Positions 1 through 64,000 of a DNA stretch of 64,000 bases are shown in pieces. Both the position numbers and the translations under genes were made by a program. Source of the stretch: Candidatus Latescibacterota bacterium. GTDB lineage: Bacteria > Krumholzibacteriota > Krumholzibacteriia > WVZY01 > JAKEHA01. Below the pieces are notes generated by a model. That model was not told where the DNA came from, did not search any database, and saw only the letters and a list, made by a program, of their open reading frames with translations. Location: the NCBI GenBank assembly GCA_963707635.1, contig OY970173.1, forward strand, positions 448,001 to 512,000, given 5' to 3'. The first letter of the stretch is position 1. Each line of letters starts with the position of its first letter.

Positions 1-133
1 TCCACGAAGTAACTCACTGTAAAGAAGCGACGATACCCGAATGGCGGGAATTCGTCAAGGTCTGTGCGCCAGCGAACACGTGGACGAAGAATTGTGCGGG
101 CGCATCCCCATTCCCTGCCGGGAAATTCCTGTC

Positions 134-403
134 TTATCCACAACCCGCGTGACCCTCAACTGATTTGCACAACTCGACTTCACCTGTTCCTGTGAGCAAC
201 TCAAATTCGGGGTTGCTGCCATTGTCGCTGCTTTGATACCTTCGGCCCCGTTCGATTCTTCTTACCGGGGTTTAGGGCATTCCAGAAAATTTGGTGTCTC
301 TTTTCGAGTGGGTACTGTGGACAACTTCGCAGCGACGTCCTCTGATCGCCTCGCAACTCGTTTGTCCACAATGTAGTAGCTGATTATCCACATTTGTGGA
401 TAA
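134..403. promoter_or_regulatory. DnaA-box cluster upstream of dnaA (oriC part 1 and/or dnaA autoregulation)
   Basis: TTATCCACA at 134-142 and 384-392, TGTGGATAA at 395-403 (inverted pair with 384-392, 2-nt gap), TGTGGACAA 316-324, TTGTCCACA 362-370. Confidence 0.85.
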
Positions 404-579
404 CCGGCGTTCTCTCGCGGCTCCCGGTCGTCAAACCGAGTGCCACACAATGAGTTTTCGCCACAACGCCCGCGCGGTGGTGGCGCTTGTCATGGTGATT
501 TTGCGGTTGATGAAGAAGCGGCTGCCCTCACGGTCATTCCCTGACCGGAGTGTATCCCATGGGAGAAAGGGTACGGTCC

Positions 580-1944
580 ATGTCGGTTTCCTCCCGCCAG
601 CACGACCAAGACCAGATGTGGTCGGAGTTCCTTGCGTCGGTGGCCACACTGGTCAACAAACAGACGTTCGAAACATGGTTCAAGCCGATGCGACTCTCCG
701 CCGTGGAGGGTTCGAAAGTGGTGATCGACTGTCCCAGTAAGTTTTTCGTGGACTGGGTGAGCGAGCACCACTCTGACAAGATTGTTTTCGCGCTCCGGCC
801 GTTACTCGGAGCCAGCGCGCAGTTCCTGCTCCAGAACGCGAACGACGCTCCGCCGGAGATCCCCACCCGCCGCAGCGAGTCGTTGGTCACGGCACCCGCG
901 CGCGCACGCAAGCCCGCTCCCGAGAGTGAGCGGCTCAATCCGAAGTACACCTTCGACGAGTTCGTCGTCGGCAACAACAGTCGCATGACGTACGCGGCAT
1001 GTCTCGCCGTTTCCGAACGGCCCGCCCAGGTCTACAACCCGCTGTTTATCTACGGCGGCGTGGGACTCGGCAAGACCCACCTCATGCAGGCGATCGGCCA
1101 CGGCGTGCTGAAGAGCCACCCCGACGCCCGCGTCCACTACTGCTCGGCGGAAGCCTTCATGAACGAAATGATCATGGCCATCCGCCAGGGGAACGGTCAC
1201 GAGTTCCGCACAAAGTATCGCAACGTCGACCTCCTGCTCATCGACGACGTTCAATTTCTCGCCGGCAAGGAGAGCACGCAGGAAGAGTTTTTCCACACCT
1301 TCAATGCCCTCCATGGCGCGAACCGGCAGATCGTGGTGACGAGCGATCGTCCACCCAAGGAGATCCCGACCCTGGAAGACCGGCTGGTGTCCCGCTTCGA
1401 GTGGGGGCTCATCACCGACATCCAGCCGCCGGACTACGAGACCCGTCTCGCGATTCTGCGCAAGAAAGTGGAGCGTGAGAACATCCAGATTCCGGATGAC
1501 GTGCTCGCGCTTATCGCCGACAGCGTGAAGAGCAATATCCGCGAGCTCGAGGGAAGCCTGGTCAAGCTGCTGGTGCACGCAAGCGTCTACAAGAAGGACA
1601 TCACGAGCGAGATGGCGCACGACGTGCTCAAGGATTTCGTGAAGTCGACGCCCAAAAAGACCAGCATCTCGTTGATCCAGAAGGTGGTTTCGCAGCACTA
1701 CCGCGTGCCGGTGGAATCGATGCGGTCGAAGGTGCGCACGGCCCGCCTCGCGTTTCCGAGGCAGGTCGCGATCTTCCTTGCGCGGGAAATGACGTCGGCG
1801 TCGCTGGCCCAGATCGGCCAGCGCTTCGGCGGCCGCGACCATACCACCGTCATTCACGCGTGCCAGAAGATCACCGACATGGTCGAACGCGACGTCTCGC
1901 TTCGTTCGACCATCAACCAGCTTCGAAAGGAGCTGGCGTCGTAG
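580..1944 (+). CDS. dnaA: Chromosomal replication initiator protein DnaA
   Basis: YTFDEFVVG, YNPLFIYGGVGLGKTHL (Walker A), LLIDDVQF, GGRDHTTVIHA (domain IV); ATG 580 chosen for upstream GGAGAAAGGG. Confidence 0.98.
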   Translation: MSVSSRQHDQDQMWSEFLASVATLVNKQTFETWFKPMRLSAVEGSKVVIDCPSKFFVDWVSEHHSDKIVFALRPLLGASAQFLLQNANDAPPEIPTRRSESLVTAPARARKPAPESERLNPKYTFDEFVVGNNSRMTYAACLAVSERPAQVYNPLFIYGGVGLGKTHLMQAIGHGVLKSHPDARVHYCSAEAFMNEMIMAIRQGNGHEFRTKYRNVDLLLIDDVQFLAGKESTQEEFFHTFNALHGANRQIVVTSDRPPKEIPTLEDRLVSRFEWGLITDIQPPDYETRLAILRKKVERENIQIPDDVLALIADSVKSNIRELEGSLVKLLVHASVYKKDITSEMAHDVLKDFVKSTPKKTSISLIQKVVSQHYRVPVESMRSKVRTARLAFPRQVAIFLAREMTSASLAQIGQRFGGRDHTTVIHACQKITDMVERDVSLRSTINQLRKELAS

Positions 1945-1972
1945 CCAGACGATCGCCCGGCGCCTCGCGTCC

Positions 1973-2035
1973 AGGGCCAGGGAGCCATGGTGGATGTTGC
2001 AGCGGCAACCGCACCATGGACCCTGGCCCTTTTTT
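1973..2035 (+). terminator. Long hairpin plus T-tract downstream of dnaA (intrinsic terminator)
   Basis: AGGGCCAGGG/CCCTGGCCCT, CCATGGTG/CACCATGG and GTTGC/GCAAC nested stems followed by TTTTT. Confidence 0.75.
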
Positions 2036-2037
2036 CG

Positions 2038-2380
2038 TGAGGATAATCCAGGTGCTTTCTCCACGCCCGGTCGGGCTTCGGCGTTATCCCCGAATTGTGG
2101 AAACTAGGTGTGCATGACATGGGGGAAGTTATCCCCTGTGTACTAACCGCCCGACTGTCCACGCCGCGTCCCCACCCGGTCCCGAGGCGCCTCCCACACT
2201 AAGCGCCTGCGTTCAGTCGAGTAAGCGCGTGTGTTCCACATTTCAACACACCCTACTGCTACTGCTTTTTTTAATATCTAAAGTAAAGCAGTAGGAAACC
2301 CTGGTTGGCGAGAGCGACCGGCGATCCAGGGGGCGACAACCCGGTGAACACACGATGGCCGAGGCCGAAACTTTTCCACA
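2038..2380. promoter_or_regulatory. oriC: oriC part 2: degenerate DnaA boxes, DnaA-trios and AT-rich unwinding element
   Basis: TGAGGATAA 2038, TGTGGAAAC 2096, TGTTCCACA 2232, TTTTCCACA 2372; CTACTGCTACTGC trinucleotide run from 2253 followed by TTTTTTTAATATCTAAAGTAAA. Confidence 0.8.
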
Positions 2381-2500
2381 TCGGCACTCGTTTCTTGCGA
2401 CGCCTGGGCGCGTGCGCTATAGTCGTGACCTCGTAGCCCACCCACTGGTTCTGGTAACGCACGGCGCAATTGTCGATGGGACGAAGAAGGAGGAACGGGC

Positions 2501-3613
2501 GTGAAGATCACCGTTGATCAGAAGGATTTGTTGAAGAGTTTACAGGGTATTGCCGCCGTTGTGCCCACCAAGACATCGTTGCCCATCCTCTCGACGTTTC
2601 TCATGGAGACGAAGGGCGACGGCAAGGTCACACTGACCGCGAACGACCTGGATGTTTCACTCACCAACACGCTCGCGTGCGAAACCTCGGGGCATGGAAG
2701 CGTTGCCGTGCCAGGGAAGAAGTTCTTCGAGATCGCACGTTCGCTTCCCGAAGACAGCGTCGTCATCGAAACCGAAGGCGAGCGCATCTCGATCAAATGC
2801 CGCCGCAGTCGCTTCAAGATGCAGGGAAAGAGCGCGGATGAGTTTCCAAAACTTCCATCGCAGAAGCCGATCGTGTCGTTCTCACTGGCCGCGTCGATCC
2901 TCGACGACATGATCAACAAGACCAGCTACGCGGTCTCGACCGACCTCACGCGGCCGTCGCTGTGCGGCGTGTTGTGGGAGATCAAGAAGGGCGTTTTGAG
3001 CATGGTGGCCACCGACGGGCATCGCCTCGCGCGCGTGGAGCAGCCGGGCACCGGGGCCTCCGGCGACGACAAGGACGTGATCGTGTCGCCGAAGGCGCTC
3101 AACATCTACCGCTCTCTTTCCGCCGGTCTCGACACCGCGCACGTCTCGCTGGCCGAAAACCACATCACCATCGACATGGGCGACAGCGTCATCTACTCGC
3201 GGCTGCTCGAGGGGCCCTTCCCGGATTACAACCAGGTTATGCCGAAAAAGAACACGCGAAAGCTCACCGTGAGCCGCGACGAGTTGACCGACGCGTGCCG
3301 CCGGGTGGCGATTCTTTCGAGCGCGATCACGCACCAGGTCAAGCTGGTGATCGAAGACGACCGCCTGACGCTTTCGGTGAAGACCCCGGACGTCGGCGAG
3401 GCGATGGAAGAAGTGACCTGCGCCTACAATTCTCCGAAGATGGAAATCGGCTACAACGCGCGCTACCTGCTCGACATTCTTCGCACCATCCCCGGGGGAG
3501 ACGTCATGTTTCTCCTGGATCGAAGCGACAACGCGGGCGTCGTGGTTCCCGAAACGAACGGCGATGGAATGAAGCACGAGTGTCTGCTCATGCCGCTCCG
3601 ACTGGGCGAATGA
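2501..3613 (+). CDS. dnaN: DNA polymerase III beta sliding clamp
   Basis: LPILS, VATDGHRLA, SRLLEGPFPDY, GYNARYLLD, LLMPLR; RBS AAGGAGG before GTG. Confidence 0.97.
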   Translation: MKITVDQKDLLKSLQGIAAVVPTKTSLPILSTFLMETKGDGKVTLTANDLDVSLTNTLACETSGHGSVAVPGKKFFEIARSLPEDSVVIETEGERISIKCRRSRFKMQGKSADEFPKLPSQKPIVSFSLAASILDDMINKTSYAVSTDLTRPSLCGVLWEIKKGVLSMVATDGHRLARVEQPGTGASGDDKDVIVSPKALNIYRSLSAGLDTAHVSLAENHITIDMGDSVIYSRLLEGPFPDYNQVMPKKNTRKLTVSRDELTDACRRVAILSSAITHQVKLVIEDDRLTLSVKTPDVGEAMEEVTCAYNSPKMEIGYNARYLLDILRTIPGGDVMFLLDRSDNAGVVVPETNGDGMKHECLLMPLRLGE

Positions 3614-3671
3614 ACCACCTTCCCGGGCGGCGCGCGGATCGTGTTTCGCGCGCCGCGCCGGCTTCCCTTCC

Positions 3672-4802
3672 GTGCGCGTCGACCGCTTCGTCTCGCTGAA
3701 TTTCCGCAACCTCGGCCCCGAGGCGATCGAGTTCGGCCCCGGGCTCAACTTGCTCATCGGCGAGAATGGCCAGGGCAAGACCAACCTGCTCGAGGCGATC
3801 TACTACTTTCGATTCGGGAGGTCCTTTCGGGCCCAGACGGACGTGGAGCTCATCCGCTTCGAGGAGCCCTTCTGCCGGGCGGAGGTGACGTGCGGGTTCG
3901 CGGACGGGCACGGCGAGACGTTCGCCATGTCCATCGAGCGCCGCGGGGCGCAGGGTGTGCGGACGATCAAGATCAACGGCCAGACGCTCGCGAGGCGCTC
4001 GGATCTCGCGGGCCGCTTTCCGGCGGTTCTGTTCGGACCCGGCGACCTGCGCATCGTCGCCGGCGAGCCGGAGCACCGGCGTCGTTTCTTCGACATGGTG
4101 GGCACGATGACGGATCCCGCCTACCTGCGCGCGGCCCACGACTACCGCAGAACGCTCGAGCAGCGCAACGCCGCGCTCAAGGCTCGCGCCGCCCGGGACG
4201 AGATGGCCGCGTGGAACGAACGCCTGGTCGCCAGCGGCGTCGAGTTGATCGCGAAGCGCCGGGACCTGGTCGCGTTGATCGAACTCGCCATGACCGCCCA
4301 TGCCCGGGAGCTGGAAAGCCCGTTCGATTTCTCGATGCGCTACGAGTCGCCGCTGCTCGACGCCGCCGCGGAGGCGGGTGCCGGGGAATTGGAAACCGCG
4401 CTCGCGCGCGTCTTCCACGAGCGGCTCGGCGCGGTCGCCTTCGAGGAATCGCGCCGCGGCGTGACGCTGGTCGGCCCGCACCGGGACGACGTAGAGTTTC
4501 GGATGTTCGGACACGACCTGCGCCGTTTCGGGTCGCAGGGGCAGCGGCGCCTGTTTGCCGTGCTGCTGAAGCTGGCGGAACTGGCGCACGTCGAGACCGA
4601 ACTGCACGAGCCGTGCGTGCTCCTTTTGGACGACGTGTTTTCGGAATTCGACCACGTGATTACGCGCCGGCTGCAGGGGCTGCTGGAGGGCCCGCGCCAG
4701 GTGTTCGTCACCAGCCCGGTCGAAATCGAGGCGGGGCGAACGCCGCGCGCGCGCGTCTTCCACATGCACAACGGCACCTGCGTTCGAGCGGCGGCGAAGT
4801 GA
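3672..4802 (+). CDS. recF: DNA replication/repair protein RecF
   Basis: NFRN, GENGQGKTNLLEAIY, GPHRDD, GSQGQRR, LLLDDVFSEFD; synteny. Confidence 0.96.
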   Translation: MRVDRFVSLNFRNLGPEAIEFGPGLNLLIGENGQGKTNLLEAIYYFRFGRSFRAQTDVELIRFEEPFCRAEVTCGFADGHGETFAMSIERRGAQGVRTIKINGQTLARRSDLAGRFPAVLFGPGDLRIVAGEPEHRRRFFDMVGTMTDPAYLRAAHDYRRTLEQRNAALKARAARDEMAAWNERLVASGVELIAKRRDLVALIELAMTAHARELESPFDFSMRYESPLLDAAAEAGAGELETALARVFHERLGAVAFEESRRGVTLVGPHRDDVEFRMFGHDLRRFGSQGQRRLFAVLLKLAELAHVETELHEPCVLLLDDVFSEFDHVITRRLQGLLEGPRQVFVTSPVEIEAGRTPRARVFHMHNGTCVRAAAK

Positions 4803-4873
4803 AATGAGTCGCGCGCGAGAGCGGGCCGGGAAGCGCCGGGACCGGAGCCATGTTAACCGGCCGCTAAGCTTTC

Positions 4874-4953
4874 TAAGTCTCACCCCATCAATGGCTTATT
4901 CGCCGGGTCCGGGGAAGAAAAGAGTTTCCATTCCACCCCGAAACCGCTAGGTT
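4874..4953 (+). promoter_or_regulatory. Putative promoter module of dciA-gyrB (copy 1 of the shared gyrase-operon module)
   Basis: TAAGT-N15-GCTTA, TCCGGG, A-tract, TTTCCA-17bp-TAGGTT; 47/80 ungapped identity to 13437-13516. Confidence 0.65.
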
Positions 4954-4961
4954 TAGACGGT

Positions 4962-5267
4962 ATGACGCGGCGTTCCTTCGCCCGAATCGGGGATGTCCTC
5001 CCGTCCGTGCTTCGAGACCTCGGGCTCGAGAAGCGATTCAGCGAACGTCACATGGTCGAGAAATGGGCCGGCGTCGTCGGCCCCGAGCTGGCCGAGCGCG
5101 CCCGCGCGACGCGCTACGAGAACGGAACGCTCTTTGTCCGCGTTGATCACGGCGCGTGGATGCAGGAGCTGCACTTCATCGAAAAGGACCTGGTGCGGAA
5201 GCTCCGCGCCGCGTGCCCGGACGTCGACCTGGTGCGAATCAAGTTCAGCGCCCGCGAAATGGAATGA
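4962..5267 (+). CDS. dciA: DUF721 / DciA-family protein (replicative helicase loader)
   Basis: IGDVL...W..VVG..LA...GTLFVRVDHGAWMQEL pattern; typical position between recF and gyrB. Confidence 0.8.
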   Translation: MTRRSFARIGDVLPSVLRDLGLEKRFSERHMVEKWAGVVGPELAERARATRYENGTLFVRVDHGAWMQELHFIEKDLVRKLRAACPDVDLVRIKFSAREME

Positions 5268-5299
5268 CGCGGCCGAGCCGGGACCGGCGCCCCGCGTAG

Positions 5300-7315
<2,016 letters not shown>

Positions 7316-7322
7316 ACCGTTC

Positions 7323-8390
7323 GTGCGGCCGAAACGATCCGATTACCTGACCTGGTCGAAGCACCGCAGCGGAGCCCGCTACAACCTCGCTCGCAGCGGC
7401 GCCCCCCGCTTCCCGCTCGCCGACCTCACGCCGTCGCTCGACGATCTCCTTTCCACCGACCCCCACGAGGACGGATGGCCGCCGCTGGTGGATCGCATCG
7501 CCGCGCGCTACGGTGTGTCCGCGCGAGAGGTGGTGACCACGCACGGGTGCTCGATGGCGAATCACCTCGCGTATGCCGCGCTGCTCGACGCGGGCGACGA
7601 CGTCCTGCTCGAGACGCCGGTCTACGAGCCGTTGGTGACGCTCGCCCGCTATCTGGGCGCGCGTCCGACGTTCGTGGCGCGCCGCGCCGCGGCCGCCTGG
7701 CGGCTGGATCCAGCCGACGTGAAGCGCGCGCTCACGCCGCGCACGAAACTGGTCGTGCTTTCCAATCTGCACAATCCCACCGGCGCGTTCGACGACGGCG
7801 CGAACGTCGCGGAGATCGCGCGGGCCGCGGAGCAGGTGGGGGCGCACGTGCTGGTCGACGAAGTCTACCTCGAGTTCCTGCACGCGGCGGGAATCAAGAC
7901 CCTGGCCGGGATTGCACCCGGTGTGCTGGCCACGCGCAGCCTCACCAAGGCATTCGGTCTCGACACGCTGCGCATCGGGTGGGTGATCGCGGAGCCGGCC
8001 CTCGCGGAGCGGATTCGCCGACTCAACGATCTCTATTCCGTGACCATCGCCCATCCGAGCGAGCGGCTGGCAGCGCGCGCGCTGGATCAGGCTGATGGGA
8101 TCCTCGCGCGCATCAACGCCGACCTCGCGCGCAACCTCGAGACGATGGACGCGTTCGTGCGCGCCCAGCCGAGGCTGTCGTGGGCGCGGCCGAGAGCCGG
8201 CACCGTGGGGCTGGTTCGCGTCGAGGGAGTGGACGTCGACGACTGGGTGGACCGGCTGCACGGCGAACACGAGGTCGCGGTCGTGCCGGGGCGTTTTTTC
8301 GACGCGGCCGGGCATGTTCGCATCGCCCTCGGGGTCGCACCCGACGACTTTCGCGACGCGCTCGAACGCATGGCGAAGACGTTGACGTGA
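7323..8390 (+). CDS. PLP-dependent aminotransferase class I/II
   Basis: NLHNPTG, VDEVY, SLTKAFGLDTLRIGW (PLP lysine), VVPGRFF. Confidence 0.88.
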   Translation: MRPKRSDYLTWSKHRSGARYNLARSGAPRFPLADLTPSLDDLLSTDPHEDGWPPLVDRIAARYGVSAREVVTTHGCSMANHLAYAALLDAGDDVLLETPVYEPLVTLARYLGARPTFVARRAAAAWRLDPADVKRALTPRTKLVVLSNLHNPTGAFDDGANVAEIARAAEQVGAHVLVDEVYLEFLHAAGIKTLAGIAPGVLATRSLTKAFGLDTLRIGWVIAEPALAERIRRLNDLYSVTIAHPSERLAARALDQADGILARINADLARNLETMDAFVRAQPRLSWARPRAGTVGLVRVEGVDVDDWVDRLHGEHEVAVVPGRFFDAAGHVRIALGVAPDDFRDALERMAKTLT

Positions 8391-8406
8391 GTTCCTTCGC
8401 CGCGGC

Positions 8407-10188
8407 CTATTCTCGATACTCGAAGAGCGCTCCCTGCCGGCCCGCGACGAACGTCACCCGGTCCATCCTCCACGTGCTCGTGATCGTTCCCAGAAACGGG
8501 ATGTCGATCGGGTCGCGGGACGTCCCGCCCTCGAGCAGGAACAAGGTGTGCGGGTCACCGACAATGGCGCCGTGACGTTCGTCCAGCGACACGTCCACGA
8601 GCGGGGCATCGCCGTTGGGAAAGGGGACCTCGCTCCACGAACCGTCGATGTACTGGAAGACGCGGCCATTTCCCGACACCGCCATCACGCCGACGCTCCG
8701 GCCGGCGATCGCCTGGAAGCCCGCGCCTTGGAGGCCGCTCTCCTCTGCGTCCCACCTGAGCGATCCGAGCGGTCCCTGGAAGTGCAGCACGGTGCCGCTG
8801 GCGCCGACCGCAAACGCGTCGGTGGGATCCAGCGCCCACACGTCGCGCAGGTCCAGCAGGTACTGGGTTGGCGGAACCATCGGCGTCCAGGCCACGCCGT
8901 CCCATGCGCGGATGGTGCCGCGCCCGCCGACCGCATAGACACGGCTCCCTGCGTTCGTGCGCGCGCCACAGACCCCGTTGAGGACGGCGGTGGTGCCGCT
9001 CGCCATGGGAGTCCACGCCGATCCGTCGAAGTGGAATATTCCTCCCAGGCGTCCGACGGCATACACGTCTTCGGGATCGAAGCCCCACACGGACAGCAGC
9101 TCCTCGCCCGGGAGGACCCATTCGCGCCCGTCGATGTGGCGCACGAAGCCGGTGTTCTCGCCGACGCGCCCGACCGCGAAAACGTCCCCCTCGGAGAATC
9201 CAAACAGGTCCTGGTACGCGTGCGCGCGGCCGTCGAAGGGCGCCTGCCACCGGGATCCGTCGTAAATGGCCACGGTCCCGTTGACCCCCACCGCGATGGC
9301 ACCGCCGGCGTACCCCCAGATGTCCCGCAGATCGGAGGCCGTTCCGCTCTCCACCAGCGACCAGGTCGCGCCGTCGAAATGAACGATGGCACCCCCGTCG
9401 CCGACGGCCCACACGTCGCTGTCGGAGAAACCGTAGACGCCGCGGAGCGTGTTGGTGGTGGGGCTTTGCATCATGGTGAAGGCCGACGACTCCCACCGTC
9501 CGATGCTGCCCTCGCTGCCCACGAAGAACACCGAGGATGACGAGGTTCCCCATGCATCCAGCCAGGTTTCCGACCAGCCGAACTGCCTGAGCGCGATCCA
9601 GAAGCGCCCGGTCGTCTGGCGCGCCACGAAACCACCGGCGCCCGCCACGAACACGTCTTGCGCCCCGGCCGCCCAGACGGCGTATGGCGCGGCCGCGAGC
9701 GTGTCGCGCAGCGCCGTCCACGCGCCGCCGGCGTAGCGCATCACCCTGCCACGGTCCATCTCCACCACGGTGACGAACACCTCACCCGTGCGCGTGCCCC
9801 AGACGTCGGTGAGCTCATCGATGGTGCCAACGGCGAGCTGCGTCCAGGATGAACCATCGAAGTGCAGGGCGAGGCCATCGGTGCCCACCGCGTAGACGTT
9901 GCGCGGCGACGACGCCCACATGGAATTGAACGTGTAGTTGCCGGGCGGCATCGGAACCCGCGACCATGTCTCTCCATCGAAGCGATAGACGGGGTATTCG
10001 GCTCCGAGCGCGATCACGGTGTCGGGCGCGTTGGCCCAGACCGCGTCGAGGCGGTTCTCACCGAGTCCGCCCTCGAGCTTCTGCCACGCCCCGGCGACAC
10101 TGCCCCCGGTGGACGTCGGGATCTCTTCGTTGCACGCCGCCAGGGAGAGAACCAGCAAAGGAAGTATCGATAGCGCGCGCGATCGCAT
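8407..10188 (-). CDS. Lipoprotein with repeated beta-propeller blades (VW.../DV(W/Y)AVG/HFDG..W repeats)
   Basis: Lipobox LSLAAC; more than ten ~40-aa repeats. Confidence 0.75.
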   Translation of the reverse strand: MRSRALSILPLLVLSLAACNEEIPTSTGGSVAGAWQKLEGGLGENRLDAVWANAPDTVIALGAEYPVYRFDGETWSRVPMPPGNYTFNSMWASSPRNVYAVGTDGLALHFDGSSWTQLAVGTIDELTDVWGTRTGEVFVTVVEMDRGRVMRYAGGAWTALRDTLAAAPYAVWAAGAQDVFVAGAGGFVARQTTGRFWIALRQFGWSETWLDAWGTSSSSVFFVGSEGSIGRWESSAFTMMQSPTTNTLRGVYGFSDSDVWAVGDGGAIVHFDGATWSLVESGTASDLRDIWGYAGGAIAVGVNGTVAIYDGSRWQAPFDGRAHAYQDLFGFSEGDVFAVGRVGENTGFVRHIDGREWVLPGEELLSVWGFDPEDVYAVGRLGGIFHFDGSAWTPMASGTTAVLNGVCGARTNAGSRVYAVGGRGTIRAWDGVAWTPMVPPTQYLLDLRDVWALDPTDAFAVGASGTVLHFQGPLGSLRWDAEESGLQGAGFQAIAGRSVGVMAVSGNGRVFQYIDGSWSEVPFPNGDAPLVDVSLDERHGAIVGDPHTLFLLEGGTSRDPIDIPFLGTITSTWRMDRVTFVAGRQGALFEYRE

Positions 10189-10215
10189 CGCGCTCTCACC
10201 TCACCGGGGCGGGTT

Positions 10216-12873
10216 TCAGGGGCGGGAGAATTCCCGGAGCCAGTGCTCGACCAGGACGACGCCGTCGGCGGTTTCGGACGAAGTCAGCGACTGGGCGCAG
10301 AGAATACGTCCGTCGCCCGCCACCTCCAACTTGCTGAACCCCCAGAGTTCCAGGCGCGCCTGGAGGGTGTTGAGCACCGGCTGGGGAGTTCCCAGGCGGG
10401 GCGAGGCGCCGGTTTCCACCGACACCATTTCCAGTCGGTCGTTGGCGATGAAGTATATGCGATCACCCGCGGGGGACCATCGGGGCCAGTTGGCCTCCCC
10501 GCTGACCGAAACCTGCCACTTGCCCGTCGCCTGCGGAAACGTGGTCATGTATACGCCGTACGTGCCGGTCTCGTCGGACAGGTAGACGATGTATTTCCCG
10601 TCCGGTGACACGGCGGGGTAGCGTTGGTTCCCGGACCCGGCGAACACCAGGACCCGCGTCGTGTCGGCGCCGGTGGCGTCGATCATGAACAAGTCGGCAT
10701 CCCGGACATTGGGGCTGCCGCTCGGGCGGGATGAAAACACGACCCAGCGCCCGTCGGGGGTGAAGACCGGGAGGTTGGCGCTTCTGACCAGGAACTTCGG
10801 CGCTCCGGTTCCGTCTGCGGGGACGACGTACACGTTCTGGTCGTCGACGTTCCGGTAGACGATGGTCTTCCCGTCGGGAGACCATGCCGGTTGAGCGTTG
10901 TAGTTGCCCGAGAACGTGAGCCGGCTGCGCGTCTCTCGCACGAGGTCGATGACCCAGATGTCGCGCGTGGCCGCGTCCCGCATCGACACCGCGACCCGGG
11001 AGCCGTCCGGCGAGAGCGCGATGGAATTTACATTCTGGAGTGCTTCGGTCGCGAAACCCTGGAACACCCCCGCGCCGTCGAACCAGGCCAGGCGCACGCG
11101 GTCTCCGGTGAGCGTGGGCCGATAGGCGAGCAGTTCTTTCCCCGAGGTGCTGCCGTCGCTGGACTTGGGCGCCAGCAGGAATGGTTCCCCGGTAAGCTCC
11201 AGACGCTCCAGCGAGAACGGAACCGCCCACAAACCCGCGTTGTCCGGAATGCGCACGAACAGGAGATGGCCACTGCTCGAGTAATCCACCGACCAGACGT
11301 TCTGTGAGGTGAGGGTGATCAGGTTCCTGCGCTTTCCATCGGCGAAGAGCTGGATCGTGTCGGGACCGTGGCGCTGGCGGTGCTGTATGAAGACGACTCC
11401 CCTGCCTCCGGGGAGCGCGATCGGCTGATGGAAATCCTGCTCGATTTTGGTGTCGACGGGGATGATCTCCTTCGCGTCGCCGCCGCTGGCGGCGACTTCG
11501 TAGATTCCGCCATTTCCGTACGAAAAGACGATACGGCCGTCGGTTCCCCAGGAAGCGCCGGCGCCCCCGCCGAATGCGGCGGGGGAATCGCAGATGGGTG
11601 CCGGGTCGCCCCCATCGGCGCGGACCTTCCAGAGACGCCGCGATGTGGCGTAGCCGACGAGTTCCCCGTCGGGGGACCAGAACGGCGCGACCTCGGACGT
11701 TGCCTCCGCGACCGGGTGGGAATCGAGTTTGTCGAAGTCGCGAATCCAGAGCCTCCCGTCGCAATGGAAGGCGAGGCGCCGGCCATCAGGCGAGAGCCGC
11801 GGGGTTTCCGCCGCGCCCAGCGAATCATTCGCGGTGACGTCGAGCAGGAGCTTGCGAACCGCCGGCTCGGGCGCGGCCGGGGTCAGCATGCGTGTGAGCG
11901 CGCTGGCTCCAGCCGCGACGACGGCGAGCAGCACGGCGACTACGGCCATCGCGCGCGGACCGGCGAAGCGTTGCTTCGGAAGCGACGGCGCTCCCACCGC
12001 GGCCGGCTCGTCGAGCATGCGCCCGGTTCGCACGTCGTCGATCACGAGCACGGCTTCACCGATGTCACGGAGACGGCGCTTGGGATCCTTCTCGAGGCAG
12101 CGCTTGAGCAGGCGACGGATGGCGTGTGGACAATCGGACGGAAGCACGGAAAAATCGACGTCGGCGCGCAGCACGCCGGCGAGTGTGTCACTGACCGTCT
12201 CGCCGGCGAACGCCTGCCGGCCGGTGAGCATCTCGTAGAGGACGGAACCGAAGGCGAAGATATCCGCGCGCTTGTCGACGGTTCGACCGCGCGCCTGCTC
12301 GGGGCTCATGTACGCGGCGGTCCCCAGAATCACGCCCTGAAGCGTGGGGCTGCTGCCGAGCAGGGTCGGCGACTGGGTGAGGTTCGACGCGTTGGTGACC
12401 GGGTCGAGCGCCTTGGCCAGCCCGAAGTCGAGCACCTTCACCGCGCCGGTCGACGACACGACGATATTGCTGGGCTTGAGGTCGCGGTGGATGACGCCGG
12501 CCTCGTGCGCGGCCTCCAGCGCTTCGGCGACCTGGAGCGCGATGGCGAGCGCATCCTCGAGCGGGACGCTTCCGCGCGCGATGCGTCGCGAGAGGTCTTC
12601 CCCGTCGGCCAGCTCGAGCACGAGGAAGCGCCTGCCGTCCGACTCGTCGAGACCATAGATGGCGCCGATGCGCGGGTGGTTGAGCGACGCGAGCAGCCGC
12701 GCTTCGCGCTCGAAACGCGAGAGGCGCTCGGGGTCGCGCGCGAAGGCGTCGGGGAGCAGTTTGAGCGCCACATCGCGGCCGAGCCGGGTGTCGCGCGCGC
12801 GATAGACTTCGCCCATTCCTCCGGCGCCGAGCTTGCCGGTGATGTCGTAGTGCGAGAGACGAGTGGGTTCCAT
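10216..12873 (-). CDS. Hanks-type Ser/Thr protein kinase with TM segment and C-terminal TolB-like (PD40) beta-propeller
   Basis: LGAGGMGEVY, VALK, HRDLKPSN, DFGLAK, YMSPEQ; repeated (W)SPDG motifs. Confidence 0.93.
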   Translation of the reverse strand: MEPTRLSHYDITGKLGAGGMGEVYRARDTRLGRDVALKLLPDAFARDPERLSRFEREARLLASLNHPRIGAIYGLDESDGRRFLVLELADGEDLSRRIARGSVPLEDALAIALQVAEALEAAHEAGVIHRDLKPSNIVVSSTGAVKVLDFGLAKALDPVTNASNLTQSPTLLGSSPTLQGVILGTAAYMSPEQARGRTVDKRADIFAFGSVLYEMLTGRQAFAGETVSDTLAGVLRADVDFSVLPSDCPHAIRRLLKRCLEKDPKRRLRDIGEAVLVIDDVRTGRMLDEPAAVGAPSLPKQRFAGPRAMAVVAVLLAVVAAGASALTRMLTPAAPEPAVRKLLLDVTANDSLGAAETPRLSPDGRRLAFHCDGRLWIRDFDKLDSHPVAEATSEVAPFWSPDGELVGYATSRRLWKVRADGGDPAPICDSPAAFGGGAGASWGTDGRIVFSYGNGGIYEVAASGGDAKEIIPVDTKIEQDFHQPIALPGGRGVVFIQHRQRHGPDTIQLFADGKRRNLITLTSQNVWSVDYSSSGHLLFVRIPDNAGLWAVPFSLERLELTGEPFLLAPKSSDGSTSGKELLAYRPTLTGDRVRLAWFDGAGVFQGFATEALQNVNSIALSPDGSRVAVSMRDAATRDIWVIDLVRETRSRLTFSGNYNAQPAWSPDGKTIVYRNVDDQNVYVVPADGTGAPKFLVRSANLPVFTPDGRWVVFSSRPSGSPNVRDADLFMIDATGADTTRVLVFAGSGNQRYPAVSPDGKYIVYLSDETGTYGVYMTTFPQATGKWQVSVSGEANWPRWSPAGDRIYFIANDRLEMVSVETGASPRLGTPQPVLNTLQARLELWGFSKLEVAGDGRILCAQSLTSSETADGVVLVEHWLREFSRP

Positions 12874-12949
12874 GGGCGAGGGCGGCGAGGTAATTGTAAT
12901 CGAAAGCCAGGGTTGCTGTCACTGCGCCATCCTCGGATATAATCAAGTC

Positions 12950-13399
12950 ATGAGTCTCCCCCTGTCGCATCGAATCGGCCCCGCGTCGCCGGAGGATCTG
13001 CCCGAGGTTCACGCGTTGCTGCGAAGCCACGGCCTGCCGACCGAGGGCCTCGAGCCGTTCATCGACACACTGCTCGTTTCGCGCTCACGCGGACAAATCA
13101 TCGGGTGCGCGGCACTCGAGATCTACGGCGCCGCGGCGCTCTTGCGATCGGTGGCGGTGGACGTCGGCTGGCAGGGGCGAGGACTCGGCGCAGATCTGGA
13201 GGAAAAGGCGCGACGGCTCGCTCGCGCTCGCGGTGCGCGCGAGATATTTCTGCTCACCACTACCGCCGCGGAGTACTTCGCGCGTCTGGGCTTTGCGCGC
13301 TGCGCGCGGGAAGATGCGCCGGAGGCGATGCGGAAGTCGCTGCAATTCACCACCCAGTGTCCGTCGAGCGCGGTCGTGATGCGCCGCGCGCTGGAGTGA
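12950..13399 (+). CDS. GNAT N-acetyltransferase, ArsN2-like
   Basis: LLRSVAV, QGRGLG, LLTTTAAEYFARLGF, C-terminal CPSSAVVM; TATAAT 6 nt before ATG 12950. Confidence 0.8.
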   Translation: MSLPLSHRIGPASPEDLPEVHALLRSHGLPTEGLEPFIDTLLVSRSRGQIIGCAALEIYGAAALLRSVAVDVGWQGRGLGADLEEKARRLARARGAREIFLLTTTAAEYFARLGFARCAREDAPEAMRKSLQFTTQCPSSAVVMRRALE

Positions 13400-13436
13400 C
13401 GATCGGCGCTCCCGGAATGACCCGGGAAACAGGCTG

Positions 13437-13516
13437 TAAGTTGTTATGACTTAATGCCTTGCAGCATGGTTCCGGGCGAAAAAATGGTTCCCATTCCTCC
13501 CCAAACGCTCTATTAT
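13437..13516 (+). promoter_or_regulatory. Putative promoter module of gyrA-rex (copy 2 of the shared gyrase-operon module)
   Basis: TAAGT-N15-CCTTG, TCCGGG, A-tract, TTCCCA-17bp-TATTAT; aligns ungapped with 4874-4953. Confidence 0.65.
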
Positions 13517-13644
13517 AGCGAACACATGAAACTTCTTTCACAACCGGGCGCCACCCCGCGTGGCCGAGGTCGTGAGAGCGGGGTTCCAGAAGTCAGGTAC
13601 AAGGCGTCCATGCGCCGCAAACCCTTGACCGGCAGGAGCACGTT

Positions 13645-16083
13645 ATGGCCCTGAATGAGAGGATCGTTCCGGTACCCATCGAAGACGAGATGCGGAATTC
13701 GTATCTCGACTACTCGATGAGCGTCATTATCTCCCGCGCGCTGCCCGATGTGCGCGATGGCTTGAAGCCGGTGCATCGCCGTGTCCTCACGGCCATGAAC
13801 GACCTCTCGCTCATCCACACGCGCTCCTACCGCAAGTCCGCGAAGGTCACCGGCGACGTGACCGGTAATTACCACCCGCACGGCACGACCGCCGTCTACG
13901 ACACCATCGTGCGCATGGCGCAGGAGTTCGCGCTTCGCTACCCGCTGGTCGACGGCCAGGGGAATTTCGGCTCGATCGACGGCGACCCCGCGGCGGCGGA
14001 GCGGTACACCGAAGTCCGGATGACGCCGTTCGCGGAGGAAATGCTCGCCGATCTCGACAAGGACACGGTCGACTTCGGGCCCAACTACGACGAGTCGCGC
14101 ACGATGCCGCTCGTGCTCCCGGCGAAAGTGCCCAACCTGCTCGTCAACGGCGCCGCCGGCATCGCCGTCGGCATGGCCACCAACATCCCGCCCCACAACA
14201 TCGGGGAGATCTGCGAGGCCAGCATCGCCGTGCTGGAGGATCCGGATACAACCGACGAACACCTGCTGACGATCGTCAAGGGGCCCGATTTTCCCACCGC
14301 CGGCATCGTGCTCGGTCGGCTGGGCATTCGCGAGGCCTACCGAACCGGCCGCGGCCGCATCGTGGTGCGCGCGCGGACCCACGTCGAAGACATGAAGGGC
14401 GACCGCGAAGCCATCATCATCGACGAGCTCCCGTACCAGGTGAACAAGGCCCAGCTCATCGAGCGGATCGCGGAACTGGTCAAGGACGACGTCATCACCG
14501 ACATCGCCGACATCCGCGACGAATCCAGCCGCGAAGGCATGCGCGCCGTCATCATCCTCAAACGAGACGCCGACGCCCGCGTGGTGGAGAACCAGCTCTT
14601 CAAGCACACGCAGATGCAGGTGACCTTCGGGATCATCATGCTCTCGCTGGTCAACAACCGGCCGGAAGTGCTTTCACTGCGCGACATGATCCAGCACTGG
14701 CTCAACCACCGCGAGGCGGTGGTGGTACGGCGGACCAAGTTCGAACTGAAGAAGGCCGAGGAGCGCGCCCACATCCTGGAAGGGCTGCGCATCGCGCTGG
14801 ATCATATCGACGAGGTCGTGGCGCTGATCCGGGCGTCGAAGGACGTCGAGACCGCGCGCTCCGGCTTGATGACGCGCTTCGGGCTCAGCGAGGTCCAGGC
14901 CAACGCCATCCTCGACATGCGCCTCCAGCGCCTCACCGGTCTCGAGCGCCAGAAGGTCGAGGACGAGTACCAGGAGCTCCTGAAACTGATCGCGGAGCTC
15001 AAGAGCGTCCTCGCCGACCGGGCCAAGGTGCTCGCGGTGATCAAGAAAGAAATCGAGGAGATCAAGGAGAAGTACGGCGACGCCCGCAAGACCGAGATCG
15101 TCGACTCGGGCCCGGTGGACTTCAACGTGGAAGACCTGATCGCCGAAGAGGACATGGTGATCACGATCAGCCACGCGGGGTACATCAAGCGCATCGCGCT
15201 CGACGCGTACCGCCAGCAGAAGCGGGGTGGGCGCGGCGTCACCGGCATCAAGATGCGCGACGAAGATTTTGTCGAGCACATCTTCGTCGCCTCGACGCAC
15301 AGCTACATCCTGTTCTTTACGGATTTGGGGCGCTGCCACTGGGTGAAGGTGCACGAGATTCCGGAGGCCGGGCGCGCGGCGCGCGGCAAGGCGATCGTGA
15401 ACCTGCTGGGACTCCAGGAGGGCGAACGTATTTCGGGCCGCGTGCCGGTAAGCGAATTCCGCGAGGATCGCTTTCTCGTGCTCGCGACGCGAAACGGCGT
15501 TATCAAGAAAACCAACCTGAGCGAGTACGGGCGTCCCCGCCGCGGCGGCATCATCGCGGTAAATCTGCGGGATGAGGATCACCTGATCGCGGCCGCGATC
15601 ACCAACGGCGACCAGGACATCGTGCTCGCGAAGCGCAACGGGCGCTCGATTCGTTTCCACGAGAAGGACGTGCGCGGCATGGGCCGCGCCGCAACCGGTG
15701 TCAAGGGCACCACCCTGGTGGGCGACGACCAGGTAGTGGGCATGGTGGTGGTGGCGGCCGGGGCGTCGCTCCTGACGGTGACCGAGAACGGCTTCGGCAA
15801 GCGGTCGCCGCTCGAAGACTATCCGGTGAAGCACCGCGGGGGCATCGGGGTCATCAACATCAAGACCACCGATCGCAACGGCAAGGTCGTCACCATTCAG
15901 GAAGTGAAGGACAACGACCAGATGATGATCATCACCAAGAACGGCATCGTGATTCGGTGCCCGATTTCCGGGATCTCGGTGATCGGCCGCAACACGCAGG
16001 GCGTGCGGCTGATCAACCTCGAAGACGACGACCGCGTGGTCGACGTCGCACACCTGGCCGTGGAAGACGAGGATGAAGCCTAG
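13645..16083 (+). CDS. gyrA: DNA gyrase subunit A
   Basis: [28 protein letters not shown] (catalytic Tyr), GyrA-box QKRGGRG, acidic tail. Confidence 0.98.
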
Positions 16084-16095
16084 GTGCGGCTCAAA

Positions 16096-16713
16096 ATGGA
16101 GAAGATCTCCGAGTTTACGGTTCGACGCCTTTCGAACTACTACCGGATCCTGCTCGACCTCGAGAAACGGGGCATCACGACGGTCTCGTCGCAGCGCCTC
16201 GCCGATCTCGGCGGGATCACGAGCGCGCAGGTGCGAAAAGACCTCTCGTATTTCGGCAACTTCGGCACCCGCGGGCTCGGCTACAGCGTCAGCGAGCTCA
16301 AGAGTGCGATCATGCAGATCCTCGGGCTCAACGCGAAATGGACGATGGCGCTCTTCGGCGCCGGGTCGCTCGGCCACGCGCTTTTCTTCCACCAGGGCTT
16401 CCGCGAGGACGGCTTCTACTTCAAGCACGTGTTCGACGTCGACCCGGGCAAGGTCGGGACGAAGTGGCTCGACGTCGGCATCTTCCACCAGCGCGACGCC
16501 GAGGACGTGCTCCGTCGCGACCCGGTGAGTATCGCGGTGGTGGCGATACCGCCCGACGCGGCGCAGGACGTGATCGACATGGCGGTGCGCACCGGCATCC
16601 GGGGCATCCTCAACTTTGCACCGACGCAGGTCTCGGTCCCCGAGGGGATCTGGCTTCGTAACGTCAACCTGGCCGTGGCGTTGGAAAGCCTGAGCTTCTA
16701 CCTTTCGATGTGA
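16096..16713 (+). CDS. rex: Redox-sensing transcriptional repressor Rex
   Basis: RRLSNY, QVRKDLSYFGNFGTRGLGY, GAGSLG, ILNFAP. Confidence 0.93.
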   Translation: MEKISEFTVRRLSNYYRILLDLEKRGITTVSSQRLADLGGITSAQVRKDLSYFGNFGTRGLGYSVSELKSAIMQILGLNAKWTMALFGAGSLGHALFFHQGFREDGFYFKHVFDVDPGKVGTKWLDVGIFHQRDAEDVLRRDPVSIAVVAIPPDAAQDVIDMAVRTGIRGILNFAPTQVSVPEGIWLRNVNLAVALESLSFYLSM

Positions 16714-16761
16714 GTCGTCGTCGCGGGTCCTGCCGCCGATCTACCCCACCGGAGTGTGGCA

Positions 16762-17664
16762 TTGAAGAGAGTTTTGATCACTGGCGCGTCGGGGTTCATC
16801 GGGTACCACTGCTTCGAGCCCCTGCGGGCGCGCGGCTTTGAGATCCACGCCGTGTCCAGCCGGCCGCGCGGAGAAGATCCGCCCGGCGTCAGGTGGCTCC
16901 AGGCGGACCTGCTCGAGTCCGGTGCCGCCGCCGCGATCGTCGGCGCCGTCAAACCGTCGCACTTGCTCCACCTGGCGTGGTCCGTGGTGCCAGGAAAGGT
17001 GATTTCGTCCCGGGAGAATTTCGATTGGGTGCGCGCGAGCATGGAGCTGGTGAGCGCGTTCGCGGAGCAGGGCGGGAAGCGACTCGCGGTATCCGGCACC
17101 GGTTACGAGTACGACTGCACCCGGGGCCGGTGCTCGGAGTACACGACACCCACGGTACCGCAGACGGTCTACGGGTCGTGCAAGCTCGCGCTCAACCTGC
17201 TCGTGCTTGCGCTCTGCGCCCAGGCCGGGGTCAGCGCGACGTGGGGACGTGTCTTTTTCCTGTACGGGCCTCGCGAGCATCCGCAGCGGCTGGCCGCTTC
17301 CGTGATCCTCTCGCTGCTCAAGGGTGAACCGGCGCGATGTTCCCACGGTCGGCAGGTTCGCGACTACATGCACGTGCAAGACGTGGCCGACGGGCTGGTC
17401 GCCCTCCTGGACAGCGGGGTTACCGGCTGTGTCAACATTTCGTCGGGGCGGGAGACGTCGGTGGGCGAGGTCGCCATGACCATCGGGAGACTGTTGGGGC
17501 GGCCGGAGTTGATCCAGCTCGGCGCCATCCCGACTCGCGCCGACGATCTGGCACTGGTGGTGGGCGACAACACACGGCTGGTTTCCGAGGTCGGGTGGAA
17601 GCAGCGCCTCGAACTCGAGGCGGGGCTGCGACAGACCATCGACTGGTGGCGGGCACAGAACTGA
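16762..17664 (+). CDS. NAD-dependent epimerase/dehydratase
   Basis: ITGASGFIG, YGSCK (YxxxK), YGPRE, RDYMHVQDVA; TTG start after GGAG. Confidence 0.88.
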   Translation: MKRVLITGASGFIGYHCFEPLRARGFEIHAVSSRPRGEDPPGVRWLQADLLESGAAAAIVGAVKPSHLLHLAWSVVPGKVISSRENFDWVRASMELVSAFAEQGGKRLAVSGTGYEYDCTRGRCSEYTTPTVPQTVYGSCKLALNLLVLALCAQAGVSATWGRVFFLYGPREHPQRLAASVILSLLKGEPARCSHGRQVRDYMHVQDVADGLVALLDSGVTGCVNISSGRETSVGEVAMTIGRLLGRPELIQLGAIPTRADDLALVVGDNTRLVSEVGWKQRLELEAGLRQTIDWWRAQN

Positions 17665-17673
17665 TGCGTTGCT

Positions 17674-18975
17674 ATGAGTGAGATCTGCGTTCTGGGCACG
17701 GGCATGGCCGGTTACGGCGCGGCCCATCGCTTGCGCGAGGCGGGCGTGCGCGCGCTGGTGTTCGACAAGCGCGACTATTACGGCGGCCACACGGCGTCGC
17801 ACACGTACGAGGGAAAGTACACCTTCGACGAAGGACCGCACGTGTCGTTCACCAAGGACAAGCGTCTCCAAAAGCTGTTCGCCGAGAACATCGACAACCA
17901 GTACGAAACGCTCCACACGAGCGTGAACAATTACTGGAAAGGACACTGGGTGAAGCACCCGGCCCAGGTGAATCTCTACGGATTGCCGCCCGATCTCGTG
18001 GTTCGCGTGATCGAGGACTTCGTGGAGGCGCAGCGCACGCCGCACGGGGAGATCGTGAATTACGAGCAATGGCTCCGGGCGAGCTTCGGAAACACGTTTG
18101 CGGAAACGTTTCCGATGCAGTACACGATCAAGTACCACACCACCGAAGCGAAGAACATGAGTCTGGACTGGATCGGGCCGCGGCTCTACCAGGCCAGGCT
18201 GGAGGAGGTGCTGCGCGGCGCGCTCACGCCTTCGACGCCGGACGTCCATTACGTCGACCACTTCCGCTACCCGACGCGCGGCGGGTTCGTGTCCTACCTG
18301 AAGCCGTTCATGGAGAGCGCGGACCTGCGCCTGAGCCATGCCCTCGAGCGCATCGATCCCAGACAGAAGGAGATTCGCTTCGCCAACGGCGCGACGGTTT
18401 CCTACCGGGGAATCGTGTCGTCGGTGCCGCTGCCCGCCCTGATCCCGCGCATCGCCGGCGCGCCGAAAGACGTGCTGGCGGCGGCGGCGCGGCTGGCCTG
18501 CACCGAGCTGGTGACCGTGAACCTGGTCGTGGACCGGCCCGACCTCGTCGAAGCGCACTGGACCTACATGTACGACGACGACATCTTCTTCACCCGCTTG
18601 AGCACGCCGCACCGGCAATCGCCGAATAATGTTCCGCCGGGCTGTGGCAGCCTGCAGGCGGAGTGTTATTATTCCAGTAAGTACCGGCCGCTCGATCGCG
18701 AGCCGCGAGACTGCATCGAGCCGACCATCCGCGACCTCAAGCGGATCGGGCTGTTGCGCGCGGAGGACAAGATCCTGTTCCAGGGTGCCATGCACATCGA
18801 ATACGCCAACGTGATCTTCGATCTCGAGCGCGCAGCGTCGCTGAAAACGGTGCACGGCTACCTCGATGACATTGGAATCGCCTACTGCGGTCGGTACGGC
18901 GATTGGGCCTACATCTGGACCGACGAGTCGTTCATGAGCGGCGAGAAGGCCGCGGAAAAGATCCTGGCGAAGTAG
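17674..18975 (+). CDS. FAD-dependent oxidoreductase (UDP-galactopyranose mutase / protoporphyrinogen oxidase-like fold)
   Basis: VLGTGMAG, FDEGPH, FRYPTRGG, GRYGDWAY. Confidence 0.8.
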   Translation: MSEICVLGTGMAGYGAAHRLREAGVRALVFDKRDYYGGHTASHTYEGKYTFDEGPHVSFTKDKRLQKLFAENIDNQYETLHTSVNNYWKGHWVKHPAQVNLYGLPPDLVVRVIEDFVEAQRTPHGEIVNYEQWLRASFGNTFAETFPMQYTIKYHTTEAKNMSLDWIGPRLYQARLEEVLRGALTPSTPDVHYVDHFRYPTRGGFVSYLKPFMESADLRLSHALERIDPRQKEIRFANGATVSYRGIVSSVPLPALIPRIAGAPKDVLAAAARLACTELVTVNLVVDRPDLVEAHWTYMYDDDIFFTRLSTPHRQSPNNVPPGCGSLQAECYYSSKYRPLDREPRDCIEPTIRDLKRIGLLRAEDKILFQGAMHIEYANVIFDLERAASLKTVHGYLDDIGIAYCGRYGDWAYIWTDESFMSGEKAAEKILAK

Positions 18976-18985
18976 GGGGAGCAGG

Positions 18986-20392
18986 TTGAGAGCAGCGACC
19001 ATACTGGCGACGATTGGATTGACGGCCTCGTGGGTGTCGACCGCCTTCGGGACATCCGGGGGCGAGGCGCAGGCCGCCGACTCCTCCCCCCTGCGCGTCG
19101 CGCCCGGACGGGTCGCGTTCGCGATGACCGCCGACGGCCGCTGGAAGTCCTTCGGCTTGCGCGGCGAGCGGGTCATGGTCAAGGACGGCGGCGTGCTGGT
19201 GTTCGCCGCCGGGCCGGACGAGAAGCTCCTCGAGCTGGCCAACGCCGCATCCGGGGACACGCGATCGCTCACGCCTGGACCAATCGCGATGACGCACGAA
19301 GGCGCGCCCGGAGGCGAGCGGGCCCCGTCCCGGTTCCCCGACGACGACGACGACGCGCGCATCGACGAGGACCCGCTTGACGGAATCGACAACGACCACG
19401 ACGGCGCCATCGACGAGGATTTCGCCGCCATCGGCGACGAAATGACGGCGGCGACGTTCGCGCCTCGAAACCGCCGGTCGCTCGTCATTCACCAGGAATG
19501 CTACGCCTGGTCGCTCTCTCACATCGACGGCACGGTGGTGTCCGCGATCACGGTGCGAAATGCAGGCAAGGACGCGCTCGCGGGCCTGCGCGTCGGCGTT
19601 GCGATCGAGACGGAAGAACGGATGACGGAGGAGCGGGCGCCCCATATCGAAAGCTCGCGCTGGAGCGGCGAACGCGCCGGTGACCTGGTGATGCAGCCGG
19701 TGGTGCTCCGCGGCCGAAACCGCGCGATGGCGCTGGTGCTGTTCGCGCCGCGAACACGCGCGGAGGCGTCGTGGGAGCTGCGCGTGGATGGATCGACGAT
19801 CGTCGTCATCTCCCCGTCGCTGGGTGACCTCGCGCCCGACGGCGAGACCGCCGTGTATGTCGCCTTGATCGCCCTTCCCGACGACGATCTCAAAGTGGCG
19901 CGCGCGATTCACGCGACGGCGCGGACCGTGGTGGGCGACGGATCGACGCGGCTGATCCCACCGCCGGTGTCGGTCACGGCCGGCGACCGCGCGGCGCCTG
20001 CGACCGCGCCCGCGACGGCGGCGGGGGACGGCTCCGGGATCGACCCGTTCTGGAACACGCCCGGGAAGCTCCTCGAAACCCTGGTCGTCGGCTCCCCGAA
20101 TCCATTCCGCGACGCCATCGCGATCGACTACCAGGTACCCGAGCGCGCCGTCGACGAAGACGGCGTGGAGCACGCGCTCTCCGCGGTGTCGGTGTCGACC
20201 AGCGTCAAGGTCTACAACGTGGCGGGACGGCTGGTGGCGACACTCGTCGACACCGAGCACGCCCCCGGGCGCTACCGCACCGGGTGGACCGCGCACAACG
20301 ACACGGGCGAGAACGTCGCGAGCGGGGTCTACTACGTGAAGCTCACTATCGGCAAGCGGTCGGTGACGCAGCGTCTCGTGCAGCTGAAGTAG
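18986..20392 (+). CDS. Secreted protein with acidic Ca-binding-like repeat and C-terminal FlgD-Ig/T9SS-type sorting domain
   Basis: Signal peptide; DEDPLDGIDNDHDGAIDED; PNPF...VYNVAGRLVATL...W...G..VASGVYYVKL. Confidence 0.78.
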   Translation: MRAATILATIGLTASWVSTAFGTSGGEAQAADSSPLRVAPGRVAFAMTADGRWKSFGLRGERVMVKDGGVLVFAAGPDEKLLELANAASGDTRSLTPGPIAMTHEGAPGGERAPSRFPDDDDDARIDEDPLDGIDNDHDGAIDEDFAAIGDEMTAATFAPRNRRSLVIHQECYAWSLSHIDGTVVSAITVRNAGKDALAGLRVGVAIETEERMTEERAPHIESSRWSGERAGDLVMQPVVLRGRNRAMALVLFAPRTRAEASWELRVDGSTIVVISPSLGDLAPDGETAVYVALIALPDDDLKVARAIHATARTVVGDGSTRLIPPPVSVTAGDRAAPATAPATAAGDGSGIDPFWNTPGKLLETLVVGSPNPFRDAIAIDYQVPERAVDEDGVEHALSAVSVSTSVKVYNVAGRLVATLVDTEHAPGRYRTGWTAHNDTGENVASGVYYVKLTIGKRSVTQRLVQLK

Positions 20393-20522
20393 GGCGGCGG
20401 TTTTTTCCCACCCCCGGGCCTACCGGACTGGCCCCGATCTTGATATAATTCCCCCGTCGGCCAACCCGACAAGGAGCAGCCATCGGAACCACGCGTCACC
20501 CACATAACGGAGGCCTTCTCCC

Positions 20523-21827
20523 CTGGTAAAGCGCGCCTTTGAAGTCATCACCCGCGCGCGGGTCGAGAGAGCCTATCTGGTCGGTGTGAACCTCCCCGGG
20601 GGTTCCATGACCGCCGCGCACGAACACCTGGACGAGCTGGAGCAGCTCGCCGCCACGGCGGGCGCCGACGTCATCGGCCGCACGCTGCAGGGCCGCACCC
20701 GCATCAACCCCACGACCTTCATCGGCGAAGGCAAGGTTCGCGAGCTCAAGGAATTCTGCGACAACTGGGCGGTGAATCTGGTCGTATTCGACGACGACCT
20801 GGCTCCCGCGCAGGCCAAGAACCTCGAAAAGCAGCTCAACGTCCGCGTCATCGATCGCACCGAACTGATTCTCGACATCTTCGCGCGCCACGCGAAGACG
20901 CAGCAGTCGAAGATCCAGGTCGAGCTCGCGCAGCTCGAGTACGCGCTGCCGCGACTGAAACACTTCTGGCAGCACCTCGAACGCCAGGCCGGCGGTATCG
21001 GCACGCGCGGTCCCGGTGAAACCCAGCTCGAAGTCGACCGCCGGAAGATCCACCAGCGCATTTCAACCCTGAAGCGCCAGTTGAAGAAGATCGACCAGCG
21101 CCGCGAGACGCTTCGCCGCGCGCGCAACGGGCGGCGCGTGGCGGCGCTGATCGGCTACACCAACGCCGGCAAGTCGACCGTCATGCAGCGGTTGACGGGC
21201 GCCGACGTGCTCGTGCGCGATCAGCTCTTCGCCACCCTCGACACGACCACGCGGCGCATGAACGGCCACAACGGCAACGGCAACGATCACGACGTGCTCC
21301 TGATCGACACGGTGGGATTCATCCGCAAGCTCCCCGACCATCTGAAAACGAGCTTCAAGGCGACGCTCGAGGACACAGCGCAGGCGGAGCTGTACCTTCA
21401 CGTGGTGGACGTCTCGCACCCGGCGTGGGAAGAACAGATGGACATCACGGACACGACGGTGCGTTCGATCGACAACCCGGACGCGAAGACGCTCTACGTC
21501 TTCAACAAGATCGACCGGGTGTCACCGGAGCTGCTCGAGGGCATGCGCGTCCGCTTCCCGGACGCCGTGCAAGTCTCGGCGGCGGATGGCGTCGGCATGG
21601 GCGAGCTTCGGGAGCGGATCGACGAGTTCTTCTTCGGCCGCAACGTGCGCGTCGAGGTGGTGGTCCCGGCCGGGGACGGCAAGACGATCTCGCTGGTGCG
21701 GGGGCTGATCCACGACGCATACAACGCGTACGACCAGGATCTCTGCGTGGTCAGCGGGTCGATCGAGTCGAAACAGATGGGGCGACTGGAAGCGATCCCG
21801 GGCTTGCAAGTCCGCTACTTGATGTAG
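20523..21827 (+). CDS. hflX: Ribosome-splitting GTPase HflX (probable CTG start)
   Basis: ERAYLVGV, ELEQLAATAG, DRTELILDIFARHA, GPGETQLE, GYTNAGKST, LFATLD, DTVGFI, NKID. Confidence 0.93.
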   Translation: MVKRAFEVITRARVERAYLVGVNLPGGSMTAAHEHLDELEQLAATAGADVIGRTLQGRTRINPTTFIGEGKVRELKEFCDNWAVNLVVFDDDLAPAQAKNLEKQLNVRVIDRTELILDIFARHAKTQQSKIQVELAQLEYALPRLKHFWQHLERQAGGIGTRGPGETQLEVDRRKIHQRISTLKRQLKKIDQRRETLRRARNGRRVAALIGYTNAGKSTVMQRLTGADVLVRDQLFATLDTTTRRMNGHNGNGNDHDVLLIDTVGFIRKLPDHLKTSFKATLEDTAQAELYLHVVDVSHPAWEEQMDITDTTVRSIDNPDAKTLYVFNKIDRVSPELLEGMRVRFPDAVQVSAADGVGMGELRERIDEFFFGRNVRVEVVVPAGDGKTISLVRGLIHDAYNAYDQDLCVVSGSIESKQMGRLEAIPGLQVRYLM

Positions 21828-21834
21828 TTTGCCG

Positions 21835-21878
21835 CGCGGGTCCTGGCGCCGACAGCCCGGTGCGCCACCCGCTCGTGC
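21835..21878 (+). repeat. Internally deleted copy of the ~98-bp dispersed hairpin repeat
   Basis: CGCGGGTCCTGGCGCCGACAGCCCGGTGCG joined directly to CCACCCGCTCGTGC; both ends match 36502-36603. Confidence 0.8.
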
Positions 21879-21890
21879 ACCAACTTCCAC

Positions 21891-21980
21891 GGGCGATATA
21901 TCGGGCGAAGCGCGATCTCGCGAGTCGCGCGTACCCACTTGTGCGCGCGAGCGGTGAGCGCGGAGTCCGATATATCGCCC
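21891..21980. repeat. 90-bp element bounded by perfect 14-bp inverted repeats (REPIN/MITE-like)
   Basis: GGGCGATATATCGG (21891-21904) / CCGATATATCGCCC (21967-21980). Confidence 0.7.
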
Positions 21981-21995
21981 GCTAGACTTCCCGCG

Positions 21996-23417
21996 CTACT
22001 TCTTCGAGAGCTTCGTCCGCACCAGAATCCAGGTCGTAATCCGTTCCAGCGCCAGCGGGGACATCGTCTCCTCGATGGTCCGGTATTCGGACACCGAACC
22101 CGTGGTCGCGGTCTGGAACAGGTGGTTCAGTTTGGGGAGCACCGCCGTTTCCACGTCCTCGTTGCCTCCCTGGTGGAGCGCCTTCTCGATGGCGGGGAGG
22201 TTTTGCGCCGGCGGAACCTGCAGGTCGAGCTCTCCGTTGAGCGCGAGTACCGGCACCTTCACGCGACGAAGCGTTCTCGCCGGGTCATAGGTGAGCAGGT
22301 ATCGAAACCACGGCGAATTCACCATCGTCACACTGCCCTCGGCCGATGCTTTGGCCGCGTCGCGTTGCGCAGCCGGCAACTGCGCCAGCAGCGCGTCGAC
22401 CTCGGCCTTCAGCTCCGGCTCGGCGGCCGCCGGGTCCGACTCCCTGCGAACGATTTCGAACATTCTCTCCTGCGTGCGCTCGTTCATATCGATGAACGCG
22501 GGGTCCGCGCCGCCCGCTTCGAGAAGCAGCCTGGCTTGCTCGCGAAGCAGCACCGCGATGGGAACACCGGGCCCCGCGAGCAGCACGATGAACGCGACGT
22601 CGGTGGAGCGCGTGGCCACCATGGGCGCGACGTAACCGCCTTCGCTGTGACCGATGAGCCCGATTCGCTTCGGGTCGATCTCGCGGCGAGTCTTGAGATA
22701 CGCCACGCCCGCCAGTACGTCGGAGGCGAAGTCCTCGGTGGTCGCGGCGGCGAACACCCCTTTCGATTTGCCCACCCCGCGGTCGTCGACGCGGAGCACA
22801 GCGATGCCGTTGCGAGTCAGGTGGTCGGCAAGGACCAGAAACGGCCGATGCCCCATCAAGGACTCGTCGCGGTCCTGCGGACCCGAGCCGCTGATCAACA
22901 ACACCGCGGGGTGCGGGCCCTTGCCCTCGGGAATGGTCAGGGTTCCCGCGAGGGTCACGCCCGCGGCCGGATTCGAATAGGTCACGTCTTCGCTCGCGTA
23001 GGGATAGGGGGGCTTCGGTTCCTGGGGGCGCTTCGGGGTGAGCGCGGCCGCGTCGTCGGTGCGCGTCAGCCGGAGCGGCAACTTCGTCCCGCGCTGCGTG
23101 AAATCGCCGGCCAGCTCGTTCCCGTCGTCGGAGAGCGTGCCGTCGTAGCTCGCGCCCAGCGCGTTCATCTCGAAATGGAGCGCGCGACCCTGCAGCGCAA
23201 TGACGTCGATGGGGATGCCGTTCGCGCCCTGGTCGACGCTGTCCATGGTGGCGCGCAGCGCCCCGCTCTCGCCGCGGGTGACGTGGAGAATAAGATGGAG
23301 CTGCACGGCGCCGATCTCGAGCGCCCCGGCCCAGTCGCCGACGATGTCGGCGGGAGCCGCCCAGGCACCCGTCACGAGCGCGCAGAGCATGAGGATCACG
23401 GCGTGTCGTTTCAGCAT
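21996..23417 (-). CDS. Secreted alpha/beta hydrolase (serine peptidase/esterase-like)
   Basis: Signal peptide; GSGPQDRDE, DDRGVG, GHSEGG nucleophile elbow, DLQV, LNHLFQ. Confidence 0.88.
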   Translation of the reverse strand: MLKRHAVILMLCALVTGAWAAPADIVGDWAGALEIGAVQLHLILHVTRGESGALRATMDSVDQGANGIPIDVIALQGRALHFEMNALGASYDGTLSDDGNELAGDFTQRGTKLPLRLTRTDDAAALTPKRPQEPKPPYPYASEDVTYSNPAAGVTLAGTLTIPEGKGPHPAVLLISGSGPQDRDESLMGHRPFLVLADHLTRNGIAVLRVDDRGVGKSKGVFAAATTEDFASDVLAGVAYLKTRREIDPKRIGLIGHSEGGYVAPMVATRSTDVAFIVLLAGPGVPIAVLLREQARLLLEAGGADPAFIDMNERTQERMFEIVRRESDPAAAEPELKAEVDALLAQLPAAQRDAAKASAEGSVTMVNSPWFRYLLTYDPARTLRRVKVPVLALNGELDLQVPPAQNLPAIEKALHQGGNEDVETAVLPKLNHLFQTATTGSVSEYRTIEETMSPLALERITTWILVRTKLSKK

Positions 23418-23444
23418 TGCTCCTGCCGTCTGTTCGCGCCGGCG

Positions 23445-24746
23445 CTACGGCATCTCCGGGAGGCGTTCGCGCGCCTCGGTCCGCTTCGCGTACAGCGCGT
23501 AGAACTGTCCCTTCACGCTGTCGAGCCTCGGCGCGCGGGCTTTCTGCTCGTAGTTCACGTCGAGTTGGGTCAGCACGAAGTACGACAACCCCGCGAATGC
23601 CAGCGGGACCAGATACGGGAGACGCCGCCGCCACGGCCGCTGATACAGCAGCTGCGCCGCCAGCACCGTCCCCGAGGCCAGGATCATGTGGAATCCCACC
23701 GACACCAGGTAGAGGAAACGGATATCCAGCCAGTCCTCCGGAAAGCGGAAGAAACAAAAGGGCGCCACCACGATGTACGTCCAGGCGATGAAGAACCGGA
23801 TGACACGGTTGCCGAACACGAAGCCGAACACCGAATACGAGACGATGCAGAACAGAATGACCAGCCGGATCGCGGTGGCGAACTCGTAGATGAACTTCAC
23901 CACCGGGCCCGCGCCGGTCACCAGCGTGGACGAGTGAATGGGAAACACCATGCGCACCAGGTACGACGCCAGGTTGCGGGGGACGGACCACGAAACTATT
24001 TCCAGGTCGGACGCCCCCGGGATGGCGCGCTGGATCGAGAGCTTGATGGCGAGCACCACGAAGGCCAGTCCGGCGAAGACAACGAGGTTGCGGTCGAATA
24101 TCTTGCGGCCCGTCTGCTCGCGAAAGAACAGGTTGAACGCCAGCATCAACCCCAGCAGGCTGAACGACGTCGTCTTCGACAGCAGGCACAGCGTGAAAAA
24201 CGTGAGGCAGAGGTTGAAATTTCTCCGCCAGATCGCACCGTTTTCCTGGAGCTCGTTCTTCACGTAGAAGACCATGGTGAGCAGCGTCAGCGCGGTGATC
24301 AGCAGGTCGCTGATCCCCGAGACCGTCATCACCGATTTCCCGTAGTTCCCCACCGCGCACTCGAACAGGAGCCCCGAGAGGACGGCGATCGCCCGGTCCT
24401 TCAGAAGGGTCCGGACCAGGTAGTAGACCAGGAAGGCGTTTGCGGAATGCACGAAAATGTTGAAGAGGTAGTACGCCTTTGCATCGAGCTGGAAGGCCTG
24501 GAACTCCAGGAAGAAGACCAGATTCGGGAGCGGCTGGAAGGTCTCGTGGAGGCGGGTGGAGAACACTTCCCTCCAGTTGCCCTCGATCCGCAGCGCCTGG
24601 ATCAGGTACTGCCAGTCGTCCCCGTGCCAGAAGGTGTTGTCGCGCACCAGCGCGAAGAAAACCAGCCCGATCGCGTTGAGAAGGAGGAGAAACGCCAGCT
24701 CTTTGGGGCGGGATGGGCGTTTCGCTGGGGTCGCTTCGGTGGTCAT
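23445..24746 (-). CDS. Polytopic membrane protein, GT-C/ArnT-PMT-like glycosyltransferase
   Basis: N-terminal GDDW motif after first TM, FQPL, H..N..LVY, LLSK, RFLY; many TM helices. Confidence 0.6.
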   Translation of the reverse strand: MTTEATPAKRPSRPKELAFLLLLNAIGLVFFALVRDNTFWHGDDWQYLIQALRIEGNWREVFSTRLHETFQPLPNLVFFLEFQAFQLDAKAYYLFNIFVHSANAFLVYYLVRTLLKDRAIAVLSGLLFECAVGNYGKSVMTVSGISDLLITALTLLTMVFYVKNELQENGAIWRRNFNLCLTFFTLCLLSKTTSFSLLGLMLAFNLFFREQTGRKIFDRNLVVFAGLAFVVLAIKLSIQRAIPGASDLEIVSWSVPRNLASYLVRMVFPIHSSTLVTGAGPVVKFIYEFATAIRLVILFCIVSYSVFGFVFGNRVIRFFIAWTYIVVAPFCFFRFPEDWLDIRFLYLVSVGFHMILASGTVLAAQLLYQRPWRRRLPYLVPLAFAGLSYFVLTQLDVNYEQKARAPRLDSVKGQFYALYAKRTEARERLPEMP

Positions 24747-24934
24747 GGATGGTCGGCGGAACCCTACGAGGTGCCCTGGCGCCGCCTGGTGGCGGGATGA
24801 TACTGGTCGACTTCGGGGCGCGTCCAGCGGTTTGGAATATTGCTTGCTGCATTTTTCGACCCGGTGCTATAAGCGACTCACTTTGCCCGCCGCCGCGGCT
24901 CGTGGTGCGCCGCGCGACGAGGAGAAATCGACCG

Positions 24935-25768
24935 ATGACCGGCATGAACGAGAGGACGCACGTGGGACCGCTCCGCTTCGGCGCGGCCGAATACACGTCG
25001 ATTCGCCCGCTCCTGTACGGACTCCTGCGCGGCGAGTCGGACGCGCACGTGTCGTTCGAGCCGCCGGGTGCCATCGTGGAATCGTTCGCGCGCGGCCGCT
25101 ATGACGCCGCACTCGTGCCCAGCATCGAGTACCTGCGCGGCGTGGGCCGCATGCTCCTCGCCGGCCCCGCCCTCGTCGGCCGGGCCGCGCCGGCCGGCGT
25201 CGTACTGGTCGCGCAGAAGCCGCTCGACGAACTCGAGCGGATCGCGGTGGGCGAATTCTGCCGCACGCCGGTCGCGGCGCTTCGCATCATCCTGGGCGAG
25301 CAGCACCGCGTGTATCCCGACCTCATGGTCGAGAAGCGCATCGCCGAAGACGACTGGCGCGACCGTTACGACGCCGCGCTCCTGACCGGCGACTCGGCTC
25401 TGCTCGAACTGACCGCCGAGAAGAGCGAGGGGCTGGTCCGCTACAACGTGACCGAGATGTGGAAAGCCCTCACCAAGACCCCGCTCGTCCACGCGGTGTG
25501 GGTGTACGACGACGCCGAGCGCGGCGACGAAATCGCGCAGGTCTTGCGCGAGTCGCGCGACCTCGGCGTGACCCGCCTCACCGCCATATCGGAAGAGGTC
25601 TCGCGCATCAAGGGCGTGGATGCCATGGTCCTCTACGACTACTTCACCCGCGCGTGGTCCTACGACCTGGGCGAGCGCGAGCTGGAAGGCCTGCGCACGC
25701 TCAACGACCTCGCGCGAAAGTATGACCTGATCCGCGAGAACCGCCTGGCCGTGGTGGCCAGGGCCTAG
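24935..25768 (+). CDS. Divergent MqnA-family (MqnA/MqnD periplasmic-binding fold) protein
   Basis: PLLYGL, DAALVPSIEY, DAALLTGDSAL, W...T..PLVHAVW, YDLGERELEGL; RBS GAGGAG. Confidence 0.72.
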   Translation: MTGMNERTHVGPLRFGAAEYTSIRPLLYGLLRGESDAHVSFEPPGAIVESFARGRYDAALVPSIEYLRGVGRMLLAGPALVGRAAPAGVVLVAQKPLDELERIAVGEFCRTPVAALRIILGEQHRVYPDLMVEKRIAEDDWRDRYDAALLTGDSALLELTAEKSEGLVRYNVTEMWKALTKTPLVHAVWVYDDAERGDEIAQVLRESRDLGVTRLTAISEEVSRIKGVDAMVLYDYFTRAWSYDLGERELEGLRTLNDLARKYDLIRENRLAVVARA

Positions 25769-25940
25769 ATCCGGAGTCCGTTTCGCACGGCCGCAGTTAC
25801 ACCGCGGCCGCCCCTCCACGCTTCGAATTACTCCTGAACAACGTCTGGCGCGCCCGCGCATCGGCCTTCGAGCGCCACTCCCTCGTGGCGAGGATGGTGA
25901 GAATGCGATATGCTGAGCGGCACGCTACCGGAGGTCTTCC

Positions 25941-26294
25941 ATGTCGGACATGGTCCGAGAATTCAACGAGTACCGTCGCCGGATGAACGACCGCATCCTC
26001 GCGACCGATAACCTCGTCGTCAAACGCTTCTTCAACCTGGACACGAACACGTACCAGGAAGGCGCCCTCCCGGTGAAGACCAAGGAGATGCTGGGGCTGG
26101 CGGCGTCGATGGTGCTGCGCTGCGACGACTGCATCCGCTACCACATCCAGCAATGCCACGAGGCCGGGGTCACGCGCGAAGAGTTCTTCGAAGTGTTCGG
26201 CGTGGGGCTGGTGGTGGGCGGTTCGATCACGATTCCGCACATGCGCCGCGCCGTGGAATTCCTGGATGCGCTGGAGAGTGCGGGGCGCAAGTAG
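25941..26294 (+). CDS. Carboxymuconolactone decarboxylase / AhpD-like protein
   Basis: GALPVKTKEMLGL..S.VLRCDDCIRYH; RBS GGAGG. Confidence 0.88.
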   Translation: MSDMVREFNEYRRRMNDRILATDNLVVKRFFNLDTNTYQEGALPVKTKEMLGLAASMVLRCDDCIRYHIQQCHEAGVTREEFFEVFGVGLVVGGSITIPHMRRAVEFLDALESAGRK

Positions 26295-26297
26295 CTC

Positions 26298-27278
26298 ATG
26301 TGGAAGCCCATCCGGCAGTTCATCGAGCGGCACGACGCATTCCTCATCACCTCGCACATCAATCCCGACGGTGACGCGATCGGGTCGGAAATCGCGCTGG
26401 CGCTGTTCCTGCGCCAGATCGGCAAGCGAGCCCTCATCGTCAACTCGACCGACATGCCGGACGCGCTGCGCTTTCTCGACCCCGAGAACGAGATTCGCGT
26501 CTACAGCGACCGGGGCTCCCGCGAGCTGATCGAGGGCGTCGACGCCGCCATCATCGTCGACGTGAACAACTGGGAGCACCTCGGCCACATTGGCGAGGCA
26601 CTGCAGAATCGGTCTCTCCCGCGCGCGTGCATCGATCACCACCAGGACACGGCGCCCGGGTTCGCGGACTACACCGTCAGCGACACCAGCGCGGCCGCGG
26701 TGGGGCTCTTGATCCTCGAACTCGTGCGCGCGATGGACGGACGCCTGACGCGGCCGATCGCGGAGGCGATGTATGCCGCCATCATCACCGACACCGGGAC
26801 GTTTCGCTTTTCGAATACGGATGCGCGCGTGCTCCGCGCGTCCGCGGATCTGTGCGACGCGGGCGTCAACGCCTTCGAGATGCACCGCCGGGTGTTCGGG
26901 AGCAAGAGCTGGGGCGCGGGCCGGCTGCTCGGCCCGGTGTTGAGCACGCTCGACTCGGCCGCGGGCGGAAAGCTCGCTGTCATGTCGGCGACGCTCGAGA
27001 TGGTGAACAACGCCGGCGCGAACTACGACGACATGGACGGTTTCGTCGACCTCGTGCGCGCGATCAAGGGCGTAGAGCTGGTCGTCTTCTTCAAGGAAAC
27101 GGTGGAAGGCGACGTCAAGGTGTCGCTGCGCTCCAACGGCAACGTGGACGCGCACGCGATCGCCAAGCACTTCGGGGGCGGCGGGCACACGATGGCGTCG
27201 GGGATGCGGGTGCCCGGGCCGATGGCGAGCGCGATCGAGCGGGTCACGAGAGAGTGTGTGCGGCTCGCGGGGTTCTAG
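26298..27278 (+). CDS. nrnA: DHH/DHHA1 phosphoesterase (NrnA-like oligoribonuclease/pAp phosphatase)
   Basis: HINPDGDAIGS, IDHH, TDTGTF, SLRS, GGGGH. Confidence 0.88.
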   Translation: MWKPIRQFIERHDAFLITSHINPDGDAIGSEIALALFLRQIGKRALIVNSTDMPDALRFLDPENEIRVYSDRGSRELIEGVDAAIIVDVNNWEHLGHIGEALQNRSLPRACIDHHQDTAPGFADYTVSDTSAAAVGLLILELVRAMDGRLTRPIAEAMYAAIITDTGTFRFSNTDARVLRASADLCDAGVNAFEMHRRVFGSKSWGAGRLLGPVLSTLDSAAGGKLAVMSATLEMVNNAGANYDDMDGFVDLVRAIKGVELVVFFKETVEGDVKVSLRSNGNVDAHAIAKHFGGGGHTMASGMRVPGPMASAIERVTRECVRLAGF

Positions 27279-27281
27279 GGG

Positions 27282-29315
27282 TCACTCCACGGTCAGTTCC
27301 CACACCGCGATCTCATCGGTCGCGAACTTCCTTTGAAACACGTCTGCGTGGTCGTCGAACCGCACGGGCACGGTGGTGCGATCGTCCCCGTGCATCCGCC
27401 CGTGTATCCGAAAGACGACGAACACGCGGCGCTGGAGCGAGCGTAGCCGCGCGAGGTCGTCCGCCGACGGGCCGGCCGGGGAGAACACGGTGTCGCGGAG
27501 CCGCTTCCGCGCGCTCATCTCGTCTGCCGGGTAGCCCCAGTTGCGCGCGTAGGTGTCGTTCCCCCAGTAGAGGTCGCGCGAGGCCAGCACGGGGACGCGC
27601 ACGATATCGTCCGCCTCCAGAAAGACCGCGTCGCGAGGCGCGGTCGTCCGAATCCACGCGTACGCCGCCCGCTCTCCCTCGGAAACGACGGCCGTGGACG
27701 CGTCCCGCACCGCGTGGTGGTAGTAGAGTAGGTGGAGCGGCAGCGATGCGCTCGCGACCACGGCCAGCGCGGCGCGACGAGCGCCCGCGTGGTTCCACAG
27801 CCGCTCGAACGCCCCTACCGCCAGCGCGGCCAGCGGGAGTTGGAGGAGAAAGGCGAACTTGGTCTCGTTGTTGGTTGTGAGATCGACGGTGAGCGCTCCG
27901 ATCAACACCCACAGCGTCCACAGCGCGAGCATGCCCGTCGCGCTCACGCTCAGCTCGGCAAAGGCGCGCGCTCCGATGATCTCCGGCGTGTCGCGATGTT
28001 CGCTGGACCGACGGAAGAAGACGAGCGCGAGCACGAGTGCGGGGAGGATGTCGGCCAGGAGCCCGAGCGCGTAGGCCGGCTGGAACGCGAGGCCCACCCC
28101 CGGTCCGCCGCCGCCGCTCTGAGCGGCCACCGATCGGAGGTACGGAATCGTTACCGCCACACCGAGCACGATCCAGCCAAGCAGGCGCACGTACGCGGGC
28201 CCGCCGCGCGACGGTTGCGCGCGGATCCACAGCAGGAGTGCCAGCACCAGCGCAGTGGCGAGCGCGAGTGTCACCCCGGTAACGACGTGCATCGCCAGCG
28301 TTCCCGCGATGCAAAGCACAAACGCCACGTCGTGTCGGCTGCTCCACGCGCCCCGCCGGGCGCTCAGCAAGAGGTACAGCAACGACGCCGCCAGCCCGAG
28401 CGTGAGCGAGAAGGCGGTTCCGACCATGAACTTGTCGAGGAACATGAACTGATTGCCCTCGACCGAGACGAGGTTGAAGGCGGTGGCGTGACCGGCCGGC
28501 GTCCACGGGAAGAATTGGCGGAGCAACTCGAGGCCGTGCGACCGGCCGGCGAGCGCGCGCGCGAGCCGCAGCGGATAGAAGAGATAGAACCAGCCGTTCA
28601 TCGCGAACAGCCACACGCACAGCCCGAGCACACGCGGGCCCGCGCGGCGGGAAAACAGCCCCGACAGGGCGTGAAACGCCAGCGCGCACGAGGTGAGTGC
28701 GATCGCATTCACCAGGATCATGGCGCGGAAGAAGTCGATGCCGGTCAGGGACGCGCACGCGGAGAGGATCGCGTGATAGCAGTACGGGTACTGAAGACGC
28801 AAGCCCGCGAAGTACGGATCCGTCAGGGGCAGGCCGTCGCGGGTGAGCTTGTCCGCCACCGCGGCGTGGAACCAGCTGTCCTCGCGCCAGCGCCACCAGG
28901 TGTCGGTCAGAGGGAGTGCGAACGCCATCACCGCGGCGGCCGCGATCGCCAGCCCCACCAGCGCGCCGGTCCGATGACCGGTGGAGACTGTCTCCCCCGG
29001 CGCCGATGACCGGCCCCACGCGACGAACAGCGCGAGCCCGGCCGCCACGCCGATCCACGCCGCCACGTTCACGTGCAGACCCGCGAACAGCGCGAGCAAC
29101 GTGAACGCCGCGAACATGACGGGAGACAACGCCGTGCCGACCCCGAGCGCCGCGTCGCGCGAACTCCGGGGTGCGACCGCGAGGCCGGGCAGGACGCCGA
29201 TCGCCAGGAACGCCGCCGCGACGCGCGCCGCCGTCGACGGGACTGCGAGCAGGCCCACGACAGCTGCCGCCGTCACGATCCGATGCGATACGCGATCGAA
29301 GACGACGGCTCTCAT
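27282..29315 (-). CDS. Large polytopic membrane protein, possibly GT-C fold
   Basis: Many TM segments; EDSWFH, DPYFAG..L.Y.Y.YH; C-terminal AYAWIR..AP.DAVFLE domain. Confidence 0.6.
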   Translation of the reverse strand: MRAVVFDRVSHRIVTAAAVVGLLAVPSTAARVAAAFLAIGVLPGLAVAPRSSRDAALGVGTALSPVMFAAFTLLALFAGLHVNVAAWIGVAAGLALFVAWGRSSAPGETVSTGHRTGALVGLAIAAAAVMAFALPLTDTWWRWREDSWFHAAVADKLTRDGLPLTDPYFAGLRLQYPYCYHAILSACASLTGIDFFRAMILVNAIALTSCALAFHALSGLFSRRAGPRVLGLCVWLFAMNGWFYLFYPLRLARALAGRSHGLELLRQFFPWTPAGHATAFNLVSVEGNQFMFLDKFMVGTAFSLTLGLAASLLYLLLSARRGAWSSRHDVAFVLCIAGTLAMHVVTGVTLALATALVLALLLWIRAQPSRGGPAYVRLLGWIVLGVAVTIPYLRSVAAQSGGGGPGVGLAFQPAYALGLLADILPALVLALVFFRRSSEHRDTPEIIGARAFAELSVSATGMLALWTLWVLIGALTVDLTTNNETKFAFLLQLPLAALAVGAFERLWNHAGARRAALAVVASASLPLHLLYYHHAVRDASTAVVSEGERAAYAWIRTTAPRDAVFLEADDIVRVPVLASRDLYWGNDTYARNWGYPADEMSARKRLRDTVFSPAGPSADDLARLRSLQRRVFVVFRIHGRMHGDDRTTVPVRFDDHADVFQRKFATDEIAVWELTVE

Positions 29316-29334
29316 GGAGCGACGGACGAGTGTC

Positions 29335-29973
29335 TTATCCGACGGCAGCCGGGACGGTGCGGGGCTTCAGGATTCGGTAGATGTACGCGAGCGCGAGTCC
29401 GCTGATCGGCGCGGTCACCAGCAGCCCGACGCCGAGGCAGAGCGCGCCCAGGAAATTGAGGCCGCAGAGCAGAATAAAGAAGAGGAAGAGATCGAGCGTG
29501 TACCCGCGCGTCATGTCCCAGCTGCGCTGGAGGGCTTCGATCGGTCCGACGCGGTCGTCGACGATCGCGAAGCCGACGAACATGAGCCGGAGCATCATCA
29601 CGATCCCGGGCACGACCAGCAGGCACAACCCCAGCGTCACCGCGACGGTGAGAACGATCGAGGCGCCGATCCACACGTAGAAGCGTTGCGCGCCGTCCAT
29701 CAAGGACTCGAACACGGGCCGCTCTCCGTCGCGCAGGCGCAAATAGATCTTGAAGACGCCGAGCATCAGCGTGGCCGCTACGGCCGCGCCGATGATCCAC
29801 AGCGCAACGTGCTGCGCGTCGCTCTTCAGCACCAACCGGCTGGCGGCCTCGATGACCAGGGGAATGCCCCACGCGGCCAGGGTGACGCCGACGAGAAACC
29901 CGAAATGCTTCTGCAGGGTCGCCCACCCGAAGTGGACGGCGTCACCCAGCGGAAGGCCTTTGGTGTTCGGCAT
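29335..29973 (-). CDS. Hypothetical integral membrane protein
   Basis: LLVVPGI, GPIEALQRSW..TRG, LCLGVGLLVTAP; hydrophobic profile. Confidence 0.7.
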   Translation of the reverse strand: MPNTKGLPLGDAVHFGWATLQKHFGFLVGVTLAAWGIPLVIEAASRLVLKSDAQHVALWIIGAAVAATLMLGVFKIYLRLRDGERPVFESLMDGAQRFYVWIGASIVLTVAVTLGLCLLVVPGIVMMLRLMFVGFAIVDDRVGPIEALQRSWDMTRGYTLDLFLFFILLCGLNFLGALCLGVGLLVTAPISGLALAYIYRILKPRTVPAAVG

Positions 29974-30078
29974 GGCCCTACCTTACACCCATCGGGGCGG
30001 ACTTGTCAGCCGTGACTCCATGCGCCATGATGGAGTGTCCGCCTGTCCAGCACCCCGAATCCCCGAGGTCGGCCTGTA

Positions 30079-30804
30079 ATGATTGAACCTGCTTCCCGAC
30101 TGCTGCTGTTGAGTAACTCGCGCAACGTGGGCGGGGGCTACCTGGACCACGCGGAAGGCTGGATCCGGGCGGCTCTCCAGGGCATCACCCGGGCCGTCTT
30201 CGTCCCCTACGCCGGGGTGACCCTCGCCTGGGACGAGTACGCGGGCACGGTGACGAACCGGTTCGCAGCGTTCGGAGTGAGCGTGACATCGGTGCACACG
30301 TCCAAGCACCCGGTGCGGGAAGTCGAGGGCGCGGCGGCCGTGATCGTCGGGGGTGGAAATACGTTTCATCTGCTCAAACACCTGTACGAAACCGGCACGC
30401 TCTGGGCAATTCGGGCGCGGGTGCGCGCGGGGGCACCGTACGTAGGATGGAGCGCGGGGTCGAACGTCGCGTGTCCGACGATCCGGACCACCAACGACAT
30501 GCCGATCGTGGAACCGGCCCGTCTCGACGCGATGCGCCTGGTTCCCTTTCAGATCAACCCGCACTACACCGACGCCGTGCTCCCCAACCACGGCGGCGAG
30601 ACCCGCGCGCAACGCATTGCGGAGTTCATCGCGGCCAACCCGACGATGACCGTGGTGGGATTGCCGGAAGGAAGCGCGATCGATGTCGCCGCCGGCGCGG
30701 CGACGCTCCTCGGTGCGCACTCGGCGAGAATATTCCGAAGCGGCCGGGAACCGTTCGATGTGAATCCAGGTTCGATGAGTGAGGCATGGGAGGCGCAATC
30801 ATGA
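30079..30804 (+). CDS. pepE: Dipeptidase E (peptidase S51)
   Basis: [45 protein letters not shown]. Confidence 0.93.
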
Positions 30805-32024
30805 AATGGATCGTGGCAGCAGTCATGGCGACCATCGCGACCGCGAGTAATGCCGGGCGACCGTACGTCCCTGCGCAGACGGTCACAAGCACGAACGCGC
30901 GCGCATCGTTGGTGGAGTTGTTCACATCGGAAGGCTGTTCGAGCTGCCCACCGGCGGAGACCTGGTTGAGCGACCTCGCGACGAGCGAGCGCCTGTGGAA
31001 GGACGTCGTGCCGGTCGCGTTTCACGTCGACTACTGGGATTACCTGGGGTGGGTTGACATCTTCGCACGGCCCGCGTTCAGCGAGCGCCAGCGCGACTAT
31101 GCGGAAGCCTGGAAGGCGGACCGCGTGTACACGCCGGGTTTCGTCGTGAACGGCGTGGAATGGAACGGCTGGCGCGACCGGCGACCGTTGCCGACACCGA
31201 GCGGTAGCGGCGCGATACTGACTTTGGATCTGACGCAGGAGAGTGCCAGGGTGCGGTTCGAACCGGCGCAGAAGCCACACGGCGAGCTCACCGCGCACGT
31301 GACGCTGCTGGGGATGGGCCTCGCGCGGAAGGTTCTCGCGGGGGAGAACAAGGGCAAGACCCTCACCCATGACTTTGTCGTGCTCGACTATCAGCGCGTG
31401 CGGCTCGTCCCCAACGGGGATGCGTTTGGGGGCAAAGGACGATGGAGCTACGCGAAAAACCCCGCACCCGCCGCCTACGCGGTGGCCGTATGGGTCACAG
31501 ATGGCGAGAGCAGTGAACCGATTCAGGCGGCCGGCGCGGCGCTGAACGATGCGAGCCTGCAAGCGCTTCAGTTTTCGCAGAACGGAGGAGAATCCATGAA
31601 CAAGATCAACAAGACGGAAGCCGAGTGGCGGGAGGTTCTCACCCCGGAGGAGTTTCGGGTGGCGCGCGAGAAAGGCACCGAACCGGCGTTCACGGGCCGT
31701 TACTGGAATAACCACGATGCGGGCGTCTATGTGTGCGTGGCGTGCGGACAACCGTTGTTTTCGTCCGATACTAAGTTCGAATCCGGCACCGGCTGGCCGA
31801 GCTTTTTCCGACCGGTCGATGAACGCAACGTGGCGCGAGAAGGCGACGAGAGCCTGGGCATGGACCGCACGGAAGTCATGTGCAGCCGGTGCGATTCGCA
31901 CCTCGGCCACGTCTTCGACGACGGTCCGAAGCCGACGGGTCTCCGCTACTGCATCAACTCGGCCGCGCTCAAGTTCGCGCCCAAGGACCCACAGGCCGAA
32001 GACGCGAAGAACGCCAAGAAATAA
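30801..32024 (+). CDS. msrB: Secreted DUF1223 thioredoxin-like domain fused to methionine-R-sulfoxide reductase MsrB
   Basis: Signal peptide; [28 protein letters not shown]; then [34 protein letters not shown]. Confidence 0.88.
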
Positions 32025-32102
32025 GTTCTCGGGCACGGAATCTGCGTCCAGCCGCTGGACGGTGACCCCGGGCGGTGATACGGTCGGGTCACCGCCCACG
32101 GC

Positions 32103-33203
32103 ATGATCTACTACCTGGTAACTCCGGAGTATACGCACACGATGCGGACGTTCCTCGACCACTGGGCCGGGGACGTACGGGGGCGCATCCGGATTCTCAC
32201 CTACGACGAGGCGTTTCATTCCCCCGAGCTTCCAGTGGGAACCTACATCTTCTCGGACCTGGAGCGCATGCTGCCCGCGGAAACCGAGACGGCGACGCTG
32301 GTCTGGAATCAGCTCCACGGCGCCGGCGCGCGCCTGCTGAATCACCCCACGCGCACGCTCCGCCGCTACGACCTGCTCACGATGCTCTACGCGAAGGGGC
32401 GGAATCGATTTCGGGTGGCGCGCGCCACCGACCGCGCCGCCGAGCTGCGCTTCCCCGTCTTCGTGCGCGAGGAAGCCGACCACGCCGGGAGCATCACCAA
32501 ACTGCTCGCGAACCGGCGCAAGCTAGACGACGCGCTGTCGGGCGCGATGGTGCGCGGGCACAGATTGAAGAACCTGCTGGTCGAGGAGTACTGCGACACG
32601 TCCGATGCGAACGGCGTGTTTAAGAAACACTCGGCGTTCATCATCGCTGGCCGGGTCGTCCCCTGCCACGTCGATTGCTCGCGGGGCTGGGTGGTCAAGG
32701 ACACCGACATCGTGAGCCCGGAGGTCATGGAGGAGGAACGCAGGTACCTCGAGACCAACCCGCACCGGCAGTGGCTGGAGGAGACGTTCGCGCTTGCGGG
32801 CGTCGACTACGGGCGCATCGACTACAGCCTCCTCGGCGGCGCGCCGCAGGTCTGGGAGATCAATACCAACCCCATCGTGATCCTCCACCCGGACAACTAC
32901 TCCGAGATCCATATGCCGGTGAAACGGATGTTCGCAGAGCGAATCCGCCCGGCGTTCGAGGCAATCGATACGGTGGCTCCCGGACGAACCATCGCGCTCT
33001 CGGTGCCGCCCCTTCTGCTCGCGCGCCTGAAGAAGGAATCGAGCCGGCGTAGGCGGGCGCTCGCCCGGCATCAGCGGGTAAGACGAATCACCCGGTCGGT
33101 CCCCTTCAGGATGGTACGTGGGATCGCCCGCCCGTTCCTCACCGCCATTTCTCCCCTGGTGGCTCGCATGGGTCGCCGGGAAAACGTCGCAAAGTCCCAC
33201 TAA
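32103..33203 (+). CDS. ATP-grasp-like hypothetical protein
   Basis: FPVFVR, LLVEEY, DYGRIDY, VWEINTNP. Confidence 0.55.
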   Translation: MIYYLVTPEYTHTMRTFLDHWAGDVRGRIRILTYDEAFHSPELPVGTYIFSDLERMLPAETETATLVWNQLHGAGARLLNHPTRTLRRYDLLTMLYAKGRNRFRVARATDRAAELRFPVFVREEADHAGSITKLLANRRKLDDALSGAMVRGHRLKNLLVEEYCDTSDANGVFKKHSAFIIAGRVVPCHVDCSRGWVVKDTDIVSPEVMEEERRYLETNPHRQWLEETFALAGVDYGRIDYSLLGGAPQVWEINTNPIVILHPDNYSEIHMPVKRMFAERIRPAFEAIDTVAPGRTIALSVPPLLLARLKKESSRRRRALARHQRVRRITRSVPFRMVRGIARPFLTAISPLVARMGRRENVAKSH

Positions 33204-33253
33204 AAAACTAGATTAGCAGCGTGCCCCGCCGGTCGCGGTGCCTTGAGTAATAG

Positions 33254-33322
33254 TAGTAGTCACAGCTACTAACATATTCGCTGCTTGACGCTAGGGCGCT
33301 TTAGTAGTAGCCGTGACAGCTA
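33254..33322. promoter_or_regulatory. Two inverted 18-bp pseudo-palindromes (putative TrmB operator pair)
   Basis: TAGTAGTCACAGCTACTA (33254-33271); TAGTAGCCGTGACAGCTA (33305-33322) matches its reverse complement 15/18; TTGACG between them. Confidence 0.6.
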
Positions 33323-34116
33323 TGAATCAGAAAACCAGCCTTCAGCAACTTGGACTCACGCCCATGGAGGCACTTGCATACACCTATCTCGTGGCTAATC
33401 CGTCGGCCACGGGATATCGGGTCGCCCGTGGAGTTGGAAAACCAACCGCCAACGTGTACCGGGCACTCGAGAGTCTGGAGCGCAAGGGCGCCGTAATCCG
33501 GGACCGATCCGCCGCTCCCCTCTTTCGCGCGATTGCGCCGCAGGAGCTGCTGGGCCAACTCGAGCGTGAGTTCGTCGAGCGAAAGGCCTCGGCCGCGAGG
33601 GAGCTGGCGTCGCTCCATGCCGACAAGGACGACGAGCGGCTCTACTCGCTGGGATCGGTCGAGCAGGTCGTGGATCGAGGGCGCCGCCTCCTGGCATCCG
33701 CGCGCCGCATCGTTCTGGCGGATGCGCCCGGCGATCTCATTGAATCCCTGGCGGACGGGATCGCGCAGGCGCGCGGCCGCGGCATCCGCGTTCTGGTGAT
33801 CGAGCAGGATCGGCTCGTCGACGCGCGCGATGCCGTCCCGACACAGGCGGGGCGCAGGCGTGGGGCGCAGCCGCGACTACGGATGGTGGCGGACGCGCGG
33901 GAGGCTCTGCTGGCGGAACTCTCCCCGGACGTCACGCGGGTCCGCGAAGCGCTCTGGACGCAAAGCGCGATCTTCGCGGCGACGATCCACGACGCGCTTA
34001 CGACCGAACTGTTCTTTCTCGAGGTCGCGCGCGGGGTCGCCGAGGGGTTGAGTGTGGACGAAGTGGAGCAGGCGTTCGAACGTTGTCGCGAGATTCGTGA
34101 CGACAGCGGAGCATGA
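33322..34116 (+). CDS. TrmB-family transcriptional regulator
   Basis: LQQLGLTPMEALAYTYL...ATGYRVAR..G..TANVYRALESLERKG wHTH; C-terminal effector domain. Confidence 0.85.
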   Translation: MNQKTSLQQLGLTPMEALAYTYLVANPSATGYRVARGVGKPTANVYRALESLERKGAVIRDRSAAPLFRAIAPQELLGQLEREFVERKASAARELASLHADKDDERLYSLGSVEQVVDRGRRLLASARRIVLADAPGDLIESLADGIAQARGRGIRVLVIEQDRLVDARDAVPTQAGRRRGAQPRLRMVADAREALLAELSPDVTRVREALWTQSAIFAATIHDALTTELFFLEVARGVAEGLSVDEVEQAFERCREIRDDSGA

Positions 34117-34789
34117 CCGTCGTTCCCTCCGTCGCCGGGGCCTCCCGGACCACCCACTGATTGCTCTGCGCGCCGTGAAAGAGTTCGACGGCCGATGAGC
34201 GAACGGCGAACCACTCGAAGTTCCTGGCGAGCAGCACGAGCCGCGCCGCCGGGTGATCGGTCGCGCGCGCGCGCGCCCGGCGGGCGAGCTCCTCGGCCGC
34301 GTCGCGCGGCGCCTGAACACCAAACTGACCCGCGAGGGTGACGAAGAATCCCTGCCCGTCGTCCGAAACCGCGAGGTCGATATGACGGGCCGTGGTCGAC
34401 ACCGACATCGTCAACCACGAGCTGCCCGCGTGCGACGAGGCGCTGCGGACCAGCTCGTTGAACGCGGCGCGACAGAGATTTCGGACCGCGTCCCGCTCAC
34501 CGGCGAGCATCGGCGCCACGTGGTCGTCCCACACCCGGTCGGCATTCAACACCGGGGTGATGCGAAACTCCCGGGTGAGAGCGCCGGTGGGCCGCAGCTC
34601 GTAGCGCTTCGCGCGGGTGCTGCCGGTCTCCATCAGCAGGCCGTGCCCGATCAGCCCATCCAGATGCCGGTTTGCGGCCTGGCGCGAAATCCCGTATGCT
34701 TTCGCGATTCGGCCGGCCACGCCGATGCCGTCTTCCGAGACGTGGTCAAGAATGAACTCGTGAATCAGACGTGTGCGTGAGCGTTTCAT
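33998..34789 (-). CDS. wHTH + degenerate HATPase-like protein, apparently C-terminally truncated
   Basis: GISRQAANRHL..L...G.L...G.TR..RY wHTH; DRVW, AFNEL, VSDDGQGFF, GTTVML; last ~40 codons overlap trmB antisense. Confidence 0.6.
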   Translation of the reverse strand: MKRSRTRLIHEFILDHVSEDGIGVAGRIAKAYGISRQAANRHLDGLIGHGLLMETGSTRAKRYELRPTGALTREFRITPVLNADRVWDDHVAPMLAGERDAVRNLCRAAFNELVRSASSHAGSSWLTMSVSTTARHIDLAVSDDGQGFFVTLAGQFGVQAPRDAAEELARRARARATDHPAARLVLLARNFEWFAVRSSAVELFHGAQSNQWVVREAPATEGTTVMLRCRHESRDNVRTPAPLRPHSTPRRPRARPRERTVRS

Positions 34790-34822
34790 GCCGTTCGCCG
34801 GTTGTAGTCCGCGCGGCAAAGT

Positions 34823-34943
34823 ATTGTCAACGGAAATTGCGCATCGTTATCGTTTGACTCCAATCAATTGTCAATATAACGACAAATTATTGTCAACATT
34901 ATAGCGCTGGTATTGTCAATTAAACTAGCTTCATAATTGTCAA
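34823..34943. repeat. Five phased ATTGTCAA direct repeats in an AT-rich divergent intergenic region
   Basis: Copies start at 34823, 34867, 34889, 34912, 34936. Confidence 0.85.
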
Positions 34944-34968
34944 CATTTTGATCAAAATCGTATTTGCA

Positions 34969-35817
34969 ATGAATAGATTACGCGAGTTCATGGAAACGAT
35001 CCGTGTCGAACATACGGTGTTCGCACTTCCCTTCGCCTATGCCGCCCTGTTCCTGGCGGCCGATGGGTGGCCGAGCGGGCGCACGCTGCTCTGGATCACG
35101 GTGGCAATGGTCGCGGGCCGGACGGTGGGCATGGCCGCCAACCGGATCGTCGACGCGCAAATCGACGCGCGCAACCCGCGAACCGCCCGCCGCGCGATCC
35201 CGGGCGGGCGGCTGTCCCGCTCCTGGGCGGGCGTCTTTTCTGCCGTCGCCCTGGCGCTGTTCGTTTTCGCCGTCTACCAGCTCCATCCGGCGTGCAGGCG
35301 GCTATGGCCGATCGTGGTAGCGGTGGTGTTGGTGTATCCGTATGCGAAGCGCTTCACCCCGTACTCGCACCTCTTTCTCGGCGCGGTGTACCTCCTCGTG
35401 CCGACGTCGGTATGGATTGCCGTCACCGGCCAGGTGCCGTTGGCGGCCGTGGTGCTGGGCGTGGGGGCGGCGTTGTGGGTGGCGGGTTTCGACATCATCT
35501 ACGCCTGCCAGGACGTCGAGGTCGATCGCCGCCAGGGGCTGCATTCGATGCCGGCGGATTTCGGCCTCAGGCGCGCGTTGCTGGTATCCGAATGGTTGCA
35601 CGCCGGATTCATTCTCTCTCTGATTGCCGCCGGCTTGTTGCTCGGCGCTGGAGCGTGGTACTGGTTGGGGACTCTGTTGACTTCACTGCTGCTTTCGCAT
35701 GAGCACCATCTCGTGAAACCCGGCGACCTCTCAAAGGTCAACGCCGCGTTTTTCACGACCAACGGCGTCGTGAGCGTCGGGCTCTTCATCCTCATTGCCC
35801 TCGACACGGTGGTCTGA
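34969..35817 (+). CDS. UbiA-family prenyltransferase (MqnP-like, futalosine menaquinone pathway)
   Basis: EHTVFALPFAY, NRIVDAQIDARNPRT..R.IP, Y.KRFT, GFDIIYACQD, AFFTTNG. Confidence 0.88.
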   Translation: MNRLREFMETIRVEHTVFALPFAYAALFLAADGWPSGRTLLWITVAMVAGRTVGMAANRIVDAQIDARNPRTARRAIPGGRLSRSWAGVFSAVALALFVFAVYQLHPACRRLWPIVVAVVLVYPYAKRFTPYSHLFLGAVYLLVPTSVWIAVTGQVPLAAVVLGVGAALWVAGFDIIYACQDVEVDRRQGLHSMPADFGLRRALLVSEWLHAGFILSLIAAGLLLGAGAWYWLGTLLTSLLLSHEHHLVKPGDLSKVNAAFFTTNGVVSVGLFILIALDTVV

Positions 35818-35818
35818 G

Positions 35819-36493
35819 ATGGCGTGCTACGCGGTTGGAATCACGGGGGGCAGCGGCGCACCGTACGCGATCCGGCTCCTGCAGGCCCTGGTCGCCGCCG
35901 GTCACGACGTGCACGCGGTAGTGTCGCCGGCGGGGGAGACGGTCCTGCAGATCGAGTGCGGGATCCGAATGGGTACCACCCTGCGCGAGAAGCAGGCGGT
36001 GTTGCTCGGCGCTATCCAGAGCCTGGAAGCGGGCCAGGGGTCGCTCGACGCGATTTCGCGAGGCCCGCAACCCACCCCGGGGACCCTCCGCCTCTTCGAC
36101 CCGATGAATCTCGCCGCGCCGATTTCGAGCGGCTCGTTTCCATGCGCGGGGATGGCCATCGTCCCGTGTTCGACCGGGACGCTCGGGCGGGTCGCGAACG
36201 GCATCTCCTCCAATTTGATCGAACGCGCCGCCGACGTGATGCTCAAGGAACGCCGCCGACTCGTGGTCGTGCCGCGCGAGACGCCGCTCTCGGAAGTCCA
36301 CCTGCGCAACATGCTCGCGCTGCGCCAGGCGGGCGCAGACATTCTGCCCGCGATGCCCGCGTTCTATCACCGGCCCCGGACGATCGCGGATCTGGTCGAC
36401 ATGATCGCGGGACGCATCCTCGACCGCCTCGGTATCGAGAACGCGCTGTTTCATCGGTGGGGAACTGAGCCGTCGAACCGCGGCGATGAATGA
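35819..36493 (+). CDS. ubiX: Flavin prenyltransferase UbiX
   Basis: GITGGSGA, SSGS, PCSTGTL, RAADVMLKERR.LVVVPRETP, PAMPAFY. Confidence 0.93.
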   Translation: MACYAVGITGGSGAPYAIRLLQALVAAGHDVHAVVSPAGETVLQIECGIRMGTTLREKQAVLLGAIQSLEAGQGSLDAISRGPQPTPGTLRLFDPMNLAAPISSGSFPCAGMAIVPCSTGTLGRVANGISSNLIERAADVMLKERRRLVVVPRETPLSEVHLRNMLALRQAGADILPAMPAFYHRPRTIADLVDMIAGRILDRLGIENALFHRWGTEPSNRGDE

Positions 36494-36501
36494 GCCGACG
36501 T

Positions 36502-36603
36502 CGCGGGTCCTGTCGCCGACAGCCCGGTGCGGCTCGCTTCGTCCGCGCCTGCGCACTAGACTCGCTCGCCGCGCGGGCGCCCGTCGGCGCCACCCGCTCG
36601 TGC
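36502..36603 (+). repeat. Full copy of ~98-bp dispersed hairpin repeat
   Basis: 91/98 identical to 42261-42358; self-complementary ends. Confidence 0.88.
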
Positions 36604-36645
36604 CACTGTCATCTCGCTGCCCCGCGGCAATCGGGCGTTCAAACA

Positions 36646-36686
36646 GAATCGCCCCGCGACGTTGCCATCACGGGGCGATTCCTTTT
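36646..36686. terminator. Hairpin between convergent ubiX and omp genes (terminator or REP-like)
   Basis: GAATCGCCCCG / CGGGGCGATTC 11-bp stem followed by CTTTT. Confidence 0.55.
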
Positions 36687-36720
36687 CGACTTGCGTCGAT
36701 CAGGGGCGTTGCAAACTCGA

Positions 36721-37257
36721 CTAGAGGCTGAACGCCAGGCCGCCGCGGGCCGACCAGTGGTTCGCATCCTCGACGACGTTGTACCAGCCCGAGCCCACGA
36801 TGCTCGCGCGCTGGCTGACGCCGACCTTGATGCCGGCGCCCGTCTGGAATCCGAACTTCGTGTCGCCGACATCGGGCACGCCCGAAACGGCCGCGTTCAT
36901 CATGTGGGCGGCAGCGCCCGCAGCGACGAACGGCTGAACACGGACCGACGACGTCGGAATCGTGTACTTCAGATTCGCGCCGATCGTCCAGTCGCTGAAC
37001 GAAACCTCCTGGTTGCCGGTCCCGTCGGACCAGTTCCAGTAATTGACGAACGGATTGACATACAGATTCGTGGCCGGCAGACCGAAGTCCACGTATGCCC
37101 CGGCCACCCACGTGCCGCTGACATCCTGAACGCCGTTCAGATCCGGGCTCACGTAGCCAGCCTCGAAGCCGACCGCGCGAAGCGGGCCGGCGACCGCGCT
37201 GGACGCCGCGAGGGACGCGGCAGCCAACATCGCTACCAGTACGACAAGTTTCTTCAT
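36721..37257 (-). CDS. Small outer-membrane beta-barrel protein
   Basis: Signal peptide, amphipathic beta-strands, QPFVAAG, GFQTGAG, terminal GLAFSL; RBS AGGAGG. Confidence 0.8.
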   Translation of the reverse strand: MKKLVVLVAMLAAASLAASSAVAGPLRAVGFEAGYVSPDLNGVQDVSGTWVAGAYVDFGLPATNLYVNPFVNYWNWSDGTGNQEVSFSDWTIGANLKYTIPTSSVRVQPFVAAGAAAHMMNAAVSGVPDVGDTKFGFQTGAGIKVGVSQRASIVGSGWYNVVEDANHWSARGGLAFSL

Positions 37258-37560
37258 TTCCGTCTAACCTCCTGATTGATCCCGCCCGCGGCCGTATGTT
37301 TCCCATGCGGCTTGAATCTTTCCCGCGCGGCCTCCATCGGTTTGGGACTGCCGGGCTAGTGCAAGGGCGGGGCCAGCTCAGGGGATCGGGCACGGCCGGA
37401 ACGACGAACCGTTTTTAGAAACAACGAGTTAGTTAATGGGGCGAGAGGGAAGCGGAGCCGGCGCCCCCGGTCACTGGCTGGTACGGCATTGTGCGGCGCC
37501 GGGGGTCCGGCTGGCAAATCGAGGGTGCGCCTGCCCGGCGCGGGCGATAGAGTGTCCAGC

Positions 37561-39366
37561 ATGCCTTTTTTGAATCTCCGCGCGTTCCTGTCCGACCTCG
37601 AAGCCCGGGGCGATCTCAAGCGCGTGCGCGTGGAAGTCGACAGTCGACTCGAAGTGGCCGAGATCGCGCGGCGCATGGTGCGCGAGCAGGGGCCGGCGCT
37701 CCTGTTCGAGCACCCGAGGGGCTCGCGGTTCCCGCTGGCGATCAACTTCTTCGGGAGCTTCGCGCGCATCGAGCGCGCGATCGGGATGCACCCGGAAGCA
37801 CTCGGCGAACGCCTCGTTCGCTTCGCGGAAGAACTGAATCCGCCGTCGCCGTCGCGGCTGTGGGGCGCGCGCGACCTGCTTCCACGCCTGCTGGCGTTTC
37901 GACCCGCGCGGACCCGCCGCGCGGCCAGCCAGGAAATCGCGGCCGCCACCGACCTCGGAACGCTCCCGGTCATCACGTGCTGGCCGCAGGACGCGGGGCC
38001 GTTCATCACCTTTCCGCTGGTCGTCTCGCGGCATCCGTCGAAAGGGAAGAGCAACGTCGGGATCTATCGGATGCAGGTGTTCGATTCCGCGTCGACCGGG
38101 ATGCACTGGCAGATTCACAAGGGGGGCGGCTTCCACTACCACGAGGCGGAAAAGACCGGGCGTGCGCTTCCCGTCGCGGTGGCCCTGGGGGCGGACCCGG
38201 CGCTGATGCTCGCCGGCATTTTCCCTCTGCCCGAGGCGCTGGAGGAGATTGCGTTCGCGGGCATCCTGAGCGCGCGGCGCACCCGGCTCGTTCGCGCGAA
38301 GACGATCGACCTCGACGTTCCGGCGGACGCCGAATTTGTATTGGAGGGAGAGGTGCCGCCGTTCGAGCGGCGCGCCGAGGGGCCGTTCGGGGATCACTTC
38401 GGCCACTATTGCGACGTCGCCGACTTTCCGGTCTTCCGGGTCAGCGCGATCACGCACCGGCGGCGGCCCATCTATCCGGCGGCGGTGGTGGGAAAGCCGC
38501 CGCAGGAAGATCGCTACATGGGAGACGCCTCCCAGATGATTCTCGGGCCTCTCATCCGGTTGATGCGCCCCGAAGTGGGAGACGTGTGGGCGTACTACGA
38601 GGCGGGATTTCACAATCTGCTGGTCGCGTCGGTGGAGGCGCGGTATACGCGCGAGCCGATTCGCACCGCGCTGGGGCTTTTGGGCGAGGGCCAGCTCGGG
38701 TTGAGCAAGGTGGTCGTGCTCGTCGATCGCACGGTGAACGCACGGAGTTTTCGCGAGGTGCTGGGTGCGATTCGACGCCATTACGATCCGCGCGAAAACT
38801 TCCACCTCATCTCACGCGCCCCCCTGGATACGCTGGATTTCACGAGCTTCAAGATGCACCTGGGGAGTCGAATGATCCTCGACGCGACCGGGAGCCGCGC
38901 CCAGTACTCCGGCGGACGGCCGCTCGGCAATTCGCCGGACGCGCCAGGACCCGGCGGTGTGGCGGTGCGCGACCCCGCGGAGATCGCCCCGGAGGTAAGA
39001 CAATGGAGGCTCTGGGAAGACACGCTGCTCGTGGTCCAGGTCGGGCGCATCGAACGAGGCCTCGGCCGCCGCGTCCTGGAGGCGCTGGTCGCCGCGCCCG
39101 CGATGGCGTCGGTCAAGGTGATTGCGGTGGTGAGTCCGGATGTGAACCTTGAGGACGACGTGGACACGATCTGGGGCATCTTCACGCGTTTCGACCCCGC
39201 GCGCGACCTCATGTTCACGCGCGTGTCGATGAACGGGGTACAGCCCTGCTACGAAGGAGTTACGGGTATCGATGCAACCTGGAAGCCGGGCTATCCTGAC
39301 CCGGTCGTTGCGGACCCCGATACCGTGCGCAACGTGGACCGTCGCTGGGAGGAGTACTGGCGGTAG
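37561..39366 (+). CDS. UbiD-family prFMN decarboxylase (MqnL-like, menaquinone biosynthesis)
   Basis: GPALLF, WPQDAGPFIT, NVGIYRMQ, MHWQIHKGG, EGPFGDHFG, GKPPQED, LDTLDF; duplicated C-terminal domain. Confidence 0.9.
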   Translation: MPFLNLRAFLSDLEARGDLKRVRVEVDSRLEVAEIARRMVREQGPALLFEHPRGSRFPLAINFFGSFARIERAIGMHPEALGERLVRFAEELNPPSPSRLWGARDLLPRLLAFRPARTRRAASQEIAAATDLGTLPVITCWPQDAGPFITFPLVVSRHPSKGKSNVGIYRMQVFDSASTGMHWQIHKGGGFHYHEAEKTGRALPVAVALGADPALMLAGIFPLPEALEEIAFAGILSARRTRLVRAKTIDLDVPADAEFVLEGEVPPFERRAEGPFGDHFGHYCDVADFPVFRVSAITHRRRPIYPAAVVGKPPQEDRYMGDASQMILGPLIRLMRPEVGDVWAYYEAGFHNLLVASVEARYTREPIRTALGLLGEGQLGLSKVVVLVDRTVNARSFREVLGAIRRHYDPRENFHLISRAPLDTLDFTSFKMHLGSRMILDATGSRAQYSGGRPLGNSPDAPGPGGVAVRDPAEIAPEVRQWRLWEDTLLVVQVGRIERGLGRRVLEALVAAPAMASVKVIAVVSPDVNLEDDVDTIWGIFTRFDPARDLMFTRVSMNGVQPCYEGVTGIDATWKPGYPDPVVADPDTVRNVDRRWEEYWR

Positions 39367-39388
39367 CGGGTCGCGGGGAATATAGGTA

Positions 39389-39417
39389 TTGACACGGTTT
39401 TGGGAACCCTATATGCT
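39389..39417 (+). promoter_or_regulatory. Sigma70-type promoter of RRM gene
   Basis: TTGACA-17bp-TATGCT. Confidence 0.75.
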
Positions 39418-39567
39418 TCTCTCTGTCAGTTAATCGGTCTGCGTTCATTCTGAGCCGCGTATCGCCCATCCTTTTCAGGTCAGCGACCCCAGTCTTGTGT
39501 TTGAGCGCTAGCAAACGGGTGGAAGAATGGTCTTTCACGCGAGTCATGTTCGAAAGGATCTAGCACA

Positions 39568-39888
39568 ATGAATCGTAAACTCTATGTCGGTAATCTGAAT
39601 TTCGCCACCACCGAAGACGACCTGCGGCAGCTGTTCAGCGAGGTCGCCCCGGTTGCGTCGGTTTCGATCGTCACCGATCGTGAGACCGGCCGGCCGCGTG
39701 GCTTCGGCTTCGTCGAGATGGAAACCAGCGAGGGTGCCCAGGCGGCAGTGGAGAAACTGAACAACCGCGAGGTTGATCAGCGCACGATCACCGTCAACGA
39801 GGCGCGTCCCAAGACCGAGGGTGGTCGCGGGGTCGATCGCGGGTTCAACCGCGGTGGATTCGGCGGCGGCGGCCGTCGCAGCTATTAG
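39568..39888 (+). CDS. RRM RNA-binding protein with Gly/Arg-rich tail
   Basis: KLYVGNL (RNP2), RGFGFVEM (RNP1), VNEARP. Confidence 0.93.
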   Translation: MNRKLYVGNLNFATTEDDLRQLFSEVAPVASVSIVTDRETGRPRGFGFVEMETSEGAQAAVEKLNNREVDQRTITVNEARPKTEGGRGVDRGFNRGGFGGGGRRSY

Positions 39889-39922
39889 TCTGCGACGATC
39901 GGACGTATCCGAAAATCAGAAG

Positions 39923-39955
39923 AGCGCGGGGCCAAACGGTCCCGCGCTTTTTCTT
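39923..39955 (+). terminator. Intrinsic terminator
   Basis: AGCGCGGG/CCCGCGCT stem then T-rich tract. Confidence 0.8.
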
Positions 39956-39992
39956 TGCGGGAGCGCAATCCGGTTCGGCTACAATGCCGGGC

Positions 39993-41069
39993 GTGACCGT
40001 CCGAGTGAAGATCTTTCGCCTCGCCCTGGTCAACGCCACCCTGCTGGCGGTCGCCCTCGTCATCCTCGAACTTGTTTTTGGCAGCTGGGTTCGCCCCAAC
40101 CGGATCAACCGGCTCAACCTCGTGCGCGACCGCACCATGCACTACGACGCCAGCGCGCTCTACCCGGCTCCCAACTCCGTGACCTATACCCGCGACGGCT
40201 TCGGCTTTCGTGGCCACTACGACTCTCCCGGCGGGATCGGCATCCTGACCATCGGCGGCAGCGCCACCGACCAGCGCTTCATCACCGACGGCGCCACCTG
40301 GCAGGACGTGATCGCGCGGGAGTTTGCGGAAGAGGGAAAACAGGTGAGCGTGGTGAACGCCGGAGTCGACGGGCAATCGACGTACGGGCACATCAAGGAT
40401 TTCGACTGGTGGTTCCCGAACGTGCCGGGCCTGAAGCCGAAATACGTCCTGTTCTACATCGGCCCCAACGACGCCTTCAAGGACGTGGGCAGCGACTACG
40501 ATGACCTCGTGCGCGACAAGCGGGTCACGTGGAAGACGCGCGTGCGCGAGAGCAGCGCGATCTACCATGTCGTGAGGACGCTCGAGTCCACGTACGAAGC
40601 CCGGCGCGTCTACGGGCTGGCCCACCACTACGAGGATTTTTCCACCTGGGAGTGGACGACGACCCCGCTGGTCCGGGACCACGAGGTGCTCGCCGCCCGG
40701 CGGCTGCAGGATTTCCGCGCCCGTCTGGTGGCGCTCGCGGAGCGGACACGAGCGCTGGGGGCAACGCCGGTATTCGTGACCCAGGCGTTCTGCGTATACC
40801 GCCTCCGCGCGGATGGAACTCCGGAGGGTCGGACGAGGCGTGAGCCCTACGACGGCGCGGAGATCAACGGGGTGGATCTGTATTACATCATGCAGGCATT
40901 TGGCCGTGTCACGATGGAGGTGTGCGTAGAAGCGGGTGGCGTGTGCATCGACGCGGCGAACGAGATGGTCTGGCAGGCAGGCGATTTCTACGACGAGGTC
41001 CACAACACGCCGCAGGGCGCCGAACGGTTGGGGCGCTACCTGCACGAGCGACTGCGCGACCGGTTCTGA
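39993..41069 (+). CDS. Membrane-anchored SGNH/GDSL hydrolase
   Basis: IGGSAT, VNAGVDG, IGPND, YDEVH; N-terminal TM; GTG 39993 chosen (ATG 39984 is an alternative). Confidence 0.78.
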   Translation: MTVRVKIFRLALVNATLLAVALVILELVFGSWVRPNRINRLNLVRDRTMHYDASALYPAPNSVTYTRDGFGFRGHYDSPGGIGILTIGGSATDQRFITDGATWQDVIAREFAEEGKQVSVVNAGVDGQSTYGHIKDFDWWFPNVPGLKPKYVLFYIGPNDAFKDVGSDYDDLVRDKRVTWKTRVRESSAIYHVVRTLESTYEARRVYGLAHHYEDFSTWEWTTTPLVRDHEVLAARRLQDFRARLVALAERTRALGATPVFVTQAFCVYRLRADGTPEGRTRREPYDGAEINGVDLYYIMQAFGRVTMEVCVEAGGVCIDAANEMVWQAGDFYDEVHNTPQGAERLGRYLHERLRDRF

Positions 41070-41146
41070 TTTGTAATCGCCATGAACGGGCGGCCGTCCA
41101 ATGCCACGTCACGATCATGCGCACCCATATCTGGAAGGAGCGGACG

Positions 41147-41758
41147 ATGCGAACAGGAAGGGCAATGGTTCTGGCGGCGGCGCTGGTGGGAATTGGCGGG
41201 GTTGCCATCGCCGGGTACGGCAAGGCCGAGAAGAAGACTGCGATCGCCACGTTCGCGGGTGGTTGTTTCTGGTGCATGGAAGCGCCGTTCGACGACATCA
41301 AAGGGGTGATCTCGACCACCTCGGGCTACACCGGCGGGCAGAAGAAGGATCCGACCTACCACGAAGTCTCCGAGGGAAAGACCGGGCACTGCGAATCGGT
41401 CCAGATCGAGTACGACCCGTCGAAGGTGACCTACGAACGGCTGCTGGAGGTCTACTGGCACAATATCGACCCGACCACGGGCGACCGCCAATTCTGCGAC
41501 TGGGGGAACCAGTACCGCCCCGAGATCTTCTACCACGACACCGATCAGAAACGGCTCGCAGAAAAGTCGAAGAAGAAGATAGAGTCGAAACTGGGCGAGG
41601 TGGCGGTGAAGATCACGCCGGCGGGCACCTTCTATCCCGCCGAAGAATATCATCAGGACTTCTACACCAAGGACCCGGACGAGTATCATCGCTACCGCAG
41701 CGGCTGCGGCCGCGACCGGCGCCTGAAGGAGCTCTGGGGCGACAAGGCCGGCCACTGA
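41147..41758 (+). CDS. msrA: Exported peptide-methionine (S)-S-oxide reductase MsrA
   Basis: AGGCFWC, GYTGG, FCD.G.QYR, FYPAEEYHQDFY, YRSGCGR; signal-like N-terminus; RBS AAGGAG. Confidence 0.93.
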   Translation: MRTGRAMVLAAALVGIGGVAIAGYGKAEKKTAIATFAGGCFWCMEAPFDDIKGVISTTSGYTGGQKKDPTYHEVSEGKTGHCESVQIEYDPSKVTYERLLEVYWHNIDPTTGDRQFCDWGNQYRPEIFYHDTDQKRLAEKSKKKIESKLGEVAVKITPAGTFYPAEEYHQDFYTKDPDEYHRYRSGCGRDRRLKELWGDKAGH

Positions 41759-41775
41759 ACCGGGAGGTTGAAACA

Positions 41776-42249
41776 GTGACGGAAAAATTCTCTCCGCTGC
41801 AGCTGTCGTTCTGGGTTCCGGTTCTGGTTTCGCTCGCGTGCGGAACCATCGTGGGGCTCGAGCGCCAGCTGCGCGGCAAGCCGCTGGACGTGCGTACCGC
41901 CGTTCTGATCTGCCTCGGCGCCCACGTGTTCATCCGACTCGCCGTCGTGATCTCGGGCGAGCATGCGGACACGATGCGCGTCCTGGGCCAGATGGTGACC
42001 GGGATCGGCTTCCTCGGGGCGGGCGTGATCTTGACCCGCGGCGGTCACGTCACCGGTCTCACGACCGCGTCCGTGATCTGGTCGCTGGCCGCGATCGGCG
42101 CCTCGATCGGCTTCGGCAAGTACGGCGCGGCGCTCGCGCTGTCCATCATGGTACTGGTCGTGCTGACGATTCTCGAAGGGATCGAAACCCGGATGGCGTC
42201 GATGCGCCGCGGCGTCCACGCGCGGGACAACATCGAGCCGAAATTGTAG
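41776..42249 (+). CDS. MgtC/SapB-family membrane protein
   Basis: GLERQ..GKP...RT, GIGFLGAGVI, GLTTAS.IW..AAIG; RBS GGAGG. Confidence 0.88.
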   Translation: MTEKFSPLQLSFWVPVLVSLACGTIVGLERQLRGKPLDVRTAVLICLGAHVFIRLAVVISGEHADTMRVLGQMVTGIGFLGAGVILTRGGHVTGLTTASVIWSLAAIGASIGFGKYGAALALSIMVLVVLTILEGIETRMASMRRGVHARDNIEPKL

Positions 42250-42260
42250 ATCGCAAGCTC

Positions 42261-42358
42261 CGCGGGTCCTGGCGCCGACAGACCGAGGCGGCTCGTTTCG
42301 TCCGCGCCTGCGCACTAGACTCACTCGCCGCCCGGGCGCCCGTCGGCGCCACCCGCTC
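42261..42358 (+). repeat. Full copy of ~98-bp dispersed hairpin repeat; overlaps the 3' end of the GT4 gene
   Basis: 91/98 identical to 36502-36599. Confidence 0.88.
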
Positions 42359-43628
42359 CAGTTCTAGACTGTATTGCACGCTCGTCCGTCAGGCGACGGA
42401 TGATGTCCACCTCCATCGTGGTCCGGTCCTCCCAATCGATCAGGTAGCTTCGCGCGAACTCGCGGGCGCGACTTCCCATCGCGGCGCGCGTGGCATCGTC
42501 GTTCAAGAGTTCCACCATGGCGTCCGCGAGCGCGTCGACGTCGCCGTCGGGGACCAGGCGCCCGGTGACACCGTCGCGAACGACGTCGCCGGTTCCGCCC
42601 ACGTCGAAGGCCGCCACGGGCACGCCGCACAGCAGCGCTTCGCACGTGGCGATCGACTTGTTGCTGCGCCGGCTCGTCGCCACGAACAGCGTCGTCGCGC
42701 CGAAGGCGTCCACGACGCGCGCGTGCGCGATCGGCCCCACGAAACGGACGCGATCCGCGATGCCCAGGTCCCGCGCCAGCGCGTCGCACCGGTCCTGCTC
42801 CGGTCCGTTGCCCGCCACCACGCACACGGCGGGACGCCGCAGGCGCGGCAGCGCCCGCGCGGCCGCGCGCACGAACGCATCCGGCCGCTTCCAGTCGGCG
42901 AGGCGGGCGAGATAGAGCACGACGTCGTGCCCCTCGGGCACGCGCGCCGCGTCCCGGAACCACCCGGCATCGGCGGCCTGGTCCTGCCAGGCGAGGTTCA
43001 CCCCGTTGGGGAGAAAATGAATACGGTCTCCGGGGACGCCATGCCGCCGCGCGGCGGCGTCGCCCCGCGTCCCGTCGTCGAGGACGATCCACGCGTCGAC
43101 GGGGAGCTTGAAGGCAAGGATCGCCTCGAGATTCTTGGCGAGATACGTCGCGCGCGGCCAGTCGCTGCGTACGAGGTCCATCACACCGAACAGCTTGACC
43201 ACCGACGGCACCCGGCGAAGGGATGCCGTCACCCACACGACCCACGCAGGGATGTGAGTCTGCGCGAGCACGAGGCAGGGGTGAATCCGCCGCGAAACTG
43301 CCAGGGTGCGCGTGCCGGCGAGGACTGCGAACCACAGCGGCCAGAGCAGCCGGCGAAGCGGGGTTGGCCACGCCGCGGTGGCGTCGTAGAAATTCGGATA
43401 GCTGTGGACGTAGTAGCCGGGGAGCTCGACGTCGGGCGGCGCGCCGCTGCGCGGCGAGAGATAGTGCACGTCGAAGCCGGCGGCGGTGAGCGCGCGAATG
43501 AAGTAGTAGTCGTCGGCCAGGCCGGCGCCGCCTCCCATTTCCCAGCGCTGCTTCCACGGTGTCACGACCAGGATCGAACGACGGTGGTCGCCGCCCGTGC
43601 GATGCGAACCCACGCCGCGGCGGCTCAC
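42321..43628 (-). CDS. Glycosyltransferase family 4 protein
   Basis: PNGV, LARL..WK, AGNGP, EALLCGVPV...DVGG..DVV.DG.TG; start codon uncertain. Confidence 0.85.
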   Translation of the reverse strand: MSRRGVGSHRTGGDHRRSILVVTPWKQRWEMGGGAGLADDYYFIRALTAAGFDVHYLSPRSGAPPDVELPGYYVHSYPNFYDATAAWPTPLRRLLWPLWFAVLAGTRTLAVSRRIHPCLVLAQTHIPAWVVWVTASLRRVPSVVKLFGVMDLVRSDWPRATYLAKNLEAILAFKLPVDAWIVLDDGTRGDAAARRHGVPGDRIHFLPNGVNLAWQDQAADAGWFRDAARVPEGHDVVLYLARLADWKRPDAFVRAAARALPRLRRPAVCVVAGNGPEQDRCDALARDLGIADRVRFVGPIAHARVVDAFGATTLFVATSRRSNKSIATCEALLCGVPVAAFDVGGTGDVVRDGVTGRLVPDGDVDALADAMVELLNDDATRAAMGSRAREFARSYLIDWEDRTTMEVDIIRRLTDERAIQSRTGAGGADGRPGGE

Positions 43629-43638
43629 CGGAGGGAAC

Positions 43639-44559
43639 CTATTCCGCGGGCGCGGCCGCCGCGCGCGCGCGCCGCGCGGCGATCAGACGCTGCTCGTGAA
43701 ACACCCCGGCCACTCCGAGGATCACGAGCGCGGAACCGGAGATCGTCCAGCGGGTGATGGGCTCGTGCAGGATGAACCAGCCCAGGATCACGGCGATGAC
43801 GGGATTCACGTAGGCGTAGGTCATGACGACGTGGGTCGGCAGCAGGCGCAGCGCCTTGACGAACGACGTGAACGCGACCACCGACCCGAAGATCACGAGG
43901 TACGCCCACGCCAGAAGCGCGTGCGGCGTCGGGGTCGGACGAGGTTCGCCGCTCAGCGCGGCGGCGCCCAGGAGTGCCACCGACCCGAAGAGGAGCTGAT
44001 ACCCGGAGCTCACCTCCGCCGCCGTCGACACCGGGTGGCGCTTCTGAATGATGGAGCCGACGCCCCAGCTCATCACTGCCAGCAGGAGAGCTGCCGCCGC
44101 GATGATGTCCGCGTGCGAGCCGTGGAGCATCACGGGCGCGTTCAGCACGGCCACCCCCGAGATTCCAATCAGCAGGGCGCCGACCAGCCGCCACGTGGGC
44201 GGGCGACGGTCGATTGCCGAATCGACCATCGTCGTCCAGATCGGTGCCACCCCGACCAGCAGCGCCGTGTACCCCGACTCGGCCCGCTTCTCCGCCCACG
44301 ACACCAGACCGTTGCCGCCGAGCCACAGAAGAATGCCGGAGGAGATGAAGATCAGAATGTCGCGCCGGGTCGGTTTGAGCGACTTGCGCGTGAGCGCGCC
44401 CCAGGCGAGCAGGATCAAACCGGCGACAAGAACTCGCGTTCCGGCCATGGCGAAGGCAGGGAACCCGGAGCCGTCCCGGACGGCGACGCGGATGGCGAGG
44501 TAGGTGCTTCCCCAGACGATGTAGACGACGAGCAGGTGGACGAAACCGCGAACGTTCAC
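43639..44559 (-). CDS. EamA/DMT-family transporter (YedA-like)
   Basis: VYIVWGSTYLAIR, GGNGLV..AE, YLVIFGS, YAYVNPVIAVILG. Confidence 0.9.
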   Translation of the reverse strand: MNVRGFVHLLVVYIVWGSTYLAIRVAVRDGSGFPAFAMAGTRVLVAGLILLAWGALTRKSLKPTRRDILIFISSGILLWLGGNGLVSWAEKRAESGYTALLVGVAPIWTTMVDSAIDRRPPTWRLVGALLIGISGVAVLNAPVMLHGSHADIIAAAALLLAVMSWGVGSIIQKRHPVSTAAEVSSGYQLLFGSVALLGAAALSGEPRPTPTPHALLAWAYLVIFGSVVAFTSFVKALRLLPTHVVMTYAYVNPVIAVILGWFILHEPITRWTISGSALVILGVAGVFHEQRLIAARRARAAAAPAE

Positions 44560-44717
44560 CGAGACACCCCGCGGAAATCGGCAATATATCACCCTCGCCC
44601 GGGCCCGTGCAAGCGCACGCCCGGGCCATCGGGCCACCACGCCGGGAAACGACACCGCCTTGCTGGGGAAGGCGTCCGCACGTATACTGGCCCCGCGAGG
44701 AACCGACCCCGCGGACC

Positions 44718-45923
44718 ATGCAACTCACCCACGTTCACGGCATCACCTTCACCGACCGGACCCTGGTTCCCATCTGGGAAGAGATCCTCTCCGGCGAGCG
44801 CGTCTCCGTCGACGACGGACTGCAGATGTTCGAGACGCGCGACCTCTCCGCGCTCGGACGGATGGCCGACCACGTCGCGCGCGCGAAGAGCGGCGACCGG
44901 GTTTATTTCGTCATTAATGTTCACATCAACCCGACCAACGTCTGCGTGCTCAACTGCAAGTTCTGCGACTACGTGCACAGCCGCAACGACGTCGGCGCGT
45001 GGGAAATGACGCCGGAGGAGATCCTTTCGCACATCACGCCCGAGATGACGGAGGTGCACATCGTCGGCGGCCACCACCCCGACTGGCCGTTCGAGTATCA
45101 CGAGAACTACATCCGGATGATCCGCGACGCGCACCCCCACATCCAGATCAAGGCGTTCACGGCGGCGGAGATCGACTACTTCGCAAAACGCTGGAAGCTC
45201 TCCGCCGGCGAGATCCTGGACCGTCTGGTGGCGGCGGGGTTGAACTCCATGCCCGGGGGCGGCGCCGAAATCTTCTCGAAACGTGTCGCCAGAGAGCTCC
45301 GCTACACCGGCAAGGCCCAGGCGGATCGCTGGCTGGAGATTCACGCCCTCGCCCATGCCCGTGGGATTCCGTCGAACGCGACCATGCTCTACGGTCACAT
45401 CGAGACGCACGCGGAACGCGTGGAGCACCTGCGCTTGCTGCGCGAGCAGCAGGACGCGAGCGGCGGATTCCTCGCCTTCATCCCGCTCGAGTACCAGGTC
45501 AGCCAGGAGCGGCTGGTCCAGCGCCACGCGTCGGCGCTGGAGGATCTCAAGACCATCGCGGTGTCGCGGCTCATGCTCGACAACTTCCCGCACGTGAAGG
45601 CGTACTGGATCATGCTCCAGGAGGACACGGCGGGGATCGCGCTCAACTTCGGCGCCGACGACGTCGACGGCACCATCTCCCGGGAACGCATCGCGCACGC
45701 GGCCGACGCGCGCAGCCCGGCGGGGTTGACGCGAAAGAAACTGGTGCGGCTGATCCGCGACGCGGGAAAGACTCCGGTCGAGCGCGACGCGCTCTACCAG
45801 CAGATCAAGGTCTACGACGACGCGGACGTGGCGGCGGTCGAGGCGGACACCTACCGGCCCGTGCAGCGCAGCCGCGAGTCCCCCCGCGCCGGCGCACCGC
45901 TGGCGAGATTCGTGAAGCCATGA
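44718..45923 (+). CDS. mqnE: Aminofutalosine synthase MqnE (radical SAM)
   Basis: NPTNVCVLNCKFC, EVHIVGG, PGGGAEIF, NATMLYGHIE, HVKAYWIML, GADDVDGT, PVERDALY. Confidence 0.88.
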   Translation: MQLTHVHGITFTDRTLVPIWEEILSGERVSVDDGLQMFETRDLSALGRMADHVARAKSGDRVYFVINVHINPTNVCVLNCKFCDYVHSRNDVGAWEMTPEEILSHITPEMTEVHIVGGHHPDWPFEYHENYIRMIRDAHPHIQIKAFTAAEIDYFAKRWKLSAGEILDRLVAAGLNSMPGGGAEIFSKRVARELRYTGKAQADRWLEIHALAHARGIPSNATMLYGHIETHAERVEHLRLLREQQDASGGFLAFIPLEYQVSQERLVQRHASALEDLKTIAVSRLMLDNFPHVKAYWIMLQEDTAGIALNFGADDVDGTISRERIAHAADARSPAGLTRKKLVRLIRDAGKTPVERDALYQQIKVYDDADVAAVEADTYRPVQRSRESPRAGAPLARFVKP

Positions 45924-46018
45924 GGGCGGAGAGCACACCCGCCTCCGCTCATGCACTTCGCGCGCGACAGTTGGAAGCGCGCCTCGTGAAATCGCGTCGG
46001 TGGGTGTGCTCTCCGCCC
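45924..46018. repeat. 95-bp element bounded by perfect 17-bp inverted repeats (REPIN-like)
   Basis: GGGCGGAGAGCACACCC (45924-45940) / GGGTGTGCTCTCCGCCC (46002-46018). Confidence 0.75.
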
Positions 46019-46029
46019 GGGAATCAATC

Positions 46030-46749
46030 ATGAAGAAGCTGCTCATCATCGCCGCGGTCCTGCTCCTCGTCGTCATCGTCGGCGTCGGCGTATTCCTCTA
46101 CAATTCGATAGACCCCATCGTGAAGGCTGGGATCGAGAAGTACGGTTCCGAGATTGCGGGCACGAAGGTCAGCGTTGGGTCGGTCGATATTTCGCTCAAG
46201 TCGGGTCGCGGGACGATTCGCAACCTCGAGGTGCACAACCCGAAGGGCTTCTCCTCAGCCGCCGTGTTTCGGCTGGGCGAGATCACGGTCGACCTCGACG
46301 TGGCGTCGCTCAACAAGGACCCGATCGTGGTCGACAAGGTAACCGTCCTCGCGCCGGAGGTGCACGTGGAGGTGGCGGCGAATGGGCAGACCAACCTCGG
46401 CGTGGTGAAGGACCACGTGGACGCTTTTCACGCCGGGTCCGGGAGGAGCCGAAAGCAGGACGCCGGCTATGAGAAGAAATTCCGGATTGCGACGTTCACG
46501 TTCGAAAACGGCCGGCTCGACGCGGACGCGACGGCCGTCGGGGCCGGCGCCTTCGAGGAGGAAATCCCCCCGGTCCGGATGAAGGACGTCGGCGGGGCGC
46601 AGGGCAGCTCCCCGGATGCCATCGGCAAGGAAGTCACGCACGCCCTGCTGGGCGCGGCGATGAACGTCGTCGAGAAGGAGCTCCGCAACCGTGCCGTGGA
46701 AAAGCTCGGGGAGAAAGTGAAAGAAAAGCTCGGGACGATTCTGAAGTGA
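46030..46749 (+). CDS. AsmA-like membrane-anchored hypothetical protein
   Basis: N-terminal TM; IEKYGS...GTKVSV..V.ISL.SG.G.I..L...NP.GF. Confidence 0.65.
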   Translation: MKKLLIIAAVLLLVVIVGVGVFLYNSIDPIVKAGIEKYGSEIAGTKVSVGSVDISLKSGRGTIRNLEVHNPKGFSSAAVFRLGEITVDLDVASLNKDPIVVDKVTVLAPEVHVEVAANGQTNLGVVKDHVDAFHAGSGRSRKQDAGYEKKFRIATFTFENGRLDADATAVGAGAFEEEIPPVRMKDVGGAQGSSPDAIGKEVTHALLGAAMNVVEKELRNRAVEKLGEKVKEKLGTILK

Positions 46750-46802
46750 GGCAGCGGGATGAACGCACGAAACGCTGCAAATAATCGAAGGGTCGGGTCG
46801 CG

Positions 46803-47591
46803 GTGACACATCACAATACGATTCGCATCGGCAGGATTCCGTATCTCAATTGCATTCTTTTCTTCCACCATCTCGAGAACGAGCCGGACCTGCGCCTGGA
46901 GCCGCTGGTGCCGCGCGCGCTCTCGAGCGCGGTCGCGGACGGGGAGGTGGACGCCGGCCCGGTGCCGCTCGTCACCGCCTGGGAGATCGAGGATCGCTTC
47001 GAACCGCTCGGCGATTTCTGCATCTCGACGGTAACCCGCGCGCACAGCATTCTGTTCTTTTCGCGGGTGCCGTTCGAGAGGCTCGACGGCGCCGAAATCG
47101 GAGTCACCAACGAGACGTCCACCTCGGTGCGGCTGCTGAAGGTCCTGCTCACGCACGCGTGGAGGGTTCGCCCGGCGCGGTTCACGCGCGTCGACTGGCC
47201 GAAGAACGACGGGCTGCTCCTGATCGGCGACGAGGCCCTGATTCATCGTCGCGGCGTTAAGGACTACCCGCACGTCGCCGACCTCGGCGAGGTGTGGAAC
47301 AAGTGGACGGGGTTTCCGTTCGTCTTTGCGCGCTGGATGGTGAAGAAGACGCTTCCCGGCGAGGACAAGGCGCGGCTGATTGCGTTGCTCGACCGGTCGA
47401 TCGCGGACGGGTGGGCGCATTTCGAACGGGTAGTGTCGCCGCGCGCGGCGGATCTCCACATGTCGGTGGAGGAGATGCGGGAATACCTGCAGGGGTTTCG
47501 ATTCCGCATGACGGGCGCCGAGCACCAGGCGATCGGGAAGTTTCGGCAGCTCGACGCGGCGGCCCGCGAAGCCGAGAAGGCGCCCGCATGA
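46803..47591 (+). CDS. mqnA: Chorismate dehydratase MqnA
   Basis: IGRIPYLNC, SILFFS, TSTSVRLL, LLIGDEAL, DLGEVW..WTGFPFVFARW. Confidence 0.88.
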   Translation: MTHHNTIRIGRIPYLNCILFFHHLENEPDLRLEPLVPRALSSAVADGEVDAGPVPLVTAWEIEDRFEPLGDFCISTVTRAHSILFFSRVPFERLDGAEIGVTNETSTSVRLLKVLLTHAWRVRPARFTRVDWPKNDGLLLIGDEALIHRRGVKDYPHVADLGEVWNKWTGFPFVFARWMVKKTLPGEDKARLIALLDRSIADGWAHFERVVSPRAADLHMSVEEMREYLQGFRFRMTGAEHQAIGKFRQLDAAAREAEKAPA

Positions 47592-48121
47592 GCCGGCCGC
47601 GGGCATCCGGCAAGGGCGTGTCGAGGACAAAGGCCCGCGCGAAACAACCCGCGCGCGCGGCGAGCCCGGGCAAGAAGGAACGCGCCGGGCGGCGGGCGAG
47701 CGTCACGCCGTTGGTGCGCGTCACCGGGCTCGGGGGCGTGTTCTTCCGAAGCGACGACCCGAAGAAACTGATGGGGTGGTATCGAAAGCACCTCGGCATC
47801 AAAGCGGGCGCGTTCGGTGGGTGGGCGTTCCAGTGGCGCGAGAAGCGCAAGAGCGAGCGCATCGGCTACACGGTGTTCTCTCCGTTCGCGAAGGACTCGC
47901 CATACTTCGATCCGAGCGAAAAGCCCTTCATGTTCAACTTCCGCGTGGCCGACCTGGACGCGCTCATCGCGCAGCTCCGGCGCGAAGGAATCCACGTGCT
48001 CGACGACGTGCAGGATCTGCCGTACGGGAAGTTCGGCTGGATCATCGACCCGGACGGCAACAAGATCGAACTGTGGGAACCGCCGGACGTCGACGACCCG
48101 TTCGGCAAAGGCGAGGCCTGA
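47588..48121 (+). CDS. VOC/glyoxalase-family protein with basic N-terminal extension
   Basis: RVTGLGGVFF, WY..HLG, FMFNFRV.DLD, YGKFGWI.DPDGNKIELWEP. Confidence 0.85.
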   Translation: MSRPRASGKGVSRTKARAKQPARAASPGKKERAGRRASVTPLVRVTGLGGVFFRSDDPKKLMGWYRKHLGIKAGAFGGWAFQWREKRKSERIGYTVFSPFAKDSPYFDPSEKPFMFNFRVADLDALIAQLRREGIHVLDDVQDLPYGKFGWIIDPDGNKIELWEPPDVDDPFGKGEA

Positions 48122-48124
48122 GGC

Positions 48125-50074
48125 GTGACGCCGGGGTGGCTTCTTCTCGGCGCGGCGGGGTGTGCGGTGGTGGCGGTGTTGGGCGCCCGACAGGCGCCGC
48201 GGCTGTGGCTCGCCGCCTCGATGGGTGCCGCTGCCGCCGCGCTGGCCGCTTCGGTGTGGGTCCTCGTCTCCGGCGAGCCGTGCGACGCGCGCTTCGCGTT
48301 CGCGTTGGGCGGAGAGCCGCTGCACCTGCGGCTGGATGGAGTGGGCGCGTTCTTTCTCGCGCTGCTGGCGCTGGTCGGGGGCGCGTGCACCCTGTATTCG
48401 CAAGGGTACTGGAAGGACGATCAGCACCCCGCTTCCGCGCCGTCGGGGCGGGCCTGGTCGAGCGTGCTGCTCGTCAGCATGAGCCTGGTCCTGCTCGTCA
48501 CCAACGGACTCCATTTCCTCGTTGCGTGGGAACTGTTTTCCGTCAGCGCATACTTCATGATCACGCGCGAGCGTCAGCGTCGCGAGGTTCGATCGGCGGG
48601 ATGGTTGTTTCTAGCCGCGTCGCACGCGGGCACGCTGTGCCTGTTCGCCTTCTTCGCGGGGCTGGCCGCGCGCACCGGCAGCTGGGAGCTGGGCCCGATG
48701 CACGACCATCCGGAGCTCGCGCCGTGGTTCTGGCTCGCCCTCTGCGGTTTCGGCCTCAAGGCGGGCGTGTTCCCGCTCCACATCTGGCTGCCGTCCGCGC
48801 ACGCCAACGCGCCGAGCCATGTGTCCGCCATCCTGTCCGGGGTTGCCATCAAGATGGGGATCTTCGGACTGATTCGCTTCAGCGGCTGGTTGCCGACGCC
48901 CGCCGCCGCGGGCTGGGTGATCGCCGCGCTGGGGGCAACGAGCGCCGTGCTGGGGGTGGCGTTCGCGCTCGGCCAGCACGATCTAAAGCGTCTCCTCGCC
49001 TACCACAGCGTTGAAAACATCGGCATCATTCTGATCGGGCTCGGATTCGCGATCGTTTCTTCCGCGCACGGCGACGAGACCTGGGGGCGGCTGGCGCTGG
49101 CCGGCGGCCTCCTGCACGTGTGGAACCACGGCCTGTTCAAGGCCCTGCTGTTTCTGGGGGCGGGGTCGGTGCTCCACACCACCGGGACGCGCGAGATGAG
49201 CCGGCTGGGTGGGCTCTGGCGCACCATGCCCTGGACGGCGGGGATGTTCGCGCTGGGCGCGATCGCCATCGTCGGATTGCCTCCTTTGAACGGATTCGTG
49301 AGCGAGTGGCTCGTGTACCTGGGTCTGTTCGGCGCAACCTCGGCTCACGGGCCGCTGGCGTGGGCGGCGGTCCCGGCCGCGATTCTCCTGGGTGTGACCG
49401 GCGCGCTGGCGCTGGCATGCTTCGCGAAAGTGTGCGGGGTGGTGTTTCTCGGCGTGCCACGCAGCGAAGCCGCCGCGCGCTCGCACGAGAGCGGGTGGCT
49501 CATGCGCGCGCCGATGCTCGGATTGAGCGCCGCATGCGTGGCCATCGGCCTGGCGCCCGCGTTCTTCTGGCCGCTGGTGGCGCGCGCCGCTTCCGCGTGG
49601 CAACCGGCGTGGGTGGATTCTCCCGCGCCGGTGTCGCTGGTGGCACTCGGACGGTTCCACGTCGCCCTGGCGGTGCTGGCGGTGCTCGGCGCCGGCGGCC
49701 TCTGGCTCCGGGTCAGGCGCACCGGCGTCGTTCGCGCCCTGACGTGGGACTGCGGCTACGCCGCGCCGAGCGCGCGCATGCAGTACACCGCCGGTTCGTT
49801 CGCGGCGACGATCACGGGATGGTTCGCGTGGATCCTTCGGCCGCAGCGCGACGCGGAGCCGCCGACAGGAGCATTCCCGGCGCGCTCACGTTTCGACCAA
49901 CACACGCCGGAGACCATTCTCGAGCGGGTTGTCGAGCCCGCGGGTTCGATCGTCATGCGCGCGGCCGTGGGGGCGCGCAAGCTCCAGCACGGCCGGATCC
50001 AGGCGTACATTCTATATGTGCTGATCGGCGTGGTGGGTGTGGCACTGCTCGCGGTCATCGGGAGGGATCGATGA
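48125..50074 (+). CDS. HyfB-like antiporter-type membrane subunit (Ehr complex)
   Basis: FLVAWE, GLKAGVFPLHIWLPSAH..APSHVSA.LSG, LKRLLAYHSVENIG, NHGLFK, GLPPLNGFVSEW, TWDCGY, MQYT. Confidence 0.9.
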   Translation: MTPGWLLLGAAGCAVVAVLGARQAPRLWLAASMGAAAAALAASVWVLVSGEPCDARFAFALGGEPLHLRLDGVGAFFLALLALVGGACTLYSQGYWKDDQHPASAPSGRAWSSVLLVSMSLVLLVTNGLHFLVAWELFSVSAYFMITRERQRREVRSAGWLFLAASHAGTLCLFAFFAGLAARTGSWELGPMHDHPELAPWFWLALCGFGLKAGVFPLHIWLPSAHANAPSHVSAILSGVAIKMGIFGLIRFSGWLPTPAAAGWVIAALGATSAVLGVAFALGQHDLKRLLAYHSVENIGIILIGLGFAIVSSAHGDETWGRLALAGGLLHVWNHGLFKALLFLGAGSVLHTTGTREMSRLGGLWRTMPWTAGMFALGAIAIVGLPPLNGFVSEWLVYLGLFGATSAHGPLAWAAVPAAILLGVTGALALACFAKVCGVVFLGVPRSEAAARSHESGWLMRAPMLGLSAACVAIGLAPAFFWPLVARAASAWQPAWVDSPAPVSLVALGRFHVALAVLAVLGAGGLWLRVRRTGVVRALTWDCGYAAPSARMQYTAGSFAATITGWFAWILRPQRDAEPPTGAFPARSRFDQHTPETILERVVEPAGSIVMRAAVGARKLQHGRIQAYILYVLIGVVGVALLAVIGRDR

Positions 50075-50979
50075 ACTCGGTGATCCACCTGTTGATCGGT
50101 GTGGTGGGGTGGCTGGTGTTCGCACCGCTCATTCCCGGCGTGATCAACCGGGTGAAGGCGTGGGTCGCCGGCCGCAAGGGCCCTCCGCTGCTGCAGCTCT
50201 ATTACGACCTCGCGCGGCTGTGGCGCAAACAGGTGGTGTTGAGCACCACGGTTTCGCCCTTCCATGTCGCCGGCCCGGCGGTCGCGTTCGTGTCGATCCT
50301 GGGCGCGGCGCTGCTCCTTCCCATCGGACGGGCGGGTGCCCCGCTCTCGTTCGAAGGCGACGCGGTGTTGTTCGTGTACCTGCTCGCGCTGGCCCGTTTC
50401 TGCATGGCCGGCGCGGCGCTGGATACCGGCTCGGCTTTCGAGGGGATGGGCGCGGTTCGAGAGGTCAGCTACGCGGTCCTGGCCGAGGCGGCCGTCATCA
50501 CGGCCCTGCTCGTGCTCGGCGTCCAGACCGGCAGCGTGTCGTTGACGCGGATGCTCGCGCCGGCGGCGGGTCCGGGGACGGCGCTGCTCGCGGCCGGGTT
50601 GTTCATGGTGCTCCTCGCCGAGAACTGTCGCGTGCCCTTCGACGACCCCAACACGCACCTCGAGCTGACCATGGTCCACGAAGCGATGGTGCTCGACCAC
50701 AGCGGTCCGCCGCTGGCGGTGATCCTGCACGGAGCCGCGCTGAAACTCCTCGTGTTCTGCGTGCTGCTCACCGAAGCCGTTGTGCCGCTGGGCAACGTGT
50801 CACCCGTGCTGGTGGCGGCGGCGCTGATTGCCTCCGTGCTCGTCACGGCGGCCGGCGTGGGACTGGTGGAGTCGCTCCAGGCACGCGTGGCGTTTCGCCG
50901 CGTGCCCTTGCTTCTCACGACCGCATTCCTTCTGTGTCTCTTTGCACTCATGATCGCGTGGGAAAGGAATCCGCTGTGA
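50071..50979 (+). CDS. HyfC/NuoH-like membrane subunit (Ehr complex)
   Basis: GRKGPPLLQ.YYDL.RL, LDTGSAFEGMG, AENCRVPFDDPNTHLELTMVHEAM; ATGA overlap. Confidence 0.9.
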   Translation: MNSVIHLLIGVVGWLVFAPLIPGVINRVKAWVAGRKGPPLLQLYYDLARLWRKQVVLSTTVSPFHVAGPAVAFVSILGAALLLPIGRAGAPLSFEGDAVLFVYLLALARFCMAGAALDTGSAFEGMGAVREVSYAVLAEAAVITALLVLGVQTGSVSLTRMLAPAAGPGTALLAAGLFMVLLAENCRVPFDDPNTHLELTMVHEAMVLDHSGPPLAVILHGAALKLLVFCVLLTEAVVPLGNVSPVLVAAALIASVLVTAAGVGLVESLQARVAFRRVPLLLTTAFLLCLFALMIAWERNPL

Positions 50980-51617
50980 CCGATGCCATGAACCTGCTCG
51001 TCGGGCTCGCGATGGGGTTGAACCTCGTCGGGCTGGCGAGCAGCCGCCTGACCTCGCTCATCCAGGCGGCGGCGGTGCAGGGGATGGTGCTGGGCATCCT
51101 CCCCTTGCTCCTCGGCCACGGAGCCAGCTGGTGGGTGGTACTGGTCGCGGTGGCGACCGTGGTCGTGAAGGGATTCGTGATGCCGGCGCTCCTGCGCAGG
51201 GCGTTGCGCTCGGCGCACATCGACCGCGAAGTGCAGCCGCTGATTCCATTCGTGCCGTCGCTCCTGCTCGGAGCGGCGGCGACGGTCGGGACGGTGGCGC
51301 TCAGCCGCGCGCTGCCGCTGCGACCCGAGCACGCCCACCTGCTGCTCGTGCCGGGCGCGTTTGCCACCGTGGTGTCCGGCCTCCTCCTGCTGATGGGTCG
51401 CGCGAAAGCGATCGCGCAGGTGTGCGGGTACCTGATGCTGGAAAACGGGATCTACATGTTCGGCCTCCTGCTCATCGGTTCCACCCCGCTCCTGGTCGAA
51501 GCGGGGATTCTGCTCGACCTCACCGTGGCCGTATTCGTGGTCGGTATCATCGTGGACCGCATCCAGCGCGAGTTCGACACGCTCGACACCCGCAAGCTCA
51601 CGGCGTTGCACGAATGA
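50976..51617 (+). CDS. HyfE-like membrane subunit (Ehr complex)
   Basis: VKG.VMP.LL, Q..GYLMLENGI, LVEAGILLD; GTGA overlap. Confidence 0.85.
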   Translation: MTDAMNLLVGLAMGLNLVGLASSRLTSLIQAAAVQGMVLGILPLLLGHGASWWVVLVAVATVVVKGFVMPALLRRALRSAHIDREVQPLIPFVPSLLLGAAATVGTVALSRALPLRPEHAHLLLVPGAFATVVSGLLLLMGRAKAIAQVCGYLMLENGIYMFGLLLIGSTPLLVEAGILLDLTVAVFVVGIIVDRIQREFDTLDTRKLTALHE

Positions 51618-53053
51618 TCGAGATCGCCCTGGTTGCGGTTCCTCTGTTGCTGGCCGCCGTGGCGGCCGCCTGGACGTCGGAACGAACCCGGCCGTGGCTG
51701 CTGCCGGCGGGCGGTCTCGTCCACACGGCGTTGGTGTGGCGACTGCTGCTGGGCCCTTCGTCGGAGCCGGTCAGCGCGTGGTTCGGTTTCGACGCCCTCG
51801 CGCGCGCCGTGTTGCCGATGATCTCGATTCTGTTTCTCGTGTGCTCGGCATACGGGGTGGCGTACCTGCGGATCCGTATCGAACGATCCAATCGGGTCTT
51901 CGTCGCCACCCTGCTCGCCCTGCTCGCGCTGTTGAGCCTCGCGGTCCAGGCCCAGCAACTCAGCCTGCTCTGGATCGGGGCGGAAGCCGCCACCCTGCTG
52001 ACGGTCCCGCTCCTGCACTTCAACCGCACCGCCCGCGCGATCGAGGCCACGTGGAAATACCTGATTGTCGGAGGCACGGGCATCGCGCTGTCGCTGCTCG
52101 GATCGTTTTGTCTCGGCTATGCGTCGCTGCACGGCGGCGGCAGCGGCGACCTCACGTTCGCCGCGCTGGCGAACCAGGGGCCGTCTCTGTCGCGCCCGTG
52201 GCTGGTGGCCGCGTGGGTGTTGCTGCTCGTAGGATACGGCACCAAGATGGGACTCGCGCCGATGCACACGTGGAAGCCGGACGCGTACGGCGAGGCGCCG
52301 GGCATCGTCGGCGCGTTGCTGGCGGGAGGCATGACGACCATGGCGTTCGTCGCTGTGCTGCGGGTCAAGCAGGTCGTCGACGCCGCCGGCGCGGGCGTGA
52401 TGGCGGAGCGCACGCTCCTCGCGCTCGGCCTCTTCTCGATGGTGCTGGCCGCGTTGTTCTTGTTGAGCACGCGGGATTTCAAGCGCATGCTCGCCTACTC
52501 GAGCATCGAGCACATGGGTATTCTGGCGGTGGGCGCCTCGCTCGGGACCGCCGGACTATCGGCGGCGCTGTTTCATGTGTGGAACAACGGGCTGACCAAG
52601 GGGGCGCTCTTCTTGAGCGCGGGAAATATCCGCCGGGCGGCCGGGGCGCGCACGACGGACACGGTGGCCGGGATGGTGTGGCGGGCGCCGATTTCCGCGC
52701 GGGTGTGGGTGGTGGGGATGTTCGCGATCACGGCCACGCCGCCGTTCGGCCCCTTCTTCAGCGAAATACGTATCGTGCGCAGCGCGCTGGAGGGCGGCCA
52801 CGGGATGACGGTGGTGGTGTTCCTCGCCTGCCTGCTGATCGCGTTTCTCGGTCTCACGCGGCTGATGCTCGCCGTGGTCGACGGACGTCCGCGAACGGCG
52901 GCGCGGGCCGAGGGCGCGCGCGGCGAAACGCCCGGCGTCATCATCCCGCCCCTCCTGTTTCTGGGCTTTTCACTCTGGCTCGGGCTCGCCGCGCCGTCCG
53001 TGCTGCGCCAGTCGTGGAACGCGGCGGCCGCGTTCCTGCACCCGGGACGATGA
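51614..53053 (+). CDS. HyfF-like antiporter-type membrane subunit (Ehr complex)
   Basis: EATWKY, GYGTKMGLAPMHTWKPDAY.EAP, KRMLAYSSIEHMG, PPFGPFFSE. Confidence 0.9.
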   Translation: MIEIALVAVPLLLAAVAAAWTSERTRPWLLPAGGLVHTALVWRLLLGPSSEPVSAWFGFDALARAVLPMISILFLVCSAYGVAYLRIRIERSNRVFVATLLALLALLSLAVQAQQLSLLWIGAEAATLLTVPLLHFNRTARAIEATWKYLIVGGTGIALSLLGSFCLGYASLHGGGSGDLTFAALANQGPSLSRPWLVAAWVLLLVGYGTKMGLAPMHTWKPDAYGEAPGIVGALLAGGMTTMAFVAVLRVKQVVDAAGAGVMAERTLLALGLFSMVLAALFLLSTRDFKRMLAYSSIEHMGILAVGASLGTAGLSAALFHVWNNGLTKGALFLSAGNIRRAAGARTTDTVAGMVWRAPISARVWVVGMFAITATPPFGPFFSEIRIVRSALEGGHGMTVVVFLACLLIAFLGLTRLMLAVVDGRPRTAARAEGARGETPGVIIPPLLFLGFSLWLGLAAPSVLRQSWNAAAAFLHPGR

Positions 53054-54531
53054 ATCCACTACGCGCATTCGCGGGCCTGGAAAACGGCGGAAGCCTCTCC
53101 TGGAAAGACGTTCCCGAGTGGCGACTCGACGATTTTCTCGCCGCGGCCGGCCGCGAGCTGGATCGCGGCGCGCGGCTGTGCGCGCTGTTCGGGGTTCCGG
53201 AGGGAGCGGCGACGCGGCTGGTGGCGGTGGTGGCGTTCGACGAAGACAGCACGCTGGCGGTGGGGCGGAGCGAGCCGATCACGCGCGGGTATCCGTCGCT
53301 CACGCCGCGCTACCCGCAGGCACACCTCTTCGAGCGCGAAGTGTGGGAACAGCACGCGCTCGTTCCCGACGGCCATCCGTGGCTCAAACCGGTTCGGCTG
53401 GACCACGGCAAGGGCCCGGGGGTCGGCGAGTTCTTCCGGGTGGAAGGGCACGAGGTGCACGAGGTCGCCGTCGGACCGGTGCACGCCGGTATCATCGAGC
53501 CCGGCCACTTCCGATTTCAATGTCATGGCGAGGAGGTGCTCCACCTCGAGATCGCGCTGGGCTTCCAGCACCGCGGGATCGAGGAGGCACTGGCCGGCGG
53601 CCCGCACCGCGCGACGATGAGTCAGATGGAAACGATCGCGGGGGACACCACCATCGCCCACGCGACCGCCTACGCGACCGTGCTCGAGGCGCTCGCGGGC
53701 GTGGAAGCGCCGCCGCGGGCGCAGTGGCTGCGCGCGGTGGCGCTCGAGCTGGAGCGGTTGGCCAATCACACCGGGGACCTCGGCGCGCTGGCCAACGACG
53801 TGGCGTTTCTTCCGACCGCGGCCGCGTGCGGCCGCATCCGCGGGGACTTCCTGAACCTCACCGCGCTGATGTGCGGGAGTCGTTTCGGACGCGGGCTCGT
53901 GCGCCCCGGCGGATCTCGCTTCGACCTGGAACCCGAGCGGGTCTCGCTCATGCGGGAGCCGCTGCGCGTGGCGGTCGCCGAGGCGGACGAAGCGGCGTCG
54001 TGGCTCTGGGAAGCGAACTCGGTGCGCGCACGCTTCGAAGGCACCGGAGTGGTGAGCGTCGAACAGGCGGAAACGATGGGGCTGGTAGGACCGGCCGCGC
54101 GTGCATCGGGCCTCGTGCGCGATGTCCGCTTCGATCATCCGGTCGGCTGGCATCGCGCCGCGCCGATTCCCGTGGCGGTCTGGCCCGGCGGCGACGTGTT
54201 CGCCCGCGCGCGCGTGCGCTGGCTGGAGGTGCAACGCTCCGGCCGCTTTCTGGCGGAGCAGCTCTCGTCCGCCCCGGCGGGGGACCTTCGAGTCCGCATG
54301 CCCGACCTCGCGACCGACGCGCTCGCGATCGCGCTGGTCGAAGGATGGCGCGGCGAAGTCTGTCATACGGCGATCACCGACGGGGCGGGGCGCCTGCGCC
54401 GCTACAAGATCGTGGATCCGTCCTTCCATAACTGGACGGCGCTCGCCCTGGCGATGCGCGCCCAGGCGATCTCGGACTTCCCGTTGTGCAACAAGAGTTT
54501 CAACCTTTCATATTGCGGGTTCGACCTCTAG
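53050..54531 (+). CDS. HycE/NuoCD-like large subunit lacking Ni-ligating cysteines (EhrL-type)
   Basis: FEREVWEQ, VGPVHAGIIEPGHFRF, LELERLANH, VEGWRG, DPSF.NW; L1 region ETIAGDTTIAH and L2 region KSFNLSYCG lack CxxC. Confidence 0.88.
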   Translation: MNPLRAFAGLENGGSLSWKDVPEWRLDDFLAAAGRELDRGARLCALFGVPEGAATRLVAVVAFDEDSTLAVGRSEPITRGYPSLTPRYPQAHLFEREVWEQHALVPDGHPWLKPVRLDHGKGPGVGEFFRVEGHEVHEVAVGPVHAGIIEPGHFRFQCHGEEVLHLEIALGFQHRGIEEALAGGPHRATMSQMETIAGDTTIAHATAYATVLEALAGVEAPPRAQWLRAVALELERLANHTGDLGALANDVAFLPTAAACGRIRGDFLNLTALMCGSRFGRGLVRPGGSRFDLEPERVSLMREPLRVAVAEADEAASWLWEANSVRARFEGTGVVSVEQAETMGLVGPAARASGLVRDVRFDHPVGWHRAAPIPVAVWPGGDVFARARVRWLEVQRSGRFLAEQLSSAPAGDLRVRMPDLATDALAIALVEGWRGEVCHTAITDGAGRLRRYKIVDPSFHNWTALALAMRAQAISDFPLCNKSFNLSYCGFDL

Positions 54532-54533
54532 CC

Positions 54534-55331
54534 ATGTTCATCCTGGATACCATCGCGCGTCGAATGCGGCACGGCTGCCGCACCATGCAGTATCCCGATG
54601 GTCCCCCGCCGGCGCTGCCGGACCGGCACGGGGGCGCGCTGCGCGTGGATCCCTCCCGGTGTGTGGAGGGGTGCACCGCGTGCGTGCCGGTGTGTCCCAC
54701 CCGCGCCATCACGCGCTCGCCGGGCGGGCAGGTCGTGCTCGACCTCGGTCGCTGTCTGTTCTGCTCCGCGTGCGTCGAAGCATGTCCGACCCAGGCCATC
54801 ACCCACACCGGCGACCACCGCATCGCCGCGACCCGGCGCGACGACCTGCTGCTCGGCGAATCCGGCGCTGAAGTGCGCCTCGCAATCGCGCTGGACGAAA
54901 AGCTGCGCGGGCTCTTCGGCCGTTCGCTGCGGCTGCGCCAGGTCTGCGCCGGCGGATGCAACGGGTGCGAAGCAGACACCAACGTGCTCAACACGATCGG
55001 CTGGGATCTGGGACGATTCGGCATCCAGTTCGTGGCCTCTCCGCGCCACGCGGACGGGCTGCTGGTGACCGGCCCGGTTTCGAGAAACATGCAGCTGGCG
55101 CTGGAGAAGACCTACGCCGCCGTGCCGGCTCCGAAGATCGTCATCGCGGTCGGCGCGTGCGCGATCGCCGGCGGTCCTTTCGTCGACCACCCGGAAGTCT
55201 CCAACGGCGCGGCGAGTGTCGTGCCGGTCGACCTCTTCATCGCCGGCTGCCCGCCGCATCCGCTCACGATTCTCGACGGCCTCCTGCGCCTGATCGGCCG
55301 GCTGGACGAAAGCCGCTGGACGGCGCGGTGA
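54534..55331 (+). CDS. Ferredoxin (2x[4Fe-4S]) fused to NuoB/HyfI-like small subunit (EhrS-type)
   Basis: CVEGCTACVPVCP, CLFCSACVEACP, GGCNGCE, SPRHAD, VGAC, GCPP. Confidence 0.88.
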   Translation: MFILDTIARRMRHGCRTMQYPDGPPPALPDRHGGALRVDPSRCVEGCTACVPVCPTRAITRSPGGQVVLDLGRCLFCSACVEACPTQAITHTGDHRIAATRRDDLLLGESGAEVRLAIALDEKLRGLFGRSLRLRQVCAGGCNGCEADTNVLNTIGWDLGRFGIQFVASPRHADGLLVTGPVSRNMQLALEKTYAAVPAPKIVIAVGACAIAGGPFVDHPEVSNGAASVVPVDLFIAGCPPHPLTILDGLLRLIGRLDESRWTAR

Positions 55332-55381
55332 CGGCCGCGTGGGGCGTGCCCGTCGCTGCCGCGTGTGCTAGACTCTCCGCC

Positions 55382-56483
55382 ATGCTGGACGTTATCCGGG
55401 CGAAGGTCGAACGGGGCGAGCGCATCTCGCGCGCGGAAGGCCTGTTTCTCCTGCAGGAAGCGCCCCTCCTTGAGCTGGCCCCGCTCGCGATGTCGCGGCG
55501 CTACCAGCACAACCCCGCACCAAGGGTGACCTTCGTCGTCGACACCAATCTCAATTATACGAACGTTTGCGACGCCTTCTGCACGTTTTGCGCGTTCTAT
55601 CGCACGCCGGGGCAGGAGGGCGAGTACACCTATTCGATCGAACAGATGATGGCCCAGTTCGCGCGCGCGCGCGAGATGGGCTGCACGACGGTGCTGCTCC
55701 AGGGTGGGCTCAACCGCGACATCCCGTTCGACTATTACCTCGACCTGGTGCGCGAAACCCGGCGGAGGTTTCCGGACATCCACCCGCATTTCTATTCCGC
55801 GCCCGAGGTCATGAAGATGACCGAGGTGTCGGGCCTGCCGCTCGACGGCGGTCATGGCCCGTCTCCACGACGCCGGGCTGCGCTCGATTCCCGGGGGCGG
55901 CGCCGAGATTCTCTCCGACCGGGTGAAGCAGCACATCTCGAAGGTGTGGCCCAAGGCGACCACGCAGGACTGGGTCGACGTGCACCGCGCCGCACACCGC
56001 GCCGGCATCCGTTCCACGGCCACGATGATGTATGGGCACGTCGAGACCGACGACGACGTCGTCGACCACCTGGAGCAGGTGCGCGCGCTACAGGATGAAA
56101 CGCGCGGGTTCACCGCGTTCGTTCCCTGGAGCTACAAGCGCGACCAGAATCCGCTCGCGCGCAAGGTGAAGACCGAGGCGGGGCCGAACCGCTACCTGCG
56201 GATCATCGCGGTGTCGCGCATCTACCTCGACAACTTTGCGCACGTGCAGGCGTCGTGGTTCTCGGAGGGGAAGAAGACCGGGGTGGTGGCGCTCCACTTC
56301 GGCGGCGATGATTTCGGCGGCACCATCTTCGACGAAAACGTGATGCAGGAAGCCGGTTTCTTCAACCGGACGACCGTGGACGAGATCGTGGCGTTGATTC
56401 GCGACGCGGGGTTTCGGCCGGCGCAGCGATCCACGCTCTACGAAATCGTGCGTGAGTTTCCGGAGGCCGTCTCCGTCGCATGA
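55382..56483 (+). pseudogene. mqnC: Cyclic dehypoxanthine futalosine synthase MqnC, interrupted by a single +1 frameshift at ~55847 (pseudogene or sequence error)
   Basis: First frame: NYTNVCDAFCTFCAFYR, LLQGG. Second frame: PGGGAEILS, TATMMYGHVE, AFVPW, HVQASW, GGDDFGGT, PAQRSTLY. Removing one G from GAC-G-GCG-GTC-ATG joins them. Confidence 0.85.
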
Positions 56484-57313
56484 GCGACCGCGCCGTTTCC
56501 ATCGCCCTGGTCCAGCAACGAGCCACACCGGATCGAACCGACAACCTCTGCCGCGGCCTGATCGCGCTCGAGCGCGCCGCCGAACGGGGCGCGCGCATCG
56601 TCGGCTATGCCGAGCTGGCGTTCGAACCGTTCTACCCGCAGGAACCCGCGCGCGGCGACGTCCGCGCCCTGGCGGAACCCATCCCCGGCCCGACCACCGA
56701 CATGTTTGCGAGCGCCGCCCGGCGGCTCGGCGTGGTGGTGGTGCTGAACCTCTTCGAGCGCGCCGGCAGTCGAACCTTCGACTCCTCGCCCGTCATCGAC
56801 GCGGACGGAACGCTGCTCGGCGTCACGCGCATGGTCCACATCACCGACTACCCGTGTTTCCACGAGCAGGGGTACTACGCGCCCGGCGACCGCGGCGCGC
56901 CCGTCTATGCAACCCGGCACGGGCGGGTGGGAGTGGCGATCTGCTACGACCGCCACTACCCGGAGTACATGCGCGCGCTGGCGCTCGGTGGCGCGGAGAT
57001 CGTGTTCGTGCCCCAGGCCGGCGTGGTGAGCGAGTGGCCGGAAGGACTCTACGAAGCGGAGATGCGCGTGGCTGCGTTTCAGAACGGGTATTTCGTCGCG
57101 CTGGCGAACCGCGTCGGGGAGGAACCGCGGCTCACGTTCGCCGGCGAGTCGTTCGTGTGCGACCCGGCGGGACACGTGGTAGCGCGCGCCGCGCAGGGTA
57201 CGGATGAAATCCTGACGTGCCGCCTCGACCTGGACGAGATCGCCCGTTCCCACGCGCGCACGCTCTTTCTGCGCGACCGGCGGCCCGAGCTGTACGCAGA
57301 GTGGTTTCGCTGA
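56480..57313 (+). CDS. Carbon-nitrogen hydrolase (nitrilase superfamily, N-carbamoyl amidase-like)
   Basis: IALVQ, AELAF, ICYDRHYPE, GAEIVFVP, NRVG.E..L.F.G.S, RDRRPELY. Confidence 0.85.
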   Translation: MSDRAVSIALVQQRATPDRTDNLCRGLIALERAAERGARIVGYAELAFEPFYPQEPARGDVRALAEPIPGPTTDMFASAARRLGVVVVLNLFERAGSRTFDSSPVIDADGTLLGVTRMVHITDYPCFHEQGYYAPGDRGAPVYATRHGRVGVAICYDRHYPEYMRALALGGAEIVFVPQAGVVSEWPEGLYEAEMRVAAFQNGYFVALANRVGEEPRLTFAGESFVCDPAGHVVARAAQGTDEILTCRLDLDEIARSHARTLFLRDRRPELYAEWFR

Positions 57314-57440
57314 TCGGGTCCAGGTCCAGCAGGAAAGCTGTACGCCCGGACGGGTTTGATCCTATGATGGCCGGCACGGACGGTGCCTGCCGTTCCGTGG
57401 GGAGACGATCGGACCAGCACGTGTCGACAGGAGGAGCGCC

Positions 57441-57881
57441 ATGTTCGGTAAGATGTTTTCGAGCGACGCAGTCGCAAAGGATTTCGGACTCCTGCTCATC
57501 CGCCTCGGGATCGGCGCCAGCGTGTTCATTTTCCACGGCTACGGCAAGATGACGGGGGGACCCGAACGGTGGGAGGGCATCGGCGGGGCGATGGGCAACC
57601 TGGGCATTCATTTCCTGCCGGTGGCGTGGGGGTTCATGGCCGCGTTCGCGGAATCGGTCGGGTCGATCCTGCTGGTGCTCGGGCCGCTGTTTCGCACCGC
57701 GACGCTGCTGCTCGCCTTCAACATGTTCGTGGCGGTCATGCGGCACATCAACCTTCCGGTCGGCGAACCGGGCGCCGGTTGGGAGGGAGCCTCGCATGCG
57801 CTGGAACTGATGGTCGTCTATCTGGGGTTGTTCTTCACCGGGCCGGGCAAGTTCGCCGCCAAGCTGGGCAAGGTCAATTGA
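57441..57881 (+). CDS. DoxX-family membrane protein
   Basis: GLLLIRLG.G....FHGYGK, AE..G..LL.LG..FR, TGPGKF; RBS AGGAGG. Confidence 0.88.
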   Translation: MFGKMFSSDAVAKDFGLLLIRLGIGASVFIFHGYGKMTGGPERWEGIGGAMGNLGIHFLPVAWGFMAAFAESVGSILLVLGPLFRTATLLLAFNMFVAVMRHINLPVGEPGAGWEGASHALELMVVYLGLFFTGPGKFAAKLGKVN

Positions 57882-57928
57882 CCTGCGCCCTCTGGCGCGG
57901 TACCATCGGTTCCCCGGCAGGTAGCAGA

Positions 57929-58312
57929 ATGCCAGTCGCCATCCATATCGAGCCCGACCACCGCGTGGTGACCTTCGAGTGCGACGGCCGCGTCGGCTTC
58001 GAAGACGTGCGCAGCGCCTTTCAGGGCATGTTCGCCGACCCCAGGTTCGAACCCGGCATCAACGCGCTGTGGGATCTGCGCCGCGCGTCGATCGGCGTGC
58101 GCATGCAGGAGATTCCGGATCTGCTGGGCATGATATCGGAGCGGCAGCGCGAGCGCGGCAAGGACTACCGCGTGGCGATTCTGGTCGCCGGGAGCCCCGA
58201 CTTCGGTTTGTCGACGATGTTCGAGATGAGCGCGCACGCGATGCCGTTCTCGGTCAGGGTGTTTCGCAGCCACACGGACGCGGCGAAGTGGCTGGGAGGG
58301 GAAGAGGTCTAG
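57929..58312 (+). CDS. Small STAS/SpoIIAA-like hypothetical protein
   Basis: LWDLR, RVAILV....FGLS.MF, VFRS..DA.KWL pattern. Confidence 0.6.
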   Translation: MPVAIHIEPDHRVVTFECDGRVGFEDVRSAFQGMFADPRFEPGINALWDLRRASIGVRMQEIPDLLGMISERQRERGKDYRVAILVAGSPDFGLSTMFEMSAHAMPFSVRVFRSHTDAAKWLGGEEV

Positions 58313-58732
58313 ATGCGCGGCGGCCGATGGATCCGCGCGGGCGCCATCGGGCTCCTGATCGTGGCAGCGCTCCACGCCGTGGGGCATTTCAGCGGCGGCC
58401 CCCCCGACCCCGCCGCAGCCGCACTCGAGAGATCCATGCGCGACTACCACTACGAGATCATGGGCATGCACCCCAGCGCGCACGACATCACCCAGTCGCT
58501 GAGCCTCACCATGACCGTGCTGCTGCTGTTCGCGGGCACGATCGACCTCGCGCTGTTCGGCGCGGTCGCGACCAACCCACGGGCGATGCGGCGACTGGCG
58601 TTTATCAACGTCCTCGGGGTCGCCGCGCTGGTCGCGGTGTTTGCATACTATCGCATTCCTCCGCCGTTCGTCACGCTCGCCATCGTCGGCGTGCTTTTCA
58701 CGATTGGTCTTGCGCGTACGCCGAAGACGTAG
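58313..58732 (+). CDS. Hypothetical membrane protein
   Basis: Four hydrophobic segments; adjacent co-directional ORF. Confidence 0.65.
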   Translation: MRGGRWIRAGAIGLLIVAALHAVGHFSGGPPDPAAAALERSMRDYHYEIMGMHPSAHDITQSLSLTMTVLLLFAGTIDLALFGAVATNPRAMRRLAFINVLGVAALVAVFAYYRIPPPFVTLAIVGVLFTIGLARTPKT

Positions 58733-58744
58733 GGAAATTCCGAA

Positions 58745-58773
58745 TTGGCAGCACCGGGAGCGCATGATAGTAT
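58745..58773 (+). promoter_or_regulatory. Sigma70-type promoter, probably leaderless
   Basis: TTGGCA-17bp-TAGTAT with TGn extension, 6 nt before ATG 58780. Confidence 0.65.
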
Positions 58774-58779
58774 CGAGCC

Positions 58780-59793
58780 ATGAAGGCGGAGACGGATGTC
58801 ATGACCGGCCGGACCACGAGCGCGTTGAACACCCCCGTTACTTCGTTTCTCCGTCACCACTTTCGCCATTTCAACGCAGCCGCCCTGATCGACGCGGCCG
58901 ACGCGTACCGGCGCCACCTCGACGGCGGCGGCAAGATGCTGGTGACGATCGCGGGGGCGATGAGCACGGCGGAACTCGGGATCTCGCTCGCGGAGATGAT
59001 CCGGCGCGGCAAAATTCACGCCATTTCGTGCACCGGCGCGAATCTGGAAGAAGACCTCTACAATCTCATTGCACACGACTTCTACGAGCGCATCCCTCAT
59101 TATCGGGATCTCACTCCCAACGACGAGAAGGCGCTGCTGCAACGGCACCTGAATCGGGTCACCGACACCTGTATTCCGGAAGAAGAGGCCATGCGCAGAC
59201 TCGAGGCCGCGGTGATGGAAGAATGGAAGCGCGCCGACAGCAAGGGTGAGCGCTACTTCCCGCACGAGTTCCTCTTCAAGGTCGTCCGTTCCGGCGCCCT
59301 CAAGAAGCACTATCAGATCGACCCGAAGGATTCGTGGATCGTGGCCGCGGCGGAGAAGAACCTGCCGATGGTGGTCCCGGGCTGGGAGGATTCCACGCTG
59401 GGCAACATGTTCGCGGCATCGTGCATCCGCGGCGACGTGAAACCGTCCGCGATGCGCTCGGGTATCGAGTACATGGTCGACCTGGCGAACTGGTACACGT
59501 CGACCGCGTCCACGGCGTCGATCGGCTTTTTCCAGCTCGGCGGCGGGATCGCGGGCGATTTCCCCATCTGCGTGGTGCCCATGATTCACCAGGACCTCCG
59601 CCGCGAGACCCGGGTGTGGGGCTATTTCTGTCAGATCAGCGATTCGACCACGAGCTACGGCTCCTATTCGGGGGCGGTCCCCAACGAGAAGATCACGTGG
59701 GGCAAGCTCGAAGTCGACACGCCTCGCTTCGTCATTGAATCCGACGCCACCATCGTCGCGCCCCTGATTTTCGCGATCGTTCTGGACTGGTAA
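58780..59793 (+). CDS. Deoxyhypusine synthase-like protein (polyamine metabolism)
   Basis: AGAMSTAELG, CTGANLEED, NRVTD, EDSTLG, GGGIAGDF, GSYSGA.PNEKITWGK, ESDATIVAP. Confidence 0.9.
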   Translation: MKAETDVMTGRTTSALNTPVTSFLRHHFRHFNAAALIDAADAYRRHLDGGGKMLVTIAGAMSTAELGISLAEMIRRGKIHAISCTGANLEEDLYNLIAHDFYERIPHYRDLTPNDEKALLQRHLNRVTDTCIPEEEAMRRLEAAVMEEWKRADSKGERYFPHEFLFKVVRSGALKKHYQIDPKDSWIVAAAEKNLPMVVPGWEDSTLGNMFAASCIRGDVKPSAMRSGIEYMVDLANWYTSTASTASIGFFQLGGGIAGDFPICVVPMIHQDLRRETRVWGYFCQISDSTTSYGSYSGAVPNEKITWGKLEVDTPRFVIESDATIVAPLIFAIVLDW

Positions 59794-59826
59794 GACATCG
59801 TTTGAATCGGGCCGTGCCACGATTCC

Positions 59827-60243
59827 ATGGCCATCGCTGAAGCACCTCGTTTTCCGCTCGCGGCTATTCTGCTGACGGCGATTCTGGTCGCCGCCCCCGG
59901 TTGCGGGGGCTCCGGCGACCTTCCACTCGACCAGGTGGACCCCGCCGCCGCCCCCGCCGTCCCGACCTACGACCAGGTCTATGCGATCCTGCAACGCGCG
60001 TGCGTGCCCTGCCACAGCGGCGGCGGCGAAGCGCCGGTGACGCAATCGGCCTACTCGCCGCAAGAGGACGGCGAGGATCTGAACCTCGAGAACTGCGTCG
60101 ACATCGTCGCACAGCGCGACGGCATCCTGGAAACGATCGACAACAACACCATGCCCACCGGTGCGCTGCCGCGCCTGACCAGCGTGGAGAAGCTCCTGAT
60201 TCGCCGCTGGGTCGAACAGGGAGCGGTGGCGCCGTGCAACTGA
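59827..60243 (+). CDS. Monoheme c-type cytochrome lipoprotein
   Basis: Lipobox-like AAPGC; CVPCH; distal MP; IRRWVEQGA. Confidence 0.78.
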   Translation: MAIAEAPRFPLAAILLTAILVAAPGCGGSGDLPLDQVDPAAAPAVPTYDQVYAILQRACVPCHSGGGEAPVTQSAYSPQEDGEDLNLENCVDIVAQRDGILETIDNNTMPTGALPRLTSVEKLLIRRWVEQGAVAPCN

Positions 60244-61655
60244 AACGCGCCGCGGTCACCCTCCTGGCGGCGGCGTGGTCGGTGCTCGCGGGTGCCGGCA
60301 ACGGGCACGCGACTCCCATGTACGCCGCCCGGGAAGGCCGCGCGTGCGACAACTGCCACGTGTCACCCAACAAGTGGGAGAACCCGAAACTTTCGAATCG
60401 CAAGTGCAGCATGGCGTGCCAGACGTGCCACGTGGATCCGGCGGGCGGGGGCATGCGAACGGTGACGGGTCACTTCTTCGGCCGGGCCACGCTCCCGATG
60501 ATCGCAATCAGTCCGCGCCCGACCGCCGACTGGGACCGCAACCTCCCGCTGCTCGGCCGGCGCGACCGCGCCACCAGCTACAATTCGAACCTCCCCTATG
60601 GGCCCGCGACGCTGGAGGCGTCGCGCGCGTACCAGGATTCGATCCACGACCTCGCCGCGTGGGGCAAGCCGCGCGGAGAATCGATCCACGAACCGTTCCA
60701 GGGCCGCTACGGCGAGTTGCGCGCCGACCCCGTGCTCCGCATCGGGAGCGACCTTCGCTTCGCCACGCTCTTTTCCAAGTCGACGCTCGCGTTTCCCATG
60801 CAGTTCGACGTCAACGCGATGCTGCACCCGGTGCACCACGCCGCGGGGCTGGTGAACGTCGGCGTCCGCGGTCAATCGAGCGGGTATTCGGCGACGTTCG
60901 ACGACTCGCACACGCCGTACTTTCGCGAGCTGTTCGTCATGACCCACGAGTGGCCCTACCAGGTCTACGCGAAGGTGGGGCGCTTCGTGCCGTCGTACGG
61001 GCTGCGGCTCGACGACCACACCAACCGCATCCGGCGCGAATTCGAGCTGGACGGGTCGCTGCCGGAGTCGCGCGTCACTGGCGTGGAAGTCGGCGCGGCG
61101 CCGAACTATCCGTTCGTGCAGGCGTCGTGGTTTCGCATGAACTCGAAGTACTCGGTCCCGGACGCGTGGGATATCTTCGACCTCGACGACGGCTGGGGCG
61201 CCGCGCTGAATGTCGGCTATCGCGAGTTGGGATGGAGCGTCGGGGCGAGCGCGCTGGCGCGGCGCCGGCCGCTGGACGAGGGCGGCGACACCGATACCTA
61301 TGGCGTCTACGCCGCCTTCAATCCGTGGTTCTATCGGCGGAAGATTCCCCTCACGTTGCAGGGCGAGGTCGACACGGGCACCTACCAGCGCGCGAGTGGC
61401 GCGCAGGCGAATCACCTCGTGTGGTACGGCGAAGTCGACTGGGTGGTGTGGAACGGCGTCAATCTGCTGTTTGCCTACGACTGGGACGATCCCGACCGCG
61501 ACGTGGTGGACGACCACTCGGGGCGCTATCAATTCGGCGTCCAGCTGATTCCGTATCCCGGCGTCACCCTGGACGCGCGCGTGCGCGCATTGGACGTTGC
61601 CACCGCGAGCGGTGACGGCGCGGATCTGTTTGCCCAATTACATTTCTGGTTCTAG
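60234..61655 (+). CDS. Di-heme cytochrome c fused to outer-membrane beta-barrel (Cyc2-like)
   Basis: Signal peptide; ATPMYAAREGRACDNCH and CQTCHVDPAGGGMR; KVGRF.PSYG; amphipathic strands; terminal QLHFWF. Confidence 0.75.
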   Translation: MQLKRAAVTLLAAAWSVLAGAGNGHATPMYAAREGRACDNCHVSPNKWENPKLSNRKCSMACQTCHVDPAGGGMRTVTGHFFGRATLPMIAISPRPTADWDRNLPLLGRRDRATSYNSNLPYGPATLEASRAYQDSIHDLAAWGKPRGESIHEPFQGRYGELRADPVLRIGSDLRFATLFSKSTLAFPMQFDVNAMLHPVHHAAGLVNVGVRGQSSGYSATFDDSHTPYFRELFVMTHEWPYQVYAKVGRFVPSYGLRLDDHTNRIRREFELDGSLPESRVTGVEVGAAPNYPFVQASWFRMNSKYSVPDAWDIFDLDDGWGAALNVGYRELGWSVGASALARRRPLDEGGDTDTYGVYAAFNPWFYRRKIPLTLQGEVDTGTYQRASGAQANHLVWYGEVDWVVWNGVNLLFAYDWDDPDRDVVDDHSGRYQFGVQLIPYPGVTLDARVRALDVATASGDGADLFAQLHFWF

Positions 61656-61729
61656 GGGCGCATTATGTTGCGACTGATGCGCGGGCGATGCTACGGTTAT
61701 CCCGCGGATCTCAACCCCGTGGAGGAATC

Positions 61730-62401
61730 ATGAAAACATTGACGGTATCGGCACTGGTTATTGTAATCGCGGCCCCGTTCTGGAGCTGTTCGTCCATGAA
61801 CAACGCGCAGAAGGGTGCCGTGGGGGGTGCGGCAGCCGGCGGCACGATGGGCGCGATAATCGGGCACCAGTCCGGCAACACCGCGGTGGGTGCCATTATC
61901 GGCGCCGCGATCGGCGGTGCCGCGGGGGCCTACATCGGCAACTATATGGACAAGCAGGCGGCCGAAATGGAGCGCGACCTGGAGGGTGCCACGGTCGAGC
62001 GCGTCGGCGAAGGCATCAAGATCACTTTCGACTCGGGACTGTTTTTCGACGTGAACAAGGCCGAGCTCAAGCAGGCCAGCCGGGACAACCTCACGAAGCT
62101 GGCGACGATTCTCAACAAGTATCCGGACACCAATATCCTGCTCGAGGGGCACACCGACTCGGACGGTTCGGAAGAATGGAACCTGGAGTTGTCCCGGCTG
62201 CGCGCGCAGTCGGTCTCCAATTTCTTGGCGGCGCAACAGGTCCAGGAGCCGCGTTTCACCATCATGGGGTACGGCGAGGCGCAGCCCGTCGCGAGCAACG
62301 ACACCAGGCAGGGCAAGGCGCAGAATCGTCGTGTCGAAGTCGCGATCTATGCCAACGACAAGTTGAAGAAGACGGCGGAGAAGAAGGCGCAGGCGGGCTA
62401 G
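61730..62401 (+). CDS. OmpA-family lipoprotein with glycine zipper
   Basis: Gly-zipper, YMDKQA.E, GHTDSDG, N.ELS..RA.SV, GYGE.QP, NRRVE; RBS GGAGG. Confidence 0.92.
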   Translation: MKTLTVSALVIVIAAPFWSCSSMNNAQKGAVGGAAAGGTMGAIIGHQSGNTAVGAIIGAAIGGAAGAYIGNYMDKQAAEMERDLEGATVERVGEGIKITFDSGLFFDVNKAELKQASRDNLTKLATILNKYPDTNILLEGHTDSDGSEEWNLELSRLRAQSVSNFLAAQQVQEPRFTIMGYGEAQPVASNDTRQGKAQNRRVEVAIYANDKLKKTAEKKAQAG

Positions 62402-62423
62402 CCAGTCGCATGCGCAGGATCGG

Positions 62424-63074
62424 ATGACGAGAGTGACCGCCCACGAGGCTATCGAACGCACCGCCCGCGAGGTGCTCGCGGACGGTGTGTTTCTTTGTGT
62501 GCGACTCGGATCCGGTGTGCCGTTGGTCGAGGCGTGTCGCGCGGCCGTCCGCGGTGGACTCTCGCTGCTCGAAATCACACTCACCACACCGGGAGCGTTT
62601 CGCGCCATCGAGACGATGGCGAAGGAGGACGGCGTCATCGCGGGTGGCGGGACGGTGCTCACGCCCGAAGACGCACGCCGCGTAGCGGAAGCCGGAGGGC
62701 GCTTCGCGCTTTCGCCCGTGTTTGATCCCGGCGTCGTCGACGAGGCGCACCGGCTGGGGCTACTGGCCGTTCCCGGCACGTCGACACCCACGGAGATTCT
62801 CACCGCGCACCGTCACGGTGCCCGCCTCGTGAAGGTTTTTCCGGCGGCGGCCCTCGGCGGAGCCGCTTACATCCGCGCGGTACGCGGGCCGCTTCCCGAC
62901 ATTCCCCTGGTGCCGACCAACGGGATCACGGCGGAGACGATCGCGGACTACGTTGCCGCCGGAGCGGTGGCGGTCGGAGTCGGCGGCGAGGTCTTCCCGC
63001 CGAACTTCACGCTGGACCACGTCGAAGCCGCCTCACGCCGGATCCGACTCGCGATGGACGCGGCTCGCAAGTAG
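62424..63074 (+). CDS. eda: KDPG/KHG aldolase family protein
   Basis: LEITLTTP, GTVL, FALSP, PG..TPTEI, VKVFPA...GG..YI, P.PDIPLVPT.G. Confidence 0.8.
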   Translation: MTRVTAHEAIERTAREVLADGVFLCVRLGSGVPLVEACRAAVRGGLSLLEITLTTPGAFRAIETMAKEDGVIAGGGTVLTPEDARRVAEAGGRFALSPVFDPGVVDEAHRLGLLAVPGTSTPTEILTAHRHGARLVKVFPAAALGGAAYIRAVRGPLPDIPLVPTNGITAETIADYVAAGAVAVGVGGEVFPPNFTLDHVEAASRRIRLAMDAARK

Positions 63075-63080
63075 CCGCTG

Positions 63081-63269
63081 TCACGCCGGCTTCACGTCTT
63101 CCGGCGGTTCGACCCTCTGCTTGAGAGGTCCTCGGCGCTTGCGCAGCGCCTCGCGCAGCAGGTACTCGATCTGGCCGTTGAGGCTCCGCAGGTCGTCCTT
63201 GGCCCAGCGGTTGAGCTCGTCGAGCAACTCCTCCGGAAGCCTCACCAGATACGATTTTCTCCCGGGCAT
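63081..63269 (-). CDS. Arc-like ribbon-helix-helix DNA-binding protein
   Basis: RKSYLVRL.......L.RWA.DDLRSLNGQIEYLL; directly downstream of SPFH gene. Confidence 0.8.
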   Translation of the reverse strand: MPGRKSYLVRLPEELLDELNRWAKDDLRSLNGQIEYLLREALRKRRGPLKQRVEPPEDVKPA

Positions 63270-63283
63270 TCTCGCTCACGACC

Positions 63284-64000
63284 CTACTGATAGAGCGTTC
63301 CGGTGTTGACGACGGGTTGTGCGGCCTTGTCGCCGCAGAGAACCACCAGCAGATTGCTGACCATGATGGCTTTCTTCTCGTCGTCGAGCTTGACGGTCGC
63401 GTGTCGTTCCAGGCGCTCGAGCGCCATCTCCACCATGCCGACGGCTCCGTCGACAATTCTGGTGCGCGCCGCCACGATGGCTTCCGCCTGCTGGCGCTGC
63501 AGCATCGCCGACGCGATTTCCGGCGCATAAGCGAGATGGCTCAAGCGCGCTTCGTCGATGTGAACGCCGGCCTTGCCCACGCGTTCCTGGAGTTCCTTCG
63601 TCAACGCCTGGGAGACCTCGTCCATGCTGCCGCGCAGGGACGTCTGGCCGTCTTCGGTCGTGTCGTACGGGTAGGCGCTCGCCAGGTGGCGAACGGCCGA
63701 TTCGCTCTGAATGGTGACGTAGTGCACGAACTCATCCACGTCGAAGACCGCCTGTGCGGTATCGACCACGCGCCACACGATGACGACCGCGATCTCGATG
63801 GGATTGCCGCGGGAATCGTTCACCTTGATCTTTTCCGTGTTCAGGTTGCGCGCGCGCAGCGACACGCGGGATTTTACGAAGAACGGATTCGCCCAGTTGA
63901 AGCCATTGGTCTTGGCGGTCCCGGCATACTTGCCGAAGAGCGTCAGTACCGCGGCCATGTTGGGCTGCAGCGTGAAGAACCCGCCGAGCAGCGCCCCCCA
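63284..64000 (-). CDS. SPFH/band-7 domain protein (5' end outside window)
   Basis: [44 protein letters not shown]; frame open to window edge. Confidence 0.88.

Follow-up and report, generated by a model that had tools for sequence, protein, structure and literature searches.

The window, by which we mean the whole 64,000-nucleotide stretch of DNA analysed, encodes what is apparently an undescribed two-heme cousin of the iron-oxidising cytochrome-porin Cyc2; no description of this two-heme protein was found in the literature searched. Two N-terminal CxxCH motifs are fused to a predicted porin, and the gene overlaps that of a small lipoprotein cytochrome (Table 1). Profile comparisons assign the protein to an unnamed family, of which it is the diheme branch and whose monoheme members link to Cyc2. 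Judging from the sequences and the structural model, the pair is likely to conduct electrons across the outer membrane, with the cytochrome as periplasmic partner.

Table 1. Features of the diheme cytochrome-porin locus (residue numbers of the barrel protein refer to the mature chain, except for the signal peptide)
Feature	Position in window	Strand	Basis or remark
Predicted lipoprotein monoheme cytochrome c (partner), 138 aa	59827..60243	+	sequence read
Partner lipid-anchor Cys26, after hydrophobic leader	codon 59902	+	read from sequence
Partner CxxCH (CVPCH)	60001-60015	+	read from sequence
Partner candidate distal Met (TMP)	60151-60153	+	M84 invariant in aligned partners
Diheme cytochrome-porin gene	60234..61655	+	473 aa; mature chain 447 aa
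Predicted signal peptide, residues 1-26	60234-60311	+	read from sequence
Heme motif 1 CDNCH, mature 12-16	60345..60359	+	without counterpart in monoheme relatives
Cys32, 4 residues ahead of heme motif 2	60405..60407	+	candidate ligand or link, inferred
Heme motif 2 CQTCH, mature 36-40, then VDPAGGGxR	60417..60431	+	core motif common to monoheme relatives
Predicted 16-stranded beta-barrel, mature 142-447	60735..61652	+	AlphaFold2 model
Met163 (FPMQ, strand 2)	60798..60800	+	candidate heme or metal ligand
Asp234-Asp235-His236, loop after strand 5 (L3)	61011..61019	+	candidate metal site
His444, last strand	61641..61643	+	candidate heme ligand; conservation and column pattern
YiaD-family glycine-zipper/OmpA lipoprotein, 223 aa	61730..62401	+	NF053611; adjacent, outside module

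The diheme heme domain

The barrel ORF opens with a GTG at 60234, with GGGAG 10 nt upstream, and stops at 61655; we infer this start because full-length homologs align across 100% of the 473 residues. Behind the predicted signal peptide the chain reads TPMYAAREGRACDNCH, followed by a 19-residue spacer and CQTCHVDPAGGG, and its last residue is F. The translation thus bears out the second heme site that the first-pass annotation had placed 19 residues after the first. None of 200,000 shuffles of the protein contained two CxxCH motifs and 256 contained one, and a Pfam and NCBIfam scan returned no family above cut-off.

Both motifs are retained in every one of the 116 homologs whose N-terminus is intact (the other four of the 120 listed lack that region), and motif 1 is invariant in alignment A1. 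When diheme and monoheme sequences are aligned together, motif 1 occupies 47/47 diheme rows and faces a gap in 28/28 monoheme rows, whereas motif 2 is present in all 75. These alignments and the tree left out L023, L046, L052, L057, L058 and L064 as truncated, and L002-L020, which derive largely from the same genomes as L021-L051. Named diheme hosts are Krumholzibacteriia, Eisenbacteria, Latescibacterota and Myxococcota; the distribution is patchy, with a strong match in only 25 of 61 related genomes, many of these incomplete.

A third cysteine, Cys32, is found in 61 of 63 diheme but 0 of 18 monoheme 50%-representatives (the two diheme exceptions have one His and one Arg), and in 80 of the 116 close homologs, where the remaining 36 carry R/K and still keep both CxxCH. 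Cys32 tracks the extra heme motif and is a candidate thiolate distal ligand, or an extra link, of heme 1. By analogy with cytochrome f, the N-terminal amine might also serve as a heme ligand; our PDB searches gave no match to cytochrome f, and literature passages supporting an N-terminal amine ligand were not found.

It is highly improbable that the first motif is no heme site at all and that the five cysteines are ligands of Zn or of an Fe-S cluster, leaving the protein monoheme or heme-free. Such a reading could draw on Cys32-x3-Cys36-x2-Cys39, which has the CxxxCxxC spacing of radical-SAM proteins, and on two distant members (P0200 and P0210) in which Cx3CH stands in place of the first motif. 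His16, however, is invariant along with Cys12 and Cys15 (63/63 diheme representatives), motif 2 is the sole CxxCH of the monoheme relatives, homologs without Cys32 hold on to both motifs, and the solved diheme segment of OmhA, whose spacer also counts 19 residues, aligns weakly. Moreover, there is no Radical_SAM Pfam match at E ≤ 1, the model is that of a porin and a twin-arginine pattern is missing from the leader; Sec does not export Fe-S proteins, which likewise counts against a cluster.

The barrel and its candidate ligands

A beta-barrel had been proposed from the sequence, and structure prediction agrees: the AlphaFold2 model (pLDDT 87) has 16 strands and its best Foldseek match is OprP (E = 1.2e-11). 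A VIA alignment of the model to OprO (4rjw), in a second-look version with residues 1-113 outside the comparison, gave Z 22.5 and rmsd 3.0 over 295 aligned residues, tied with other porins. The terminal aromatic F of the original description is present here but kept in only 55 of 120 homologs; the conserved C-terminal positions are W at -2 (104/120) and H at -4 (114/120).

Three potential ligands stand out in the barrel region. Met163 and His236 each occur in 75/75 aligned rows and in 63/63 diheme and 16/18 monoheme representatives, while His444 is kept in 72/75 rows (56/63 and 16/18 representatives, respectively) and would face the lumen according to the alternation of polar and hydrophobic columns. 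Asp235 is likewise found in 75/75 rows, and Asp234 in only 26/63 distant diheme representatives. The Asp and His residues sit in the loop after strand 5, L3, which in 16-stranded porins is the constriction loop.

The partner cytochrome and gene neighbourhood

The upstream gene reads as the first-pass annotation described it, a monoheme lipoprotein cytochrome with CVPCH, TMP and Cys26 behind a hydrophobic leader, and it overlaps the barrel gene by 10 nt. Among 34 aligned partners C34, C37, H38, C65, M84 and C112 (mature numbering) are invariant, and the two further cysteines are candidates for a disulfide. Pfam matches of the partner are to cytochrome c, weak and under cut-off. PF07635 (Planctomycete cytochrome C) does not match the window partner at E ≤ 1; the partners at L086 and L066 pass it with 34.5 and 36.2 bits against a cut-off of 22, and Atlas neighbours carry Cytochrome_CBB3/PSCyt1. 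The partner model is helical (pLDDT 78.6) and retrieved nothing from Foldseek at E ≤ 0.001, the weak rows being mostly class I cytochromes c.

A survey of gene neighbourhoods confirmed the association: a CxxCH cytochrome gene adjoins the barrel gene in all 48 evaluable diheme loci from several phyla (44 upstream, 4 downstream), although these loci are kin and the figure therefore overstates the number of independent cases. At random positions a CxxCH gene was adjacent in 336 of 20,000 (1.7%). The notion of a dedicated partner stands as far as this conservation goes, but pairing is not special to the two-heme form, as it extends to monoheme relatives: a small cytochrome neighbours 14 of 27 monoheme loci (15 by rule, of which L094 looks like a shadow frame), and in the Pfam scan, which took 30 of 250 called neighbour ORFs, a cupredoxin appeared in 3 of the 5 Nitrospirota loci with downstream genes scanned. 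The partner slot thus holds interchangeable one-electron carriers, namely small cytochromes and cupredoxins.

In the 79 loci clustered, the diheme pair has no further redox gene as a widely recurrent neighbour, unlike in cyc2-cyc1-rus-cox operons, and the pair forms a stand-alone two-gene unit in varying housekeeping surroundings. That isolation, and the patchy occurrence in relatives, would suit a porin that is gated by redox state or acts as a sensor, or else a protein of envelope stress; its heme plug would regulate the pore or remove oxidants, with negligible electron flux. Regulator or signalling genes are not recurrent nearby, and the occurrence of three unrelated kinds of electron carrier as partners speaks for electron flow, so that we regard a gated or sensing role as decidedly improbable.

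The third ORF passes NCBIfam YiaD_Gzip_OmpA (NF053611; 239 bits against a cut-off of 175), and the barrel gene is indeed followed by a peptidoglycan-binding OmpA lipoprotein. As part of the module it had to be dropped, and the doubt voiced from the outset that its linkage might be incidental was justified: of the 38 diheme loci that have 900 nt or more of downstream sequence, only 8 show ompA next to the barrel gene, and its position is lineage synteny. OmpA, a deoxyhypusine-synthase-like gene and an aldolase were each rejected as module members, recurring in at most 9 of the 79 clustered loci. Scanned for promoters and terminators, 58400-63300 yielded one promoter-like site, upstream of the deoxyhypusine-synthase-like gene, and a single terminator-like site; neither rose above chance level. 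The sequencing-run listing contained no RNA dataset with the locus, and the best DNA share was 0.37.

Monoheme relatives and the probable origin of the extra heme

Relatives of the diheme protein include unnamed monoheme CxxCH-VNPxGGG cytochrome-porins from Ignavibacteriota, Marinimicrobia/Fidelibacterota, Chlorobiota and Nitrospirota. They are clear homologs (hhalign probability 100%, E = 8e-71, 319 columns) aligned from motif 2 onward, so that the shared heme site is the second motif and not the first. Both groups share Met163, His236, His444 and the small cytochrome or cupredoxin neighbour, whereas the monoheme relatives are shorter by about 100 residues and have neither heme motif 1 nor Cys32 nor Trp22. 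A monoheme paralog in the same genome (G000 106534-107670) also pairs with a small cytochrome. The monoheme members scanned are covered by no Pfam or NCBIfam family, and Cyc2 cluster 3, as annotated, may include some of these relatives.

A quick, unrooted tree from which the heme region was excluded puts the diheme rows on one side of a branch with SH-aLRT 89, which was not starred. The extra heme is likely to have arisen once, by a short N-terminal duplication or insertion in a monoheme ancestor. Nitrospirota members have a His/Met-rich insert at the position of the extra heme.

Proposed mechanism and direction of electron flow

We give a roughly even chance to a specific form of the conduit, in which the heme-plugged porin and the lipoprotein cytochrome carry electrons inward from a small dissolved reductant, most likely a metal ion, Fe(II) being an example. 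The barrel protein would be exported by Sec and then receive its hemes from Ccm; two PF01578 cytochrome c assembly genes lie in the genome about 25 kb from the window. Substrate would enter the pore, bind at Asp235/His236 of loop 3 and reduce the core heme (motif 2), for which either Met163 or His444 may be the distal ligand. The extra heme (motif 1), with Cys32 as probable distal ligand, or His172/His176 where Cys32 has been lost, would extend the path toward the periplasm, where the His/Met partner would collect the electron and deliver it to acceptors such as the heme-copper oxidase or the alternative-complex-III-like gene products that this genome encodes.

Acidic and His residues conserved in the barrel alignments counted in favour of a metal-ion conduit; basic as well as acidic residues are conserved (18 and 25 columns, respectively), which counted against it. 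Krumholzibacteriia, Eisenbacteria, Latescibacterota and Myxococcota are not known to be metal oxidisers, and this speaks against such a conduit as well. His/Cys hemes usually have a low potential and would thus be poorly suited to taking up electrons from Fe(II). Passages in two papers report acidic lumen residues as Fe(II) sites in A. ferrooxidans Cyc2 (PMC13741234) and a Cyc2 at -130 mV that oxidised iron in vitro (PMC13692758).

It is rather unlikely that the same conduit runs outward. In that case the periplasmic partner would feed electrons through two hemes of low potential to soluble acceptors entering the pore, such as Fe(III) chelates or humic quinones. A heme 1 ligated by the Cys seen in the sequence would have the low potential required, and so would fit another locus of this genome, where a barrel-like protein is encoded next to several multiheme cytochromes and a Rieske/cytochrome b pair; His/Met class I cytochromes and cupredoxins, on the other hand, are usually high-potential acceptors. 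From the published side, passages mention a Krumholzibacteria genome with both reduction and oxidation markers (PMC7914226) and cluster 3 cyc2 in iron reducers (PMC7005843), but the characterised members of the architecture named in the passages at hand are all iron oxidases (PMC13692758, PMC8406198, PMC13741234).

In redox-coupled uptake or local catalysis the hemes would reduce or oxidise a passing solute, be it imported Cu(II)/Fe(III) or, at an Arg-Lys-Cys site like that of TsdA/SoxA, a sulfur oxyanion, and the partner would only recycle the hemes. Because Met163, His236 and His444 are conserved even in monoheme members, where one ligand is needed, a Met/His metal site would be left over; the Nitrospirota insert, the cupredoxin neighbours of some members, the conservation of Arg30-Lys31-Cys32 in alignments and the anion-selective porin as nearest Foldseek fold point the same way. 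We nevertheless judge this improbable: transporter, TonB, copper-handling and sulfur genes are not recurrent beside diheme loci, this genome (96% complete) contains no SoxA/TsdA-family match, and Cys32 is missing from 36 of the 116 close homologs.

Significance

The inward conduit apart, there is an unlikely but far-reaching possibility that the 447-residue chain is the smallest outer-membrane multiheme wire, joining a His/Met or His/His core heme and a Met/His/Asp metal site to a Cys-thiolate heme of very low potential toward the periplasm. If so, a Cyc2-type scaffold could run outward or in both directions, and Krumholzibacteria, Eisenbacteria, Latescibacterota, Myxococcota and Bdellovibrionota would have a route for extracellular electron transfer that the marker sets now in use overlook or misread as iron oxidation. 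In passages of the literature Cyc2 is treated as strictly monoheme, and hence as serving dissolved Fe(II) only, with multiheme complexes for solids (PMC8406198, PMC9040806); the conserved two-heme branch would be a natural intermediate between the two. The electron acceptor of Cyc2TAG1_1 is given as still unidentified in a passage of PMC13692758, and the partner gene of the diheme protein names a candidate. As mono- and diheme forms occur in one genome, the effect of the extra heme is directly testable by expression in E. coli. Unless tested first, proteins of this kind from uncultured lineages of soils and sediments should not be taken as markers of iron oxidation.

Comparison with Cyc2 and other known systems

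By the definition given in a passage of PMC8406198, Cyc2 has a single CXXCH with AXPXFAR[Q/K][T/Y] upstream and PXL four residues after the heme motif, a 16-stranded barrel like OprO/OprP and a length of at least 365 aa. The Cyc2s compared were those of A. ferrooxidans, M. ferrooxydans (Cyc2PV-1) and G. bivora (Cyc2TAG1_1) together with Leptospirillum Cyt572, as far as passages of PMC8406198, PMC13692758 and PMC13741234 describe them. Like Cyc2, the barrel protein has a signal peptide, as read from the sequence, and an N-terminal CxxCH domain fused to a porin that is predicted to be 16-stranded and nearest to OprP/OprO; its 473 aa exceed the minimum. The Cyc2-like N-terminus of the first-pass annotation holds in part, since x-P-x-[FY]-A opens the mature chain and the first CxxCH is equally distant, but the residues read P-x-Y-A-A-R and not P-x-F-A-R-[QK]-[TY].

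Unlike Cyc2, 116 of the 120 listed homologs have two CxxCH; AXPXFAR[QK][TY] occurs in 0/116 (the commonest form, in 62/116, is P-x-Y-A-x-R) and PXL follows 1 of the 232 heme sites in these 116 proteins. Further differences are VDPxGGGxR after the core heme, a third Cys and the conservation of FPMQ, of DH in loop 3 and of an H-x-W at the C-terminus. The diheme protein also has some 100 additional residues ahead of the barrel and a lipoprotein cytochrome as neighbour. Profiles were compared with 61 full-length motif-defined Cyc2 proteins out of 120 motif-bearing metagenome loci, their cluster not determined. Directly, hhalign gave a non-significant 34% and HMM scores were near noise (E > 7), whereas via the monoheme relatives the probability rose to 94.6% (E = 7e-8, 139 columns). 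The idea of a two-heme Cyc2 variant is supported by the N-terminal CxxCH domain and the predicted 16-strand barrel and fails on the single heme, strict motif and PXL; with two heme motifs and no strict motif, the sequence puts the protein outside the published definition.

OmhA of Carboxydothermus ferrireducens (PDB 6QVM) gave a profile match (E = 0.0022) over the signal peptide and both CxxCH, and its N-terminal extension shares the distance from the N-terminus and the 19-residue spacer. It is an 11-heme S-layer cytochrome from a Gram-positive host, has no barrel, and its spacer contains His and Met and lacks the third Cys; the likeness is a lead only, part of the score coming from the signal peptide. 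According to a passage of PMC9250108, no homolog of the OmhA two-heme region was found. MtrB_PioB has no match in this genome. Like MtrAB, MtoAB and PioAB, the diheme pair would combine a porin with a heme chain across the outer membrane, but where those systems, in a passage of PMC8406198, have a separate 26-stranded porin and a decaheme cytochrome, the diheme protein has 16 predicted strands, two fused heme motifs and a monoheme partner.

The diheme porin and its family

The genes for a cytochrome, a barrel protein and an OmpA protein all lie where the first-pass annotation had placed them (see table), and both heme motifs that it had read in the barrel protein, 19 residues apart, are present. 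Two CxxCH motifs arose in 0/200,000 shuffles of that protein, and we consider it very improbable that the first of them (motif 1) is a non-heme site. In a scan of Pfam and NCBIfam the cytochrome and barrel proteins both fell below every family cut-off, and the third gene was identified as an ordinary YiaD-type OmpA lipoprotein.

Features of the window and of its genome (G000, contig C1)
Feature	Position	Strand	Description
Partner cytochrome gene	window 59827-60243		overlaps barrel gene by 10 nt
Barrel gene	window 60234-61655		GTG start; two CxxCH, 19-residue spacer
ompA	window 61730-62401		third gene
Monoheme pair and YceI gene (L100)	G000:C1 105936-108434	minus	Ig-domain/cytochrome lipoprotein-like gene, then monoheme barrel paralog, then YceI gene
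Complex-I-like operon	window 48305-55331		six genes; subunits: two antiporter-like, NuoH-like, fused 30/49 kDa, fused ferredoxin/20 kDa
MqnC/CofH-like radical SAM gene	window 55382-56483		broken across two frames near 55850
Multiheme cytochrome cluster (L221)	G000:C1 2448394-2462531		6, 10, 9, 13, 19, 4 and 4 CxxCH; Rieske protein, cytochrome b, 529-aa exported protein
Two neighbouring multiheme cytochromes	G000:C1 3052013-3057397		16 and 20 CxxCH; beside ferredoxin/oxidoreductase-like gene

The motifs that the first-pass annotation expected of homologs occur together in 116 of the 120 listed among 212 protein-search matches (55-92% identity), and the remaining four start downstream of the heme region; the spacer measures 19 residues in 82 of the 116 and 18 in the other 34. 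Searched with a profile, 1.84 billion representatives yielded 1,070 matches at E<=0.001 and 488 at 1e-10. Among 150 matches listed from it, 81 had adequate length and a usable N-terminus, 63 with two CxxCH (diheme) and 18 with one (monoheme). Across 79 genome loci, diheme hosts belong to Krumholzibacteriia, Latescibacterota, Eisenbacteria, Gemmatimonadota, Acidobacteriota, Myxococcota and Deltaproteobacteria, and monoheme hosts to Ignavibacteriota, Bacteroidota, Marinimicrobia, Chlorobiota and Nitrospirota. The closest Atlas clusters are unnamed, with Myxococcota and Bdellovibrionota commonest in them. Some match is found in 38/61 related genomes and a strong one (E<1e-160) in 25/61. The window's own genome (3.2 Mb, single contig, 96% complete), which by the names attached to its closest homologs probably belongs to Krumholzibacteriia, holds both forms.

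A conserved cytochrome neighbour

The cytochrome neighbour, likewise anticipated, proved constant: a CxxCH gene directly adjoins the barrel gene in 48/48 evaluable diheme loci (those of 50 with at least 390 nt upstream), 44 times upstream and 4 times downstream, and the same rule is satisfied at 1.7% of random positions in the window's genome. Because diheme loci are kin the independent cases number fewer than 48; the adjacency spans the tree. Partners comprise single-domain, tandem-domain and Ig-fused forms and one unrelated diheme protein (L061). In the Myxococcota-type partners of L065, L066, L070, L073, L079 and L080 two cytochrome domains stand in tandem, and the second bears a CAFAGCH-like Cx4CH motif. 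An alignment of 34 close partners shows the CxxCH, a single Met and two additional Cys to be invariant, as would suit a disulfide-bearing class I cytochrome c with His/Met ligation.

Among monoheme loci 14/27 have a cytochrome neighbour, and cupredoxins take its place in 3/5 scanned Nitrospirota loci. Downstream of five Marinimicrobia-type monoheme barrels (L093, L095, L096, L098 and L099) lies a small diheme protein; that of L098 has a match to the Pfam model CytoC_RC. A monoheme cytochrome is also encoded upstream of four of these barrels. The suspicion that the OmpA linkage is incidental was justified, as ompA follows the barrel gene in just 8/38 diheme loci with enough downstream DNA; within the genus it occurs in 13/14 loci (the remaining one stops at the barrel gene), outside it in 0/6 (two of these short). 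No widely recurring further neighbour was found among the clustered loci.

Predicted fold, heme core and candidate ligands

The beta-barrel is borne out by an AlphaFold2 model built from the 116-row alignment (pLDDT 87.1, pTM 0.87), with 16 predicted strands at residues 142-446 and an N-terminal part that is mostly helix or coil. Foldseek ranked OprP first (E=1.2e-11), and VIA-align gave mutually tied scores for many porins (Z 22-23.6), among them OprO (Z 22.5, rmsd 3.0 A, 295 residues).

Because diheme and monoheme profiles align from motif 2 onwards (hhalign, 100%), and the first 22 diheme residues align with the monoheme N-terminus separately and weakly (E=0.32), motif 2 with VDPxGGGxR is, as judged from these alignments, the core common to both forms, and the addition is a segment of roughly 24 residues that contains motif 1. 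A quick, unrooted tree computed for 75 rows, using only the sequence that follows the last heme motif, places the 47 diheme rows on one side of an unstarred branch (SH-aLRT 89), so a single event, gain or loss of the extra heme, may separate the two forms. Two distant diheme members, P0200 and P0210, have Cx3CH as first motif and retain Cys32 (numbering of the mature barrel protein). Nitrospirota monoheme members L067, L071, L072, L074-L077 and L082 carry a His/Met-rich insert at the extra-heme position; cupredoxin genes lie downstream in three, and one comes from Troglogloeales, the order to which the manganese oxidiser Ca. Manganitrophus belongs.

All ligand assignments are candidates drawn from conservation. 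Met163 and His236 occur in 75/75 aligned rows of both forms and His444 in 72/75; the counts are 63/63, 63/63 and 56/63 among diheme representatives, and 16/18 each among monoheme ones. Because a monoheme protein needs one distal ligand, at least two of the three may serve a candidate metal site. Cys32 tracks the extra heme, occurring in 61/63 diheme versus 0/18 monoheme representatives and 0/27 monoheme loci, and is a candidate ligand position; in the diheme member P0214 it is replaced by His, as a ligand position would predict. Counting against this role is its loss in a clade of close relatives (36/116). Each of the 110 diheme rows carries Cys32, a His at 172/176 or both: 67 have both, 33 the Cys alone and 10 the His alone.

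Proposed electron flow and other redox loci

In the two-protein conduit that we propose, electrons would pass between a substrate in the pore, the core heme, the extra heme and the partner cytochrome, in that order. Inward flow from a dissolved metal receives about half of our confidence. The genome encodes cytochrome c assembly, and its heme-copper oxidase adjoins genes whose sequences we read as alternative-complex-III-like; neither MtrB/PioB nor SoxA/TsdA was matched in this 96% complete genome. Outward flow through the conduit is a distinctly less probable reading. Redox-coupled uptake or local catalysis seems unlikely, and gating or sensing slightly more so.

Several further redox loci were seen (see table). 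The L221 cluster is possibly a porin-cytochrome complex; its exported protein matched no NCBIfam family and not MtrB_PioB. The complex-I-like operon we take to resemble a group 4 hydrogenase-like complex. The MqnC/CofH-like gene stands in a single frame at a relative's locus, and its break is probably an assembly indel.

Comparison with OmhA and Cyc2

Only one PDB sequence matched near significance, the two-heme extension at the N-terminus of OmhA (6QVM, E=0.0022). It has the same 19-residue spacer and is described in PMC9250108 as having no known homolog. Because the signal peptide supplies part of the score, we treat this likeness as a lead.

The predicted barrel, as distinct from the heme region, agrees in fold and in structural neighbour with what PMC8406198 reports for Cyc2. 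Against the Cyc2 definition in that paper, the 'Cyc2-like' label of the first-pass annotation holds for design, predicted signal peptide, predicted barrel and length; it fails on the single heme, the upstream motif (0/116 homologs) and PXL (1/232 heme sites in the 116). An HMM of 61 full-length Cyc2 proteins with the strict motif, a set probably not representative of cluster 3, barely detects the family (best E=0.001, in the heme motif alone), and in hhalign against their profile the diheme form reached 34% and the monoheme form 94.6%. The supplementary alignment of PMC8406198 may already contain two-motif rows, and the cyc2 genes called in a Krumholzibacteria genome and in Troglogloeales (PMC7914226 and PMC9040806, respectively) could, but need not, belong to this family. 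In the mostly open-access literature searched, no account of a Cyc2-like porin with two hemes was found. We do not class the family as Cyc2; it is Cyc2-like in design and, judged by sequence, probably a distant homolog. The diheme porin and its partner are a real, conserved and apparently new version of this known design, with a putative function.
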